From Bdellovibrionales bacterium (GTDB taxonomy: Bacteria > Bdellovibrionota > Bdellovibrionia > Bdellovibrionales > UBA1609), in NCBI GenBank assembly GCA_965261545.1, contig CBDHDF010000010.1, positions 672,001 to 736,000 on the forward strand: a stretch of DNA of 64,000 bases, given 5' to 3'. Shown piece after piece: positions 1 through 64,000 of this stretch. The notes beneath the pieces were generated by a model. It was not told the origin of the DNA and made no database searches. It was given only the letters and a program-made list of their open reading frames with translations. Every line of letters begins with the position of its first letter. Position 1 is the stretch's first letter. Both the position numbers and the translations under genes were made by a program.

Positions 1-96
1 AAAACTTCCATGCCAACTTAAGTCTTGATGCTGTCTTGCATGACTCCAGGTTTGAATCATAGTCTGAAAGTCTTGCCCATTAAATTCATTGGACAT
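1..96 (-). CDS. 5' fragment of a gene running off the window edge, possibly PrkA-family serine kinase
   Basis: Manual translation from ATG at 96 (AGGGAG just upstream) gives MSNEFNGQDFQTMIQTWSHARQHQDLSWHGSF, open to the edge. The W-x-G-S-F resembles the PrkA/YeaG N-terminus, but only 32 codons are visible. Confidence 0.35.
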   Translation of the reverse strand, partial: MSNEFNGQDFQTMIQTWSHARQHQDLSWHGSF

Positions 97-233
97 ATCT
101 TCTCCCTTTATTTATAAATTTATAAATGAAACTTAATAACATTATACTCTATATTTTCCATAAGAATCTATGTTATCTTTTACAAGCCGTAAGTCCAAGT
201 GACATGACCTTCGACTAGAACATACAAAAAAAC

Positions 234-875
234 TTGCCACTTTTGCCCTCATACTTGAATGGTGAACAGGAGCTTCTTATTAAAACTTTAAAATCATCTT
301 TCTTTACACAGGACACCATTGAAGTGGCTCGCTCACTTTTAGGTTGCTATTTAGTCAGACAAATAGACCACCTTACACTTGTCGGTCGCATTGTAGAAAC
401 AGAAGCCTACCTTGGATTTCAAGACCCTTGCTGCCACAGCTTCAAAGGACTTCCAACAAAACGAACAGAGGCGATGTTCCTTCCTGGCGGCCATAGCTAT
501 GTCTATTTTATTTATGGAATGTATTATTGTTTTAACGTGGTGACTCAACAAAAGGCCCCTGAAGCCGTCCTTATTCGAGCTTTGGAACCCATAGAGGGAA
601 TCAGAGAAATGAGGAAAAGAAGAGGGTGCGAAAAAATCAAGAACTTGTGCTCAGGTCCTGGAAAACTATGTGAAGCCATGGGTATCACAAAAACCTTAAA
701 CGCAAAAAAACTGAGTGAGAAAAAAGAGATTTATATTTTGAAAGATCACAAACGGATCCAAAAAATACAGACGGACCGCCGAGTGGGACTCCCCATCCAC
801 GAAGATGCGGCCTATTGGCCACTAAGATTTTACGTTACAGATAACCCCTTTGTATCTGTTCATTGGGTCAAGTAA
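234..875 (+). CDS. mpg: DNA-3-methyladenine glycosylase (MPG/AAG family)
   Basis: Motifs GRIVETEAY, YVYFIYGMYYCFNVV, AVLIRALEP, SGPGKLC. Start codon uncertain. Confidence 0.93.
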   Translation: MPLLPSYLNGEQELLIKTLKSSFFTQDTIEVARSLLGCYLVRQIDHLTLVGRIVETEAYLGFQDPCCHSFKGLPTKRTEAMFLPGGHSYVYFIYGMYYCFNVVTQQKAPEAVLIRALEPIEGIREMRKRRGCEKIKNLCSGPGKLCEAMGITKTLNAKKLSEKKEIYILKDHKRIQKIQTDRRVGLPIHEDAAYWPLRFYVTDNPFVSVHWVK

Positions 876-938
876 TCACTGGATCAAGTAAATAGGCGTT
901 GAGTTAAGAAATCAGAAAAATATCCCGATAATTTCTTT

Positions 939-1286
939 ATGACTCACTCTCACACGAATCCATTTGGACTTCTCATCACCCTTATGATTCTTGTCGTTGG
1001 ACTACAAAAGATTCATATTCATTTTAAAGACCACTTCTCCACTGAGAAAGTCTATCGCCTGGAAATCCATCGCTTGCAAAATGCACTGGGAAGAGAGACC
1101 TTCCACCATAAAGTGACCCAATATCATCTGGCCAGCTCTAAAAAAGAACTGGATCAATTAAGAAAAAACTTCTCTAAATTGGCACCTGTTATTTCAAAAT
1201 GCAGAGAGAACTACAAAAAAGATCATAAAAAAAAGAGGACCTATAGAGACATTACCAGTTCTCAAGCTAAAAGTCCTTCTCAATGA
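939..1286 (+). CDS. hypothetical membrane-anchored protein
   Basis: 115-aa ORF with an N-terminal hydrophobic segment and a helical charged remainder. Confidence 0.55.
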   Translation: MTHSHTNPFGLLITLMILVVGLQKIHIHFKDHFSTEKVYRLEIHRLQNALGRETFHHKVTQYHLASSKKELDQLRKNFSKLAPVISKCRENYKKDHKKKRTYRDITSSQAKSPSQ

Positions 1287-1374
1287 CCATCACCAAGAAA
1301 ATAAACAGCAAGAAAATAAATAAAGCGTGAGAGTCATATTTTTTAGAGACTCTCCTACTCCCACCAAGACCACA

Positions 1375-1409
1375 GGCGAGCAAACTCCTCTTAAGAGTGG
1401 TTTCTCGCC
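1375..1409. terminator. hairpin between convergent genes (candidate bidirectional terminator)
   Basis: GGCGAG-CAAAC..CTCTT / AAGAG..GTTT-CTCGCC imperfect inverted repeat. Confidence 0.45.
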
Positions 1410-1457
1410 GTTATATTTATTATTCTATCTATTATTCTATCATCTATAAGATGCTAT

Positions 1458-2045
1458 TTATTCTACTGCTGTAGGATTATCCAAACTCTTATTGGAGTTA
1501 GGTAGGCTGGGTGTTTCTTCAACTTTGCTAAAATTGTTACTTTCCAGCGTCGAAATACAATTCTTATTCTTTACACTATTCGCAGCGCTCACCACACGCT
1601 CCTCCAAAGACTGCTTCAAGTCGTCAAAAGAGGGCTTCGCCTTTTCCACTGTCAATGGGTTGATCCTTGCGGAAGGTGAAGGCATTTGATTCTCAGCATA
1701 GTCTTTAGGAAAAGCTCCCAACTTGGCAAGATAGCTGGAAATACTCCCATTGCCATTTTGTATAATGTCACGAAGTGTAATAATCGGGGCATATTGTGCT
1801 GCCCTTTTCTCTGACTCAAAAATAATCTGAGTTAAAGTGGCCGGTGTGATATCATTTTTGGTCTTGTTATCAATCACTTTGACATCCTCATCAAAGCGAA
1901 TCATCTTCGCAATATCCTCCAAAGTCACATAGCAGCTTTGCTGTGTATCGTAGAGTTTACGATTTTGATATCTCTTAATAATCTTTAGTGACCTAACACC
2001 CGACCGAGATGGCTTATTCACTTTCATTAGCATTTCTTGGCTCAT
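1458..2045 (-). CDS. PhaR-like polyhydroxyalkanoate synthesis regulator DNA-binding domain protein
   Basis: IIKRYQNRKLYDTQQSCYVTLEDI...VIDNKTKNDIT..TLTQII signature. ATG at 2045 is preceded by AAGGAGG. Confidence 0.85.
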   Translation of the reverse strand: MSQEMLMKVNKPSRSGVRSLKIIKRYQNRKLYDTQQSCYVTLEDIAKMIRFDEDVKVIDNKTKNDITPATLTQIIFESEKRAAQYAPIITLRDIIQNGNGSISSYLAKLGAFPKDYAENQMPSPSARINPLTVEKAKPSFDDLKQSLEERVVSAANSVKNKNCISTLESNNFSKVEETPSLPNSNKSLDNPTAVE

Positions 2046-2571
2046 TGAACGGCCTCCTTTACCTTGGCTTATCAAGGTTTTATATAAGGGTTTTTCTATT
2101 ACTTATGTTGCCTGATCCATAGGACCACAAGGGACTGCAATAACTAAAACCACCACTCACCCATAAGAATGGCCCCTTTGACAACCTACGTCATGGCGGC
2201 ACCATATGGAATGCGTCATGACCTGTCAAGTCCCTTTTATCAGATGGCATAAGTATTCTAAAAAATCTGAAATAATTACAGCCTCCCAACCCATTGAATA
2301 ACAAAATATCTGCCAAGGCAGCCCTCCTCACCCAAAGACGAGACGAATTTCCAAGAAACACAGGGTTCTATCCGAAATCTAAGACATATCTTTCCCACTT
2401 TTGGGACCACTCCAGGGAAGATGCGGTACATAAGGGTCTCACTGCACACAAAAGCCACATCTCGGCCCTTTCAAGTTGGTATGAAATTTGATTAAGACAA
2501 AACTAACCCACATGATTTAAGAAAATAGAAATTCAAATAAACAGTTACTAAAAAACAAAGGAAAATCATCT

Positions 2572-3918
2572 ATGAAAAATATGAAGTCATCTTATATTCA
2601 AGATCAAAATCATAACCATGAAAAGCCCCCGAGTCAGGAAAGAAACCTACTCCAGAAAAAGACCCTAGCCCATGAAAAACAAGCTTTTCTCACTCTATGT
2701 AATAACTCGGGATTACAGAAATATCGACTTGGAGAGTACGTCACCCTAGGAAAGTCTGTGGAAAATCAGATTCAAGTGATAGACGAAAAAGTGTCTTCCA
2801 AGCACCTACGGATCGACCTCACATACAAGGGCTTTCTACTCCAAGACCTGAAGAGTCACCATGGAACATTTGTCAATAATACCTACGTTTTATCCTGCTA
2901 CCTCAAAGAAGGAGATCGAATCAACGTTGGCCATCACAGCTTTCTCTTTAGCCAAACCTTTAGTCATTATCAAGACCACTTCAAATCCCTCAAAAGCCAG
3001 AACCCATCTTGGCAAAAGCAGCTCTCTAAACTTCCACAAATATCTCAATCCAACTTTCCCGTTCTTATTGCAGGTCCCTCTGGAACAGGTAAAGAACTTG
3101 TAGCAAGATTTATCCATAACAATTCAAATAGATCCAAAGGACCTCTAGTCAGCATCAACTGTAGCGCTCTCAACGCTAACCTCATTGAAAGCGAGTTGTT
3201 TGGACATAAAAAGGGTAGCTTTACAGGCGCTGAACAAAACCGCAAAGGAGCCTTTCTAGCCGCTCAAGGAGGAACTCTTTTTTTAGATGAAATCGGTGAT
3301 CTTCCACAAGATTTTCAACCAAAATTTCTTCGCGCCCTAGAAAATAACGAAATCAAACCTGTTGGTAGTGACAGCTCTCTTCCCACGGATGTCCGCATTA
3401 TTGCTGCCACTCACCAAAATCTCAAAAACCATGTGATTCAAGAAAAATTTCGTGCTGATTTATTTTATCGCCTGAACGTGTTGCCCATCTCTATACCGTC
3501 CCTCAAAAATCGCCTCGAAGACTTTGAAAACCTGCTCTTCCAAATGGCTAAACACCTCAAAGTGCATTTTACCCGTGAAGCTATTGAAAAATTAAAACAA
3601 CATCCATGGCCTGGCAATATTCGCGAGCTTAAAACGGCTGTGGCACGAGCCCATACCTTTTGTGAAGACAAAATCGTTAGAGAGACCGATATCAAACATA
3701 TCGTTGATGCATTCAATGTAAGAAGTTATACATCCAACAAAAACCTCTCTTTGATTCAAGAAACTGAAAAAAAAATGATCTGTCGCAGTCTCATGGACCA
3801 CAATGGGAATCAGAAAAAAACGGCCATGGATCTAGGTATGCCTCGAAGCACGCTTCACGACCGAATCAAACTGTATGAAATTAATATCAAACAACTTGTG
3901 AGCAAAGATATCTCTTGA
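2572..3918 (+). CDS. FHA-domain sigma-54-dependent transcriptional activator (FHA-AAA+-Fis HTH)
   Basis: FHA-like N-terminus, Walker A GPSGTGKE, ESELFGH, GSFTGA, LFLDEIG, WPGNIREL, C-terminal HTH. Confidence 0.92.
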   Translation: MKNMKSSYIQDQNHNHEKPPSQERNLLQKKTLAHEKQAFLTLCNNSGLQKYRLGEYVTLGKSVENQIQVIDEKVSSKHLRIDLTYKGFLLQDLKSHHGTFVNNTYVLSCYLKEGDRINVGHHSFLFSQTFSHYQDHFKSLKSQNPSWQKQLSKLPQISQSNFPVLIAGPSGTGKELVARFIHNNSNRSKGPLVSINCSALNANLIESELFGHKKGSFTGAEQNRKGAFLAAQGGTLFLDEIGDLPQDFQPKFLRALENNEIKPVGSDSSLPTDVRIIAATHQNLKNHVIQEKFRADLFYRLNVLPISIPSLKNRLEDFENLLFQMAKHLKVHFTREAIEKLKQHPWPGNIRELKTAVARAHTFCEDKIVRETDIKHIVDAFNVRSYTSNKNLSLIQETEKKMICRSLMDHNGNQKKTAMDLGMPRSTLHDRIKLYEINIKQLVSKDIS

Positions 3919-4072
3919 ATCAAAGCTTCTTGAAAACCTCTTCAACAAAAATGGGTGGCCCATTCCACCGAAATAGACAGGACCCACCACCGGGGACCCA
4001 CCGCTAACACCTCCGGCTCCATCCGGTCCGGGGGCACCACTGAAAGATAATTCACCGATGGAGCATGATGCC

Positions 4073-6037
4073 TCACTCCACCGTGACTGATTTAGCCAAA
4101 TTTCTCGGTTGATCCACATTATGACCAAGGGCATGGGCGACATGGAAGGCGAGAAGCTGTAAAGGAATGAGTTCCAAGAAAGGAACCATGCTCCACGGAA
4201 CCTTCGGAAGGGATAAATACTCTTCACTCAATGCCTTTAAAGGAATATTATCACCTGTACCAATGGAGATGAGTTGCCCTCCACGGGCACGAGATTCCTC
4301 AATATTGCTCATGGTCTTTTCATAGAGGGTGTCACTGGGAGCGAGGGCCACAATAGCCATGTTTTTGTCGATAAGGGCAAGGGGACCGTGTTTCATTTCC
4401 CCTGCGGCATAGCCCTCCGCATGCATATAAGCAAGTTCCTTAAGCTTAAGAGCCCCTTCCATAGCCACGGGGTAATGAATACCTCTACCAATATACAAAA
4501 AACCTTTGTACTTTGTAAGAGCTTGGGCCGCCTCACTAAAAAAATGATCGTAGGCGAGAATATTTTCCATATGGCTAGAAATTTCAAGCAAGGCGAGAAT
4601 GGACTCTTGCTCCTTGACCCTTGCCAGCCGTCCATGGGCTTTGGCCATTTGAAGAGCAAGCAAATGTAAAATAGCTAAAGTGCATGTCAGTGCCTTGGTG
4701 CTTGCAACACCCACCTCAATGCCAGCATTCATATATAAACGCCCTTCTGACTCCCGGTCCATGGTGGAGTTCTTGACATTGCAGATAGTGAGAATGCGAG
4801 GCTGGCTTTCTTTCACAAGCCTCAAAGCCGCCAAACTATCTGCGGTCTCTCCACTTTGTGAAATGAGAATCACCAAGGAGTTTTTAGGAATAATCGGATG
4901 GCGATAACGAAATTCACTGGCCACATCCACCTCCACAGGCAGTCCCACAAGGCTTTCAATGATATACTCCCCCATCAAGCCTGCATAAAAGCTTGTGCCA
5001 CAGGCGACAATAAAAACACGCTCCACAGACTTCAAAACTTCATGAGTGCAAGCTAAGTCTTTTTCAATATCCTCCCCCCCATGAAATTCAATACCCCCTC
5101 CATGAAACCCATCAGAGCTCTCACCGAGGCTTTCACAAGAGGTCCCGACCGGGGCCCCCCTGGGAGTCTCACAAGAAAACCCCACTCCTGAGAGACGAAT
5201 ACTTTTTGTTTCAATATCGATATGGGGAGCTATGGCCGCCGCCACGGCCCTGGGCTGCTCGTAAATCTCTTTGAGCATAAAGTGGGAATAACCCTGCTTC
5301 TCAGCCCTCTCCTCACTCCAGTCAAGTATCGTGGGCAGCCTTTTCTTACCTTCTTCTCGCTCCCCCTGTTGAAAAAAGTGAACCTCTGTTTTTTGAATAT
5401 GAACAACTTCTTCGTCATTGATGTAAAGAACCTGTTTTGTATGGGGAGCTATGGCCAAAATATCACTGGCGACAATGGTGAAATCTTTGCCCAACCCCAC
5501 AATGAGAGGAGGCCCCTTTTTAAAGGCCACAAGTTCATGGGGATGATCTTCAGAAATAGCGAGGACAGAATAAGCCCCCGTGATTTTCTCCACAACAGCC
5601 ATGGCCCCACTCACAAGGTCCAAGCCCTTATCTATTTGCTGAGCCATGAGATGGGCAATCAACTCAGAGTCTGTGTCGGACTCAAGAGAGACCCCAAGCC
5701 GACACAATTCCTCCCTGAGTTCAATATAGTTTTCTATAACTCCATTGTGCACAATGCTCACCCCCTTGGCACAATGGGGATGGGCATTTCGCTCTGTGGG
5801 AGCTCCATGGGTGGCCCACCGAGTGTGACCAATTCCAAGTTGGCCATCAAAGACCTCACCCGCGAGCTTCTTTTCAAGTTCAATGAGCTTACCTTGAGCT
5901 CGAATCCGTTTGAAGACTCCCCGATGCAAAGTGGTCAAGCCCGCACTGTCATAGCCTCGATATTCAAGTTTTTTAAGCCCATCTAAGATGACATCCACGG
6001 GCCTATCAGGCCCGTAATAGCCAATGATTCCACACAT
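4073..6037 (-). CDS. glmS: glutamine--fructose-6-phosphate aminotransferase
   Basis: N-terminal MCGIIG, GHTRWATHG, SQSGET, C-terminal PRNLAKSVTVE. Confidence 0.98.
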   Translation of the reverse strand: MCGIIGYYGPDRPVDVILDGLKKLEYRGYDSAGLTTLHRGVFKRIRAQGKLIELEKKLAGEVFDGQLGIGHTRWATHGAPTERNAHPHCAKGVSIVHNGVIENYIELREELCRLGVSLESDTDSELIAHLMAQQIDKGLDLVSGAMAVVEKITGAYSVLAISEDHPHELVAFKKGPPLIVGLGKDFTIVASDILAIAPHTKQVLYINDEEVVHIQKTEVHFFQQGEREEGKKRLPTILDWSEERAEKQGYSHFMLKEIYEQPRAVAAAIAPHIDIETKSIRLSGVGFSCETPRGAPVGTSCESLGESSDGFHGGGIEFHGGEDIEKDLACTHEVLKSVERVFIVACGTSFYAGLMGEYIIESLVGLPVEVDVASEFRYRHPIIPKNSLVILISQSGETADSLAALRLVKESQPRILTICNVKNSTMDRESEGRLYMNAGIEVGVASTKALTCTLAILHLLALQMAKAHGRLARVKEQESILALLEISSHMENILAYDHFFSEAAQALTKYKGFLYIGRGIHYPVAMEGALKLKELAYMHAEGYAAGEMKHGPLALIDKNMAIVALAPSDTLYEKTMSNIEESRARGGQLISIGTGDNIPLKALSEEYLSLPKVPWSMVPFLELIPLQLLAFHVAHALGHNVDQPRNLAKSVTVE

Positions 6038-6040
6038 CGC

Positions 6041-7489
6041 TTATTCCACTTTATTTGGTGCCCGTAGTTTATCTGATGCCAACGGTTTGCTTGGTGCTGG
6101 TGGACAAGGGGGCTTGTAGTCTTTTTTAATCGTCTGCTGGCTACGGCTCAACCCCAAAGCCCCCTCGGGAATGTCTTTGGTGATCGTCGAGCCCGAACCC
6201 ACATAGGCATTATCCCCCACAGTGACCGGAGCCACAAATTGGGTATCACTACCCACAAAGACATTTTTCCCAATGATGGTCCTGTATTTCTTTTTATCCG
6301 TGGCATAATTACAAGTAATCGTGCCACAACCAATATTGGTGCCCTCCCCCACAGTGGCATCCCCTAAGTAGGTTAAGTGAGATGCCTGGGCACCACGACC
6401 AAACTCTACATTTTTCATCTCCACAAAGTTGCCAATCTTGGCCCCATGGCCAATCTTTGTTTCGGGTCGAAGCCGAGCATAGGGGCCGATCACAGATCGA
6501 GATTTCACTTGAACACTTTCAAAATAACAACCGGCCTTGATTTGAACATTGTCTCCAATATGACTGTTTATCACAAATCCATGGGGCTCTAGAACACAGT
6601 ATTTTCCAATGCGTGTGGGGCCCTTGATATAGACACCGGGATAAATCACTGTTCCCGCACCAATCTCCACGCCCTCTTCAATATAAGTGGCCTTTGGATC
6701 GACAATGACAACTCCATGGAGCAAATGCTTTTGAAGAATTCTCTGGAAAAGAGACTTGGTGGCCTTGGCAAGCTCCCTTTGAGTATTCACACCACAAGCC
6801 ACTCTCGGGGAAACAGCAATGGTCCCCAGGAGAAGCCCCGCCTCTTTCATCAAGGAGACCACATGGGTGAGATAAAGCTCCCCCTGGGCATTTTGCAATG
6901 AAACTTTTTGAGTTGAAGATTGTTGAGGTGAAATTTGGGGCAGATACTCACTTAAAATCTTGGCCTGAGTGACATAAATACCTGTATTCACCTCTTTGAT
7001 TTTTTTTGTTTCCACCGAGGCATCTTTGACTTCCACAATGGAGTGAAACTCGCGGTGGTGCCTGACAATACGGCCAAAGGCACCAGGTTTTTTAAGTTCA
7101 CATGTGGCCACAGAGAGAGCCGTTTTTTGGGCCTGAAATTTTTCCAAAATATGAAAAATGTCCTTGCTATCAATCAAAGGGTGATCGCCATTGAGAACAA
7201 TGACACCCCCATCCATAGTGCTTGGGTCAGCTGCTATCACGGCATCCGCTGTCCCCCTAGGCAACTCTTGCTTCATACAAATACAACCCAGGGGTTCGAC
7301 AACCTGGCGGACCAATGACTCGCCATGTCCTACAACAACTCGAATATGACGAATACCTGCCCCTTGGAGAGCCTGAACAATTCTATATAAAATAGGACGG
7401 CCAGCCACCGGATGCAGACACTTGGGCAAAGGGGAGTTCATACGAGTCCCTTGACCTGCGGCCAATATAATTGCAGAGAAATTAGACAT
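6041..7489 (-). CDS. glmU: bifunctional UDP-GlcNAc pyrophosphorylase / GlcN-1-P acetyltransferase
   Basis: ILAAGQGTRMNS, GNFVEMK, HLTYLGDA, hexapeptide repeats. Lies directly upstream of glmS. Confidence 0.97.
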   Translation of the reverse strand: MSNFSAIILAAGQGTRMNSPLPKCLHPVAGRPILYRIVQALQGAGIRHIRVVVGHGESLVRQVVEPLGCICMKQELPRGTADAVIAADPSTMDGGVIVLNGDHPLIDSKDIFHILEKFQAQKTALSVATCELKKPGAFGRIVRHHREFHSIVEVKDASVETKKIKEVNTGIYVTQAKILSEYLPQISPQQSSTQKVSLQNAQGELYLTHVVSLMKEAGLLLGTIAVSPRVACGVNTQRELAKATKSLFQRILQKHLLHGVVIVDPKATYIEEGVEIGAGTVIYPGVYIKGPTRIGKYCVLEPHGFVINSHIGDNVQIKAGCYFESVQVKSRSVIGPYARLRPETKIGHGAKIGNFVEMKNVEFGRGAQASHLTYLGDATVGEGTNIGCGTITCNYATDKKKYRTIIGKNVFVGSDTQFVAPVTVGDNAYVGSGSTITKDIPEGALGLSRSQQTIKKDYKPPCPPAPSKPLASDKLRAPNKVE

Positions 7490-7622
7490 ATCCCACCATG
7501 TCTAAGGAGAAAAGAACCTAAGGTCAACCCTAACTTGGAACAGTCCTAATTTATGAATGACTTGATAATTAAATAAATATATATATGGTACGTGACGGAG
7601 TGTGTGACGGATTTGCGATGGA

Positions 7623-8465
7623 GTGTGTGATGAATGTGTGATGAAGATGAACTTGAATCTTAGCGGCAAAACGGCCTTGGTTTGTGGGGCCTCTAGGGGA
7701 ATCGGAGCGGCCTCGGCCCATCAATTGGCCTCCCAAGGGGCCACAATCATCGGAGTCGCTCGAAACCAAGACTCTTTATCCAAGCTCTGTGCTAGCTTGG
7801 GAAGTGTTTCCGACGGTATTTCCAATCAAAAATCCCATAAACAGAAGCCCCACAGCTATATCGCCGTGGATGTTTCCCAAGGGGAAGAACTTCGCCAAAA
7901 AGTGGAAGAAAACATTCGAGAGTATGGCCCCATTTCCATTTTGGTTTGCAATGCCGGAGGACCACCCGCAGGCCCTTTGCTAGGAGCATCGCCCGAAGCC
8001 TTTCTCACATGCTTTAAAACCCATGTCCTCGCCAACCAAATTCTCGTGCAGTTGTTAACCCCTGGAATGAAAAAACAAGGCTTTGGAAGAATCATCAATA
8101 TTATTTCTACTTCTGTTAAAATCCCCATCCCCAACCTAGGAGTTTCCAATACCATCCGTGGAGCCGTCGCCAGTTGGTCTAAAACCTTGGCCAATGAACT
8201 TGGCCCCTTTCACATCACGGTGAACAATATTTTACCTGGCTTTACAGCTACGGAAAGACTGGACTCTTTAAAAGAAGCTGCCTCCAAAAGACTTGGAAAA
8301 ACTCCCTTGGAAATCGAAGATATGTGGAAAAAAACCATCCCTGCGGGACGATTTGCACAACCCACGGAGACAGCCTCTGCCGTTGCCTTTCTAGCGAGCC
8401 CTGCGGCCAGCTATATCAACGGCGTAAGCCTTCCCGTGGATGGAGGAAGGACAGGCTGCCTGTGA
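7623..8465 (+). CDS. SDR family oxidoreductase
   Basis: GASRGIG Rossmann motif, NAGGPP, VNNILPG, C-terminal VDGG. Real start is probably one of the downstream Mets (MKMNLNL). Confidence 0.9.
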   Translation: MCDECVMKMNLNLSGKTALVCGASRGIGAASAHQLASQGATIIGVARNQDSLSKLCASLGSVSDGISNQKSHKQKPHSYIAVDVSQGEELRQKVEENIREYGPISILVCNAGGPPAGPLLGASPEAFLTCFKTHVLANQILVQLLTPGMKKQGFGRIINIISTSVKIPIPNLGVSNTIRGAVASWSKTLANELGPFHITVNNILPGFTATERLDSLKEAASKRLGKTPLEIEDMWKKTIPAGRFAQPTETASAVAFLASPAASYINGVSLPVDGGRTGCL

Positions 8466-9694
8466 AATTCGATATCTTTTTATCCATCTGTCAAACGGAA
8501 GTTGACGGCCACATACCTACAGAAAGAGTCATGTGGGAGAATTTCTTTGATCAAATTCAACTGGCCGACGATCTAGGTTTTGAAACAGCTTGGATTGCTG
8601 AAACCCATTTGTCATGTGAAGAGCAAAAGAAAAATCCAAACCCTGTCATTCCCCACTTCAAAGGTGAAATTGGTCTAAATACTGACATCCTTCAACTTGC
8701 CCATAAAATCTTTGCAACAACAAAAAGAATCAATGTGGGCTCCGCTGTCATGAATATTCTTGCTAATGGGGGGCCCATTGCCCACGCAGAAGCCATTCGT
8801 ACTTTTCTCGCCCTCCACGGACTCAACCCCAATGAAAAAAGAATTCTCCATGTGGGCTTTGCCTCGGGGCGCTTTGAGTTTTCCAACCGCCCCTACGGGG
8901 TGGTTCCGCGAAACCAAACAGAAAAAGTCGCCTGGCCCGTCATCAAAGGAAAAATTCTTGCAGAAGCCACTGAAATTTTTCTTAGACTTCTTCGAGGAGA
9001 AACTCTTTCTTCATCAGAGGTAAGACCTAAAACTCTCGATGCCTCCGATTTTAGATCCACCGAGGAGTGGGACAAAATCGTATCCACCTACAAAAGAGAA
9101 ACGGGCCTTGACTCCCAAGATGTTATTGAAAAAATAGAAATTCCCCCCCTCTATCACTTCGATAAGATTGGACTTATCCCTAGGGAATCTCCCCTGCATT
9201 TATTGCAGTTGACCATTGGAACCCATGACCCTGCAATTCAAAGTCTTGCCAATGAGTATATGCCTGTAAGCGTCTTTAACCTCTCCATCACTCCCCAAGA
9301 TGTCATTGAGCAAACCCATAAGCGGATGGCCAACACTTTTCACAAAGATGGAGGGCCTTGGCAAAGAGAATTGATGCCAAGAACAGCCATGGTTTACCTA
9401 GACAATACTAAGGGACTTACCTGTGATGAACAAACGGTCCGGGCCCTTAAAAAAGCAGAGTCCGCTTGGAGAAATTACTGGAAGGCCATGGAGGGCACTC
9501 TCGACCAGAGTAAGGTCGACAAGGCCGTATCTAACACCATTGCGGGAAGCCCCAAGAAAGTGGCCCAATGTCTCAAGGAAAAATACCACCCTGAAGATCG
9601 CCTTATGTTGTGGTTTGATTTTAACAATCACGATAATGAAGATATTAAAAACAGCATGACTGTCTTTATGAATCAGATACGAAAAATGCTGTGA
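8462..9694 (+). CDS. LLM-class (luciferase-like) flavin-dependent oxidoreductase
   Basis: GTG start overlaps the SDR stop (GTGA). KFDIFLS, LADDLGFETAWIAETH, KRINVGSAVMN, IAGSPKKV. Confidence 0.82.
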   Translation: MKFDIFLSICQTEVDGHIPTERVMWENFFDQIQLADDLGFETAWIAETHLSCEEQKKNPNPVIPHFKGEIGLNTDILQLAHKIFATTKRINVGSAVMNILANGGPIAHAEAIRTFLALHGLNPNEKRILHVGFASGRFEFSNRPYGVVPRNQTEKVAWPVIKGKILAEATEIFLRLLRGETLSSSEVRPKTLDASDFRSTEEWDKIVSTYKRETGLDSQDVIEKIEIPPLYHFDKIGLIPRESPLHLLQLTIGTHDPAIQSLANEYMPVSVFNLSITPQDVIEQTHKRMANTFHKDGGPWQRELMPRTAMVYLDNTKGLTCDEQTVRALKKAESAWRNYWKAMEGTLDQSKVDKAVSNTIAGSPKKVAQCLKEKYHPEDRLMLWFDFNNHDNEDIKNSMTVFMNQIRKML

Positions 9695-12600
9695 ATGAGA
9701 GTTGTACCCATGCTTGACCAAAACCAACAATACAACACACAGCTTATTCAAAAGGCCCTTCAACTTGCCACCACTTGGCAGAACAAAGCCCAAGACATCA
9801 CCACGGACTTTGAAAAACGCTTCCATATCAAAATGGAGAAAATACTCACTCACCCAAGAGATAAGTTCTTTTTAATTCAACTCATGGATCAAAGTTTTCG
9901 CAGTAAAAATCCTACTCGGGTGAAGAATCAAGTGGAGTATCTTTTTTCCAAATATGGAATGGCCTCCTTTTTCACAAATTCAGAGAGATTCCTTACCTTT
10001 TTCTTCCGCCACTTGGGAGCTTGGTGCCCACAAATAGCCATCCCTCTTTTTTTAAGCCACATTCGCCAACAGAGCCAGAGAGTCGTACTTCGTGGAGAAA
10101 TGGACGCCTTGAATAGATATCTATTGCGCCGAAGACGTGAAGACACAAGAGTGAATATCAATCTCATCGGGGAAGTGGTCCTCGGCGAGAAAGAGGCCCA
10201 CCATAGAATGAATAAATATTTAGAGGCTCTAAAGCAACCCAACATCGACTATCTTTCTATAAAGATATCGACGATATTTTCTCAGATCAACTCCCTATCC
10301 CATGAAAGCACCGTAAGAACTCTCAGTCATCGCTTGATAGATATCTACACACAGGCTCAAAAATATACCTATGTAAATCAGAGGGACGAAAAGGAGTCAA
10401 AATTTGTCAATTTGGACATGGAGGAATATCGCGACCTCTCTCTCACAGTAGACTCTTTTAAAAAAGCCCTTGAACACCCCAACTTGCTTGGTCTCAAAGC
10501 GGGCATTGTTTTGCAAGCCTACTTACCCGAGGCTCACTTTTGGCAAAGAAATTTAACGGAGTGGGCTCAAAAGCGAATTCATCAAGGGGGAAGCCCCATC
10601 AAAATCAGGCTCGTCAAAGGCGCCAACATGGAAATGGAGCAAACTGAAGCCTCCTTGAGAAACTGGGAACAAGCCCCCTATAGGGAAAAAATCGATACAG
10701 ATAGCAACTACAAAGTTATGACAGAATATGCGCTCCAACCTGAAAATATTTGTGCTGTCCACCTTGGTGTGGGCTCTCACAACCTTTTTGAAGTGGCCTA
10801 TTGCCATGAGCTTGCCAAAAAAAATGAAGTCATGAAGTACGTCTCCTTTGAAATGCTTGAGGGAATTAGCGAGCCGGCGAGAAAGGCCATAAAAGATGTA
10901 AGCGGTATCCACCCCATTGTCTATACCCCCGTGGCTGAAAAAGAGCAGTTTACCAATGCCATCGCCTATCTTGTGCGACGACTGGATGAAAACACCAGTG
11001 AGAATCACTTTCTTCGTTACTCCTTTAGCCTCACAACAAAAAGTCCCCATTGGGAAAATCTCAAGAAACAATTCATAGACTCCTTTGGAAACAAAGAAAA
11101 GCTCTTTCTCGGCTCCCATCGCCAACAAAACCGCATGAACATGAATGCGAACATGGGCATGAACATGAGCATGAATATGGACATGTCCATGGACAAGAAA
11201 GAGAGAGGGGGCAAAAGAGCCAGAGGGCGGTTTACCAATGAACCCGACACCGACTTTACCCTCCCAGCTAACCAGGAATGGGCCCACAGTATTCGCCAAA
11301 AATGGATGAAAAAAAAGAGGAACCCTATCCAGACCATTCCCTTGGTATTTGCAGGGCAAGATATCAAAGGGAATCGAGAGATTGTTGACTGCGTGGATAA
11401 GTCCCAACTTAATAAGTCTCAACTTAAAGATAATAATAATATCCTTTGTGGACAATACACTAGGGCCAAAGCCGAAGACCTTCTCCAAGCCGTAGATGTG
11501 GCCGTGAAGGATCCCGATGGCTGGAGAAATTTGACTCCCAACCAAAGGCAACAAATGCTCTCCTCCGTGGCCGATATCCTACGCCAGAGAAGAGGGGACT
11601 TGGTGGGAGTGGCCGCTGCCGAAGTGGGAAAGGTCTTCACAGAAACGGATGTGGAAGTGAGCGAAGCTGTGGATTTCTTAGAATTTTATGGGCACAGCCT
11701 TCGCTACTTTGAAGAAATCAAAAATATTCACTTTCAGGGCAAGGGGGTGGGCCTTGTGGTTCCCCCTTGGAACTTCCCCATCGCCATTCCCCTGGGAGGT
11801 CTTGCCGCCACCCTCGCAGCGGGAAACACGGTGATCTTAAAACCCTCTTCCCAAGCTGTTCTCTGTAGTTATGAAATGTGTCAGTGCTTTTGGGATGCCG
11901 GTGTAAGTAAGAACACCTTGCAGTTTCTTCCCTGCCCAGGAAGCCTTGCAGAAAAGCACCTTGTAAACCATCAAAGCATCGATTTCGTCATTCTCACAGG
12001 CGGTGAGGAGACAGCTCACTCCATGTTAAAAACCCGCCCAAGCTTATTTCTTACAGCAGAAACAGGGGGAAAAAACGCCACCATCGTCACAGCCATGTCC
12101 GATCGCGAACAAGCCATTGCCCATGTGGTATCCTCAGCTTTTGGAAATAGTGGGCAAAAATGCTCGGCCACATCCCTGCTAGTCCTCGAAGAAGAGGTCT
12201 ATGATGACCCTGGATTTAAAGAGGCCCTTGTGGATGCCACAGAGAGCCTAAGGGTGGGGTCTATTTGGGATTTTGACTCCAGCTTAGGACCCATGGCTGG
12301 CCCCTTGGACGCCTCCCTCAAAAAAGCCATAGAAAACCTCGAAGAGGGGGAGAGTTGGGCTTTGAAGCCCGAGTTTACCCAAGACAATGAATATATGCTC
12401 AAGCCTTCGATCAAGTGGGGCGTGGCTCCTGGTAGTTTTTGCCACCGAACAGAGCTTTTTGCCCCTCTTCTCTCCGTTTTAAAAGCCCGCAGCCTTCAAC
12501 ATGCCATCGAGTTGGTGAACCAAACAGGCTATGGCCTCACTTCGGGCCTTGAGTCCTTGGATGAACGAGAAATCAAGCAATGGCGTGAAAACATTCAGGC

Positions 12601-13444
12601 AGGAAACTTATACATCAATCGAAGCACCACAGGGGCGATTGTTCTGCGCCAACCCTTCGGAGGTTGGGGCAAATCGGCCATGGGTTCTGGAAGAAAAGTG
12701 GGAACTTACAATTATATCACCCAGTTTATGGATATCAAAGATGGGGAACCACCAAATCTTGCCCACCTTAAGCAAAGTCCTTATTTTGAGTGCTTGGAGA
12801 AGTGGATTCACAAACACAAGAAATTTCGCAAAGACTTTATCCAACTGCAAGTGGCTCTAGAAAGCTACCTCTACCACTACAAAAAAGAATTTAATCAAGA
12901 ACACGACCCCTGCCAGGTGAGGGGAGAATATAATATTTTTCGCTATATCAAACTGGATGTGGTCGCCCTAAGGGTATCTCGCAATGATACACTTTTTGAG
13001 TGTGTCAGCCGCATTTTTGCAGCCAAGGTCAGTGGGGTTAACATTCATGTAAGCTTGGACTCTTCCATTTCCATAGATAATACAAGCAACAAAGACGGCG
13101 GAGATAATGAAAGCCACAAAGGTCATGAAATCAATGAATTCCATGAATGCAATGATGTCTCTGAGTTTTTGCTTACCCATGCCTTACAGTTACTTCAACC
13201 CGAAGATAGGATGACCCAAGAATCTGAGGTTGAATTTGCCAAAGGTTTTTCTTCAATGGATCAAATCATCTACTCCAAGGAGTCTGAAGTTTCAGAATTT
13301 ATTTTTTCAGAGGCCGCCCACAGCGAAAAATTCATTGTTCGTACGCCTCCTTTGATGGAAGGACGTCTCGAATTGCTCCACTATTTTAAAGAGCAATCCA
13401 TAAGCCATAGTTACCATCGCTATGGAAACCTTGGCGAAAGGTAA
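9695..13444 (+). CDS. putA: bifunctional proline dehydrogenase / P5C dehydrogenase
   Basis: PRODH motifs NLDMEEY, IRLVKGA, YLVRRLDEN. ALDH motifs PWNFP, ETGGKNA, GQKCSA, ELFAP, QPFGG. No N-terminal RHH domain evident. Confidence 0.95.
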   Translation: MRVVPMLDQNQQYNTQLIQKALQLATTWQNKAQDITTDFEKRFHIKMEKILTHPRDKFFLIQLMDQSFRSKNPTRVKNQVEYLFSKYGMASFFTNSERFLTFFFRHLGAWCPQIAIPLFLSHIRQQSQRVVLRGEMDALNRYLLRRRREDTRVNINLIGEVVLGEKEAHHRMNKYLEALKQPNIDYLSIKISTIFSQINSLSHESTVRTLSHRLIDIYTQAQKYTYVNQRDEKESKFVNLDMEEYRDLSLTVDSFKKALEHPNLLGLKAGIVLQAYLPEAHFWQRNLTEWAQKRIHQGGSPIKIRLVKGANMEMEQTEASLRNWEQAPYREKIDTDSNYKVMTEYALQPENICAVHLGVGSHNLFEVAYCHELAKKNEVMKYVSFEMLEGISEPARKAIKDVSGIHPIVYTPVAEKEQFTNAIAYLVRRLDENTSENHFLRYSFSLTTKSPHWENLKKQFIDSFGNKEKLFLGSHRQQNRMNMNANMGMNMSMNMDMSMDKKERGGKRARGRFTNEPDTDFTLPANQEWAHSIRQKWMKKKRNPIQTIPLVFAGQDIKGNREIVDCVDKSQLNKSQLKDNNNILCGQYTRAKAEDLLQAVDVAVKDPDGWRNLTPNQRQQMLSSVADILRQRRGDLVGVAAAEVGKVFTETDVEVSEAVDFLEFYGHSLRYFEEIKNIHFQGKGVGLVVPPWNFPIAIPLGGLAATLAAGNTVILKPSSQAVLCSYEMCQCFWDAGVSKNTLQFLPCPGSLAEKHLVNHQSIDFVILTGGEETAHSMLKTRPSLFLTAETGGKNATIVTAMSDREQAIAHVVSSAFGNSGQKCSATSLLVLEEEVYDDPGFKEALVDATESLRVGSIWDFDSSLGPMAGPLDASLKKAIENLEEGESWALKPEFTQDNEYMLKPSIKWGVAPGSFCHRTELFAPLLSVLKARSLQHAIELVNQTGYGLTSGLESLDEREIKQWRENIQAGNLYINRSTTGAIVLRQPFGGWGKSAMGSGRKVGTYNYITQFMDIKDGEPPNLAHLKQSPYFECLEKWIHKHKKFRKDFIQLQVALESYLYHYKKEFNQEHDPCQVRGEYNIFRYIKLDVVALRVSRNDTLFECVSRIFAAKVSGVNIHVSLDSSISIDNTSNKDGGDNESHKGHEINEFHECNDVSEFLLTHALQLLQPEDRMTQESEVEFAKGFSSMDQIIYSKESEVSEFIFSEAAHSEKFIVRTPPLMEGRLELLHYFKEQSISHSYHRYGNLGER

Positions 13445-13624
13445 ACCCCTCCTCTGCCTCTCGTAAGTTCGTCACTAATGTCATTGTGCAAATGATTGAG
13501 AGTGACTAAAAATTTATAAGCTATCTTGTTTTTTGACAGTCCTCCTCTGTCTCAATCTTGTGCAACTCTTACAAAATATCTCATATTTCAGATACTTATA
13601 GATGTCGCAAAAGTTGACAATTTT

Positions 13625-13640
13625 TGGCACAGGTCTCGCA
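13625..13640 (+). promoter_or_regulatory. candidate sigma-54 (-24/-12) promoter
   Basis: TGGCAC-AGGTC-TCGCA with exact GG-N10-GC spacing, about 65 bp upstream of the ATG at 13705. Confidence 0.55.
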
Positions 13641-13704
13641 ATACATAAGTCTGAATGAAAAATATAAATGGAGAGAAATATAAATCAATGAGGGAGAAAA
13701 AGTC

Positions 13705-14466
13705 ATGAAACTGTTAAAACTCTTAATCTTAACTTTATTTGCGATCTCTATGACAAATTGTGCAAAAAAAGTCGAGAAAAAAAGTCGAGAAAAACCAAGT
13801 GACCCACCACCTATCACCGAACCACTGCCTGGACAAGAGGACTACGTTCCTCCAGAGAGGGACTCCCAAGGTGCTTTTCGCTATGGAGGAACAACCACTT
13901 TTGTTCCTGTCAATGATAGTGTTTTTTCCGAATACACAGGACGCCCCATGGACGATTTTGACAATGTTCTCATCAATGTCAACTTGGTGAAGTATCAGGA
14001 CAATACCTACGGTGGAAGTGTCACCATTGACTACGACGAATATGGACAGCCCACAGACACACCTGGCTTTTTTGAAACAGGAGGAAGCAAGAAGGCTGTT
14101 CAATACAATCAGTGGCTCAACAGCAAAAAAACTCGTTTTCATGCTGTCCTTCAAGATCTAGAGGGTGGCCTTGTCATCTCTATTGAAAATATTATCCATG
14201 AAGACTTTGGAGATCGTGGGGGCAAAGAACGCTCACTAGGGTCAGGAAGGATTTGGTTCAAAAACTTTGTGTTGAAATCGGGATCAGCGCCCCACCCTCC
14301 CACCTACTGCTGGTTTGTCTCCTTGGGACCCTATGATTGCCGCCCTTGGCCGTCGGGCAAAGGTATGAAAAGCCCAGGGTCCGTCACTCCATCTGGCGGT
14401 GGGTATAAGCTTCTCGGCAGATTTAGTAATTTAGATATTTCAGAGACATTCAATAACCAACTTTAA
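13705..14466 (+). CDS. hypothetical lipoprotein
   Basis: Lipoprotein-type signal (ISMTN-C), Pro-rich linker, beta-rich domain with CWFVSLGPYDCR. Confidence 0.75.
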   Translation: MKLLKLLILTLFAISMTNCAKKVEKKSREKPSDPPPITEPLPGQEDYVPPERDSQGAFRYGGTTTFVPVNDSVFSEYTGRPMDDFDNVLINVNLVKYQDNTYGGSVTIDYDEYGQPTDTPGFFETGGSKKAVQYNQWLNSKKTRFHAVLQDLEGGLVISIENIIHEDFGDRGGKERSLGSGRIWFKNFVLKSGSAPHPPTYCWFVSLGPYDCRPWPSGKGMKSPGSVTPSGGGYKLLGRFSNLDISETFNNQL

Positions 14467-14489
14467 CCAACTCTAAAAGAGGAATTTAT

Positions 14490-15170
14490 ATGATTAAGGG
14501 GGAAATAGTTATGAAAGAAAAAGTAAATAAAGAACTCCATAAGAACTTGATAAAAAAGCATCGTTATGCCCTTCCCGTGTGTCTCATGGCCATGCTGACC
14601 GTCACCATGGTGGCTTGCTCAGACGATCGAGCCAAAACTCCAGCAACGACACCCAATACAACCGAAGAAGAAAACCTATCCCATTCCAACGCCTTTGCCT
14701 CCGGCCTCGGGGAGAGTATGACACCAGATGTTGTTCAACTGGCTTTGACATTTGAGTCTGACAATCCTGACAATGATGACAACGATGACAACGATTCTCA
14801 TCAGTTTTATGCCCACCAGAATATAAGTGCCACGGGCAGAATGTACGTTGACCACTTTCAAGCTCTCTTGGATTGCAAAATTCCCTCGGGAACATACACG
14901 GTGGAAACCCTTGACGATGGGGGGCAAGATCCTCATTCCCAACTCATCCGTGGACTCAAACTCAAAGCCGATGGCCCCGTGGACGTGGAACTCTATGTTC
15001 GCTACTTTTCACTTCTCTCCGCTCAACCCGTGCTAGAAAGCTGTCAGGGTGAGGATTATGCCAACGAAATCATCGGACAGGTAGAAGTTCTCAAGGCGAA
15101 TGGAAAAGAATGCTACGGCCGCACCATAGGATTTGATATGAGGCTCAGCACGGGTGTGGACTGCGACTAA
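14490..15170 (+). CDS. hypothetical lipoprotein
   Basis: Hydrophobic stretch ending MVA-C, Asp/Asn-rich insert, four Cys in the mature part. AGAGGA upstream. Confidence 0.7.
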   Translation: MIKGEIVMKEKVNKELHKNLIKKHRYALPVCLMAMLTVTMVACSDDRAKTPATTPNTTEEENLSHSNAFASGLGESMTPDVVQLALTFESDNPDNDDNDDNDSHQFYAHQNISATGRMYVDHFQALLDCKIPSGTYTVETLDDGGQDPHSQLIRGLKLKADGPVDVELYVRYFSLLSAQPVLESCQGEDYANEIIGQVEVLKANGKECYGRTIGFDMRLSTGVDCD

Positions 15171-15226
15171 AAAAGGCCACACTGACGACCCATCAACCAT
15201 CGACCATCAACCATCGAGTCTGAAGT

Positions 15227-15700
15227 TCAGGATGAGGAAAGACAACGCCCATAACCCCTTGAAGAATCACAACCATGGGGACAATCCATCACTTCTATGG
15301 AAATGATGTTCTCCCCACTCTTGCTACAGGAGTGCAACACGAGTTTATTTTCTTCACAAAAATTTCTTTCAATATATTGATAACCTATGCATAAGGACTC
15401 CTGAGAATTGCAACCAAAACCCACTCGTACTCCTATGGGGCCCCCATCACGTAGGAATTCTGAGCATTCGTAGTTTATATCTGTAGCTGGCTCCCTATGA
15501 TTGGCTTTCTTGGCCTTAAAAGTTTTTTGAAAAGCCTTACCCTTGGAAGCTTTTTGGAGAACCTTATGTTTCCCCTTATGTTTCCCCTTAAGATTCCCCT
15601 TAAGATTCACTGTGGGGGTAGCTAAAATTTTCTCAAACGCAAGGTTGCAAAAAATAACACCCACTCCAAAAAGAAAAAAAGTCTTAATAGCTATTCCCAT
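15227..15700 (-). CDS. hypothetical secreted Cys-rich protein
   Basis: AAGGAG SD, signal-like N-terminus, Lys-rich linker, C-terminal domain with 8 Cys. Confidence 0.65.
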   Translation of the reverse strand: MGIAIKTFFLFGVGVIFCNLAFEKILATPTVNLKGNLKGKHKGKHKVLQKASKGKAFQKTFKAKKANHREPATDINYECSEFLRDGGPIGVRVGFGCNSQESLCIGYQYIERNFCEENKLVLHSCSKSGENIISIEVMDCPHGCDSSRGYGRCLSSS

Positions 15701-15792
15701 GAAAATCTCCTTATTGAGTGGGACATGTCACTTGACTTTTATAGTCTACAGCACCCTTAACATAGGGAATCCCCAAAAAAGAACGCTTTCCT

Positions 15793-16200
15793 TTATGAAT
15801 ACAATCCACAGCCAGGACAATTTTGTATCACCTTTTTTTTGTTTTCTTCTTCGAGACTTTTAATGTTTTTCTTCACCTTTTTCAAAGAACTTTGCAAAGA
15901 AAGCACCTGCATGCTTTCAAGAGGAAAAGTCTTTGCTGAAATTCCATTTTTTAAACACCTGTTTGTTGAACACTCTTTGCACAGTTTATCCTGAATCTTC
16001 TGGCTCCAGTCATGAAGACCACATATTTGAATGCAATCAAGTTCGTAGGCACACTTCTCCTGTGTTTTGATTTTTTCACAGTTGCAACTGGCCGTCGTCG
16101 AGGTTGCCCAACTCAAGGAAAGCCCACTCAAAAGCACCCCACCAAAGCATAGTTGACATAAAAAACCTGCCATAGACAATAAACGCAAAAACTCCCCCAA
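15793..16200 (-). CDS. hypothetical secreted Cys-rich protein
   Basis: Signal-like N-terminus, many Cys, C-terminal CPGC. Confidence 0.5.
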   Translation of the reverse strand: MGEFLRLLSMAGFLCQLCFGGVLLSGLSLSWATSTTASCNCEKIKTQEKCAYELDCIQICGLHDWSQKIQDKLCKECSTNRCLKNGISAKTFPLESMQVLSLQSSLKKVKKNIKSLEEENKKKVIQNCPGCGLYS

Positions 16201-16296
16201 AAAAGAACTTAAGAAGCTCGATTCGCCACGCTCCTAAATTGTAACTCCATATATTTTAAAAAAGTCTCCCTTAATTGTCTACCTTAATTTTGCCCT

Positions 16297-17268
16297 TTAG
16301 AGCGGTGGCGGTGGCGGACATTGGGCCTGTCCTAGGCGAAGTTGACTTTTAGATAACTTTTCCTCCAACTTCTGTATCCAATATCTTTGCAGAGAGGAAA
16401 GATTCTTATCTGAGGTTAAATCTTGGTGAAGCAAAGACCCCACGATAAGGCAAGGAGGTCTTCCGGGATTATCCAAAATTTGAAGAATCGTTCTTATCTC
16501 TTGACAAGATAAGATGCTGAGTTCAGAGACATATAAAGTAACATTGCCCAAAGATTGAAGGGCCACCAGGTCTTGACGGCTTTGAGAGCTTAAATCTTTG
16601 TAATGCAAGAAAGCATAACCTTGTTTATGTTGATTGCAGAAATATTTAATGGCCCACTGATGAATCTCCTCCGGGTAAGTCCCTCGAATCCATAGGTGAG
16701 GTGCGGAATGTGGATTTAAAAAATCTATTTTAAAATCTAACTTATAATCAGTCTTTTTGCGCTTGTTCTCCCTAGCCCTTCGAAAATCCCCAAGTGAAAT
16801 GACATTGTGGTGGCTGGAGTGACTGGACGAATCTAAACCTCCATGACTCTGGCGCATACGTGTCTCCATATTTTCGAGGTCGGAATGCTTTTCATCGACA
16901 CTATCCTTTAAAGCCATTATCAATTCAATGGTATCTTTAATACGACTCACTTTCACGGACGTGAGTAAATCGCTGGGAAGAATAAGAAATCCCCATGGTC
17001 GCCCTTGGCTATATACGGGGAAAAAAAACTGTTTCCCTCTTTGAACAGGAGGAGGCGGACTCTTTAAAGGCTCTTGACTTGTATCTTTAAAATAAAGACT
17101 GCTTAGGCTTTTCATGTCCTCGTGATTTTTAAGCTCAAAAATATCGACAAACTCAGAAAGAATTCCATATTGGCGGTGAATGACCTCTTTCAATTGCTTT
17201 AACAAAATATTCCTTGCATATTTTCTATAAACAAAATTCATATGATACCCCTTATTCTTACTTGTCAC
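16297..17268 (-). CDS. hypothetical protein
   Basis: 323-aa ORF with no competing long ORF; no complete known motif. Confidence 0.65.
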   Translation of the reverse strand: MTSKNKGYHMNFVYRKYARNILLKQLKEVIHRQYGILSEFVDIFELKNHEDMKSLSSLYFKDTSQEPLKSPPPPVQRGKQFFFPVYSQGRPWGFLILPSDLLTSVKVSRIKDTIELIMALKDSVDEKHSDLENMETRMRQSHGGLDSSSHSSHHNVISLGDFRRARENKRKKTDYKLDFKIDFLNPHSAPHLWIRGTYPEEIHQWAIKYFCNQHKQGYAFLHYKDLSSQSRQDLVALQSLGNVTLYVSELSILSCQEIRTILQILDNPGRPPCLIVGSLLHQDLTSDKNLSSLQRYWIQKLEEKLSKSQLRLGQAQCPPPPPL

Positions 17269-17488
17269 CTATGGATATATGGTACGATATAGATTCACAG
17301 CAAAAACTGTACCATCATGAACCCTTCTCGCAAAAAAAAAGACTCTTTCCCTAAAAGTGGCTTCTAGAGCGAAATTTTCAAAAAATTTTTCCACAAAAAT
17401 TCTCAACACCTGATGCTGACCCCTATGTTTTTTTGAAGACATTATACTATCTGCCCACATCTTTTACAGAATAAGGTATAATCTTAAC

Positions 17489-18391
17489 ATGCATGTGTCA
17501 GTGATCATCCCCACTCGAAATCGTTTGTCATACTTAAAAAGAGCTATTCGCTCTGTCATGCTGCAAAGCTACCAAGGTTGGGACCTATGGATCATTGATG
17601 ATGGCTCTACAGATGGTACCTCAACTTGGGTCCTCGATGAGCTTATATTTCAAGGTACCCAAAGTTCCACAAAAAGCCTCCCCCACATTCACTCTCCTCC
17701 CCACTTCCCCACTCCTTCTACCCACTCTCCTATTTACTATGTGCGCACTCCCACCTCCTTGGGAGTGAGCCATGCAAGAAACTTAGGCATTCAACTGAGT
17801 CAGGGCCCCTGGGTGGCCTTTCTCGATTCTGACGATGAGTGGTTGCCCCACAAGCTGGAGAAGCAAGTTCAGTGGGCTCAAGAAAGCTCCTTGCACATTG
17901 TCCACGGCGAAGAAATTTGGTTTCGCCATAATACAAGGGTCAACCCTAAGAAGAAACATCAGAAATCAGGAGGACGCATATTTAAACGCAGTGTGGATAT
18001 TTGCTGTATAAGCCCATCCACAGTGATGATACATAAGAACCTTTTCCTCACCGAGGGCCTTTTCAAGGAAAGCTTTCCAGTCTGTGAAGACTACGACCTA
18101 TGGCTGCGTTTAAGTGCTAAGTATGATGTGGGCTTTATCAAAGAGCCTTTGATTAAAAAATATGGTGGCCATAAAGATCAACTTTCTCGCCAATATGTTG
18201 CCATGGATTACTGGAGAGTGCGCTCACTGATGTCACTCAAAGATGCCCCCTATTTGAGTGACAATGAAAATGATTATCTAAAAAAAAGCTTGAGAGAAAG
18301 GGCCCGTCTCCTCATTCAAGGCTACAAAAAACACAACAATACAAATCACCTCCAAGAGATTGAGAGAATATTTGCCATGTCCTATGAATAA
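17489..18391 (+). CDS. glycosyltransferase family 2
   Basis: VSVIIPTRNR, IIDDGSTDGT, ARNLG, AFLDSDDEW, EDYDLWLR. Confidence 0.93.
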   Translation: MHVSVIIPTRNRLSYLKRAIRSVMLQSYQGWDLWIIDDGSTDGTSTWVLDELIFQGTQSSTKSLPHIHSPPHFPTPSTHSPIYYVRTPTSLGVSHARNLGIQLSQGPWVAFLDSDDEWLPHKLEKQVQWAQESSLHIVHGEEIWFRHNTRVNPKKKHQKSGGRIFKRSVDICCISPSTVMIHKNLFLTEGLFKESFPVCEDYDLWLRLSAKYDVGFIKEPLIKKYGGHKDQLSRQYVAMDYWRVRSLMSLKDAPYLSDNENDYLKKSLRERARLLIQGYKKHNNTNHLQEIERIFAMSYE

Positions 18392-18436
18392 AAAAATTTG
18401 AAAAAATACTTACTTGCCATGCCCTATGAATTAAGA

Positions 18437-18459
18437 GACTGAGCAAAGCTGGCTCAGTC
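18437..18459. terminator. hairpin between convergent genes
   Basis: GACTGAGC-N7-GCTCAGTC perfect 8-bp stem. Confidence 0.4.
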
Positions 18460-18569
18460 AACCTAACAGGAAGTGACCCAGTAGGAAAATAGAAATGGAT
18501 ATTTTATCAGCAGGGCTCGCTTTTTCAAACGAAGGCCAAGAGGGCCCATTGTATTAAGTCTACACTGCA

Positions 18570-19046
18570 TTAAGCCCAACGATGAAAGGCTAAGTGCCCC
18601 TCTTTCACAGCCACAAATAAGCCTTTACAAGTGGCACAAACCTTACCTCCCACACTCAACTCACCGTGAACTGTAGCTCGATCCACTTCAAACTGAGCCA
18701 CCCAAGCTCGAAGATGAACCGTCTCCGAGGAAGGAGTCGGTCTGCGAAGGTGAATGCTGTAGGAGGCCGTAACCGTGCATGTAGGATGATCCAAGTGATT
18801 GACGCTCATCAGATGCCATGCCGCCATCCAATTGCAGTGGCAATCGAGAAGACTACCAATAATTCCACCATTTAAAACTCCAGGAAAAGCCTCATGGTGA
18901 ACTTGGGGGACCCACTGACACAGGGACTCCTCACCTTGAATATACGACTTGATTTGGAGCCCTTTTTCATTGGAGGGCCCACAGCCAAAACAAATGCTAT
19001 TGGGCGCATAATGATCTTGTAAAATAAGATGATTCTTCTGGTTCAT
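18570..19046 (-). CDS. PaaI-family hotdog-fold thioesterase
   Basis: CFGCG, GVLNGGIIGSLLDCH, TVTASYSIHLRRPTP. Start taken at MNQKN. Confidence 0.85.
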   Translation of the reverse strand: MNQKNHLILQDHYAPNSICFGCGPSNEKGLQIKSYIQGEESLCQWVPQVHHEAFPGVLNGGIIGSLLDCHCNWMAAWHLMSVNHLDHPTCTVTASYSIHLRRPTPSSETVHLRAWVAQFEVDRATVHGELSVGGKVCATCKGLFVAVKEGHLAFHRWA

Positions 19047-19078
19047 TCTATGTGCCCCCATGGCTTCTTTGATTTTAA

Positions 19079-19780
19079 TCACGGGTAAAGCTGAGTGAGT
19101 TTCCATTGTTTCCTTTGACTCTGGATCCGCTCATAGAGCCACCTCTGGTGGAGCCTATTTTCTTCCTTCAACCAAAATTCAATGCGCTCAGGTATAAGCT
19201 GGTAACCTCCCCAATTTTTTGGACAAGGTATTTCTTTCTTGTTCGCCCACTCTTGTTCACACTCTTTGTAAGCACCTTTCAGTGAATAAAACTCTGAAAC
19301 AGATTGAGATTGCCTAGAAAAAAACTGACTGATTTGGCTGCCTCGTGGCCTCTGCTTCCAATAGTTTTCAGAGTCTTTACGTGAGGCCCTCTGAACCAGC
19401 CCCTCTATGCGAACTTGGCGACACCACTTGTCCCAGTAAAAGTTCAAGGCAGCCTTGGGGTTTTGAGAAATTTGCTCCCCCTTCAAACTATCGTAGTTGG
19501 TGTAAAAGAAAAGCCCCTCTTCAGTCAGTTTCTTCAGTAGCACCACCCGAGAAGACACATCCCCATGGAGAGAAGAGGTGGAAAGAACCATGGCCAAGGG
19601 TTCTTGAATATCCATTTTGATTGCCTGCCTCAACCAATGGGCCAAAATGAAAAAAGGCTGCCCCCCCCCATCATCCACAGGCTCCCAGGAAGAATCACCA
19701 GGGTATGAAGTACTTTCCAGACCAGAGACTGAAGCACTTTCACCACCAGGAACTTGAATCACCTCATTCACATCCATCAA
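19079..19780 (-). CDS. pdxH: pyridoxamine 5'-phosphate oxidase
   Basis: SRVVLLK, FYTNYDSLKG, RQVRIEG, RPRGSQI, EFW...RLHQR, C-terminal LYP. Confidence 0.93.
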   Translation of the reverse strand: MMDVNEVIQVPGGESASVSGLESTSYPGDSSWEPVDDGGGQPFFILAHWLRQAIKMDIQEPLAMVLSTSSLHGDVSSRVVLLKKLTEEGLFFYTNYDSLKGEQISQNPKAALNFYWDKWCRQVRIEGLVQRASRKDSENYWKQRPRGSQISQFFSRQSQSVSEFYSLKGAYKECEQEWANKKEIPCPKNWGGYQLIPERIEFWLKEENRLHQRWLYERIQSQRKQWKLTQLYP

Positions 19781-19806
19781 GACCTACCACACCACTGCTG
19801 CGTGGG

Positions 19807-20763
19807 CTAAATATCAAAGCCTTGCTTTTTCATCCATCCATCATCCACATGCTTTGTAAAATAATTATGAGTTCCATCGGGAAGAACAACCACACAATTT
19901 TGTCCCGCTTTCAGTTCTCGCCCCTTTGCCATGGCCGCCTGAAGAGCCGCCCCACAGGAACCACCTACCAGTAGTCCCTCTTCTTTTATAAGCCTTCTTG
20001 CCAAAGTAAAAGAGGCTTGGTCATTGGTTTTGACCCATGTATCTACCAAATCACGATTGAGAACATCAGGAACAAAATCATAACCTATACCTTCAACAAG
20101 ATAAGGCTTGACCTCTCCCTCGCCTGCCAAAATGGAGCCATCAGGATCTGCACCAACAATCACCGCTTGAGGACAAAACTCCTTAACTCGACGGGCCACC
20201 CCTGTAATAGTCCCCCCTGTTCCCGCACCCATGACCACCATATCCACTTTGCCCTCCATATCTTCGATAATTTCTGCTCCCGTTCCATGGTAGTGGGCAT
20301 TGGGGTTTGAAGCATTGCTATACTGGTCGAGGAGGTGGGAGTTGGGAGTCTCCGAATGCAACTTCTTTGCCACACCTATATGGCTTCGAGGATCATCCCA
20401 AGCCACATCAATAGGCGTACGAATGACTTCAGCTCCCAAGGCAGTAAGAAGCACTTGCTTCTCATGACTCATTTTATCGGGAAGCGTAATAATAATTCGA
20501 TATCCCTTCACGGCACCAACGAGAGCCATACCAATCCCCGTATTTCCACTGGATGCCTCAATGAGAGTATCCCCTGGCTTGATACGCTTCGACGTCTCAG
20601 CATCTATGACCATCTGGTAAGCAATGCGATCTTTGACAGATCCACCAGGGTTCATAAATTCACACTTTGCATAGAGATCACACTCTAAATCAGCACCTAT
20701 TTTTGATAATTTCACCAAGGGGGTACGTCCAATGGTTTCTAGAATATTTTTATAGAATTTCAC
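19807..20763 (-). CDS. cystathionine beta-synthase-like PLP enzyme (CysK/CBS family)
   Basis: KCEFMNPGGSVKDRIA, SSGNTG, GAGTGGT, VEGIGYDF. Probable GTG start at 20763; the ORF extends to 20901. Confidence 0.88.
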   Translation of the reverse strand: MKFYKNILETIGRTPLVKLSKIGADLECDLYAKCEFMNPGGSVKDRIAYQMVIDAETSKRIKPGDTLIEASSGNTGIGMALVGAVKGYRIIITLPDKMSHEKQVLLTALGAEVIRTPIDVAWDDPRSHIGVAKKLHSETPNSHLLDQYSNASNPNAHYHGTGAEIIEDMEGKVDMVVMGAGTGGTITGVARRVKEFCPQAVIVGADPDGSILAGEGEVKPYLVEGIGYDFVPDVLNRDLVDTWVKTNDQASFTLARRLIKEEGLLVGGSCGAALQAAMAKGRELKAGQNCVVVLPDGTHNYFTKHVDDGWMKKQGFDI

Positions 20764-20875
20764 CTTCCCTCTACTCCCTTCTCTTTTTCCTTCTCTGCCT
20801 TTCGTAGCCTTCAAACTTTCACAAGCTTCGTAGTTTTCATAATTTTTATAGTGAAAACGATTCTCTACACACTCC

Positions 20876-21262
20876 TTACGAACGAGTGGCAATAACTTCA
20901 ATCTCTACATCTACGCCCTTGGGCAACCGAGAAACTTCCACACAAGAACGAGCTGGGGGCTCATTGCTAAAGTAACGGGAATATACACTATTCACCTGGG
21001 CAAATTCATCCATATTAGTGAGAAAAATACCGCACTTGACAATGTGATTAAAACTCAAACCTGCCGCCTCCAAAACAGCTTGAATATTTTCCATAACTTT
21101 CTTAGTCTGCTCCTCGATACTTCCCTGAATCAGTTCGCCTGTTTCAGCATCCAAGGGAATTTGCCCCGAACAAAATAAAAAATCACCCACAGCCAAAGCC
21201 TGCGAATAGGGCCCCACAGGTTCTGGAGCTTTTCTAGTTTGAATCACAGTTCGTTGGGCCAT
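20876..21262 (-). CDS. ridA: RidA family enamine/imine deaminase
   Basis: GPYSQA, SGQIPLD, PPARSCVEV, LPKGVDVEIEVIA. ATG at 21262 with AAGGAG SD. Confidence 0.92.
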   Translation of the reverse strand: MAQRTVIQTRKAPEPVGPYSQALAVGDFLFCSGQIPLDAETGELIQGSIEEQTKKVMENIQAVLEAAGLSFNHIVKCGIFLTNMDEFAQVNSVYSRYFSNEPPARSCVEVSRLPKGVDVEIEVIATRS

Positions 21263-21359
21263 ATTTATCTCCTTACAGTACAACAATACAACAATACAAT
21301 CTACGCTGCTGCACAAAGCAACTCTACAAGTAAAAAAAGTAACCTTATAAGAAGTAACC

Positions 21360-21899
21360 TTATAAGTAAAAAATAATACCTGCACGAATAGGGTGAGTGC
21401 CTAAAGTTCTAAATCTCACATGGCTTGAGAGAGAAACAACACCCACTCCAAATTCAAAGCTAAAACCTAAGCTATCGAGACCTGGTATAAAAAATTCCCC
21501 ACCTCCATAGGCACTCAAGGCAAAACCAGATTCATTGTCGCCCGCCTTGCTACCAGCGGAGAACCCGGGGCTCTCCTGACTAAAAATACCAGCCCCACCT
21601 CCAAAATAAAAATTCATATGTTGCTCTACAAAGACGATTCGGTAGGCTTTGGCCATAAAACCAAATTTAGAAATATCCTCCTGAGCATCAACTCCCAGTG
21701 CCATAGAAATACCTAGGTTGCTCTTAGGATAGTACTGCACAGTAATACTTGGAAGATCAACAGACAATTGCCTCGTGTAACCAATACCTAAACGATTGGA
21801 CAAATCCTTAGCCCAAAGATCATGAGTACTTCCAAAAATACAAATCATACAAATAAACAAAAGAATACTTTTTCGACGCATAATTCTCTCCTCACTCAA
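21360..21899 (-). CDS. small outer-membrane beta-barrel protein
   Basis: Signal peptide, alternating amphipathic strands with Gly/aromatic residues, C-terminal AGIIFYL. Confidence 0.7.
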   Translation of the reverse strand: MSEERIMRRKSILLFICMICIFGSTHDLWAKDLSNRLGIGYTRQLSVDLPSITVQYYPKSNLGISMALGVDAQEDISKFGFMAKAYRIVFVEQHMNFYFGGGAGIFSQESPGFSAGSKAGDNESGFALSAYGGGEFFIPGLDSLGFSFEFGVGVVSLSSHVRFRTLGTHPIRAGIIFYL

Positions 21900-22221
21900 G
21901 TTTATTTATTTAACCCCCTAAACCTCTGCTTCGTCAAGGGGAGCCTATCTTAAAATCATGAACTTAAAACCATGAAGCCTCCGAGATGCATCAACTCTAC
22001 AACATTAAGCACATCCACCGGAGTTAAATGGGGCCCAATGCTTTGCATTATTTACATACTTAGGGATATTTTGCCCTAAAAAGCTTCATTTATGTACCAA
22101 AATCAGTTATATACTAATATGCGAAATTCAGTGGCATTACCAGATTATGGAGTGCCGCCCACAGACCAAGTTGAAAAAGAAACTAAGATAAAAAAAATAA
22201 GGTAAAGAAAGGAAACCCACT

Positions 22222-24621
22222 ATGGATACAAAGAATACAAAAAACAGGCCATCAAATAAAAATCAGAACCAAAATCAAGGTATCACGTTGGGAATTGATC
22301 TAGGGACAACAAACTCTGCTGTGGCCGTCCGGCGCCTTGAATCAGAAATCATTGCCAATGACCAGGGAGATTGGTTAACCCCCTCATGCGTCCACTTGAA
22401 AGAAAGCTCCCAAGGACTCCATACAGACAACGTCGTGGTGGGTAAAAAAGCTCTCCATTGGGGCAAACAAGAACCTAAAGCCACCATCACCCATATAAAA
22501 AGGCTCATGGGAAGAGGCTTCTTCGACGCCCATGTTCAAGACATCATCCAAGAAACCAAAGTGGGGTACAACATACAACAAAGTGAGTCGGGCTCCACAG
22601 ATTCACTCGTGGTGGGCATTCCATCTCATCTTGAAAAAAAAGAAATATTTGAGTTCTCTCCCGAAGAAATATCATCCACCATACTAAGAAGCCTTAAAGA
22701 CGATGCTGAAAGAGAACTTGATTCCCATGTCAGCCGGGCAGTGATCACAGTCCCTGCCTATTTTAATGACAGACAAAGACATGCCACGATGGTCGCCGCA
22801 AAGCTCGCTGGATTCCAAGACTGCTCTCTCCTCCCAGAACCCAGCGCAGCAGCCATTTCATTTGGCATTGATGATCTAGGTGGTAAAGCTCTTAAAACTC
22901 TCGCTGTTTTTGACTTTGGAGGAGGCACTTTAGATATCTCTATTTTAACCCTTGGAGGCCAAAATGTTGTGGAGCAAGGCAAGACCGGAGATATGTGGCT
23001 TGGCGGCAAAGATATTGACCAAGCTCTTATGAAATACATCCTAGGAAAAGTGGAGAGAGAAAACACAGATATCCAGTTCTCTCGCATCACAAAACAAATG
23101 CCTTCTGACAAAGTCCTGCAAGCTCAAATAGAAATGGAGAGCATCGCTGAACAAGCCAAAATTCAACTCACTCACAAGGATTCGGTTCCCGTCACCATAT
23201 CGGGCCTTTTTGAAGAGGATGGACTCCCTATGGACTTTGAGTTAATCCTCACACAAGAAGAACTCAATGCTGTTGTGGAACCCATGATAGATCGATCCAT
23301 GAAGTTGATGGAATATCTGCTCAAGGACTTGAGTTTAACCACTGACTCTATTGATGACGTCTTACTTGTTGGAGGCTCTTCGCAAATTCCTCTCTTAAAA
23401 ACAAAAATGATTGAGATGTTCGGAGAGGAAAAAGTACACTCCCACCCGCGCCCTATGCTAACTGTCGTGGAGGGAGCGGCCATTTACTCCCAACACAAAC
23501 TCGGTGGCTCTCGCCCCTCCCACACCTCTAGGGGTGAGAAAGAACTTGAAGATATTCTCTTCACATCCGCCCATGATTATTTCTTAAAAGTTCCCGGTAA
23601 AAACTCTCCACCCATCCACCTCGTGAAAAAAAATGAACCCTTGCCCATGGAAAGAGAATTTGAAATTCAATTAGAGAGCAAAGATCAGAAAATTCTGCAA
23701 CTTCAATTCTTAAACCTTGTCAATAATGATTACGAAGGGGTGGGACGGCTTTGGCTTTCTCTCTACTTGTCAGAGGCCATTGAACGCCAAGTTCAATCAG
23801 CGAAGAAAGCCCCCGTCGTGATTCTCAAGGTGATCATCAATGAAGATAACCTGATCTCTGTAAGTTGTCGGCTTAAAGACCTTGCCGACGCCGTGATTCA
23901 ACACAGCATTTCCCGAGGAAAATCCAACGAGCAGTTGTATCTGCGCCTTGAAAAGGGAATTCAATTTTTGAATCAAAGTCAAGATGAAGATAGCTATTGG
24001 AGCAAAATCGATTACGAACAACGAGCGATTTCCATTGTTGAAGACATCAATCGTATACTACACCAACAGACAGAAATTGTGAATAAACAAGTCCAATCAC
24101 AAGCAGAAGCTAAATTGAAAACAGCCTCAGAGTTGATGGAAAGAAAAGTCAGTATCTTTGGAAATATCTGGTTTCTCGAAGACTTCCATACATTTTGCAA
24201 ATATTATTTAAAGCGCCACCACCATTATATAAAACACCATACAAGCCAAGAAACACCTTTCAACAGTAACGACATTGAGGCAAACAAACAAGGCATATTA
24301 AAGCACTTTGCCCAACAAATAAGTCTTTTAAAGAAGAAAAATCTTACCGGAGATGTCGAAGAGTTGCGTCAAATGGCAGATAAAATCTTTAATGAATTTA
24401 GGTCTAAGTTCCCCAAAGAGATGAATCTGTACGAATACAATACGCTCATAGAAGACGCTAAGTCACTCAACATGAAAAAAGAGGCTCAAGAAATTTCTAA
24501 TATTGTAACTCAGAAATCTTCTCCAGAGTCCACGGAACGCCTCGCCCAGTTGGTCAGAAGCGTCAGGTCCCAAGCAAACAGTAAATCCTACAACATTGAC
24601 ACTGGCTTCACCCTTTCATGA
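22222..24621 (+). CDS. divergent Hsp70/DnaK-family protein with non-canonical C-terminal half
   Basis: GIDLGTTNS, TVPAYFNDRQR, EPSAAA, VFDFGGGTLDISIL, WLGGKDID, LLVGGSSQIP. The post-ATPase region lacks the DnaK DVLLLD linker and recognisable substrate-binding-domain motifs. Confidence 0.9.
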   Translation: MDTKNTKNRPSNKNQNQNQGITLGIDLGTTNSAVAVRRLESEIIANDQGDWLTPSCVHLKESSQGLHTDNVVVGKKALHWGKQEPKATITHIKRLMGRGFFDAHVQDIIQETKVGYNIQQSESGSTDSLVVGIPSHLEKKEIFEFSPEEISSTILRSLKDDAERELDSHVSRAVITVPAYFNDRQRHATMVAAKLAGFQDCSLLPEPSAAAISFGIDDLGGKALKTLAVFDFGGGTLDISILTLGGQNVVEQGKTGDMWLGGKDIDQALMKYILGKVERENTDIQFSRITKQMPSDKVLQAQIEMESIAEQAKIQLTHKDSVPVTISGLFEEDGLPMDFELILTQEELNAVVEPMIDRSMKLMEYLLKDLSLTTDSIDDVLLVGGSSQIPLLKTKMIEMFGEEKVHSHPRPMLTVVEGAAIYSQHKLGGSRPSHTSRGEKELEDILFTSAHDYFLKVPGKNSPPIHLVKKNEPLPMEREFEIQLESKDQKILQLQFLNLVNNDYEGVGRLWLSLYLSEAIERQVQSAKKAPVVILKVIINEDNLISVSCRLKDLADAVIQHSISRGKSNEQLYLRLEKGIQFLNQSQDEDSYWSKIDYEQRAISIVEDINRILHQQTEIVNKQVQSQAEAKLKTASELMERKVSIFGNIWFLEDFHTFCKYYLKRHHHYIKHHTSQETPFNSNDIEANKQGILKHFAQQISLLKKKNLTGDVEELRQMADKIFNEFRSKFPKEMNLYEYNTLIEDAKSLNMKKEAQEISNIVTQKSSPESTERLAQLVRSVRSQANSKSYNIDTGFTLS

Positions 24622-24628
24622 GGTTATT

Positions 24629-25801
24629 ATGAGTGCCTCCGTTGACCCTCAACTCTCTTTCTCTATCTCCTCTTGTCCTATTTGTGCCAAAAAGGGGATT
24701 GAGGGCTATAAAACCTGCCCTCAGTGCCAATCCAACCTTCACGCCTTTTCTATTGTCAGCAAACTTTCTCAACAACCTCCTCCGGCTTCTTCTTCCCCCA
24801 CTTTTCCCACTCCCCCCTCCTCTCTTTTTTCTCCCCCTCCTGCTACCGCTCCCACAGCTTCCACGACTCCTAAACCTGCCCCAGCTATTCCCAAACCTTC
24901 TCTCACCGCCCCCACGACGGCAAATGTAACTACCAAAGAAAACCCCACACCAATAAGCCATGAAGATCACTCATATAAAGATCAGTCAAAAGAAAACAAT
25001 GGCAAATACAACAAGACTAAAAAAAATCTAAATGATTCTGCAATGCCCTTCTTCCATTCCCAAAAAGATATGGAGTTCTTTATTCCCCAAACCGCTTCGG
25101 GTTGGATCCACCCAAAGTGGGTTTTCACGTTTACTTTGGGAATGACCCTCATCCTTCTTACCTTTCTTACGATCATTTTTTACCTCTATCAAAATCAGAC
25201 CCATACCTATATGGCCCTTCTCAGCGAAAGCCTTATGGGAAAGCACCATCAATCCACGCTCGCAACTATAGAAGCTCCTCCCCTGCACAACCCACAACAC
25301 TTCAGTTCAAGTAGCGATACAAACAATACGCAACATATAAACAACGCAAACCAAACATCCACTCTGTCCACAAAATTCACGGCCACAACAACGGCACCCA
25401 GTGAAACTCCCAATGAGGCTCCCAGTGACAAATACCTTGAGTACATCTTTAAAAATGGAGACACTCTCTGGGGTATCGCCAGAACAAATTGGAATCACGG
25501 CTACTACTACCCCATCCTATTGGAAAAAAACCCTTGGCTCTCCCTATTTGGTGATAATACCGGACTTCGCCTTCAAGTCCTCAAAGATATCAATCAAGTA
25601 CGTAGGGATTATCAAAATTTAATTGTACACATGGACGGCTTAGAGAGTGCCACATTCTTTAAATACCGAGTTCGCCCCCAAGACACATGGGAAAAGGTGG
25701 CCAAGAATTTTCTTGGAAAAGAAGACAGTTCGTTCATAAAACACCTCAACTCGAACAAACTACACCCAGGAACACGCATTCTCATTCCCCTTGAGCAATG
25801 A
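24629..25801 (+). CDS. Zn-ribbon / Pro-rich / single-TM / LysM-like domain protein
   Basis: CPIC...CPQC at the N-terminus, Pro/Thr-rich tract, one TM helix, then YIFKNGDTLWGIA and YRVRPQDTWEKVA...LHPGTRILIP LysM-like repeats. ATG at 24629 with GAGG SD. Confidence 0.75.
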   Translation: MSASVDPQLSFSISSCPICAKKGIEGYKTCPQCQSNLHAFSIVSKLSQQPPPASSSPTFPTPPSSLFSPPPATAPTASTTPKPAPAIPKPSLTAPTTANVTTKENPTPISHEDHSYKDQSKENNGKYNKTKKNLNDSAMPFFHSQKDMEFFIPQTASGWIHPKWVFTFTLGMTLILLTFLTIIFYLYQNQTHTYMALLSESLMGKHHQSTLATIEAPPLHNPQHFSSSSDTNNTQHINNANQTSTLSTKFTATTTAPSETPNEAPSDKYLEYIFKNGDTLWGIARTNWNHGYYYPILLEKNPWLSLFGDNTGLRLQVLKDINQVRRDYQNLIVHMDGLESATFFKYRVRPQDTWEKVAKNFLGKEDSSFIKHLNSNKLHPGTRILIPLEQ

Positions 25802-25827
25802 GAAAACAGTGAGATAGGAGAAAGACT

Positions 25828-27156
25828 ATGCCTTTAAGCAAAACGCCTTTAAATAAAACGAAAGATGAGATGACCAATTCCAAAGTTTTAATGAAAAAAA
25901 GAGACGAAGTTATCGTTCGCGCCCGCAAATTTCTAAAAAAAGGGGATACTCACAAAGCCTTAAACAATTATTATACAGCTCTTCAAATACAAGTATCCGA
26001 TAAAATCAACAAAGAAATACTAGCCTTAGAAGAAAAAATCATTCAGAAGTCTTTTCCTAAAGAATACGAAATTGTTCACAATAAATCTTACAATAACGGC
26101 AATGGCGACCCATCGAATATCTTTTTAAATTTAGAAAATCATTTTAAGCTTTGGCCTGTGCAAAAAAAAATCACATATTTTTTAGAAACTAAGCAATGGG
26201 ACAAAGTGGATGCCATGTGGTCTAAAGATATAGTTCCTTTTTTAGACGCAGTTTTTGTTGGAAAATACTACATAGAAAAGAAAAATGTTTGGGATACCTT
26301 CTTACTTTGGCAACCTCTGTTGGCCCCTCTGGGATTCTACAAAAGCGAAAGAAAAACAAAAATTTCCAACAAAGAAAAACACGTCCTACCAGAAGAAAAA
26401 TCGAAAATTGAAAAACCAAAAAATATAGAAAAGAAAAAAAAGTCAAAAAAAAATAAGACAGGAGATATTTCACCACCTCTCCTAAAAGAAACTCATATAG
26501 ATATGCTAAAACAACATTTGATCACCTTTATCTCTAAACGAGAAATTCCTCACTTAGATGGATTGACTCTAGATGGAGCCTTTTGGCTATCAATTCATAT
26601 GCCACAGGAATGTTTTAAGACCATGATCCACTACTATATCAACCAACTCATTTATGAGGGTCTTTGGCACAAAGGGTTTAAATTTTACAATGACATCACT
26701 GAAATCTGTCAAACAACATCATGGATGGACACAAATAGTCAAATTTTAGACATGAATTTAAAGTGTTGGAAGGTGCACCACGGCCAGTATAAAACCCCCC
26801 AAGAGTGCTCCATTGAAGTAAAAAATATATTAAAACAAGTTCAAAATTTAAACCTTGTTAAGGAGCTTCACACTGAAGATAGAGAAAGTTTCCTAAATCT
26901 TCTCTCTGAGTTTCTTCAAGCACCAACTCTCTCATATAACAACGATCACTGGACCACTCTGTGTTATGAAAACCCCTATAAAATGATGGATATGAGACAG
27001 CCCTGTGATCAAAAATCAATGATGAATTTATTCGCCAGATCCATTGCGCAAAAGAAGATGCCTCTTAACAAACTTCTAAAGATTCAAAGGATTTTAGCAA
27101 ATCCTCAAACCAATCGAGTTTTAAAATTGATGTTTTCACCTATAAATAAAACATAA
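25828..27156 (+). CDS. hypothetical helical (TPR-like) protein with degenerate J-domain-like C-terminus
   Basis: AGGAG SD, TPR-like N-terminal helices (ARKFLKKGDTHKALNNYYTAL), C-terminal NPY...RILANPQTNR. Confidence 0.6.
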   Translation: MPLSKTPLNKTKDEMTNSKVLMKKRDEVIVRARKFLKKGDTHKALNNYYTALQIQVSDKINKEILALEEKIIQKSFPKEYEIVHNKSYNNGNGDPSNIFLNLENHFKLWPVQKKITYFLETKQWDKVDAMWSKDIVPFLDAVFVGKYYIEKKNVWDTFLLWQPLLAPLGFYKSERKTKISNKEKHVLPEEKSKIEKPKNIEKKKKSKKNKTGDISPPLLKETHIDMLKQHLITFISKREIPHLDGLTLDGAFWLSIHMPQECFKTMIHYYINQLIYEGLWHKGFKFYNDITEICQTTSWMDTNSQILDMNLKCWKVHHGQYKTPQECSIEVKNILKQVQNLNLVKELHTEDRESFLNLLSEFLQAPTLSYNNDHWTTLCYENPYKMMDMRQPCDQKSMMNLFARSIAQKKMPLNKLLKIQRILANPQTNRVLKLMFSPINKT

Positions 27157-27169
27157 ATATTATAAAATA

Positions 27170-27664
27170 ATGATTATAGAAAACCCAAGTGACAAAGAAA
27201 GATATGATCCCATGGATATTAAAAACGAAAAAGAAGAACTGGTGGATTTTCTAGTAAATGTGCAAAAAACAGTTCTCTTTCAAAAAAAAGAGATTAAAGA
27301 CACTAAATTTAAAATAGAAAAACAACAAAAAGAGTACTTCTTATTTCTCATTGATGTCTTAGACAAATTCAATGGGCTCTACGACACCATTGCCTCCCAA
27401 ACAGACCGTTTTGACTCAACAAGCTTAAAGGTATTCAGAAGCTTTGATATTATCAGAAAGAAAATATCCCATCACCTAGCGTCTGAATCTGTCCATCCCA
27501 TTGATCTAAGTGATGGACTGGTAAAAATAAATCTATGCGAAGTGGTGAGTTCCGAAGAAATTGATGACGATCGCATGAAAGGTAAGATAAAAAATGTGCT
27601 CAGTACGGGATACACCCACAACGATAAGGTTTTAAAGAGCACTCGTGTCACAACCTACCGCTGA
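27170..27664 (+). CDS. GrpE-like nucleotide exchange factor
   Basis: Coiled-coil N-terminus, LIDVLDKF, C-terminal CEVV...IKNVLSTGYTHNDKVLKSTRVTT matching the GrpE beta-domain pattern. In the same operon as the Hsp70. Confidence 0.75.
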   Translation: MIIENPSDKERYDPMDIKNEKEELVDFLVNVQKTVLFQKKEIKDTKFKIEKQQKEYFLFLIDVLDKFNGLYDTIASQTDRFDSTSLKVFRSFDIIRKKISHHLASESVHPIDLSDGLVKINLCEVVSSEEIDDDRMKGKIKNVLSTGYTHNDKVLKSTRVTTYR

Positions 27665-27733
27665 ACTATAATACCGCTAAGACATAGTACCGAGAAGCCA
27701 TAATATCTAAAACATAATAATAAAGTAAAAAAT

Positions 27734-29422
27734 GTGAAAAAACACAAGTCCTTCCTCTCCCTACTATATTTTTTCTTAAACCTTCTCTTAAGAGGAGCCA
27801 TTTCTATGTCTCTCTCTGTGGGCCTTGGTTCTTGCACAAATGACAGTGCGACAACGCCCTCCCATTTAAACTTCCATTTAAAAAAGTCAGAAATTTTCTT
27901 CAATAACCTAAGAAGACAACCCGAAAATCTTCACCCTATACGCAGCACAGACTACTACTCAGCGGTCATTCACTACCACGTCCTAGAATCCCTTCTTCAA
28001 AGAAACGAAAATACCTATGAATGGGAACCACAGCTTGCTCAAAAATGGAGACTTGCCCCCCATGGAAACACCATGACCTTTGAGCTTAAAGACAATCTGA
28101 AGTGGTCGGACGGAAAGCCTCTCACCGTTCAAGATGTCCAATTTTCCTTTGAAGCCCACAAAAATCCTGAATATGGTGGTCTTCAATCTTTCTCAAAATT
28201 TGAAAATATGAAATCTATAAAAATATTAAGCGATAAGAAAATTCAATTTAAAATAAAAAGGCCCTACTTTGGAAGCTTGCAAGTTATTGCAAACATGAAA
28301 ATCATTCCTCAACATATTTATAAAAATCCAGAATCCAAACTCTCTAAAACCCTTATGGGGTCTGGCCCCTACGCTCTTAGCGGGTACGCTCAAGGAAAAT
28401 TTCTTTTCTTGAAAAAAAATGTCCTCTGGACGAACCGAACTTCCACCCCCAACCATGACAAATGGAGCTTCCCAGCCATCGCCTTTCGTTTCGTTCCCAC
28501 AGAGGCAGATGTTCTTTTAAACATGGAAAAGGAGCTTCTCGATTTTTCAACTCTCTCAGCCTCGGCTTTCTTAGAAAAAACCAATCATGCCCCTTGGGGA
28601 AAAAAAATTAAAAAAGTGAAATACCAAAAAAAACAACCCAGTGGTTACAACTGGATTGGATTGAACTTGAGAAAAACTATTTTTCAGGATAAAAAAGTTC
28701 GCAAAGCTCTGGCCCACCTCTTTCATCGAAAACTTATGAATGAAAAGTTTCACTACAATGAAAAAGAACTGGCGAGGGGGCCTTGGTATTTTTGGAGTGA
28801 TTACGCCGATAAATCGGTAAAAGCTATTGAGTTTAACCCCAAAGAAGCCAAAAAATTGCTCAAGGACTCTGGCTGGAAAGATCAAGACCAAAATGGTATT
28901 TTAGAAAAAAAACTACAAGGCCAAGCACAAGAACTAAACTTTACCCTGCTCTTTTCCCACGTCGATAGCGAAAAGTATCTCACTATTTATAAAGAAGACT
29001 TAAAAAAGGCAGGTATAGAGCTCCACCTCAAAAGGATCGACTGGCCATCATTTCTAAGCTTAGTGAGGGATAAAAAGTTTGAGGCCATGATGATAGGGCA
29101 TAGCGACCACCTCATAGACCTCGACCCCAAACCACGGTGGCACACGGCAAGCTCACGGAAGGGGGGCGGCAATATCATCAGTTACTCCAACCCCCAGGTG
29201 GATGCCTTGATCGATCAGGGCTGTGCTCAGTTGAGCAAGAAAGACAGAATTCAAACCTTTAAAAAAGTGTATAAAATCATTGCCGAGGATGTTCCCGGTA
29301 TTTTTATATTTAACACACGGAGCCGGTTCTATGGACTTAACCAGCGAATAAGGGCACCTTCCACGGCCTTAAACTATGGCTATGGTATGTCTGAATGGCG
29401 TTTCAAAGAAGAAAATGATTGA
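27734..29422 (+). CDS. peptide/nickel ABC transporter substrate-binding lipoprotein (family 5), copy 1
   Basis: LGS-C lipobox, LKWSDGKPLTVQDVQFSF, GSGPY, YSNPQVDALID. Confidence 0.88.
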   Translation: MKKHKSFLSLLYFFLNLLLRGAISMSLSVGLGSCTNDSATTPSHLNFHLKKSEIFFNNLRRQPENLHPIRSTDYYSAVIHYHVLESLLQRNENTYEWEPQLAQKWRLAPHGNTMTFELKDNLKWSDGKPLTVQDVQFSFEAHKNPEYGGLQSFSKFENMKSIKILSDKKIQFKIKRPYFGSLQVIANMKIIPQHIYKNPESKLSKTLMGSGPYALSGYAQGKFLFLKKNVLWTNRTSTPNHDKWSFPAIAFRFVPTEADVLLNMEKELLDFSTLSASAFLEKTNHAPWGKKIKKVKYQKKQPSGYNWIGLNLRKTIFQDKKVRKALAHLFHRKLMNEKFHYNEKELARGPWYFWSDYADKSVKAIEFNPKEAKKLLKDSGWKDQDQNGILEKKLQGQAQELNFTLLFSHVDSEKYLTIYKEDLKKAGIELHLKRIDWPSFLSLVRDKKFEAMMIGHSDHLIDLDPKPRWHTASSRKGGGNIISYSNPQVDALIDQGCAQLSKKDRIQTFKKVYKIIAEDVPGIFIFNTRSRFYGLNQRIRAPSTALNYGYGMSEWRFKEEND

Positions 29423-29450
29423 GGAACAGCAAAACCTGTTATAGGTTTCA

Positions 29451-31337
29451 ATGATGCCTACAATGAAGTTCATAAAATTTGCTCCAAAGTCCAAACCCCT
29501 CTCCCCACTTGGGGCTGTGCCCCCAGCCATATCCTCCACTCGCTCTATCGTCCTCATGCTCATGGCCAAATTCATATCCTTCACGGGCCCCGCCGCCTTC
29601 ATGGCTGCCATGGCCCTCACCCTGACCTTCAGTGCCTGCACCAAGGATAAGCACAAGGGATCACCGTCTGACTCTTCGCAACAAGACCCTCCTCATCAAA
29701 CCCATCAAAAATTCAAAGATAACTCCAAGAACAACCAACCCACTGACTCCCAAGACCCACTCAAAGAAGCCAAAAATTCTTCATCATTGCATGTAAAAAG
29801 GTCAGAAACTTTTTTTAGCAACCTATCTGCAGAACCTGAAAACCTCCATCCCATCCGCAGCACGGACTACTACTCCAGAGTCATTCAAGACTATATCCTT
29901 GAATCCCTTCTTCAAAGAAACAAGGACACCTATGAATGGGATCCTCTTTTAGCTAAGTCTTGGAAAATTCACCCCAGTGGAAAAACATTCACCTTTGAAC
30001 TCCACGACAACTTAAAGTGGTCGGATGGCAAAGACCTCACGGCCCAAGATATTAAATTTTCCTTTGAAGCCTACAAAAACCCCAAGTACGGGGGAATCAG
30101 TTCTATCCCCTACTTTGAGAAACTAGAATCCGTACAAATTTTAAGCGAAAAAACTGTTCAGTTTAAGGTGAAAGATCCCTACTTCGGAAATTTTCAAACC
30201 ATCGCCACCATGAACATCATTCCAGAGCATATCTACAAGGACCCCGAAGCCAAGCTATCTAAGACCATGGTGGGCTCCGGCCCCTACATGATGGATAAAT
30301 ACATCAAGGGAAAAATGCTTGTTTTAAAGAAAAATACTCTCTGGGCCGGCCAAAGCCACCCCGCCAATATGGAGAAGTGGAATTTTCCATGGATTGCCTT
30401 TCGTTTTGTGCAAACGGATGCAGATGTCCTTCTTCGCATGGAAAAGGAGCACCTCGATTATGCAGCCCTATCTGCGGAATCCTTTGTGAAAAAAACCAAC
30501 ACCCCCCCTTGGGGAACGAAAATTAAGAAAATTGAATATCAAAACAAACAGCCCAGTGGATACGGATTTATCGGATTCAACTTTAAAAAACCCCTTTTTA
30601 AGGACATCAAAGTCAGAAAGGCTCTCGTCCACCTCTTTCACGGAGAGTTGATGAACAAAAAATTTTATTACAACCAAAGAGAACTGGCTCGGGGACCTTG
30701 GTATTTTTGGAGTGACTACGCAGACGAAACGGTGAAGGCCATGAAATTCAATCCCAAAAAGGCCATCGAAATTTTAAAATCCGCAGGCTGGGATGACAGA
30801 GATCAAAACGGAGTTTTGGAAAAAACAATCCAGGGAAAGCAAAAAGAACTCTCTTTTACCATTCTCTTTTCCAACTCCGAAAGTGAAAAGCTCTTGACAC
30901 TTTTCCAAGAAGACGCCAAACAGGCCGGAGTGCAAATCCACCTGAAGGTTCTAGATTGGGCCTCTTTTTTACGCTTGATTGAGGACAAAAAATTTGATGC
31001 CGCCATGCTTGGCTGGTCGGGGGGAAGTATCGACATCGACCCCAAGCAAATTTGGCATACAGAAAGTGCCCGAAACAAGGGATCCAATTTTATCAACTAC
31101 TCCAACCCCCAAGTGGATGCCCTCATCGACAAGGGGCGAACTCAGTTAAATCGAAAGAAACGCATCAAAACTTTCAAAAAGATTTACAGGCTCATTGCCG
31201 AAGATGTCCCCTATATCTTTATGTTTAACTCTCGAAAGCGCTTTTACGGCATCCACAGTAGAGTTGAGTCACCAGCCAATGCCTTTAACTATGATTCAAG
31301 TCAACCCTATTGGAAACTTAAAGCCACTTCTCAATAA
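29451..31337 (+). CDS. peptide ABC transporter substrate-binding lipoprotein (family 5), copy 2
   Basis: FSA-C lipobox and the same motifs as copy 1. True start is probably a downstream Met. Confidence 0.9.
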   Translation: MMPTMKFIKFAPKSKPLSPLGAVPPAISSTRSIVLMLMAKFISFTGPAAFMAAMALTLTFSACTKDKHKGSPSDSSQQDPPHQTHQKFKDNSKNNQPTDSQDPLKEAKNSSSLHVKRSETFFSNLSAEPENLHPIRSTDYYSRVIQDYILESLLQRNKDTYEWDPLLAKSWKIHPSGKTFTFELHDNLKWSDGKDLTAQDIKFSFEAYKNPKYGGISSIPYFEKLESVQILSEKTVQFKVKDPYFGNFQTIATMNIIPEHIYKDPEAKLSKTMVGSGPYMMDKYIKGKMLVLKKNTLWAGQSHPANMEKWNFPWIAFRFVQTDADVLLRMEKEHLDYAALSAESFVKKTNTPPWGTKIKKIEYQNKQPSGYGFIGFNFKKPLFKDIKVRKALVHLFHGELMNKKFYYNQRELARGPWYFWSDYADETVKAMKFNPKKAIEILKSAGWDDRDQNGVLEKTIQGKQKELSFTILFSNSESEKLLTLFQEDAKQAGVQIHLKVLDWASFLRLIEDKKFDAAMLGWSGGSIDIDPKQIWHTESARNKGSNFINYSNPQVDALIDKGRTQLNRKKRIKTFKKIYRLIAEDVPYIFMFNSRKRFYGIHSRVESPANAFNYDSSQPYWKLKATSQ

Positions 31338-31376
31338 TCTCAGTCATAATCCCAGTGAGTCCCGAGGTGATGGTCC

Positions 31377-32411
31377 GTGTTTAAATACTTAATCAAAAGG
31401 CTCTTTCTCAGCATTCCCACTTTCCTTGGCATCACCCTGGTTTGCTTCCTTATCACCATCACCGCCCCTGGCGGCCCCATTGAACAAAAACTGGCTCAAC
31501 TTCGCTTTTCAGGCGCTGAAATAGGGGCCTCTGGAGGAGGAATGTCTTCGTCTTCGGGAAGCGACTATGGAGTGTCCGAAGAGGTTATGGAAGCCTTAAA
31601 AAAGCGATATGGATTTGATAAACCCCTTCACATTCAATACCTCCTATGGCTTAAAAATGCCCTGACCTTTAACTTTGGAGATAGCTTTATCCACGAAGAG
31701 CCCGTAACCAAGCTCATTGGGGAGAGAATACCCATAAGCCTACAGTTTGGGATTATTTCTCTTATACTCACCTATTTCGTTTGCATTTTTCTAGGAGTGG
31801 CCATGGCCGTTCGGAAGAATAGTTTTTTTGATGTGAGTGCCTCCTTGGGTCTCCTTGTCTTATACTCCATTATACCTCTCATGTTAGGCATTATCCTCAA
31901 GGTTTTTGTGGCCGGCCGCTGGGACCTCTTCCCTATTGGAGACCTTTATTCAGATATGTACTTTGAAAAAGATTTTTGGGGCCGAGTTATCGACCGAATC
32001 CACCACTTTATTTTGCCCATGTTATGCTATATGGTGGGGTCCTTTACCGTTCTCACCCAGTTTATGAAAAACAACCTGCTGGAAGAAATCAATAAAGACT
32101 ATGTGAGAACGGCCCGCTCCAAGGGGCTATCCCCCAAAATTGTCATTTATAAACACGCCCTGCGAAATGCTCTTGTCCCCATAGCCACAGGTGTGGGCGG
32201 TATCTTTGGCATTTTCCTTGCCGGCTCTCTTATTATTGAAAAGGTCTTCAACATCCAAGGCATTGGGCTGCTCGCCTTTGATTCAGCTATATCCAGGGAC
32301 TACAATGTCATTATGGCCTTGATATTTATCCAATCTCTTATCCTCATTGCCGGCCGCCTTGTCAGCGACCTCACTTACGTGCTCATAGATCCAAGGATTG
32401 ATTTCTCATGA
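31377..32411 (+). CDS. peptide ABC transporter permease (OppB/YejB-like)
   Basis: YLIKRL, APGGPIE, DYVRTARSKGL, HALRNAL, DPRIDF. Confidence 0.93.
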   Translation: MFKYLIKRLFLSIPTFLGITLVCFLITITAPGGPIEQKLAQLRFSGAEIGASGGGMSSSSGSDYGVSEEVMEALKKRYGFDKPLHIQYLLWLKNALTFNFGDSFIHEEPVTKLIGERIPISLQFGIISLILTYFVCIFLGVAMAVRKNSFFDVSASLGLLVLYSIIPLMLGIILKVFVAGRWDLFPIGDLYSDMYFEKDFWGRVIDRIHHFILPMLCYMVGSFTVLTQFMKNNLLEEINKDYVRTARSKGLSPKIVIYKHALRNALVPIATGVGGIFGIFLAGSLIIEKVFNIQGIGLLAFDSAISRDYNVIMALIFIQSLILIAGRLVSDLTYVLIDPRIDFS

Positions 32412-33430
32412 TAGGAAAAATGCTCAAGGACCCCCTCTCCCAGAAGAGGTGGAAGGTTTTTAAGTCACGCAAAACTAGCTGGATTGCCCTTTGGTTTTTC
32501 TTTTTTATTCTCTTCCTCAGTGTCACAGCTGAACTATGGTCCAACAGCAAACCTCTTATATTGTCCCACCAAGGCTCTCTATACTTCCCCGCCCTTAAAA
32601 GATACTCCCCCAAAGAGTTTGGAATCGAAAATCAATATGTCACCAACTACAGAAGGTTAAAATTAAGTGAAACCGACTGGGCCATATGGCCCCTTGTCCC
32701 CTGGGACCCCTACGAAAGTAATTTAGAGGTGGATCACTTCCCCAGCCCTCCAAGTTCCACCAATTGGATGGGCACCGACGATCGAGGACGAGATGTTTTG
32801 GCAAGACTCCTCTATGGTTATCGATACAGCATTATGTTTTCCATTTGCATTTGGTTTTTTTCCTATATCATCGGAAGCCTTTTAGGTGGGCTTATGGGTT
32901 ATTTTGGAGGTTTTATAGACATCATAGGTCAGAGATTTGTGGAAATTATAGAGTCTCTTCCTATTCTTGTGGTTCTCATCACCCTCAGCACGGTCTTGGG
33001 AAGAAGCTTTTCTTTTCTTGTCACCTTCTTTTCCCTCATTGGATGGGTGGGAATCTCCCTTTATATGAGGGCAGAGTTCTTGAGACTTCGCAAAATGTCC
33101 TTTGTGGAAGCAAGCCGCGCCATGGGACGCACCAACTGGGGAATCATTGTCCATCATATTTTTCCCAATGCCCTAAACCCCATTATTACCTTCTCTCCCT
33201 TTGTCCTTGCCAGTTCCATCAGTTACCTAGCCACCCTGGACTATCTCGGCTTTGGCCTCGTGCCCCCCACCCCCAGTTGGGGAGAACTTCTCTCCCAAGC
33301 GGAAAAGCACTTCACTGTAGCGTGGTGGCTCGCCCTATTCCCCTCCCTGGCTCTGCTTTCCACCCTGCTCTCCCTCACTCTCATTGGAAATGGAGCAAGA
33401 GACGCCTTTGACCCCAAGGAATTATCATAA
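32408..33430 (+). CDS. peptide ABC transporter permease (OppC/YejE-like)
   Basis: GTDDRGRDVLARL, FVEASRAMG, PPTPSWGELL, RDAFDP. ATGA overlap with the upstream permease. Confidence 0.93.
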   Translation: MIGKMLKDPLSQKRWKVFKSRKTSWIALWFFFFILFLSVTAELWSNSKPLILSHQGSLYFPALKRYSPKEFGIENQYVTNYRRLKLSETDWAIWPLVPWDPYESNLEVDHFPSPPSSTNWMGTDDRGRDVLARLLYGYRYSIMFSICIWFFSYIIGSLLGGLMGYFGGFIDIIGQRFVEIIESLPILVVLITLSTVLGRSFSFLVTFFSLIGWVGISLYMRAEFLRLRKMSFVEASRAMGRTNWGIIVHHIFPNALNPIITFSPFVLASSISYLATLDYLGFGLVPPTPSWGELLSQAEKHFTVAWWLALFPSLALLSTLLSLTLIGNGARDAFDPKELS

Positions 33431-33605
33431 CTCTCCTTGAGTCTATCGTATTGGGTCGTAAATAATAATCCAATAACCTTGATAGGGGAGCTTTTATAGG
33501 ATACAAGGGAGAACCTGTAGTTTTATTCAAAGCTTTGTCGCACAAGTGCACAAGGCTCAACCACAAAAGATGGAATCACAGTTTTAGAGTTTGGAGGACG
33601 GCACG

Positions 33606-33788
33606 ATGGCCAAGAAAAAAGGGAAAGTTCGCATTGTAACCCTTGAGTGCACAGAAGCTCGCCAGACAGGAAATTCACCCTCAAGATACACAACAAAAAA
33701 AAATTTTCAAACCCACCCTGAGCGACTTGAAAAGAAAAAATACAATCCTCATTTGAGAAAACATACTCTTCATAAAGAAATCAAATAA
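33606..33788 (+). CDS. rpmG: 50S ribosomal protein L33 (Zn-independent type)
   Basis: LECTE...SRYTTKKN...[21 protein letters not shown] with only one Cys. GGAGG SD. Confidence 0.95.
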
Positions 33789-33803
33789 GAGGAAGGCAAT
33801 ACA

Positions 33804-34916
33804 GTGCATCATTACACCCAAGGCTTGCCCACTCAACAGGGGCACAAAGGCATTCCGGAGGGGCACTTTGAAGAAGAGCAGGGCCTCGGAGGTTTCTATG
33901 GCCCTGTTTCCCACCTTATTCGCAAAAAGCCCAGCACGAGGTGGGTGGACATCGAAGGCCCCCTCAAGCCAAGGCTTTTGGATCTGACCCAACTCAACCA
34001 AAAAGATGGCCAGCACAGACTTTTTTACAATTCCCACATCACAATTTCCATGATGATGAAAGGCGCAAGTGCCCCATCCCATGAGTGGCTGGCCCAACGA
34101 AATGCCGACGGAGATTTGATTTATTTCTGCCACCAAGGAGCTGGCGAGATATTTACAGAATACGGTCATCTTACCTACAAGTCCGGTCACTATATTGTCA
34201 TTCCAAAGTGCGTCGCCCACTTGATTCAGCCCTCTGAACCATCTTTTTTCCTCACCATCGAAAATCGAAGCAGCCACTACAAAGAGCCTCTCCGGGGAAT
34301 GGTGGGCCGCCATGCTCTCTACGACACCAATACACTTGGTAAACCTTGCCTTGAGTCTCTTCACCAACGCCTCCAAGAGTTCAACAAAAAAATTCTTTGC
34401 GTTCATGTAAAACACCAAGATTCATTGACAAAATTTAAATACTCCGAGTGTATCTTTGATGTTGTCGGCTGGAAGGGGGATCTCTTCCCCTTCACCCTCC
34501 ATATGGATGATATCATGCCACTAATGAGTCACAGAGCCCACTTACCACCCAGTGCTCACACCACCTTTACAGCCAAGGAGTTTGTCATTTGTACATTTCT
34601 ACCCCGACCCCTTGAAAGCGACAAGGACGCCCTCAAAGTGCCATTTTACCACCAAAATATCGACTACGATGAAGTCTTATTTTACCACGATGGCAACTTT
34701 TTTAGTCGAGATAATTTACATGCTGGTATGATAACATTTCACCCCGCAGGCTTTCCCCATGGCCCTCACCCCAAAGCCGTTGAAGCCATTCAGGGCAAAA
34801 CCCATACCGATGAATACGCTGTCATGATTGACTCTCGCTGGCCTCTCCAACGCCATACCCCTGTCACCAAAAATATCGAAATAAAAAACTACTGGAAGTC
34901 TTGGCAATCAAAGTAA
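33804..34916 (+). CDS. hmgA: homogentisate 1,2-dioxygenase
   Basis: RNADGD, FDVVGWKG, PFYHQNIDYDEVLFYH, HPAGFPHGPHP. Confidence 0.9.
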   Translation: MHHYTQGLPTQQGHKGIPEGHFEEEQGLGGFYGPVSHLIRKKPSTRWVDIEGPLKPRLLDLTQLNQKDGQHRLFYNSHITISMMMKGASAPSHEWLAQRNADGDLIYFCHQGAGEIFTEYGHLTYKSGHYIVIPKCVAHLIQPSEPSFFLTIENRSSHYKEPLRGMVGRHALYDTNTLGKPCLESLHQRLQEFNKKILCVHVKHQDSLTKFKYSECIFDVVGWKGDLFPFTLHMDDIMPLMSHRAHLPPSAHTTFTAKEFVICTFLPRPLESDKDALKVPFYHQNIDYDEVLFYHDGNFFSRDNLHAGMITFHPAGFPHGPHPKAVEAIQGKTHTDEYAVMIDSRWPLQRHTPVTKNIEIKNYWKSWQSK

Positions 34917-34928
34917 TGAAGTAATTCT

Positions 34929-36191
34929 ATGAAATCTATGAAAATGCGGATAGGAACTCATGTGGGCCCCGAACAAGCCATGGGGCTAGCCATTAAAAAA
35001 GCTTGGATGGGTGCGGGAAGGGTGAAAACAAACCCCATGGTGGGCTGCGCTATTGTCGCTAAAGATGGAAGGCTCATTTCCTTGGGTTATCACAAAGTCT
35101 TTGGTGGAGACCATGCCGAAGTCGATGCCCTCAAGCAAATCAAAGACCCTAAGCTTTTAAAGGGCGCCACCGTCTTTGTCACCCTTGAACCCTGCTCCCA
35201 CCATGGCCAAACCCCCCCCTGTGCCCATAAACTTGCCCAGCTTCCCCTTCAATCTGTCATTTACGGCTGCAAAGACCCCAACAAAATCGCCTCAGGAGGA
35301 AGCGAAATACTTCAATCCAAGAGCATCGAAGCCATTGAGTACTCCCAAAAGTATTCCAAAAAGAACTCTGAAAACCAGCGCCATAAGAGCGTGGCGAAAA
35401 GGCTCCTCGAACTCAATGAAGTTTTTTTACATAATATTCGCCACCAAAGCGCCTTTATAGCCCTGAAAGTCGCCACAAGTCTTGATGGCTCACTGGCTCT
35501 TAAAAATGGAGCAAGCCAATGGATTACCAATAAATTGGCCCGGGAAAAGGCCCATGAACTCAGGGGGCAATACAATGCCACCCTCATTGGGGTTCAAACC
35601 TACCTCCACGACAACCCCCACCTTAATATAAGATCATCCTTCTACAAAGGTTGTAAAAACAAGGTCATTATTCTCGATCCCCAGGGCCGAAGCCTCCCCA
35701 CCCTAGGAGAATCCAACCTTATTCAGTGCCACGATCCCGATGATATTTATATTATTGTCACAGAAGAAACTAAAAACCATTTCATAGGCATAAGAAAAAC
35801 CCTAAAGCACACCAAATCCTTGCAAAAAATTCATATTTACGCTACAAAACAAAACTCCCGGCAAGAAATCCAACATAAAATAAGAACAGAAATGGCACCC
35901 GGTTACATCGACTTAAAAAAGCTCGGAGAAGACCTTTACAGAAAGTTTCATATCTCCTCTGTCCTCGTTGAAGGTGGGGCGGCCACCCACTCTCATTTTA
36001 TCAATCAAAAAAGGGGGCAAAAAATATATCAATTTATAGCGCCATCTATTCTTGGAGGTCTCCATGGTCGAAATTGGGCCCAAAATGTGAGAGTAACATC
36101 TATGGAGAATCGAATTGAAGTTAATATCAGCCATATAGAGTCCATGGATAGCAACATTCTTCTAACAGGTTACTTTCCAAGGTCAAAGTGA
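34929..36191 (+). CDS. ribD: riboflavin biosynthesis deaminase/reductase
   Basis: NPMVGC, HAE, TLEPCSHHGQTPPC, KVATSLDG, SQWIT, LVEGG. Confidence 0.95.
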   Translation: MKSMKMRIGTHVGPEQAMGLAIKKAWMGAGRVKTNPMVGCAIVAKDGRLISLGYHKVFGGDHAEVDALKQIKDPKLLKGATVFVTLEPCSHHGQTPPCAHKLAQLPLQSVIYGCKDPNKIASGGSEILQSKSIEAIEYSQKYSKKNSENQRHKSVAKRLLELNEVFLHNIRHQSAFIALKVATSLDGSLALKNGASQWITNKLAREKAHELRGQYNATLIGVQTYLHDNPHLNIRSSFYKGCKNKVIILDPQGRSLPTLGESNLIQCHDPDDIYIIVTEETKNHFIGIRKTLKHTKSLQKIHIYATKQNSRQEIQHKIRTEMAPGYIDLKKLGEDLYRKFHISSVLVEGGAATHSHFINQKRGQKIYQFIAPSILGGLHGRNWAQNVRVTSMENRIEVNISHIESMDSNILLTGYFPRSK

Positions 36192-37813
36192 GTCCCCTTA
36201 CAACCCATATGTCCAGCATATCCAAAGAAAACCTTATTAAGGAGTTACAAGATACCTTTCACCTTTCGTCTTTTCGTCTTGGACAAGAAGAAATTATTTC
36301 TTCCATTCTTTTACACCATGATGTCTTAGCTATCCTGCCCACGGGGGGTGGAAAATCCCTGTGTTATCAACTTCCCTCTCTCATCAAGGGGGGCCTGACC
36401 CTTGTCATCTCTCCTCTCATTGCTCTCATGAATGATCAATCCATAGCTCTTAGAAGGCTCCGTATACCTGCCGGCTGCATACACTCAGGCATGAATATGG
36501 ACCAAAGGCGACAAATATTCAAAGAAATGAAAACCAGTGATCATTACATCTTATATCTATCCCCAGAACGGACAAAAAAACCTGGGTTTATCCATTGGTT
36601 ACGTCAGCAAAATGTCGCCTTGTTTGCCATTGATGAGGCTCACTGCATCTCTCAGTGGGGTCATGACTTTAGACCTGAATACGCACAGCTCTCAACACTT
36701 AGAGAAATCAAACCCAAAGTTCCCATGGTGGCTCTCACAGCCACAGCAACTCCTTTGGTCAAGCAAGATATCATTCGCCAGCTGTCTTTGCAAAAGCCCC
36801 ACCAACATGTCTATGGCTTCTACCGCCCCAATCTCTACTATCAAGTTGAATTTTGCTACGATGATGAAGACAAGAAGTCCTATGTTACTGGAGCTATTCA
36901 ACAAACCCCCCATGGACGTGTCCTCATCTATTGCGGCACAAGAAAGCATTCAGAGTCATGGGCGGAATATTTAGTCTCCCTGGGAGAATCTGCTACCTTT
37001 TACCATGCAGGCATGCCATCGACGCAGCGCATTCAAGTGGAAACAGCTTATCAAAACGGAGATGTGAGAATTCTTGCCGCCACCAACGCTTTTGGTATGG
37101 GAATCGATCACCCCGATGTACGCCTCGTCATTCATACACAGATGCCGGGAAATATAGAATCCTATTACCAAGAAATCGGACGGGCAGGTCGAGACGGCCA
37201 GCCCTCCACATGCCTGCTCACCTACTCTAAAAAAGACAAAGGTCTCCAAGCCTATTTTATCGATCAAGCCGATGTGAGCAAAAAAATAAGAATACAAAGA
37301 TGGACAGCACTCAAGGCTATGACACAATACGCTGAGAGTTCTGAATGCCGCCATGGTGAAATCTTAACCTATTTTAAAGATAAACAGCGGATTAAAAGGT
37401 GTGGACACTGTAGTTCATGTGCTCCCCAATCCCCACGAAGAATCACCTCTTCTGAGAACACCCAACATTTAAGCAGCTCCTCCGTCCGAAAAAGATCAGC
37501 ATCCATAACTATAACGCCTCGGGTAAAGAAGCAAAGTTCTCGTAAAAAAATCAACACTCCTCCCCATAACAACCTCACACAAAAGCAAAAAATTCACTTA
37601 GAAACTCTACGTCAGTGGCGTAGAAATTACGCAAGGCAACAGGACGTCCCCGTGTTCATGGTGTGCAGTGATGCTATTCTTCGAGAATTCATTATTCACC
37701 AACCCCAAAACTTTAGTGAACTTAAAAATATTCAAGGACTCAAAAGCAAACAAATCGAATCCTTTGGACAAGAAATTCTCAACCAAATAAACTCCTTGAC
37801 CTCGGCCCAGTGA
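36188..37813 (+). CDS. recQ: RecQ-family DNA helicase with HRDC domain
   Basis: PTGGGKSLCYQLP, DEAHCISQWGHDFRP, TATAT, QEIGRAGRDG, Zn-binding Cys cluster, C-terminal HRDC. Confidence 0.95.
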   Translation: MSPLTTHMSSISKENLIKELQDTFHLSSFRLGQEEIISSILLHHDVLAILPTGGGKSLCYQLPSLIKGGLTLVISPLIALMNDQSIALRRLRIPAGCIHSGMNMDQRRQIFKEMKTSDHYILYLSPERTKKPGFIHWLRQQNVALFAIDEAHCISQWGHDFRPEYAQLSTLREIKPKVPMVALTATATPLVKQDIIRQLSLQKPHQHVYGFYRPNLYYQVEFCYDDEDKKSYVTGAIQQTPHGRVLIYCGTRKHSESWAEYLVSLGESATFYHAGMPSTQRIQVETAYQNGDVRILAATNAFGMGIDHPDVRLVIHTQMPGNIESYYQEIGRAGRDGQPSTCLLTYSKKDKGLQAYFIDQADVSKKIRIQRWTALKAMTQYAESSECRHGEILTYFKDKQRIKRCGHCSSCAPQSPRRITSSENTQHLSSSSVRKRSASITITPRVKKQSSRKKINTPPHNNLTQKQKIHLETLRQWRRNYARQQDVPVFMVCSDAILREFIIHQPQNFSELKNIQGLKSKQIESFGQEILNQINSLTSAQ

Positions 37814-37816
37814 ATT

Positions 37817-37850
37817 GTAAGTCTCAAACTGACCCAAGTCTGGGACTTAC
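37817..37850 (+). terminator. hairpin just after recQ stop
   Basis: GTAAGTCTCAAACT / AGTCTGGGACTTAC imperfect inverted repeat; no U-tract. Confidence 0.35.
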
Positions 37851-37977
37851 GGGAAGAACTCTTCCAACCTATGCAATAAATCACTGCAAACATATTTAAT
37901 TATTTTAAATGAAATAAAAGTGCCTTCCATAGGATTAAGTACTAAAAAATATCACTTCTATTCCGATAAGATCACTA

Positions 37978-39969
37978 ATGAAATACAGTGATCTTAGTAT
38001 TCTTATCGTAGATGATGATGCCTCAATACAAGAATCTCTCTCCAAGGCTCTTGAAAGCGCAGGCTTTAAGGTCATCGTTGCAGGAAAACCTGCCGAGGCT
38101 TTAAGTATACCCAAAGTCCAGCAAATTCATGGCGTCATTATGGACTGCATGTTGCCTGGAAAAAATGGTGTCGAACTCGCTATAGATATAAGAAGATTCA
38201 TGGCCGATACCGACTTTATCTTCTTCATAACTGGAATTTATAAAGACAAGCGCTTTGCCAAAGAAGCCATACGCAAGGTCAATGCCGAAAGATTCTTTTA
38301 CAAGCCCTTTGATGTGATGGAGCTTATCTCTGCGATCAAAAATAAGGTCAACCAATCCTTAGATGAAGAGGAGCCCTCGCCAACCACGACACTCCCAAGT
38401 ATCCTATCTAAAATAACACCCTCCATAGGTGAAGTGGGCCAATCTCTCGAATCACAAGACCAATCCAATGGTTTTCATCTATCTTTTTACCTTCCCACTC
38501 TCATGCTTCTTGGAGCAACAGGTCACCTCCATATTATGAGTATTGCCAACCAAAGAAAATCCTCCATTGAACTCGTCAAAGGAAAAATAAGGGAAATCTA
38601 TAGTGAAAATGCCCTTAAAATAATAGGTGAATTACTTATCAAACAAGGATTGCTCAATCCAGATGAATACAGAGAAATAACAAATAAGACCAAAAAAGAA
38701 AACTTTACGTCGGCCCTTGTTGATGACCACTGGATCAGCCCCCATGCCATGGTAGAACTCAAAAAAGAACAGATTTTTTTAGAGCTTGAAGAAATCATGG
38801 GAACCAACCACGTTCAAATAAGCTTCACTCCAAAACAAGATAACATCCCCTCTCCCTGTGATATAGATTATAAAACTCTTCAGTCATCACTATTTGAAAT
38901 CATAGAGTTTCAAATTTCAGACGAATGGCTAAAAGATTTCTATGCACCACACATAAATTCCTCCGTCGTTATGAAAATCGAAGTCAACAGAAATCACCCC
39001 ATATTTAAGTACCCCGTCACCAGGAAAATTGAAAACTTATTTGATTTACTCGCAAAAAGCCCTACACTTAAAGAAATACTAAGTGATGAAATAAAAATAC
39101 CTAAATCTATATTATATCAATCTCTTCATGCCCTCACTATCAATCAATCAATTATTTTTGTCGATAAAACTAAACAAAAAAAAGAAGCGAAAACTTCTGA
39201 AGTAACAGTCATTTCTGAGAACAAAATACTCTCACGACTCAACATACTGTTAGATGGCATAAAAGACAAATCTCCTCCTGAAATCTTCTGTTATTTAGGA
39301 TCTTCAGAAGAAGTCACTAAGAAAGAGGCTCAAGAAATATTTAAAACTTTTTCAGAATCAAATCACCCTAATCAACTCCCACCCAATGCTTCAAATAAAA
39401 TAAAATCACTCAATCAAAAAATATTTTCTTATGTTTCAGATGCTTACGAAATCATAACAAATGACGAAAAAAGGAAAAAATATAATTCAAAAATTGAATC
39501 AAAAGAGCTAGAACTTCAATCAAAGGCCAAAGTTCTTATTGAAAAGGGGGTTATTAACTTAAGACGTGGACATTTTGAAGAAGCCATAGAAGAAATTAAA
39601 GCTGCTCATCAGTGCCACGAAAGCCATCAAACTCTTCTTTATTTATTTTGGGCCAGATTGAAAATGTATCAAGATAAGATAAAGCCTGAAATGATCACAG
39701 AAATAAACAATGGTATTATGGGCCTTCCCAGCCATTATAGAAAAAGTGAAATTTATCATCTTGTTTATGGGTTACTCAAAAAAGCAGAAAATAACTTTTT
39801 AGAAGCCGGAAATTCCATGAAAAAAGCCCTACAAATAAACCCAAGCTTCTTCGATGCCAGAAAAGAATTAATGGATATTATCAAAGAAGATAAAAGAAAG
39901 AATCAAAATTTATTTACAGGTGACTTTTCTACAGTTGTGAGTGGTTTTTTTAAGAAAAAAGGTAGTTAA
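37978..39969 (+). CDS. response regulator with C-terminal J-like and TPR regions
   Basis: REC (ILIVDDD, MDCMLP, YKPF), J-like segment (HPNQL...AYEIITNDEKRKKY), TPR-like helices. Confidence 0.8.
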   Translation: MKYSDLSILIVDDDASIQESLSKALESAGFKVIVAGKPAEALSIPKVQQIHGVIMDCMLPGKNGVELAIDIRRFMADTDFIFFITGIYKDKRFAKEAIRKVNAERFFYKPFDVMELISAIKNKVNQSLDEEEPSPTTTLPSILSKITPSIGEVGQSLESQDQSNGFHLSFYLPTLMLLGATGHLHIMSIANQRKSSIELVKGKIREIYSENALKIIGELLIKQGLLNPDEYREITNKTKKENFTSALVDDHWISPHAMVELKKEQIFLELEEIMGTNHVQISFTPKQDNIPSPCDIDYKTLQSSLFEIIEFQISDEWLKDFYAPHINSSVVMKIEVNRNHPIFKYPVTRKIENLFDLLAKSPTLKEILSDEIKIPKSILYQSLHALTINQSIIFVDKTKQKKEAKTSEVTVISENKILSRLNILLDGIKDKSPPEIFCYLGSSEEVTKKEAQEIFKTFSESNHPNQLPPNASNKIKSLNQKIFSYVSDAYEIITNDEKRKKYNSKIESKELELQSKAKVLIEKGVINLRRGHFEEAIEEIKAAHQCHESHQTLLYLFWARLKMYQDKIKPEMITEINNGIMGLPSHYRKSEIYHLVYGLLKKAENNFLEAGNSMKKALQINPSFFDARKELMDIIKEDKRKNQNLFTGDFSTVVSGFFKKKGS

Positions 39970-40019
39970 TAAAAATCGTACTTTGCACGACGGTGGATGG
40001 CTGCGTCATCAGCGTGCTG

Positions 40020-40784
40020 CTATTTGTCATCATGGTCGTCCTTGACATCTCGATTGAGAAAAGGGGTGAACATATCTAGGGGCAGGGGAACAATCACTGT
40101 GTGACTTCCCTCACCGCTAATCTCTGTGAGAGTTTGTAAGTAGGCAAGTTGCAAAGCAGAGGGAGAGGAGGCCAATTGATTGGATGCCTTAGAAAGCATC
40201 TCTGATCTTTGAACCTCTCCCTCAGCACTAATAACCTTGGCACGCCTTTCTCTCTCTGCCTCAGCTTCACGAGCCATTGCCCTTTGCATTTCTTTAGGTA
40301 AATCAATGTGCTTGACTTCCACCAAGGTGATTTTAATTCCCCATGGCTCCGTGGCCTTATCGAGGATATTTTGAAGGGCGTGGTTAATCTTATCACGGTT
40401 GGAGAGCAATTCATCCAACTGGTACTGACCTAAAACCGAACGCAAAGTGGTTTGGGCGAGTTGGCTTGTGGCAAAAAAGAAATCCTCCACCTGAGTGATA
40501 GCCATTTCAGGCCCAATCACCCTAAAGTAAATCACGGCATTGACTTTAAGAGTCACATTGTCCCTTGTGATAACATCTTGAGGTTGAATATCCATGGTGA
40601 TCGTACGGGTATCAATGCGGATAATTCTTTCCACAAGAGGAATCACAAAAATCAGACCTGGGCCACGAATCCCAATGGAACGACCAAAACGAAGAATCAC
40701 TCCTCGCTCCCATTCGGAAAGAATTTTAATCACTGAAGCCAAAAGGAAGACAACTCCTATAACAAGCACTAATAAGAATGACAT
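40020..40784 (-). CDS. SPFH/slipin (stomatin-like) protein
   Basis: [43 protein letters not shown]. Confidence 0.95.
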
Positions 40785-40845
40785 AATTTCTCCTTTGTAT
40801 TGTTCTGTTGGTTCTTATGTTGTATTTTCTTAAATGCTTCTATCA

Positions 40846-42267
40846 CTAATCCACTTTAGATACAACAAGAGTGAGCCCCTTATAGGACTCCACCCTAAGG
40901 GAGTCGCCCAAGTCCACCTTTTCGCCACACTTGAATTTCCATATTTCTCCATGAATCTCCATGAGGCCCGTCCACCCCCGGGCCTGAATCACTTGGCCTT
41001 GGCGATGAAGCAGTTCATCGCCCCCCCCTTGTTTCTTGATATGACGAGTTTGGTAGGCCATAAATGCGATCCCCAAAGTAACAAGTCCCAGTAACAAAGC
41101 CATGGCTACAATCAAACCTATGGACAGGTGGATCCCCGTGACCTCGGGATCAAATAGAAATAAACTCCCAATCACAAAAGAAGAAATTCCCCCAATCCCA
41201 AAGGTGCCAAAACTTGGCACAAAAGCCTCGACCAAAAGCAAAGCCAAGCCTAAGAAAATGAGAGCTACACCGCCCCATGTCACATCCATCTTATGAAGGC
41301 TCACCAGAGAGACCAACAAACCCACCCCACCCATAACCCCTGGAACAATAGTTCCAGGGTGAGTGATTTCAAAGTACAACAAACCCAAGCTAGCCATCAT
41401 CATCATGTACGCCATTTGTGGATCGGTAATAAAGGAGATCGCCCTGTCCCTCAGTCCCTCCTCCATGGAGTGAAGGGGGCCCACAACCACATGACGCTCC
41501 TCTTTACCCACCATTTTTACCTGGCGCCCATGGGCCCACTCCAAGAACTCTACTTTGGTGCTGGCCACAAAATCAATGGCCTTGAGTTTGAGGGCTTCTT
41601 GAGAGGACACAGCCTTGGCCTCCGTCACAATCTCCTGGGCAAACTTTTGGCTCCGATCACGATGCTGGGCAATACCCTCAAGCCAACTCTTTACATCATT
41701 GATCATCTTTTTTCTTAAGTCCTTGGACATGCTTTGCCCCGATCCACTGATAGGAGTGGCGGCCCCAATATTAGTGGCCTCCATAGCCCCTACCACATGA
41801 CAGGACTGAAGGATAATAGCTCCCGCACTTCCTGCATGTCCCCCTGATGGGTGGACCAAGCACAATATGGGAATGGGAGAGTTGAGAATACCTTCAACAA
41901 TCTTTCGTGTGCTTTGAAGAGACCCCCCAGGAGTGTTGATAAGGATTAAAAGAGACCCACAGGATTTTTTTTGAGCCACTTCTAGTCCCCTTTCCAAACG
42001 ATAGAGACTGTACAAGCCAATGGTCTCCTTCATTTTGATTTCCACGGTGCAGGCCGCCGCTTCTCCCTGGGGTAGGAAGAACCCCAAAGCCAACATAAAG
42101 CTGAAAGTAAAGCTAAAAGTACAGTTGAAAATAAGATTGCAAACAAGATTGAAAATAAACCGGTCCTTTCTCACTCTCTTCATTGATCTCATCATCCTCC
42201 TTTTTAATCCTTCTCCAAGACCAATGCAATACTCAATGCACTTCATCACAACGCGCAGAAGCTTCAC
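40846..42267 (-). CDS. nfeD: NfeD-family membrane-bound serine protease
   Basis: INTPGG, AGSAG, NIGAATPI, TM bundle, C-terminal OB domain (HGEIW). Classic partner of the adjacent slipin. Start uncertain. Confidence 0.9.
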   Translation of the reverse strand: MKLLRVVMKCIEYCIGLGEGLKRRMMRSMKRVRKDRFIFNLVCNLIFNCTFSFTFSFMLALGFFLPQGEAAACTVEIKMKETIGLYSLYRLERGLEVAQKKSCGSLLILINTPGGSLQSTRKIVEGILNSPIPILCLVHPSGGHAGSAGAIILQSCHVVGAMEATNIGAATPISGSGQSMSKDLRKKMINDVKSWLEGIAQHRDRSQKFAQEIVTEAKAVSSQEALKLKAIDFVASTKVEFLEWAHGRQVKMVGKEERHVVVGPLHSMEEGLRDRAISFITDPQMAYMMMMASLGLLYFEITHPGTIVPGVMGGVGLLVSLVSLHKMDVTWGGVALIFLGLALLLVEAFVPSFGTFGIGGISSFVIGSLFLFDPEVTGIHLSIGLIVAMALLLGLVTLGIAFMAYQTRHIKKQGGGDELLHRQGQVIQARGWTGLMEIHGEIWKFKCGEKVDLGDSLRVESYKGLTLVVSKVD

Positions 42268-42525
42268 AAAAAATTCCTCTTACTTATTTTTCATGGTTCA
42301 AAAAATCAACCAATCAACCAATCATAGGTCTAAATTTGAAAAAAAATCTTCACAAACTCTTTATGAAAAACAACATAAGCCGACAAGAAGAAGTAAGTAA
42401 GAAGTCTCTCATTTTAGTACATATGATACCAACTTTCGTAGAGCTTCTCAATAAAAGCATCCATAAAACAACAAATAAGTAGATGTATCTTTAAACAAGA
42501 AAAGTAGAAAAGTTTAGGTGATTTT

Positions 42526-42801
42526 ATGAATACAAAAAGAAAGTCAATTCCTCTTGATAAAAAACAAATCATAGAAAAAAGGGCGCCAGAAAAGCCACAT
42601 TTTTTGAATGATTCCTCTCCCCCCAGTATGAAAGAACACCTGCAAGAGCAACTTGTTGAAAAATACAACACCTGTTGCCTCTGCGGAACCACCCTTGAAT
42701 TTACACATGTCACTCATTTCGTAAACGACATTGTTATCGAAGAAACAAACTGCCCTCGCTGTATGGTCAAAACGAAAAAACAAACTCATATTCTACAATA
42801 A
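42526..42801 (+). CDS. small hypothetical Zn-finger-like protein
   Basis: CCLCG...CPRC; AGGTG SD. Confidence 0.6.
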   Translation: MNTKRKSIPLDKKQIIEKRAPEKPHFLNDSSPPSMKEHLQEQLVEKYNTCCLCGTTLEFTHVTHFVNDIVIEETNCPRCMVKTKKQTHILQ

Positions 42802-42821
42802 ACGTCATTTTCTACATACAT

Positions 42822-43730
42822 CTACATACAATAGACGTCATTGCATCTTTCCAATCGATCTTGTACTAATTTAATGAAATCGGGTTCAATATCTATACCT
42901 ACACTGTTCCTACCTGTACATCTAGCGGCCAAGCAAGTTGTCCCAGAGCCGACGAATGGATCTAAAACTGTTTGTTTCTCAGTAGAGAAAAGACGAATAA
43001 GGTGCTCACATAGTTGCACTGGCTTTGGTGTTAAGTGTTTATTGCCATCTTCTCGCCTTTGTTTCTCAACAGTCATCACTGTTTCAGGGACTCGTCCTGT
43101 AATTGTTTGGCGCACGTCGATAAGCCCCGTTCCATGCAATAGCCAATTATCTACAAATGTCCCTTCCTTTGGCTTTTGCGCACAAATAATTAACTCAAAT
43201 TGGGGACGTAATTGCGGAGTTCGACGTCCTCCAATACTTCGAATGACTTCTAATTTCTGTTTTTCTGTCATATCACCACGCTTACGAACAAAATGATCGA
43301 CTGTAAATGCCTTAAATTGTGCGCTCTTTGTGAATCGCCACGCAAAAGAATCTCGAATCTCAAATCCAGCATTTTCAGCAGCTATGGCCGCACGGTGATA
43401 AAGCCTCGGGGCAGAAAACATAAGCATAAATCCGCCGGGTTTTAAAATACGCAATAATTCTTTAGCAATAGGTTCAATGAAAGCTTGTAATCTTTTTCCT
43501 TGATTAGGATCGAATTTCATACCAATAGGCAAGCCGCCAATAACTTTGGCCGCACGATGATTCCGAGAATAATGAATTCTGTCTTTATTCCATTTATCAT
43601 CAAGCCCATTGAGGAAATATGGTGGATCGGTTAAGACCAAATGAACGCTAGAGTCACCCATATCTTTAAGAATATTGCGGCAATCGCCTTTATAAAGTTT
43701 CACTGTAGATGTATGGACAATTGCACTCAT
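42822..43730 (-). CDS. site-specific DNA methyltransferase (N6-adenine/N4-cytosine, beta-class motif order)
   Basis: TDPPY catalytic motif near the N-terminus, HLTPKP, VLDPFVGSGTT SAM-binding motif near the C-terminus. Confidence 0.92.
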   Translation of the reverse strand: MSAIVHTSTVKLYKGDCRNILKDMGDSSVHLVLTDPPYFLNGLDDKWNKDRIHYSRNHRAAKVIGGLPIGMKFDPNQGKRLQAFIEPIAKELLRILKPGGFMLMFSAPRLYHRAAIAAENAGFEIRDSFAWRFTKSAQFKAFTVDHFVRKRGDMTEKQKLEVIRSIGGRRTPQLRPQFELIICAQKPKEGTFVDNWLLHGTGLIDVRQTITGRVPETVMTVEKQRREDGNKHLTPKPVQLCEHLIRLFSTEKQTVLDPFVGSGTTCLAARCTGRNSVGIDIEPDFIKLVQDRLERCNDVYCM

Positions 43731-43896
43731 TGCCCGCACCAGCTGCATGCATTACCCACACTTTCCCTACTTCAATGCCTCATTGATGATTTTTCTTTCC
43801 CTTTTGGGGGAAAATTCTGGTCAAGTTTTGTTTCCTGGATTTTTCCATAACTTTCTCCTTTAAGTGCAATTTTTATGGCGGTATACTTAAAAAGGC

Positions 43897-43922
43897 ATGA
43901 ACTCTTCGTGCGAAGAGTTCAT
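43897..43922. terminator. perfect 12-bp inverted repeat (terminator or operator)
   Basis: ATGAACTCTTCG-TG-CGAAGAGTTCAT between the acidic-repeat gene and the methyltransferase. Confidence 0.5.
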
Positions 43923-44009
43923 AGCCCTCTGTACAATTTGCACGCAGCAAAACCACGCCGCCGAGCGCCGAGCCGCAAAACCACGCACGCAAAAAGACTC
44001 CTCTGTACC

Positions 44010-45041
44010 CTAATCGTCAGTGTCATCGCCTTCGTCGGTGTCATCGCCTTCGTCAGCGTCATCGCCTTCGTCAGTGTCATCGCCTTCGTCAGCGTCATCG
44101 CCTTCGTCAGTGTCATCGCCTTCGTCAGTGTCATCGCCTTCGTCAGTGTCATCGCCTTCGTCAGTGTCATCGCCTTCGTCGGTGTCATCGCCTTCGTCGG
44201 TGTCATCGCCTTCGTCAGTGTCATCGCCTTCGTCAGCGTCATCGCCTTCGTCAGTGTCATCGCCTTCGTCAGTGTCATCGCCTTCGTCAGTGTCATCGCC
44301 TTCGTCAGTGTCATCGCCTTCGTCGGTATCATCGCCTTCGTCGGTATCATCGCCTTCGTCGGTATCACATTCGACATCACACTCATCGCCTTCGTCGGTG
44401 TCATCGCCTTCGTCAGTGTCATCGCCTTCGTCAGCGTCATCGCCTTCGGTGTCATCGCCTTCGTCAGTGTCATCTCCTTCGTCAGTGTCATCGCCTTCGT
44501 CGGTATCGGAAGTAGGAACCCCATGAATAGTCATCTCGATATTACGCAAAACAACTCCCAAAGAGTGTTTACCAAAAGTTAAGGTGAAATTCTCAACACC
44601 TCTTGAACCATTTTTGTGGTGCGCACTAAACGTCGCATACTCTGGTTTCTGCTCGTGAATATTTTTGCGCATAAGAGTTGTGGAGTAACTGCCCAACACA
44701 TCTTCCAAATCTTTAAATTGGAAGTCAGAAGACTGTATGCGAGTTCCATGAATTTCAGTCCAGCCGAAACCCAAGCCTTTGCTCTCTATAGAAATAAATA
44801 CTGGCATGCTTTTCTTTTCATTATCTTGCAGGGATGTACAAGTGAGAGTAACTTCACCTTCCAGCATTCCGTAGCCGATGAAAAACCCTGATTCATATCC
44901 ATTGAGTGTGCCATCAATATGACATAATGTCATATCTTCGACATCTCCGGCATCTCCGGCAGAGTGGGATAACGAAAATCCACCAAGAAAGAAAACTACA
45001 ACTGTAATAAAACTATAAAATAACTTTTTCATAATCGACAC
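44010..45041 (-). CDS. secreted protein with C-terminal acidic DEGDDT repeat tail
   Basis: Signal peptide (MKKLFY...), beta-rich domain of about 145 aa, then about 27 hexapeptide repeats. Confidence 0.75.
   Translation of the reverse strand: MSIMKKLFYSFITVVVFFLGGFSLSHSAGDAGDVEDMTLCHIDGTLNGYESGFFIGYGMLEGEVTLTCTSLQDNEKKSMPVFISIESKGLGFGWTEIHGTRIQSSDFQFKDLEDVLGSYSTTLMRKNIHEQKPEYATFSAHHKNGSRGVENFTLTFGKHSLGVVLRNIEMTIHGVPTSDTDEGDDTDEGDDTDEGDDTEGDDADEGDDTDEGDDTDEGDECDVECDTDEGDDTDEGDDTDEGDDTDEGDDTDEGDDTDEGDDTDEGDDADEGDDTDEGDDTDEGDDTDEGDDTDEGDDTDEGDDTDEGDDTDEGDDADEGDDTDEGDDADEGDDTDEGDDTDD
44013..44507. repeat. 18-bp tandem repeat (about 27 units, consensus GTCATCGCCTTCGTCAGT)
   Basis: Directly visible; one 15-bp unit and one diverged unit (DEC-DVEC). 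Confidence 0.97.
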
Positions 45042-45527
45042 CTCTTCTTGTTCTTGTTATATTATTCTGTTGTATCAGAATATATTTTTTGTTTAGTATA
45101 AAATACTTTTATTTTATGATCATGTAAACCCCATCGTTTACATTCTCAGAAAATGTTGCTTTACCATAATAGTAGTATGAGATCCTGTGGGTAAAGTCTA
45201 GTTTTTCACTACGACACATGACACAGCAACCCCTTCCAAGATTCATTTTAAAACTGGCACTGCTTGCTATCTTATTTTAAGCTGTACACTTTGATGACAG
45301 TAACTCTATGCAATACAGATGCATCTTGATGTCGATAATTTGAGTCCAATTTGAGGTCCAATTGGGCTCCATCAATGCAAGCAGCTCCTTCCACAAACAT
45401 AGTAACTCATAAAGACTTATGAATAAGATTGAGTCATCCGATAAGATAAATGGCTAAAAATGTTAGATAACGAGACATGTATGACGCATCACGCACGCAC
45501 GTCTGTATGTATGATGGGAGGGGTTTT

Positions 45528-47194
45528 ATGCAAGATATAGCTCGGCTTGCAAGGTACAAGAGATTTCGCAAAAAAGAAGATGTCGATCTCAGCATTGTGA
45601 TCTCCACAAACAAGGGTGAACAGTTCACCCTCTCTGTGGAGGACTGCTCTCTCACGGGTATTTTTGCCAAATCTTCCACCGCAGGCATAAACATCGATGT
45701 GAATAGTATCATCCCCAACTCCAAGATCGTATTTCAAAATGAGGAGTACCCCATTGGCCGACTGGTGTGCAAAAGATGTGTGGAGCATGGGGGCACCACC
45801 TACCTGGCCCTTTCTGTGGTGGATATTCGACTTCCAATCTCAAGCTTTTTATCCAAAGCCGTCTCCCTGGACCTTGACTCTGGCTCCAATGAGCTCGAAG
45901 TGGAGCTAAGCGAAAAGGGCTTCACCATTGGTGATTTCTTAACCACAAAGTTTGAAAATCAAGATATTTTTGATCGCTGTTACAAGTTTGAGTTGTTTTA
46001 CAAAACCTATAAGGATAGTGACCGCTTTGCCTATTTCTTTCCCAGAAACTCCATGACGGGGCCACGAATCACTGTGAGAAAACGAGGCCCTCGCAAGGAC
46101 TACCTGATGTTTGGCTCCAATGATTATTTAAATCTCTCCTGCCACCCCGAGGTCATCGAAGCCGCCAACCGTGCCACACTCCAGTACGGCCTAGGATCAA
46201 CGGGAGCCTCCTCCCACCTCGGGCACCACCACCCTCCACCAGGAGTTGGCCGACAAGGTGGCCAGAATGTGTGGACGAGAGGAGGCCCTCATCTTTCCCT
46301 TCGGGTTACAGTGCCAGCCTGGGGATTATCTCAGCCCTGGCCGGGGCCGAGGACCTTATTTTGGCCGACGTGTTGAGCCATGCCTCCCTCCAAGACGGTA
46401 TGAAGCTTTCGGGGGCCTCCTGCCGTTTTTACTCCCACAACAACATGAAGCATTTAGAACGCATTCTCAAAAAGGAGAGAGACAAACACTCGGGCTGCCT
46501 CATTGTCACCGAAGGGATTTTCTCTATGGATGGCACCCTCGGTAAAATCCATGAAATTCTGCCCATTGCTCGCAAGTACAATGCCAGGGTCATGGCCGAC
46601 CAAGGGCACTGCTTTGGGCTCTTGGGGGAGAGGCTTACGGGCACAGCAGAACATTTTGGCATGGAAGACAAACTGGATATCACCATGGGGCTTTTTTCCA
46701 AGGCCGCAGGAGCCTTTGGGGGATTTGTCACCGGCCCCCCCGAGTTGATCCACTGGTACAAAGTTTATGCAAGATCCTATATTTTTGCCACCAGCATCCC
46801 CCCCGGCATTGCCGCCGGAACCCTCAAAGCCCTTGAAATCATGGAGTCGGGGGAGAGGCAAAAAATACTCTTTAAAAACATCGAAATGTTTGTCAAAGGC
46901 TTGGTGGACATGGGGCTTCCCATCGACCCCCAACATAGCACTCCCATTGTCCCCATAGAAGTGGGAGATGAGACAAAAATGGGGGCGATCTTTCAATCCC
47001 TCCTCGAAGGCGGGGTCTATGCCCTCCCTGTGATGTACCCCGTGGTGGCACGCAATCATTGCCGCTTTCGTTTTTCCATCACCTCTGCCCTAACCCCCAC
47101 GGATATCGAGTTGGCCTTGATGGTGCTTAAAAGGGCCTTTGAACAAAACAATTTCACCTTCAAAGAAACAAAGAGAGAGGGAGAAGATTTTTAG
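45528..47194 (+). pseudogene. PilZ-like domain fused to alpha-oxoamine synthase (SPT/KBL/BioF/CqsA family) PLP enzyme, split by two +1 frameshifts (real or sequencing error)
   Basis: Frame A: DCSLTG PilZ-like motif and FGSNDYLNL...YGLGSTG. Frame B: TSGTTTLHQELADKVARMCGREEALIFP. Frame C: SGYSASLG, HASLQDG, EGIFSMDG, DQGH, GLFSK (PLP Lys), RFRFSI. Removing two bases gives one ORF of about 554 aa. Confidence 0.8.
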
Positions 47195-47266
47195 ATGAAA
47201 AAAAGTAGAAAAAAGGACTCATGGAGTTTTTTCTATGGGCGTAAGTAAGTATGGGTGTAAGTAAGT

Positions 47267-49246
47267 ATGGGCATAAATGAATTATTGATTTCCTTGATGC
47301 TGACCTCTCAATCTTTGATGGGTGTGATCGAGATGCCTGAAAATGTCAGCCCTTGGAAAGTGGAAAAAAAATGGAGCCGAGACCAAGGCCAACTGGAACT
47401 TATCCTTTCCACCAGGTATGGAGACCTTTCTTGCCCCCAGGACTCCCTTCTCGTTTTCCCTCAAATTCTCTACGCAGAGCAAGAAGTTTACGGCAAGGGG
47501 ATCCACCGCTCCCTCAATGCTCCCCACGAACCCAAAAATATCTTTGGCCAAATGAGCATCAAGTGTTCCGACTTAAAATCCTTGGAGCCCAACGATACCC
47601 TCCAGTGGCGCGTGCAAGGTTACTCTCGCTATTTCTCTCACTTCAGTGAAAGCCCCAAGATCAAACCCATTGAAGCCCACCTCAAGGTCTCTGAGAACCT
47701 CTATATAGGTTCCACCCTGGGCCTTTTTCTCTTCTCCCTTCTCCTCTATATGGCCTTTGCCCACAAGGAGAACCTGGCCTTCACCCTCTCCCTCAGTTTA
47801 TCAGCCTTTTTTCTCGCCCTCTACTTTTTTTGGAATGTCAGCGGTGAATTTGGGCTCGTTCTCTCCATGTTAAGTGTCCATAAAATGGCCGACTTGTCCC
47901 TGGTCTTTGGCTTCCTCATGCTCATGATGGGTTTTTACTTTCGAGGCTTTCTCCACAAAAAATTCCTTATTTTATTTTTCGCCATGTGTGGGATTGCCAC
48001 CTTGACCATTGGCCTTGGGGGCAATGGGGACATCATCCAGGTGGGGACAAGCACGCCCTTTATAGCGGCGGCCCTTTGCCAGTTTTACATATGCCATAGC
48101 ACCCTGAGACTCTTTGTGAACAAAAGAGATCCCGTCCATCTCATGGAGTTCTTTTTTGCCCTGATTTTTTCCACCTTTGTTCTCCTTGAAATGTCCATTG
48201 TTATGGGAACTCTCCACATGCCCAGCTACTTTCCCTTGGGTTTGATTTTTGCCTTTCTGATCTTTACAGTTTCCATCAATCGACAGATTCGCAAAACCTA
48301 CAAAGAAAGGGACGAGCTTCTGGACGAAATGGGAGAGAAGATCAAAAGTCGCACCGCCGACCTCTCCCAAGCCCTCAAGGAAAAGGACATCGCCCAAGCG
48401 GAGCTTATTGAAAGTGCTCGATTGGCCTCCCTGGGGACATTGAGTGCCGGCATTGCCCATGAAATCAACAACAGCATTAACTATGTCAATGCCTGTGTGA
48501 TTGGTTTGGAAAAACAAATGAACTTGGCGGTGAGCAAGGACAGTCCTCAACTCCCCATCATCAAAAAACTTCTCAAAACCATCAAGCACGGGGCAGAGAT
48601 CACCATCAGTATTGTTTCCAGCCTTCGATCCTACACGGGCTTGGAACAATCTGAAATGCAAAGAACTTCCTTTGACGATGTGGTGAACTCTGTCACCACC
48701 ATCATTCGGTCCAAAATGGGCTCCATTGAATTTATCAAGGACTACGATCCCAAGGTGCAAATTTATGGCTCCGTCGTGGGACTTAGCCAAGTCATTATGA
48801 ACCTTGTCACCAACGCCCTAGATGCTTTGCCCCACCAAGAAGAAGGACAAATCAAGGAAGAGAGAATCAAGGAAGGAAGAATTAAGATATCCGCCCACAC
48901 AATCGAAAATAGAAAAGATAGCGAAAGTAACGAACATAGTGAAAATAGCGAGAGTAACAAAAATAATAAAGATCATTTTAAAATTGTGATCTCAGACAAT
49001 GGGTCGGGAATGGAGCCCCATCTTGTGAAACATATCTTTGACCCCTTCTTTACCACCAAAGAAGTAGGCAAGGGAACGGGTCTAGGGCTTTATATTGTAA
49101 AAAAGGAAATTGAAAGTCGACACAAAGGGACAATCACCGTGGAGAGCACCAAGGGCGAAGGAACAACCTTTGTCATTGAACTACCGCAACCCCAATCACA
49201 ACGAAAGCCCCAAGCCCACAAGCTTCTTTACAAGGAGACTGCCTAA
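47267..49246 (+). CDS. membrane sensor histidine kinase (extracytoplasmic domain + 7 TM)
   Basis: Seven hydrophobic helices, H-box AGIAHEINN, N-box NLVTNALDA, DNGSGM, FDPFFTTK, GTGLGL. Confidence 0.93.
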   Translation: MGINELLISLMLTSQSLMGVIEMPENVSPWKVEKKWSRDQGQLELILSTRYGDLSCPQDSLLVFPQILYAEQEVYGKGIHRSLNAPHEPKNIFGQMSIKCSDLKSLEPNDTLQWRVQGYSRYFSHFSESPKIKPIEAHLKVSENLYIGSTLGLFLFSLLLYMAFAHKENLAFTLSLSLSAFFLALYFFWNVSGEFGLVLSMLSVHKMADLSLVFGFLMLMMGFYFRGFLHKKFLILFFAMCGIATLTIGLGGNGDIIQVGTSTPFIAAALCQFYICHSTLRLFVNKRDPVHLMEFFFALIFSTFVLLEMSIVMGTLHMPSYFPLGLIFAFLIFTVSINRQIRKTYKERDELLDEMGEKIKSRTADLSQALKEKDIAQAELIESARLASLGTLSAGIAHEINNSINYVNACVIGLEKQMNLAVSKDSPQLPIIKKLLKTIKHGAEITISIVSSLRSYTGLEQSEMQRTSFDDVVNSVTTIIRSKMGSIEFIKDYDPKVQIYGSVVGLSQVIMNLVTNALDALPHQEEGQIKEERIKEGRIKISAHTIENRKDSESNEHSENSESNKNNKDHFKIVISDNGSGMEPHLVKHIFDPFFTTKEVGKGTGLGLYIVKKEIESRHKGTITVESTKGEGTTFVIELPQPQSQRKPQAHKLLYKETA

Positions 49247-50448
49247 TGGGAACTCGAATTTTATATCTTGATGATGAAGTCCATCAGCACATCTCTCTGG
49301 AGGTCCTCATTCCCGAAGAATGGGAAATTCACTGCTTTGCAGACCCCCTCAAGGCTTTGGACGCCCTCTCAGAGATTGATCCCTGGATTATTATAAGCGA
49401 TCAGAGAATGCCTCATATGCAGGGTTTTCGATTTTTGGAATTGGCAAAAACAATGACCCCTGACGCCATTCGAGTTATCACCACGGGCTACAGCGATGAA
49501 AAATCCATTGTGGAGTCCATTCGCAAGGCCCAGGTCTTTGATTATATTGTCAAGCCCTGGGATACAAACAAACTCTTAAAATCCCTGGAGAGAGCGGCTC
49601 ATTTTTACGAAAGTGAAAAAGAGAAAAAGGAGTTAAACCAAAGACTCCAGAGAAAAAACAAAGAACTCAAAGACCTCTGCGATCAATTGGGCTCTCTCGT
49701 TCGTAGCCATGAAAAAATAGAAGAAGAATTGAAAAGCTGGGTCCACCCCTTTGTCATGCAGGCGGCCGCTGTGAATATCCATTTTCCCATTCAAAAAGAT
49801 ATCGCAGCCCTTGTCATTGATATTATCGGCAGCAGTGAAATACACGAAAAAATCACTGACAATATGCCCCTACGTATTCGAGTGCTACAAACAGCTTGGG
49901 AAATTATTCTTCGCCACGGTGGTGAGGTGGAGTCCCAAGAAGGAGATAAGATCTATGCCAATTTTGGTTTATTTGATTTGGTAAAGCACCCCGCCAACGC
50001 CGCCCTGGCCGCAGCCAAAGAGCTAAGATCAAGTCTCCAAAGCCTCAATGATCACTATGGAACCAGTGTCGAGTGTGGTGTGGCTGTTCATGTGGCCAAT
50101 AAATGCTCTGTCTTTCTAAGAAAGGCTGTTTTAAATACAGAAAGTGGTGTTAAAGTGCGAAAGAAATTTGATACAAGCTCCTTAGATATTGATCTCACCC
50201 ACAGGCTGGAGGACATCACCCACCAACTCCCCGGAAGCAATATCATGCTCACAAGAGATTTATTTGACTATCTAGAACGCCCTCCCGATAAAAACCAAAT
50301 CACTTCCCTGGGACACTATGTTTTAAAAGGCCAGTTGCAACCGGCAGAGTTACTTCTCATTAAATCCAACCGTGTCACCCAAGAAGAAATTGAAGAACTC
50401 AAAAGCAATTACTTATCCCAATTCTCTCTAGAGAAGAAGGTTGCCTAA
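49246..50448 (+). CDS. response regulator receiver fused to class III nucleotidyl cyclase-like domain
   Basis: REC (LDDE, SDQRMP, TGY, VKPW), coiled coil, cyclase motifs VIDIIGSS, EGDKI, RLE, LKG. TAATG overlap with the kinase. Confidence 0.82.
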   Translation: MGTRILYLDDEVHQHISLEVLIPEEWEIHCFADPLKALDALSEIDPWIIISDQRMPHMQGFRFLELAKTMTPDAIRVITTGYSDEKSIVESIRKAQVFDYIVKPWDTNKLLKSLERAAHFYESEKEKKELNQRLQRKNKELKDLCDQLGSLVRSHEKIEEELKSWVHPFVMQAAAVNIHFPIQKDIAALVIDIIGSSEIHEKITDNMPLRIRVLQTAWEIILRHGGEVESQEGDKIYANFGLFDLVKHPANAALAAAKELRSSLQSLNDHYGTSVECGVAVHVANKCSVFLRKAVLNTESGVKVRKKFDTSSLDIDLTHRLEDITHQLPGSNIMLTRDLFDYLERPPDKNQITSLGHYVLKGQLQPAELLLIKSNRVTQEEIEELKSNYLSQFSLEKKVA

Positions 50449-50531
50449 GCAGCAAGGCCGCATGCCGCATAAACAGAAGAGAAAGAGCATTGAAGACTTC
50501 TGATAACATGTGAGACCCCTGTTCTCTTTCT

Positions 50532-51365
50532 CTAAAAGCTTTTAATCAATGGCGATGGTGTCAACCTTCGCCATTGAAAAGAGGGGGCCTGAAAGTAGTG
50601 GTTCAAAAAGGGAACCAAACAGGACCCTATCATAAGGGCATAAATCAAACCATTCTCCATAAAGAAATAATAATGGAAGGTAAGGGCTGCGATGGCCACA
50701 AAAGATGAGAATACGACTTGACCCATAAAGTGATGGGGAGCACTCCTAGGGTCAGAAATCATAAAAAAAGCAAAAATTAAGAAAGAACCTTTTAAGGCTG
50801 TGTGATAGAAAACAGCCATTTCGTAACCCAGATAAATATTTCGTATAAGAACTCCTCCCAAGTAAAAGATGAGAAACAACCAAGCCGTATGACTCTGGCG
50901 CATTTGACCAGCGATCAAGCAGCCCACAGCGATGACCCATGCTGATATGGAAATCCCTGAGCCCCATTGTCCCGGTGAAATCCAAGCCTTATTCCACAGT
51001 AAAATCGCAAAGATGCCAAGAGCTGAAGGGTTGAAGATATGTTGGCCCTTGTATTGTAGAAGAAATTTTGAATGGATGGCGATAAAGGCCGCAAGGGGAT
51101 GCATCCATAAGTTATGGCTTCTTAAAAGAAGAACAATACTGAGGGAGCTAATAAGGGCACTGAGAAAACTGTGAGATTTGAGATTTAATTTTTTTATCCA
51201 AAAAAATTGTGTGAGTAGACCCGAAGCCAAGGTCAGAGGAACCTGCATCCATCGAAAAGATAGATCAAACATCCATAGGCCATAAATAAATAGACTCGCT
51301 AGGAATATGATCTGTATATACCTTACGTCTTTGATCAACACCCGCATGTCCTTGGTCAACAACAA
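50532..51365 (-). CDS. RnfD/NqrB-like integral membrane protein (stand-alone)
   Basis: Polytopic; SALIS, HIFNPSALG, ISPGQWG, FAFFMISDP. Confidence 0.7.
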   Translation of the reverse strand: MLLTKDMRVLIKDVRYIQIIFLASLFIYGLWMFDLSFRWMQVPLTLASGLLTQFFWIKKLNLKSHSFLSALISSLSIVLLLRSHNLWMHPLAAFIAIHSKFLLQYKGQHIFNPSALGIFAILLWNKAWISPGQWGSGISISAWVIAVGCLIAGQMRQSHTAWLFLIFYLGGVLIRNIYLGYEMAVFYHTALKGSFLIFAFFMISDPRSAPHHFMGQVVFSSFVAIAALTFHYYFFMENGLIYALMIGSCLVPFLNHYFQAPSFQWRRLTPSPLIKSF

Positions 51366-51461
51366 ATATCCTTACCTTAGCCACAACCGCATGCCCTTAA
51401 TCAATCCAACGGCATGTCTTTGGTCAACAACAGTTTATTGTTTATGCTTATTACTTATTGC

Positions 51462-52883
51462 TTATTTCCACAGATTTTTCCACCATGGGTCTTTGGATGT
51501 GGGAGTGTGTGATCCAGGAGATGAAGAAGAATTCATATTTTTTCTAATCTCTTGGATATTCCACCCTGTCAGTCGAGCCAATACTTGAGCTTCTTTTTCT
51601 TGACGCTGGGGGAGATTTGCAAAATACTTCTTGGCCGCCTGACATTGTGAGGGTGATCCCTTCCAAGGATGTCGTAAAATATAACGACCCTGGAAGTTTC
51701 TCGTGTCACGTGTTTCGTGAAACATCAAGTCTGCGGGAAAGGTCTTGTCCGTGTAACGAAGGTGAAGACGAGTGACCTTAACAGGTTGTGCCCCTCCTTT
51801 TGAGCGAGAAAAAGTCCTCCCTTGGGGCGAGAAAGAAGAACGGTTGGAGGGACGATTTTTTCCTCCTTGATTTTGATTCAACCAGAAAACACCCAAGCCT
51901 TTTAACTCTTGTTGAGTCAAAGGATCTGCGGCACAGGGATCACACCAACCCATATCCCAATAGTACTCCATAAAAACAGTTTTCATCTGTTCTCTTGCCA
52001 CCTGTGTTTTAAAAATATCTTTGTAGAAGTCAGAAAATTTGTCTTTAACATAGATAGGTATCTCCACATCTGTGGGTATCTTGGTCGTAACATAGTTTGT
52101 GGTTTCCACACGGCCATTTTTGGTCAACACATAGACAAATAAATCCTGGGGGCCTTTGGAGTTTAACATTCCCAGTCGAATGGGGAGCATAAATTTTTCT
52201 GAGGAAAAAGCAAATTGAAGGGGCCTTAGATATGTGAGGCCCGCTCTCGCTTGTTGCTCCAAATTGACTTTGGCCACAAAGAATTTCATTTTTTGTTTGA
52301 TGTAGGGTTGAAGGGCCCTATGAGCCCCCTTGGGGATGTTATACTTGTTCAGTTTAAGCCATGTCTCCAAACCATGGGATTCTTTGGCTGAGAGAACAAC
52401 AATATCGTACTCCCCCACAGTGAATTTCTCTTCCACGGTGACTCCAAGAGATTTCTTTTTGGGGGGAGCCCCTCTTAAGCTTAAGGACTTGTTGAGGTTT
52501 CTGTTGCTCTCCATGGCGTCGTATACTATATTTGGCCGACAGGGGTCCTCATCAAAGTATTCAACAAGCCTTGGTGCCGTGAAGGAGTCAATTCTTTCAA
52601 AAAGTTTCTTATCCCCCACATGCACCTGTTCTTTCTTGAGAATCGAAGGAAGGGGAACCACAAGAGCAAAATTTTTCAAAGACCCCTCATAGTCATTCAT
52701 CATACTGATAACTGTTTTATTCTCATGCCTCACCAGAACAACTTGAGAGGCTTTGTTAAAAAGCTTTGCATTGCCCTTGGCCACATAAAAGCCGCAAAAC
52801 CCATGAGCTTGATAAAAGGGTAAAAATAAACATAGAGTGATAACATACAAAAAAACATACTGAGCTTTCATTTTTTTCTCCAT
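51462..52883 (-). CDS. DUF2330-family secreted protein
   Basis: Signal peptide then FCGFYVA, FALVVPLP, TAPRLVEYFDEDPC, VGEYDIVVLSA, MLPIRLG, TRLHLRY, NFQGRY. Confidence 0.82.
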   Translation of the reverse strand: MEKKMKAQYVFLYVITLCLFLPFYQAHGFCGFYVAKGNAKLFNKASQVVLVRHENKTVISMMNDYEGSLKNFALVVPLPSILKKEQVHVGDKKLFERIDSFTAPRLVEYFDEDPCRPNIVYDAMESNRNLNKSLSLRGAPPKKKSLGVTVEEKFTVGEYDIVVLSAKESHGLETWLKLNKYNIPKGAHRALQPYIKQKMKFFVAKVNLEQQARAGLTYLRPLQFAFSSEKFMLPIRLGMLNSKGPQDLFVYVLTKNGRVETTNYVTTKIPTDVEIPIYVKDKFSDFYKDIFKTQVAREQMKTVFMEYYWDMGWCDPCAADPLTQQELKGLGVFWLNQNQGGKNRPSNRSSFSPQGRTFSRSKGGAQPVKVTRLHLRYTDKTFPADLMFHETRDTRNFQGRYILRHPWKGSPSQCQAAKKYFANLPQRQEKEAQVLARLTGWNIQEIRKNMNSSSSPGSHTPTSKDPWWKNLWK

Positions 52884-53118
52884 AACATACTTGCTAAAAC
52901 ATCCATCTTTATTATTTTAACTTCATCAAATTAAGGTGGTCTGCACTCGATGTCACGACAAGTTCTAATAACCTCCACCATTATCATCTTAAATCTATTC
53001 TAACGTCTTGTTAGAAAGACTAAGTTGTTAGTCAAACCCGACAAAATGCCATCTCACTATAATCTAATACAATACAAATACTTTCTTATAAGTTCTCACT
53101 TAGAGTTTGAGGCGAAGA

Positions 53119-53151
53119 GTGACTGGGCCATGGAAATCATGGCCCAGTCAC
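53119..53151. other. perfect 14-bp hairpin in the pstS leader
   Basis: GTGACTGGGCCATG-GAAAT-CATGGCCCAGTCAC. Confidence 0.7.
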
Positions 53152-53179
53152 GAAAATCACGAGAGTCGATTGGAGCGAT

Positions 53180-54214
53180 ATGTCAACCGGTTTGTTAAGC
53201 CACTCAAAACCTTCATCAAAGCATTTTAGTTATTCATTACGCTATTTACTGAGTCACTCAAGTCATTTCATTTCTAAGCGTCCTTACCTTTTTATGCTGC
53301 TTAGGCTAGCCGTGGCCTTCAACTTATGCCTATGGACCACTTCCTGCGGTGGTAAAAAGAGACTGAAAAACGATATCCGAATTGACGGATCAAGCACAGT
53401 TTTACCCATTACCTCCGCCATTGCTGAAGAATACGGAAAGGTGGAGCCTAGGGTTCGCATCCTTGTTGGTAAATCTGGCACAGGGGGGGGCTTTAAGAAA
53501 TTCCTAGCCAAAGAAACGGACATCAATAACGCTTCGAGGAAAATAAAGTCCCAAGAGGTGAATTTGGCCCAAGCCCGAGGCTTCCAATATATTGAACTTC
53601 CTGTTGCCTACGACGGGATCACGATCATCATTCACCCAAGCAATGATTGGGCCCAATGGATCACTCCCATGGAATTAAAGAAGATATGGGAATCAGGAAG
53701 TCAGGTGAAGCTATGGAGCCAGATTCGCAAAGAGTGGCCCCAAAAGGCAATTAAACTCTTTGGTCCAGGAACTGATTCGGGAACTTTTGACTACTTTACC
53801 AAGGTCATCAACCATAAAGAGCACTCTTCACGCAAGAACTACACTATGAGCGAAGACGACAATGTCCTTGTCACAGGAGTTGCTGGAAATAAGTACGCTA
53901 TGGGCTATTTAGGTTTTGCCTATTACTCTGAAAACAAAGATAAATTAAAAGCTCTACCTGTGGGTAAAGACAAAAAATCTGCCATAATCCCCTCCATGAA
54001 AAACATCAATAGTGGCTCCTACAAACCCTTGTCTCGCGAAGTCTTTATCTATATTCACAAAAATGCGGCTCAACGCCCTGAAATCAAGTCTTTCATCAGC
54101 TTTTACCTGAGCCAAGCCTCAAATATTGTCAATGAAGTGGGCTATGTACCACTCACCCAAGCTGAATACAAACAAGCTCTTTCAAACTTCTCCCGATTTG
54201 TGGCGCACCAATAA
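53180..54214 (+). CDS. pstS: phosphate ABC transporter substrate-binding lipoprotein
   Basis: IDGSSTVLP, SGTGGGFKKF, DSGTFDYF, SEDDNVLV, YKPLSR. Confidence 0.93.
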   Translation: MSTGLLSHSKPSSKHFSYSLRYLLSHSSHFISKRPYLFMLLRLAVAFNLCLWTTSCGGKKRLKNDIRIDGSSTVLPITSAIAEEYGKVEPRVRILVGKSGTGGGFKKFLAKETDINNASRKIKSQEVNLAQARGFQYIELPVAYDGITIIIHPSNDWAQWITPMELKKIWESGSQVKLWSQIRKEWPQKAIKLFGPGTDSGTFDYFTKVINHKEHSSRKNYTMSEDDNVLVTGVAGNKYAMGYLGFAYYSENKDKLKALPVGKDKKSAIIPSMKNINSGSYKPLSREVFIYIHKNAAQRPEIKSFISFYLSQASNIVNEVGYVPLTQAEYKQALSNFSRFVAHQ

Positions 54215-54272
54215 CTCAATCCAATCTAACAAATACACAAATACGAAGAACAAAGAACTTGGACCTACAAAT

Positions 54273-55193
54273 TTGAAAATCACTCAAAAACAAGAAACGA
54301 AATTTCCTCTTAAGAATTTACTTATTGAGAGAAGCGTTTTCGCCTTCCTTTTGCTCTGTCTCCTTACCACTCTTATAACCACAGGAACAGTTATCGCCAT
54401 TCTTGGCAAAGAATCCTTTGATTTCTTTTCCCAAGTCCCTTTGTTCGACTTTCTCTTTGGAACTCAATGGGGCCCTCTCGTTGAACCAAAATCTTTTGGA
54501 GTGCTTCCCCTCGTTGTAGGGACAGCATGGATTGCGGGGGGCTCCATTCTCGTTGCACTTCCCATAGGGCTTTTGGTGGCTATTTATTTAAGCGAGTACG
54601 CAAGTGCCAAAGGCAGGGGCATCATTCAACCTGTCTTAGAGATCCTTGCGGGCATACCCACCATTGTCTATGGATTTTTTGCCTTGGCTTTTGTCACTCC
54701 CCTCCTTCAAAAAATCTACCCTGAGACCCAAATCTTCAATGCGGCCTCAGGAGCTATTGTAGTTGGCATTATGATTCTTCCCATGATCTCATCCCTTTGC
54801 CATCAAGCTCTACGAGCCCTACCCCATGAAATAAGAGAGGCAGCCTACGCCCTTGGTGGATTCCGCTACGAGGTCATACTCTATGTTTTGCTCCCCGCAG
54901 CAGGAGGCCGAGTCGCAGCAGCCACTCTCCTTGCTATTTCAAGGGCTATTGGTGAAACCATGGCTGTCACCCTCGCCGCAGGAGCCACGCCCACAATGCT
55001 CGCCTATCCCACAGAAAGTATCCAAACAATGACGGCCTATATTGTCCAAGTGAGTCTCGGAGATACCCCTGCCGGAGGCGTGGAATACCTCACTTGCTTT
55101 GCCGTGGGGGCCCTTTTGTTTGTCATGACGTTAACTCTCAATATTATTGGAAACCACCTTATTATTTCCATGGATAAGAAACACTTGATATAA
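54273..55193 (+). CDS. pstC: phosphate ABC transporter permease
   Basis: AIYLSEYA, LEILAGIPTIVYG, REAAYALG, SRAIGETMAV. Start uncertain (TTG at 54273 chosen). Confidence 0.92.
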   Translation: MKITQKQETKFPLKNLLIERSVFAFLLLCLLTTLITTGTVIAILGKESFDFFSQVPLFDFLFGTQWGPLVEPKSFGVLPLVVGTAWIAGGSILVALPIGLLVAIYLSEYASAKGRGIIQPVLEILAGIPTIVYGFFALAFVTPLLQKIYPETQIFNAASGAIVVGIMILPMISSLCHQALRALPHEIREAAYALGGFRYEVILYVLLPAAGGRVAAATLLAISRAIGETMAVTLAAGATPTMLAYPTESIQTMTAYIVQVSLGDTPAGGVEYLTCFAVGALLFVMTLTLNIIGNHLIISMDKKHLI

Positions 55194-55254
55194 AGGATAC
55201 AAGAACGATGGGTATAAAGGGTATAAAGAGTGTAAAGGGTGTAAAGAGGTTTCC

Positions 55255-56094
55255 ATGACGAGAACTCAAAAAGACAAAGTTTTTTTTGCGCTCTGCTGGC
55301 TCATGACCACCTTGGCTGTTGTCACCTTGCTTCTCTTATTGGGAAGCATTTTCGTAGATGGGTGGAGGTCTCTCTCACCCGATTTTTTGTCTCAATTTCC
55401 TTCGAGAAAGCCCTCCCAAGCGGGACTTAAGTCCGCCCTTTGGGGAAGTATATGGGTGATTTCCCTCACAGGTTTTTTTGCCATCCCTGTGGGCATTGCC
55501 ACAGCTCTATGCCTTGAGGAGTACTTGCCCAAGAATAAGTGGACTCAATTTTTACAAATTAATATTTCCAACCTTGCAGGCATGCCCTCTATCATTTATG
55601 GCCTCTTGGGTCTGGCTATTTTTGTTCGGTTCTTGGGCCTCGATCGAAGTATTGTTGCAGGGTCCCTCACTCTCGCTCTTCTCATTCTCCCGGTCATTAT
55701 TGTCGCCTCTCAGGAAGCCATACGAACCATTCCCCACTCTCTCAAAGAAGCCGCCCATGCCCTTGGCACCTATAAGTGGCAAGTGACATGGGGGCATATC
55801 TTGCCTGCCGCCCTTCCTGGTATTATGACAGGAATCATCTTAGCTCTCTCCCGTGCCATTGGAGAAACGGCCCCCCTGATTGTTGTCGGTGCTTTTAGTT
55901 ATGTGGCCTTTGTGCCCCAATCTATCATGGACCCCTTCACGACCTTACCTATTCAGATTTACAACTGGGCGGGCAGACCCCAAGAGGCTTTTCACAACCT
56001 CGCCGCAGGAGGCATCATCGTTCTTTTGGGCCTATTGCTAAGCATGAATTTTATCGCTATTACCATCCGCAATAAGTTCCAAACCTACAAATAA
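55255..56094 (+). CDS. pstA: phosphate ABC transporter permease
   Basis: LEEY, NLAGMPSIIYGLLG, SRAIGETAPL, LPIQIYNW. Confidence 0.93.
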   Translation: MTRTQKDKVFFALCWLMTTLAVVTLLLLLGSIFVDGWRSLSPDFLSQFPSRKPSQAGLKSALWGSIWVISLTGFFAIPVGIATALCLEEYLPKNKWTQFLQINISNLAGMPSIIYGLLGLAIFVRFLGLDRSIVAGSLTLALLILPVIIVASQEAIRTIPHSLKEAAHALGTYKWQVTWGHILPAALPGIMTGIILALSRAIGETAPLIVVGAFSYVAFVPQSIMDPFTTLPIQIYNWAGRPQEAFHNLAAGGIIVLLGLLLSMNFIAITIRNKFQTYK

Positions 56095-56107
56095 TCAAAT
56101 CAGATGC

Positions 56108-56473
56108 TTATTCGCATTTAAGGTTATGGTAAATGTTAAATAGGCTGCCTGTTATTTTGACATAAAGCCCCTTGTCCCCACATTGACTGCGCCAAAAACG
56201 GTACGTGTTCACAACAGTGTCCACTCTCATATAGGCTCCATGACAACTTCTAAACCCACCGGAATTGGCTTTTTTCCACCGACTAGATCCTTTGCCATCT
56301 TTAGTATAACACTTTGTTGAAAGGCCAAATCCTGCCCGATTGTCAATGCGTATATAACCCCATTCGTTCGTATTGGGTTCTTCATGCTCTATGGACATTC
56401 CAAGAGCCATCGACGAAAATAAGGCCCAGCTTATAAAAATGGTAACAAATCGAAATCCAACAAATGTCTTCAT
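56108..56473 (-). CDS. small secreted hypothetical protein
   Basis: AAGGAG SD, signal peptide, beta-rich domain with four Cys. Confidence 0.7.
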   Translation of the reverse strand: MKTFVGFRFVTIFISWALFSSMALGMSIEHEEPNTNEWGYIRIDNRAGFGLSTKCYTKDGKGSSRWKKANSGGFRSCHGAYMRVDTVVNTYRFWRSQCGDKGLYVKITGSLFNIYHNLKCE

Positions 56474-56486
56474 ATTTTTTCTCCTT

Positions 56487-56532
56487 ACAATTGTATCCTC
56501 AATCTAACAATTGTATCCTCAATCTAACAATT
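56487..56532. repeat. perfect 20-bp tandem duplication
   Basis: ACAATTGTATCCTCAATCTA x2 plus ACAATT. Confidence 0.9.
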
Positions 56533-56638
56533 TTTTCCATATGATAGAAGCATTTCAATATTTAATATAGAAAATCCAGACTCACTCAAAGTTTGAATGA
56601 ATGGCAACGAAGTTGTGAATTAAAAACCAAGACCTCCT

Positions 56639-59140
56639 TTAAAAGCTATAACTCAAACCAACACTATAAGTGCGCCCTTGGCGAAACCTTCTCGTCACCT
56701 TCTGCCCCTGAGTTCTTTGTACTTCAGGATTGAGTATATTTTTGACCTTGCCCTTCACCTTAATCTTAGTATTGGTGTTGGTGTTGCGATGAATGTTGCC
56801 AGAGAAAACAAAATCCATGGAAGAAATAGACTCTTGATACTCGTCAGGTCTTCCACCTGAACCCACACTGGTGATCCGACGACCCATGGAATTATACAGC
56901 AAAGTCCATGTGGTCTTCCACTCCAATAATTGAGCCTCACAGTCCACTTGCAAATTCACAATATAGGGGGACTGCCCTTGAAAGGGACGATTGAAAGTTG
57001 TCAACTGCCCTCTCCTTGTGGGCGAAATAGACATATTCGATTGAATCCAAGTATAATTCCCACCCACCGTCCAATGGTAGGGAAGTTTTTTTCTAAACTC
57101 AAGCTCCACACCCTCTGAGGCAGCCGTTCCTACATTGAGAAAGGTATATTGAGTGTCTGTGGTTTCCACAATGGTCCCATCTTCTTTGAGAGCACCAAAA
57201 ACCTCTTCGATGGGATTTATAAAGTTCTTCCTAAAATACCCCACAGATAAAATTTCTTCACGACGGGGAAACCACTCTAAACGCACACCGTAGTTTTTTA
57301 TTTCTGCTGGCTGAATATAGGGGTTACCTTGAAACTTAGCCCCCTTATCTAGGTCATACCAAGTTGTGTTGGAAATCTCCCTCAACTCTGGCCTTGAAAT
57401 GGTTTCACTGTAATTGGATCTCAGTTGTAACTGATCCCAAATATTCCATGTCATAGAAAGAACTGGAAAATAATCCTTTGTCTTCATCCTAGAAATGGTT
57501 TTTCCAGGGTTAAAAAGACGAAATGAGTTCACCTCCTGAACAGAATTCTCAAACCTTAAGCCCATCCCCCACACCCAAGAACCCAAGGACACCCTCAAAT
57601 TGCTAAAATAACTATCAAGAGTCTGGTGAGCTAAGTAGTTAGATGTGTTATTGGATTGCTGATAAAGCTCTGCTGAAGAGTCGGAAAAAATGGCGTTAGG
57701 CTTTTTTGTGGCCTCTAAATTTTCACCAAACTGAAAGTAAAAAATTCTTGATGAAAACTGTCGATATTTTTTCATGCGACTCCAACCCGAAATGAGTTTA
57801 GCCCCTATGGTTCTCGTAGCTTCCCCCGTTCCTATAGAACTCGTATAGAGAGGCTGCTCATAGGTCCATCCCCAAACCTTCATTTTATCAGGCATATAGC
57901 GCCAACTAACATTGTTTGAAGCAGAACCATTTTCAGTTTCCAGTTGAGACTCACCATCTATTTCCTTATAGGTATACATTTTATTATCCGGTTCATCCAA
58001 AAGAGCCTGGGAATAAGTGTAGTTATAATGAAGTTTTCCATGATTCATGGACTTCAATGTACTAACACCACGAAATTGATGGGCGCGAAGGGATCGTTCC
58101 CTCCAACCATGCTCCACCTTCTGATAAGCTTCACCCTCGGAATTCACTCCCAGAGACTCTTTCACAAAATTCGAAGTCTTACCCAACAAAGACCCACTAT
58201 AACCAAAATTGTGCTTCTTGTACTTAAGGCCCCATCCAAAAAGTCCTCCCCATTGAATCTTATTCTGACTCAAATGGACTGTGGACCGAGAGTCCTCCAC
58301 AAGCTCATCACTTTCTCGGTTGTAGCCAATGCGCTCTTTGGCATTAAAATCCCATTTGTTGGAATAAAGCACAGCTAAATTGTAGCCCCCAAGAACTTTG
58401 CCCCACTTCCACCTGTCTCCTATCCCCAAGCCCAAACCAAGGTTCTCCCTAGGTTGAGCCTTTTCAATGTCATAGGATTTATTGATTTCTTTGGCTAAGC
58501 CTTGCCTCTCTTGGGTGGGCAGACTAGAAATATTCACATGGGATTCCACATGGTGTCGGATAGGAGATGGTAGGCGTCGCCGCCGTCCACTGCGCCCCAG
58601 AAAGTCTCTCTTGCTCCCTCTATAAGTTTTCACAATCCTTTTCCCTCTGTCTCCCCCCCCTCCATCTAGCCGACCCAGAGAAAGGGAAAATTTCGTATAA
58701 GCCTTGGAGGGCAGATTTTTTGTCTTTATCAAGATTGTTCCCCCTCCAAACTCCCCCGGCATTTCAGGGGAATACCCCTTTTGCACCACTATATTTTCAA
58801 TGACACTAGCGGGAAATAAATCAAGTGGAATCACCCGACGAGAGGGATCCGGTGATGGCAAGTCCACGGAATTGAGAAGAGTTTTGGAATACCTCTCACC
58901 TAAACCACGAACATAAATATACTTTCCACCCACGAGACTAAGCCCTGTCACCCTTCGGAGGGAACTCCCCGCATGGGAATCACCCGACTTACCCATTTGC
59001 TCAGAACCAATGACATCGGCCACAGTTTGGTACCCTCGCCGCATTTTCAATAGTGCACTCACAGAACTTTCTTGAACTTGAGCCTCAGCCTGAGCCATGG
59101 GTAAGAAAGTCACAAAAATCACGAACCAAGGAGACCGCAT
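56639..59140 (-). CDS. TonB-dependent receptor
   Basis: Plug motif LRRVTGLSLVGGKYIYVRGLGERYS, GNPYIQPA, GQSPYIVN, C-terminal SVGLSYSF. ATG at 59140 preferred; the ORF extends to 59173. Confidence 0.92.
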   Translation of the reverse strand: MRSPWFVIFVTFLPMAQAEAQVQESSVSALLKMRRGYQTVADVIGSEQMGKSGDSHAGSSLRRVTGLSLVGGKYIYVRGLGERYSKTLLNSVDLPSPDPSRRVIPLDLFPASVIENIVVQKGYSPEMPGEFGGGTILIKTKNLPSKAYTKFSLSLGRLDGGGGDRGKRIVKTYRGSKRDFLGRSGRRRRLPSPIRHHVESHVNISSLPTQERQGLAKEINKSYDIEKAQPRENLGLGLGIGDRWKWGKVLGGYNLAVLYSNKWDFNAKERIGYNRESDELVEDSRSTVHLSQNKIQWGGLFGWGLKYKKHNFGYSGSLLGKTSNFVKESLGVNSEGEAYQKVEHGWRERSLRAHQFRGVSTLKSMNHGKLHYNYTYSQALLDEPDNKMYTYKEIDGESQLETENGSASNNVSWRYMPDKMKVWGWTYEQPLYTSSIGTGEATRTIGAKLISGWSRMKKYRQFSSRIFYFQFGENLEATKKPNAIFSDSSAELYQQSNNTSNYLAHQTLDSYFSNLRVSLGSWVWGMGLRFENSVQEVNSFRLFNPGKTISRMKTKDYFPVLSMTWNIWDQLQLRSNYSETISRPELREISNTTWYDLDKGAKFQGNPYIQPAEIKNYGVRLEWFPRREEILSVGYFRKNFINPIEEVFGALKEDGTIVETTDTQYTFLNVGTAASEGVELEFRKKLPYHWTVGGNYTWIQSNMSISPTRRGQLTTFNRPFQGQSPYIVNLQVDCEAQLLEWKTTWTLLYNSMGRRITSVGSGGRPDEYQESISSMDFVFSGNIHRNTNTNTKIKVKGKVKNILNPEVQRTQGQKVTRRFRQGRTYSVGLSYSF

Positions 59141-59156
59141 GACCCCATGCTGCCAC

Positions 59157-59211
59157 CTTAATATTGGTTTCATGTTACGTTCATATTGACTTCATGTTAG
59201 CTTAATATTGA
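59157..59211 (-). promoter_or_regulatory. five tandem 11-bp direct repeats (PhoB/OmpR-type operator-like)
   Basis: Plus strand: CTTAATATTGG TTTCATGTTAC GTTCATATTGA CTTCATGTTAG CTTAATATTGA, directly upstream of the TonB receptor. Confidence 0.6.
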
Positions 59212-59329
59212 TTTTTGCTTGCCCCTACTCATGGAGAGCGCTCTTTAGTATTTCAGTATTTCTCTGAATGCTGGGCCGCGCAAAGGTTCATTGCAAAACT
59301 GCTTAAATGCTTAGACGGAGGTATTTCCA

Positions 59330-60037
59330 ATGGGAAAGTCATGGAAAAATCCACTTAAAATAGCAACAGCCCAAAAAAAAGGACAAATCTTCACAAAATT
59401 TGCGAGGGAAATATCCGTCTCCGCTCGCATAGGGGGGCCGGATCCCAGCAGCAATGCCCGCTTAAAGTTAGCCATTCAGGCAGCACGGGCTCTCTCATGT
59501 CCCAAAGACACCATTGAGCGAGCCATTAAAAAAGGATCAGGCCAACTTGAAGGTAGTCATATTGAAGAAATCACCTATGAAGGTTATGGCCCCCAGCAAG
59601 TCGGCGTCATTGTTGAGTGCCAAACAGATAATAAGAATCGCTCGGTATCGACTCTGAGAAGCATTTTTAAGAAAAATGATGGAAGTCTTGGAAATTCAGG
59701 TAGCGTGAGCTGGATGTTCCATCGAATGTGCCTCGTCGAAGGTAAAAATGACAATATTCAAGACCCCGAAGAAGAAGCCATTGAGGCCGGAGCCAGTGAT
59801 GTGGAGACCAAGAATGACATAGACCACACCTATAGCTTTTATGGAGCCCCCACGGACCTGGACACCATTAGAAATACCTTGATGGAAAGAGGTTGGAGTA
59901 TCACTGTGGCAGAACTTTCCTATCGACCCAAAAATTTTACAGAAGTCGACGATGAAAAAAAAACTCAAGTTTATAACTTTTTGGAAGCCTTAGAAGACAA
60001 CGAAGACTCCCATAAAATTTACGCCACCATAGAATAA
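59330..60037 (+). CDS. yebC: YebC/PmpR family protein
   Basis: KGQIFTKFAREI, GGPDP, IERAIKKG, YEGYGP, TDNKNR, GSVSWMF. Confidence 0.93.
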   Translation: MGKSWKNPLKIATAQKKGQIFTKFAREISVSARIGGPDPSSNARLKLAIQAARALSCPKDTIERAIKKGSGQLEGSHIEEITYEGYGPQQVGVIVECQTDNKNRSVSTLRSIFKKNDGSLGNSGSVSWMFHRMCLVEGKNDNIQDPEEEAIEAGASDVETKNDIDHTYSFYGAPTDLDTIRNTLMERGWSITVAELSYRPKNFTEVDDEKKTQVYNFLEALEDNEDSHKIYATIE

Positions 60038-60054
60038 CCCAGTTTTGGGTTTTT
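60036..60054 (+). terminator. candidate intrinsic terminator
   Basis: AACCCA-GTTT-TGGGTT followed by TTT right after the yebC stop. Confidence 0.4.
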
Positions 60055-60065
60055 CAATACTAATA

Positions 60066-62294
60066 CTAAAGACCCATTGTAAAGCCCAATGTTATAAATT
60101 CACCTGAGAAGTCAAAGTCTTTGGACATAGAGGTGTAGGAGCGAACCTCCACAGTGAGCCATAGTGATTTGATTCCATAGTCTTGTTCCCACTCTTGAAG
60201 GACATCGGGACCGAGGAAATGAAATGAAAATGCACTACCTAGGGTGAAATGTCCCGCAAAAGCTCCTCCCCATTTCGTTTCTTGACCATCCTCTCGGAAT
60301 TCAACAAAAGGAAGGACCGTCGTGCCTCCATCCACATAGGGAACCCACATTTGATTTTTCCAGTACTGTATTTTGTAGGCCAAGCTAAAGCTTAAGGGGA
60401 GGGCCATAAATAGAAAAGACTCCCTAGGCTTTAGGTTTTTGGAATTTTCAAAGGCTCCATGCCCTCGTGAGGCCATAAAGCCAAATCCTGCTTTTAAGGA
60501 AAAAGGCCCCGTATAAGAGGGTTTCCAATCGTAATCGAGGAGAATAACAGGAACTTGTTTTTGATAAATTTCCGAAAAGAAAGTGTTTGTTTTTATATTT
60601 TTTAAATTCTCTGGAGAGAATATACCCAAGCGAATAGAGCCTAGGGGTGGAGGCTCTACAGAACTCAAAAAGGAGGCAGAACCTAGGGGAGATTTTTCTT
60701 CAGAAAAAGATTCTTCTTCAGAAAGAGCCCATTCTCCAAGAAAAAACGAACCGATAAAGATAAAGATAAAGCAAAAACGAATCATTGAGTGGCTAAAGAA
60801 TATAATGGCACAAGTGCCAAAAAGAAAAATGAGGGTTGTGGTGACCAATCCTACTTTAAGGGAGACCTTTGCAAACACCCATAGGGGCCAGAGCACCCAT
60901 CTCGTCCACTGGCGAAGGGTGGGGTAGGTCGCCAGTTTTTGAGCCACAAAAGGACTGTATTTGTAGTAAAGGCCGGTAAGGTATTGACCTGCGGAGTGAG
61001 AAAGAAGAAAGCGATTTCTAAATTGTCGGAAAGTTTTGACCTTGGGAGCGAACTGAGAGCCATAAGCTGCTGTGGCAATAAAACAATTGAAATCCTTTGA
61101 AAGAAGTCCTGAAACATTTTCTGGAATGACGGCATAGGGGCAGTCTTGAGCATCAAAATGCTCGCCTTCAGGATCACAAACCTTAAGGCCATTAACCTCG
61201 ATATTTTTAATATAATCTTCATTACTAAAATACGCAATATTATTGGTCTCATCCACAACGGCCAAGCGAAAATAGTAGGTAACACCGTTTTTTAAACCCA
61301 TAATGGCTTCACTCTTGAGTTTAAATTTCTTGGTGCTACTCCCGCTTTCGTCTCCATTGTTGGCATCACTTTCGTCATTGCCATTTTGACCTTGGTCGCC
61401 CCCACTACTATCGCTATCGTTGTTATTTCCACCGCTGTTGCTGTTATCTCCATTATTATTGTTTTCACTATCATTGGATACAAGCAAATCTAGATCTACG
61501 TAAAAGCTGTCCCCTTGTCCCGGAAGGGCTGATGTGAAGTTCGTTTCAGAGATATAAACCCTCAGCCGGTCAAATTGAATCAATCCAGATGTACTGAACC
61601 TAGGGTGACCAAATTTCAGCTGTGTGATAAATACCTTTTCATCTCCAGGAAAAGCCACAAAGTAACAGGCTCCATTGGTGGTGTTTTCACTGTAGCAATC
61701 CCCCACCGTATTAATGTTGATTTGGTCTTCAGGTTGATTGACAAAGACTCGAAGAGTCCCCACATCATCTTCGTTATCTCCCAAATCTCCATCTCCATTG
61801 CCATCAACCCCCACAGTGAGCGTGGTATTGATATTTTTATAGCAACCACTTATACCGGTGGCACGGCAGATATCTCCCCATGTTGTGGTGACCTTGGCAT
61901 GGGTGCCCATAGGTGTGGTATCACTGGTTTCAAAAAGAACTTTATGGCTGCTACTTTCTAAAATTATTATCACCCCAGAGGTGGAGTCCGAGGAGACATC
62001 TATTTTAAGCTCGGTATCATCGTAAATGCGCATTTCATTGCACGCGAGGGCTAAGTCGCTCACACAGTTATTACATGTGTCCGCATCCTGGCATAAAGTA
62101 TCTGACCCAGCAATGCCACCAAATATTTTTATTTCGTTGCCTGACCCCTCCAAAGGCATATTGAGATTGGAATAACCAGAGATATTATTGACAGAGATCG
62201 CCCCTTGGGAGAGTCCGCATAAGGAGAGCATGAACCAAAAAACACATGGGATGTATATGAGTTTTTGATCTTTTATGATTTTGAGCAACTGCAT
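60066..62294 (-). CDS. secreted Cys-containing protein with internal CFI-box-CTERM domain fused to a C-terminal outer-membrane beta-barrel-like domain
   Basis: Signal peptide, NCFIATAAYGS...FRQFRNRFL...YYKYSP, hydrophobic segment, then about 240 aa of amphipathic strands. Confidence 0.75.
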   Translation of the reverse strand: MQLLKIIKDQKLIYIPCVFWFMLSLCGLSQGAISVNNISGYSNLNMPLEGSGNEIKIFGGIAGSDTLCQDADTCNNCVSDLALACNEMRIYDDTELKIDVSSDSTSGVIIILESSSHKVLFETSDTTPMGTHAKVTTTWGDICRATGISGCYKNINTTLTVGVDGNGDGDLGDNEDDVGTLRVFVNQPEDQININTVGDCYSENTTNGACYFVAFPGDEKVFITQLKFGHPRFSTSGLIQFDRLRVYISETNFTSALPGQGDSFYVDLDLLVSNDSENNNNGDNSNSGGNNNDSDSSGGDQGQNGNDESDANNGDESGSSTKKFKLKSEAIMGLKNGVTYYFRLAVVDETNNIAYFSNEDYIKNIEVNGLKVCDPEGEHFDAQDCPYAVIPENVSGLLSKDFNCFIATAAYGSQFAPKVKTFRQFRNRFLLSHSAGQYLTGLYYKYSPFVAQKLATYPTLRQWTRWVLWPLWVFAKVSLKVGLVTTTLIFLFGTCAIIFFSHSMIRFCFIFIFIGSFFLGEWALSEEESFSEEKSPLGSASFLSSVEPPPLGSIRLGIFSPENLKNIKTNTFFSEIYQKQVPVILLDYDWKPSYTGPFSLKAGFGFMASRGHGAFENSKNLKPRESFLFMALPLSFSLAYKIQYWKNQMWVPYVDGGTTVLPFVEFREDGQETKWGGAFAGHFTLGSAFSFHFLGPDVLQEWEQDYGIKSLWLTVEVRSYTSMSKDFDFSGEFITLGFTMGL

Positions 62295-62326
62295 AAGCTA
62301 TATTTATCTTGGGCCGACTTGAAAGT

Positions 62327-62381
62327 CAAACCTGAGACGAATTGAAGAGCAAACCTGAGGCGGATCGAAGAACAAACCTGA
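62327..62381. repeat. imperfect 23-bp tandem repeat
   Basis: CAAACCTGAGACGAATTGAAGAG / CAAACCTGAGGCGGATCGAAGAA / CAAACCTGA. Confidence 0.75.
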
Positions 62382-62415
62382 ACAAACGAAACGTCAAAGT
62401 GAGGGGGGTTGAAAG

Positions 62416-63270
62416 TTAAAGTCTCTTGTGGTCATCCTTACTTATGTTTATATTTATGTTTTTAGATTTTCTTTTTCCGGCCTTGAGAAGACCAAAAAAG
62501 GCTCCAATGAGAGCATAGGTGAGAAAGAGTATAAATAATGTGACTTCAGGGTGTATAGCGATAACAGCGATAATGAAGACCCCTCCTACGAGATACCTAA
62601 AGGGCATTCTTCTTTTAAGCTCCAAGTCCTTAAAATTTTTATAATTGAAACTCGTCACCATGACAAAGCCAAGAAGAAAAGTCATGCCAAGAAGAAAAAA
62701 GGACCCGTAAGGGGAGAATTGTAAATCTGTAAAAGCGAGGACCGCACTCGCGACAATTCCGCCCGCCATGGGAGATGGAAGCCCTTGGAAGTAGGGAGAG
62801 TTTGTCACTTCTTGGTGAACATTGAAGCGTGCGAGTCGTAAGGCCCCACATGCCACATAGAAAAAACTAGCCAACCAACCAATGCGTCCAAGGGGCTGGA
62901 GAGACCAAAGAAATAAGAGCAAACTGGGAGCCACACAAAAGCTTAGGAGGTCACTGAGGGAGTCGTATTGAGCGCCGAATCGGCTCGTTGTGTTTGTCAT
63001 TCGAGCCACGCGTCCGTCGAGGAGGTCAAAGGCGGCGGCTGCCACAATGGCATAGGCCGCTAGGGTAAACCTTCCCTCAATGGCCTGAATGATTCCATAA
63101 AAGCCAAAGAACATATTTAAAGTCGTCAGCAGATTGGGGAGAATGTAAATATTGACATTGAAATGACGGAGTTTTTTAGCTCTTTTCTCGATCACCCTGA
63201 GAGGTCTCTGGCCTCTATTGGTTTGATTCATCTTGTGCAGCCACCTAGAACCACCTTGGTTTGTTGCCAC
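62416..63270 (-). CDS. pssA: CDP-diacylglycerol--serine O-phosphatidyltransferase
   Basis: LPNLLT, DLLDGRVAR...FGAQYDSLSD CDP-alcohol motif, ALRLARFN, FQGLPSP. Start uncertain. Confidence 0.93.
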   Translation of the reverse strand: MATNQGGSRWLHKMNQTNRGQRPLRVIEKRAKKLRHFNVNIYILPNLLTTLNMFFGFYGIIQAIEGRFTLAAYAIVAAAAFDLLDGRVARMTNTTSRFGAQYDSLSDLLSFCVAPSLLLFLWSLQPLGRIGWLASFFYVACGALRLARFNVHQEVTNSPYFQGLPSPMAGGIVASAVLAFTDLQFSPYGSFFLLGMTFLLGFVMVTSFNYKNFKDLELKRRMPFRYLVGGVFIIAVIAIHPEVTLFILFLTYALIGAFFGLLKAGKRKSKNININISKDDHKRL

Positions 63271-63457
63271 CCATCATGGGGGCGAAAGTTTCCCAACAGC
63301 GACCACGGGAAGGTAAAACCGCCCAAAAAATAATCACTTGGAGAAAGCCTGAACGATACAGTGACTTTGTGGGATCTCATAGGTGAGGTCAAGCACCAGT
63401 GCGTTAGTATGTCGGGTGAGGGGTCTTCCGGCCTCTTTCTTGCAACGCATATAAAGT

Positions 63458-64000
63458 ATGTACCATAGAACTTTCCATAAAACTTTCCATAGAGCTTTCA
63501 ATAAGAATACCTATAAAGTTTCCCATCAAGCCCCATGTTTTTCATGGATATGGCACGGAGTGGTTTTGAGCTTACTTAGCATGAGTTCTCCGCTATACGG
63601 GGGGAACGCTAATTATGTAGACTTTACCTATGGACAACATGATGGATACCTTTTGAATGTTGGCAAAGAAAAGCATAGGAAGGATAGGGATATCTTTTTT
63701 GTCACAACGCCACAGATTTATGAAAAAGGCTCACAAGAAGATATCATTTTTAATACAAAGCTTAAAAAAGACATTACAGATGAATATGAAAGAAAGTTTG
63801 GTTACCCAGATATAGAGCGGAACTGGAAGGCACCCTCCTCACTGGAAGCCTTGGACAATGAAAAATCTCGCAGTGAAAAAAAACAAACACTTTATCGCAA
63901 AGAAAGATTTGGAAAGTACATGGGGAGAAAAATACTAGAATATCATTTCGATGACTACTTTAAATCACGCTCCTCAACAAAAGTTATTTATGAGGTCAAA
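63458..64000 (+). CDS. hypothetical protein, truncated by the window edge
   Basis: Manual reading: open frame from ATG 63458 (alternative ATG 63581) to the end of the window, with a hydrophobic stretch VVLSLLSM. Not in the ORF track because it has no stop in the window. Confidence 0.6.
   Translation, partial: MYHRTFHKTFHRAFNKNTYKVSHQAPCFSWIWHGVVLSLLSMSSPLYGGNANYVDFTYGQHDGYLLNVGKEKHRKDRDIFFVTTPQIYEKGSQEDIIFNTKLKKDITDEYERKFGYPDIERNWKAPSSLEALDNEKSRSEKKQTLYRKERFGKYMGRKILEYHFDDYFKSRSSTKVIYEVK

Follow-up and report, generated by a model that had tools for sequence, protein, structure and literature searches.

A 64,000-nucleotide stretch of a Bdellovibrionales genome (the window; contig CBDHDF010000010.1, positions 672,001 to 736,000) carries a real and conserved three-gene cassette, apparently an undescribed form of oxoamine-synthase signalling. 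The genes encode a PilZ-like/alpha-oxoamine synthase (AOS) fusion, a sensor histidine kinase and a receiver-cyclase response regulator, in this order and in one orientation (Table 1). The kinase stop overlaps the regulator start in TAATG, as the initial annotation had described for three co-oriented genes, and 72 bp separate the synthase from the kinase. The source genome is 4.3 Mb in 11 contigs and 97% complete. The publications searched, a set mostly outside subscription journals and supplements, describe neither this module nor an autoinducer system in Bdellovibrionota.

We propose that the cassette encodes a self-signalling circuit, a reading drawn from the sequences to which we give a probability of about 55%. 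Judging from the chemistry of its family, the PLP enzyme would condense an acyl-thioester with an amino-acid substrate into a lipid amino-ketone, which would then be exported. The sensing half of the kinase may detect this product, as suggested by the co-variation described below, and the kinase would pass phosphate from His398 to Asp52 of the receiver-cyclase. The regulator would be activated by dimerisation through its coiled coil, and is predicted to make a cyclic nucleotide of some kind. Different strains might use type-specific signals, or dialects. Counting against the circuit, the cassette holds no tailoring or export gene, its cyclase lacks the Lys/Glu and Asn residues discussed below, and genome G010 (97% complete) has a synthase (L025:7882-9546) without any sensor match.

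Table 1. Features of the cassette in the window.
Feature	Positions	Strand	Basis or remarks
PilZ-like/alpha-oxoamine synthase fusion, ~555 aa, two +1 breaks	45528..47194	+	intact homologues 548-598 aa
PilZ-like beta domain, RxxR and D/N-x-S-x-x-G, no canonical RxxxR	45528..45863	+	model, weak profile matches, motifs
PLP-dependent alpha-oxoamine synthase domain	46098..47194	+	profile, fold, catalytic residues
First +1 break in synthase	46206..46207	+	frame analysis, run contigs
Second +1 break in synthase	46294..46294	+	frame analysis, run contigs
Sensor histidine kinase, 659 aa: extracytoplasmic domain, 7TM, HisKA-type core (His398), HATPase	47267..49246	+	
Sensing half: extracytoplasmic domain and 7TM	47267..48307	+	co-varies with synthase
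Response regulator, 400 aa: REC (Asp52, Lys103), coiled-coil helix 107-165, class III cyclase-fold domain	49246..50448	+	
Atypical class III nucleotide cyclase domain	49780..50370	+	Asp192, Asp234, Arg320 invariant; Ser230 at Lys site; Asp316 at Asn site

The trio is a real cassette that travels together. All three genes are present in 30 of the 33 genome loci found with the cyclase; the regulator is inverted in one of these 30, and the synthase is truncated at a contig end in three. The remaining loci are one cut inside the kinase, one sensor-cyclase fusion and one without the synthase. In one sample of 401 genomes of the phylum, the fused synthase occurs in 20, with the sensor adjacent in every case (20/20) and the cyclase about 4 kb on from the synthase in 18; a sensor match is found in 27 of the same genomes and a cyclase match in 21 (below E 1e-60). 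The initial annotation had made its reading depend on recurrence of this synteny elsewhere, and the trio does recur, with flanks that vary widely between loci. The closest relatives of the cassette are from Bdellovibrionota, a phylum of predatory bacteria, and cultured carriers include Oligoflexus tunisiensis, Pseudobdellovibrio sp. HCB154 and Bdellovibrio sp. qaytius. Databases contain at least 120 fusion proteins of full length.

Several loci depart from the common arrangement. Genomes with the sensor and no synthase occur, and in G222 the sensor and regulator stand without a synthase (L062:5772-9007). The regulator lies beside unrelated kinases in G261 and G272 (L063, L064). In G060 the synthase-sensor pair is present twice (L020:7549-11766 and L021:1167-5397), its kinase core is divergent, and it is accompanied by a convergent 230-aa regulator that has no cyclase. 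A second, diverged sensor homologue (L030:135-1832) is found immediately upstream of one cassette. A pdxJ-like gene (PLP cofactor synthesis), confirmed as such by Pfam for L139 only, flanks the cassette or its replacement in L030/L144, L048, L049/L143, L067, L142, L139 and L140.

The kinase, initially described as a 7TM histidine kinase, is borne out as 7TM-DISM-type with a histidine kinase (HK) core. The Pfam family 7TMR-DISM_7TM matches 5 of 30 homologues (best E 2e-6) and not the window protein itself, and Atlas makes the assignment with a score of 0.93 and 203 shared features. Six segments of the window kinase lie above the hydropathy threshold; the seventh is polar. The 7TM region has the invariant residues Tyr186, His205, Asp209 and Gln258. 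The extracytoplasmic domain, which matches no Pfam family, contains two invariant Cys. The H box is intact in 31/31 kinases. The kinase carries no REC of its own, unlike a hybrid kinase.

The strongest evidence that couples the enzyme to the sensor is their shared history. Pairwise distances were compared across 29 cassettes, with RpoB as the species marker; the set leaves out L041 (no RpoB), the near duplicates L035, L043, L049 and L051, the truncated loci, and the two G060 copies, which have no cyclase. The AOS domain co-varies with the extracytoplasmic domain (rho 0.82) and the 7TM region (0.72), whereas its values with the HK core and with RpoB are 0.32 and 0.12. The 7TM region hardly follows its own HK core (0.13), and the HK core follows REC (0.65) and RpoB (0.51). 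Between the sensing half and the PilZ-like domain the values are 0.39-0.58, the upper one for the 7TM region, as against 0.72-0.82 with the AOS domain. The picture is unchanged with tree-based distances or with L145 removed. The permutation p-values overstate the significance, since kin are not independent.

The same break is seen within one genus. L067, L142 and L141 have RpoB proteins 91-96% identical, and across the HK core, REC and cyclase L141 is 59-73% identical to the other two; in AOS the value is 54%, and in the sensing half 20-23%. In AU tests, for which the clades were picked after the trees had been seen, a clade of the three is rejected on the sensor tree (p-AU 1e-8) and on the AOS tree (1e-90). 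On the output tree the three form a clade (SH-aLRT 100), and the synthase and sensor groupings are rejected there. One genus thus has two synthase-sensor types on one shared output module. The exchange boundary lies inside the kinase gene, between the sensing and catalytic halves, and because the break falls within a gene, the pattern is not a simple decay with distance. The trees and distances show that the synthase and the sensing half are exchanged as one block, with the output half more vertically inherited. This shared history favours a signal-receptor pair over unrelated neighbours, and such joint exchange is the expectation if strains use different chemical dialects. The contiguous-block exchange is evidence of coupling and is silent on the direction of the signal. 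A strict column test for type-specific AOS residues gave just 6 conservative differences, among which no type-distinguishing pocket can be named.

The AOS domain was assigned by profile and fold to the alpha-oxoamine synthase superfamily of fold type I PLP enzymes. The PLP His, Asp-x-x-His, Schiff-base Lys and carboxylate Arg are invariant (120/120 homologues among the matches listed), which confirms the family named in the initial annotation. Four intact synthase homologues were scored against the curated NCBIfam models, and no family cut-off was passed. They score 157-209 bits with the CqsA model NF005526 (cut-off 428; 4/4 below), the second-lowest score among the named AOS equivalogs, and the synthase is 24% identical to a CqsA. 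The scores are 329-384 for BioF (cut-off 426), 308-339 for KBL (460) and 251-273 for ALAS (339). For the three serine palmitoyltransferase (SPT) models they are 285-331, 268-319 and 205-252 bits, with cut-offs of 640, 500 and 670.

The initial annotation had also called for a tree of the enzyme family. In a 70-row tree, which contains no LqsA row, the fused synthases form one clade of 39 rows (support 93/83) apart from CqsA, BioF, ALAS and the KBL-like and SPT-like clades. The CqsA placement is coarse, as it depends on a single row on a very long branch, and the KBL-like label comes from a neighbouring dehydrogenase-like ORF, the annotated KBL reference L111 being outside the tree. The L145 synthase has a long branch and falls outside the 39-row clade. 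L028, L151 and L152 encode unfused oxoamine synthases of 434-454 aa, which form their own clade and lie in a different multi-gene cluster.

A regulated SPT-like enzyme could instead make a membrane lipid, with the kinase monitoring the cell's own envelope and no signal passing between cells. We regard this as improbable. Among the fold matches of the synthase a bacterial SPT indeed ranks first (Z 39.4), level with KBL (38.8), the SPT CFB model aligns with the synthase from the N-terminus of the model, and sensing of the own membrane equally predicts co-variation. However, the scores of 285-331 lie below the cut-off of 640, and the fusion occurs in only 20/401 genomes. The order also contains a distinct SPT-like clade of 13 rows, one member of which adjoins a GNAT gene; G068 encodes both an SPT-like enzyme and a fused synthase, and the GNAT gene of the relative, used as query, has no match in the source genome. 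The sub-cut-off scores, the separate clade and the synthase-sensor co-variation also weaken the earlier alternative of an SPT with unrelated neighbours.

The N-terminal domain of the synthase bears the least secure label of the cassette, PilZ-like. It is all-beta in the structural model, and a PilZ beta-barrel is a candidate fold; the fold search of the full-length protein is dominated by the AOS domain. Pfam PilZ matches 3 of 27 members (best E 0.016), the best PDB matches are of YcgR/MrkH type (E 1.1-1.3), and the Atlas score of 0.82 for the label is a lead only. Among the matches listed, all 120 full-length homologues have the domain. The (D/N)xSxxG motif is kept in them (D/N in 111/120, S in 118/120, G in 120/120), RxxR is found in 116/120, where the first position holds a residue other than Arg, and the canonical RxxxR is found in 0/120. 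Among 627 candidates no longer fusion of the N-terminus was found, which is weak evidence.

In the proposed circuit, the loop might be closed by the cyclic nucleotide acting on cNMP-EAL proteins, which would change c-di-GMP and so reach the PilZ-like domain. The source genome has four GGDEF matches, and three of its ORFs match cNMP-binding as well as EAL domains, as Bd1971 does (PMC6717892), so that such a route exists. This closure is nevertheless the least certain step of the circuit, because the canonical RxxxR is missing, and the feedback suggested in the initial annotation is weakened on the same ground.

The flow could also run in reverse. The kinase would then sense an outside cue such as prey, the cyclase product would gate the synthase through the PilZ-like domain, directly or via c-di-GMP, and the lipid would be the output. 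Retention of the PilZ-like domain in every homologue listed and the 7TM/PilZ-like correlation of 0.58 are in line with this, as is the occurrence of a different enzyme, a PilZ-like methyltransferase, beside sensor homologues in four loci. Yet the sensing half is closer to AOS than to the PilZ-like domain, and the exchange boundary lies within the kinase, while a prey sensor needs no change along with the enzyme. We consider the reversed flow doubtful.

At the methyltransferase loci (L137:1844-6890, L139:1462-6981, L140:4601-10121 and L054:421-5527), the sensor homologues adjoin a membrane class III cyclase and the methyltransferase, which has RxxR and NxSxxG in its N-terminus. L139 and L140 add a fatty-acid desaturase-like gene, and the flanks in L137 are those found around the trio in L043/L044. 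These loci are possibly an alternative signal module.

The regulator has the REC-class III cyclase anatomy given in the initial annotation, as confirmed by fold and residues. Pfam does not call a class III cyclase in the window regulator; the fold search matches CyaC and CyaB with Z 19.9 and rmsd 2.8-3.0 over about 180 residues. The metal Asp pair and the catalytic Arg are invariant (32/32). By definition, the first base site of an adenylyl cyclase holds Lys, for ATP, and that of a guanylyl cyclase Glu, for GTP, and Asn acts with Arg (PMC4215837). Here the base-selecting Lys/Glu and the transition-state Asn are missing, with Ser at the Lys site in 31/32 and Asp at the Asn site in 32/32, and the domain falls outside this definition. 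Its family is discrete and, in a set of 1.84 billion representatives, comprises 49 clusters at E<=1e-30; 31 of them have REC, 17 are the cyclase alone (<330 aa) and one is a sensor fusion. It is plausible that this output makes a cyclic nucleotide of some kind, as first suggested, though the non-standard specificity residues weaken this step.

Nine natural proteins of 563-591 aa (P0125, P0272-P0279) fuse the sensing half directly to the atypical cyclase without a kinase core or receiver. These fusions indicate that the cyclase domain is the output of the sensor. Fusion loci were found at L186, L187 and L053, two of the three cut by contig ends, and no synthase was found within the 1.2 kb upstream in L186.

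The same circuit could operate with a cyclase-fold domain that serves as a nucleotide-binding or protein-interaction output and has no cyclase activity, like LqsR. The fixed Ser and Asp residues agree with this, and LqsR lacked diguanylate cyclase activity when assayed in vitro (PMC10653808). On the other hand, the two metal Asp and the catalytic Arg are never lost, and Ma1120 is a class III enzyme active without the Asn (PMC4215837). An inactive output is in our estimate unlikely. A far smaller chance is assigned to a module for phage defence or stress response whose cyclase would be Pycsar-like. The patchy distribution, varied sites and non-purine-type residues would fit such a module, and one of five regulators tested has a weak PADLOC PycC match (best E 1.4e-4); the other four have none, no cNMP-binding effector is present in the recurring cassette unit, and the output half tracks the species grouping in the tested genus.

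The preferred signalling circuit resembles several known systems. In Cqs and Lqs, the autoinducers come from AOS enzymes encoded next to sensor kinases (PMC8023197). Lqs of Legionella (LqsA, LqsS, LqsR) and Cqs of Vibrio (CqsA, CqsS), both alpha-hydroxyketone systems, likewise cluster an alpha-oxoamine synthase with a membrane histidine kinase. Lqs also shares a regulator in the cluster that does not bind DNA, and synthase-less listeners (PMC8023197). In contrast to CqsA, the present synthase forms a separate clade, has the PilZ-like domain and shows the low identity and score given above. The sensor differs from CqsS and LqsS in its 7TM-DISM type, its extracytoplasmic domain and the absence of a fused REC. 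Only the kinase core aligns with the kinase beside cqsA, and a comparison of the sensing profile with the first 200 residues encoded by that gene gives a probability of 0.3. The output has a class III cyclase fold, whereas LqsR is GGDEF-like by description, the LqsR/PhcX type being defined by REC together with a GGDEF-like domain. When the output domain was searched alone, the best matches were class III cyclases, REC-GGDEF proteins appeared too, and LqsR was absent among the matches listed, which is compatible with kinship. By these comparisons the cassette appears to function like Lqs and Cqs and to lie outside their membership, as synthase and sensor both fail the tests. The Cqs/Lqs-like logic with new parts proposed initially is in part supported; none of the parts is a CqsA or CqsS orthologue, and apparently, as far as the fold comparison reaches, none is an LqsR orthologue.

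In ComP and AgrC only the sensing part is known to vary, and the boundary lies within the receptor. The signal gene and sensing part of Bacillus ComQXPA and staphylococcal agr co-vary over a conserved output, and the cassette shows the pattern of such pherotype loci. The comQXP genes are polymorphic (PMC4408185). There is no homology; those systems use peptide signals and DNA-binding regulators, whereas in the cassette the signal is likely a lipid and the output has a cyclase fold. RetS and LadS are 7TMR-DISM sensor kinases. Such kinases share with the cassette sensor an extracytoplasmic domain and 7TM before the kinase; the cassette differs in having an extracytoplasmic domain without a Pfam family and a linked dedicated synthase. 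CyaC, CyaB, Cya2 and bPAC share the fold, two metal Asp and catalytic Arg with the cassette cyclase, which has Ser for Lys/Glu and Asp for Asn.

If the circuit is true, these predators signal density or kinship in several strain types, signalling has drawn on alpha-oxoamine synthases twice, the second time with another receptor, a candidate ligand class exists for a 7TM-DISM receptor, and there is a cyclase family whose base-site residues are fixed and non-standard. Only a low probability is attached to the broadest version, in which lipid quorum or kin signalling would have evolved independently in Bdellovibrionota, with exchangeable dialects, an output other than cAMP or cGMP, a synthase gated by a nucleotide via the variant PilZ, and the PilZ-like methyltransferase as the alternative in the synthase slot.

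The synthase reading is split over three frames by two +1 breaks, and its best start, 45528, matches the homologue starts. Contigs were assembled from four sequencing runs of a single sample; in those from the two runs covering the breaks (depth 2.6 and 4.5), each break has one base fewer. These contigs derive from a strain slightly distinct from that of the window (of 22 substitutions tested, 15 are synonymous), and encode Asn where the window synthase has Ser; Asn is found in 120/120 homologues among the matches listed. Among 35 genes tested in the source genome, one further is split (L185:1231-1336, contig C7), and its extra bases, likewise missing from the contigs of the same runs, are assembly insertion errors. 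The two synthase frameshifts are most likely assembly errors as well, since the run contigs restore the conserved Asn and the control gene behaves alike. A true pseudogene is disfavoured by the run contigs, the restored Asn and the control gene; a strain-specific null synthase is possible, because the run contigs represent a near strain and not that of the window.

No Rfam riboswitch match at E<=1 was found in 20 upstream stretches or in window 43500-51500, and promoter and terminator scans gave matches at chance level only. The cyclase domain had zero matches in phage records. As stated initially, no bio or sphingolipid genes lie beside the cassette; the BioF gene of the source genome is elsewhere, directly after bioB. 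Divergent from the cassette is a gene at 44010-45041 (minus strand), the product of which starts like a signal peptide, contains DEGDDT-type hexapeptide repeats in a long acidic stretch and has no real Pfam match. The segment 42822-43748 (minus strand) encodes an N6/N4 DNA methylase, and 50532-52883 (minus strand), convergent on the cassette, encodes an NQR2/RnfD-like membrane protein and a DUF2330 protein.
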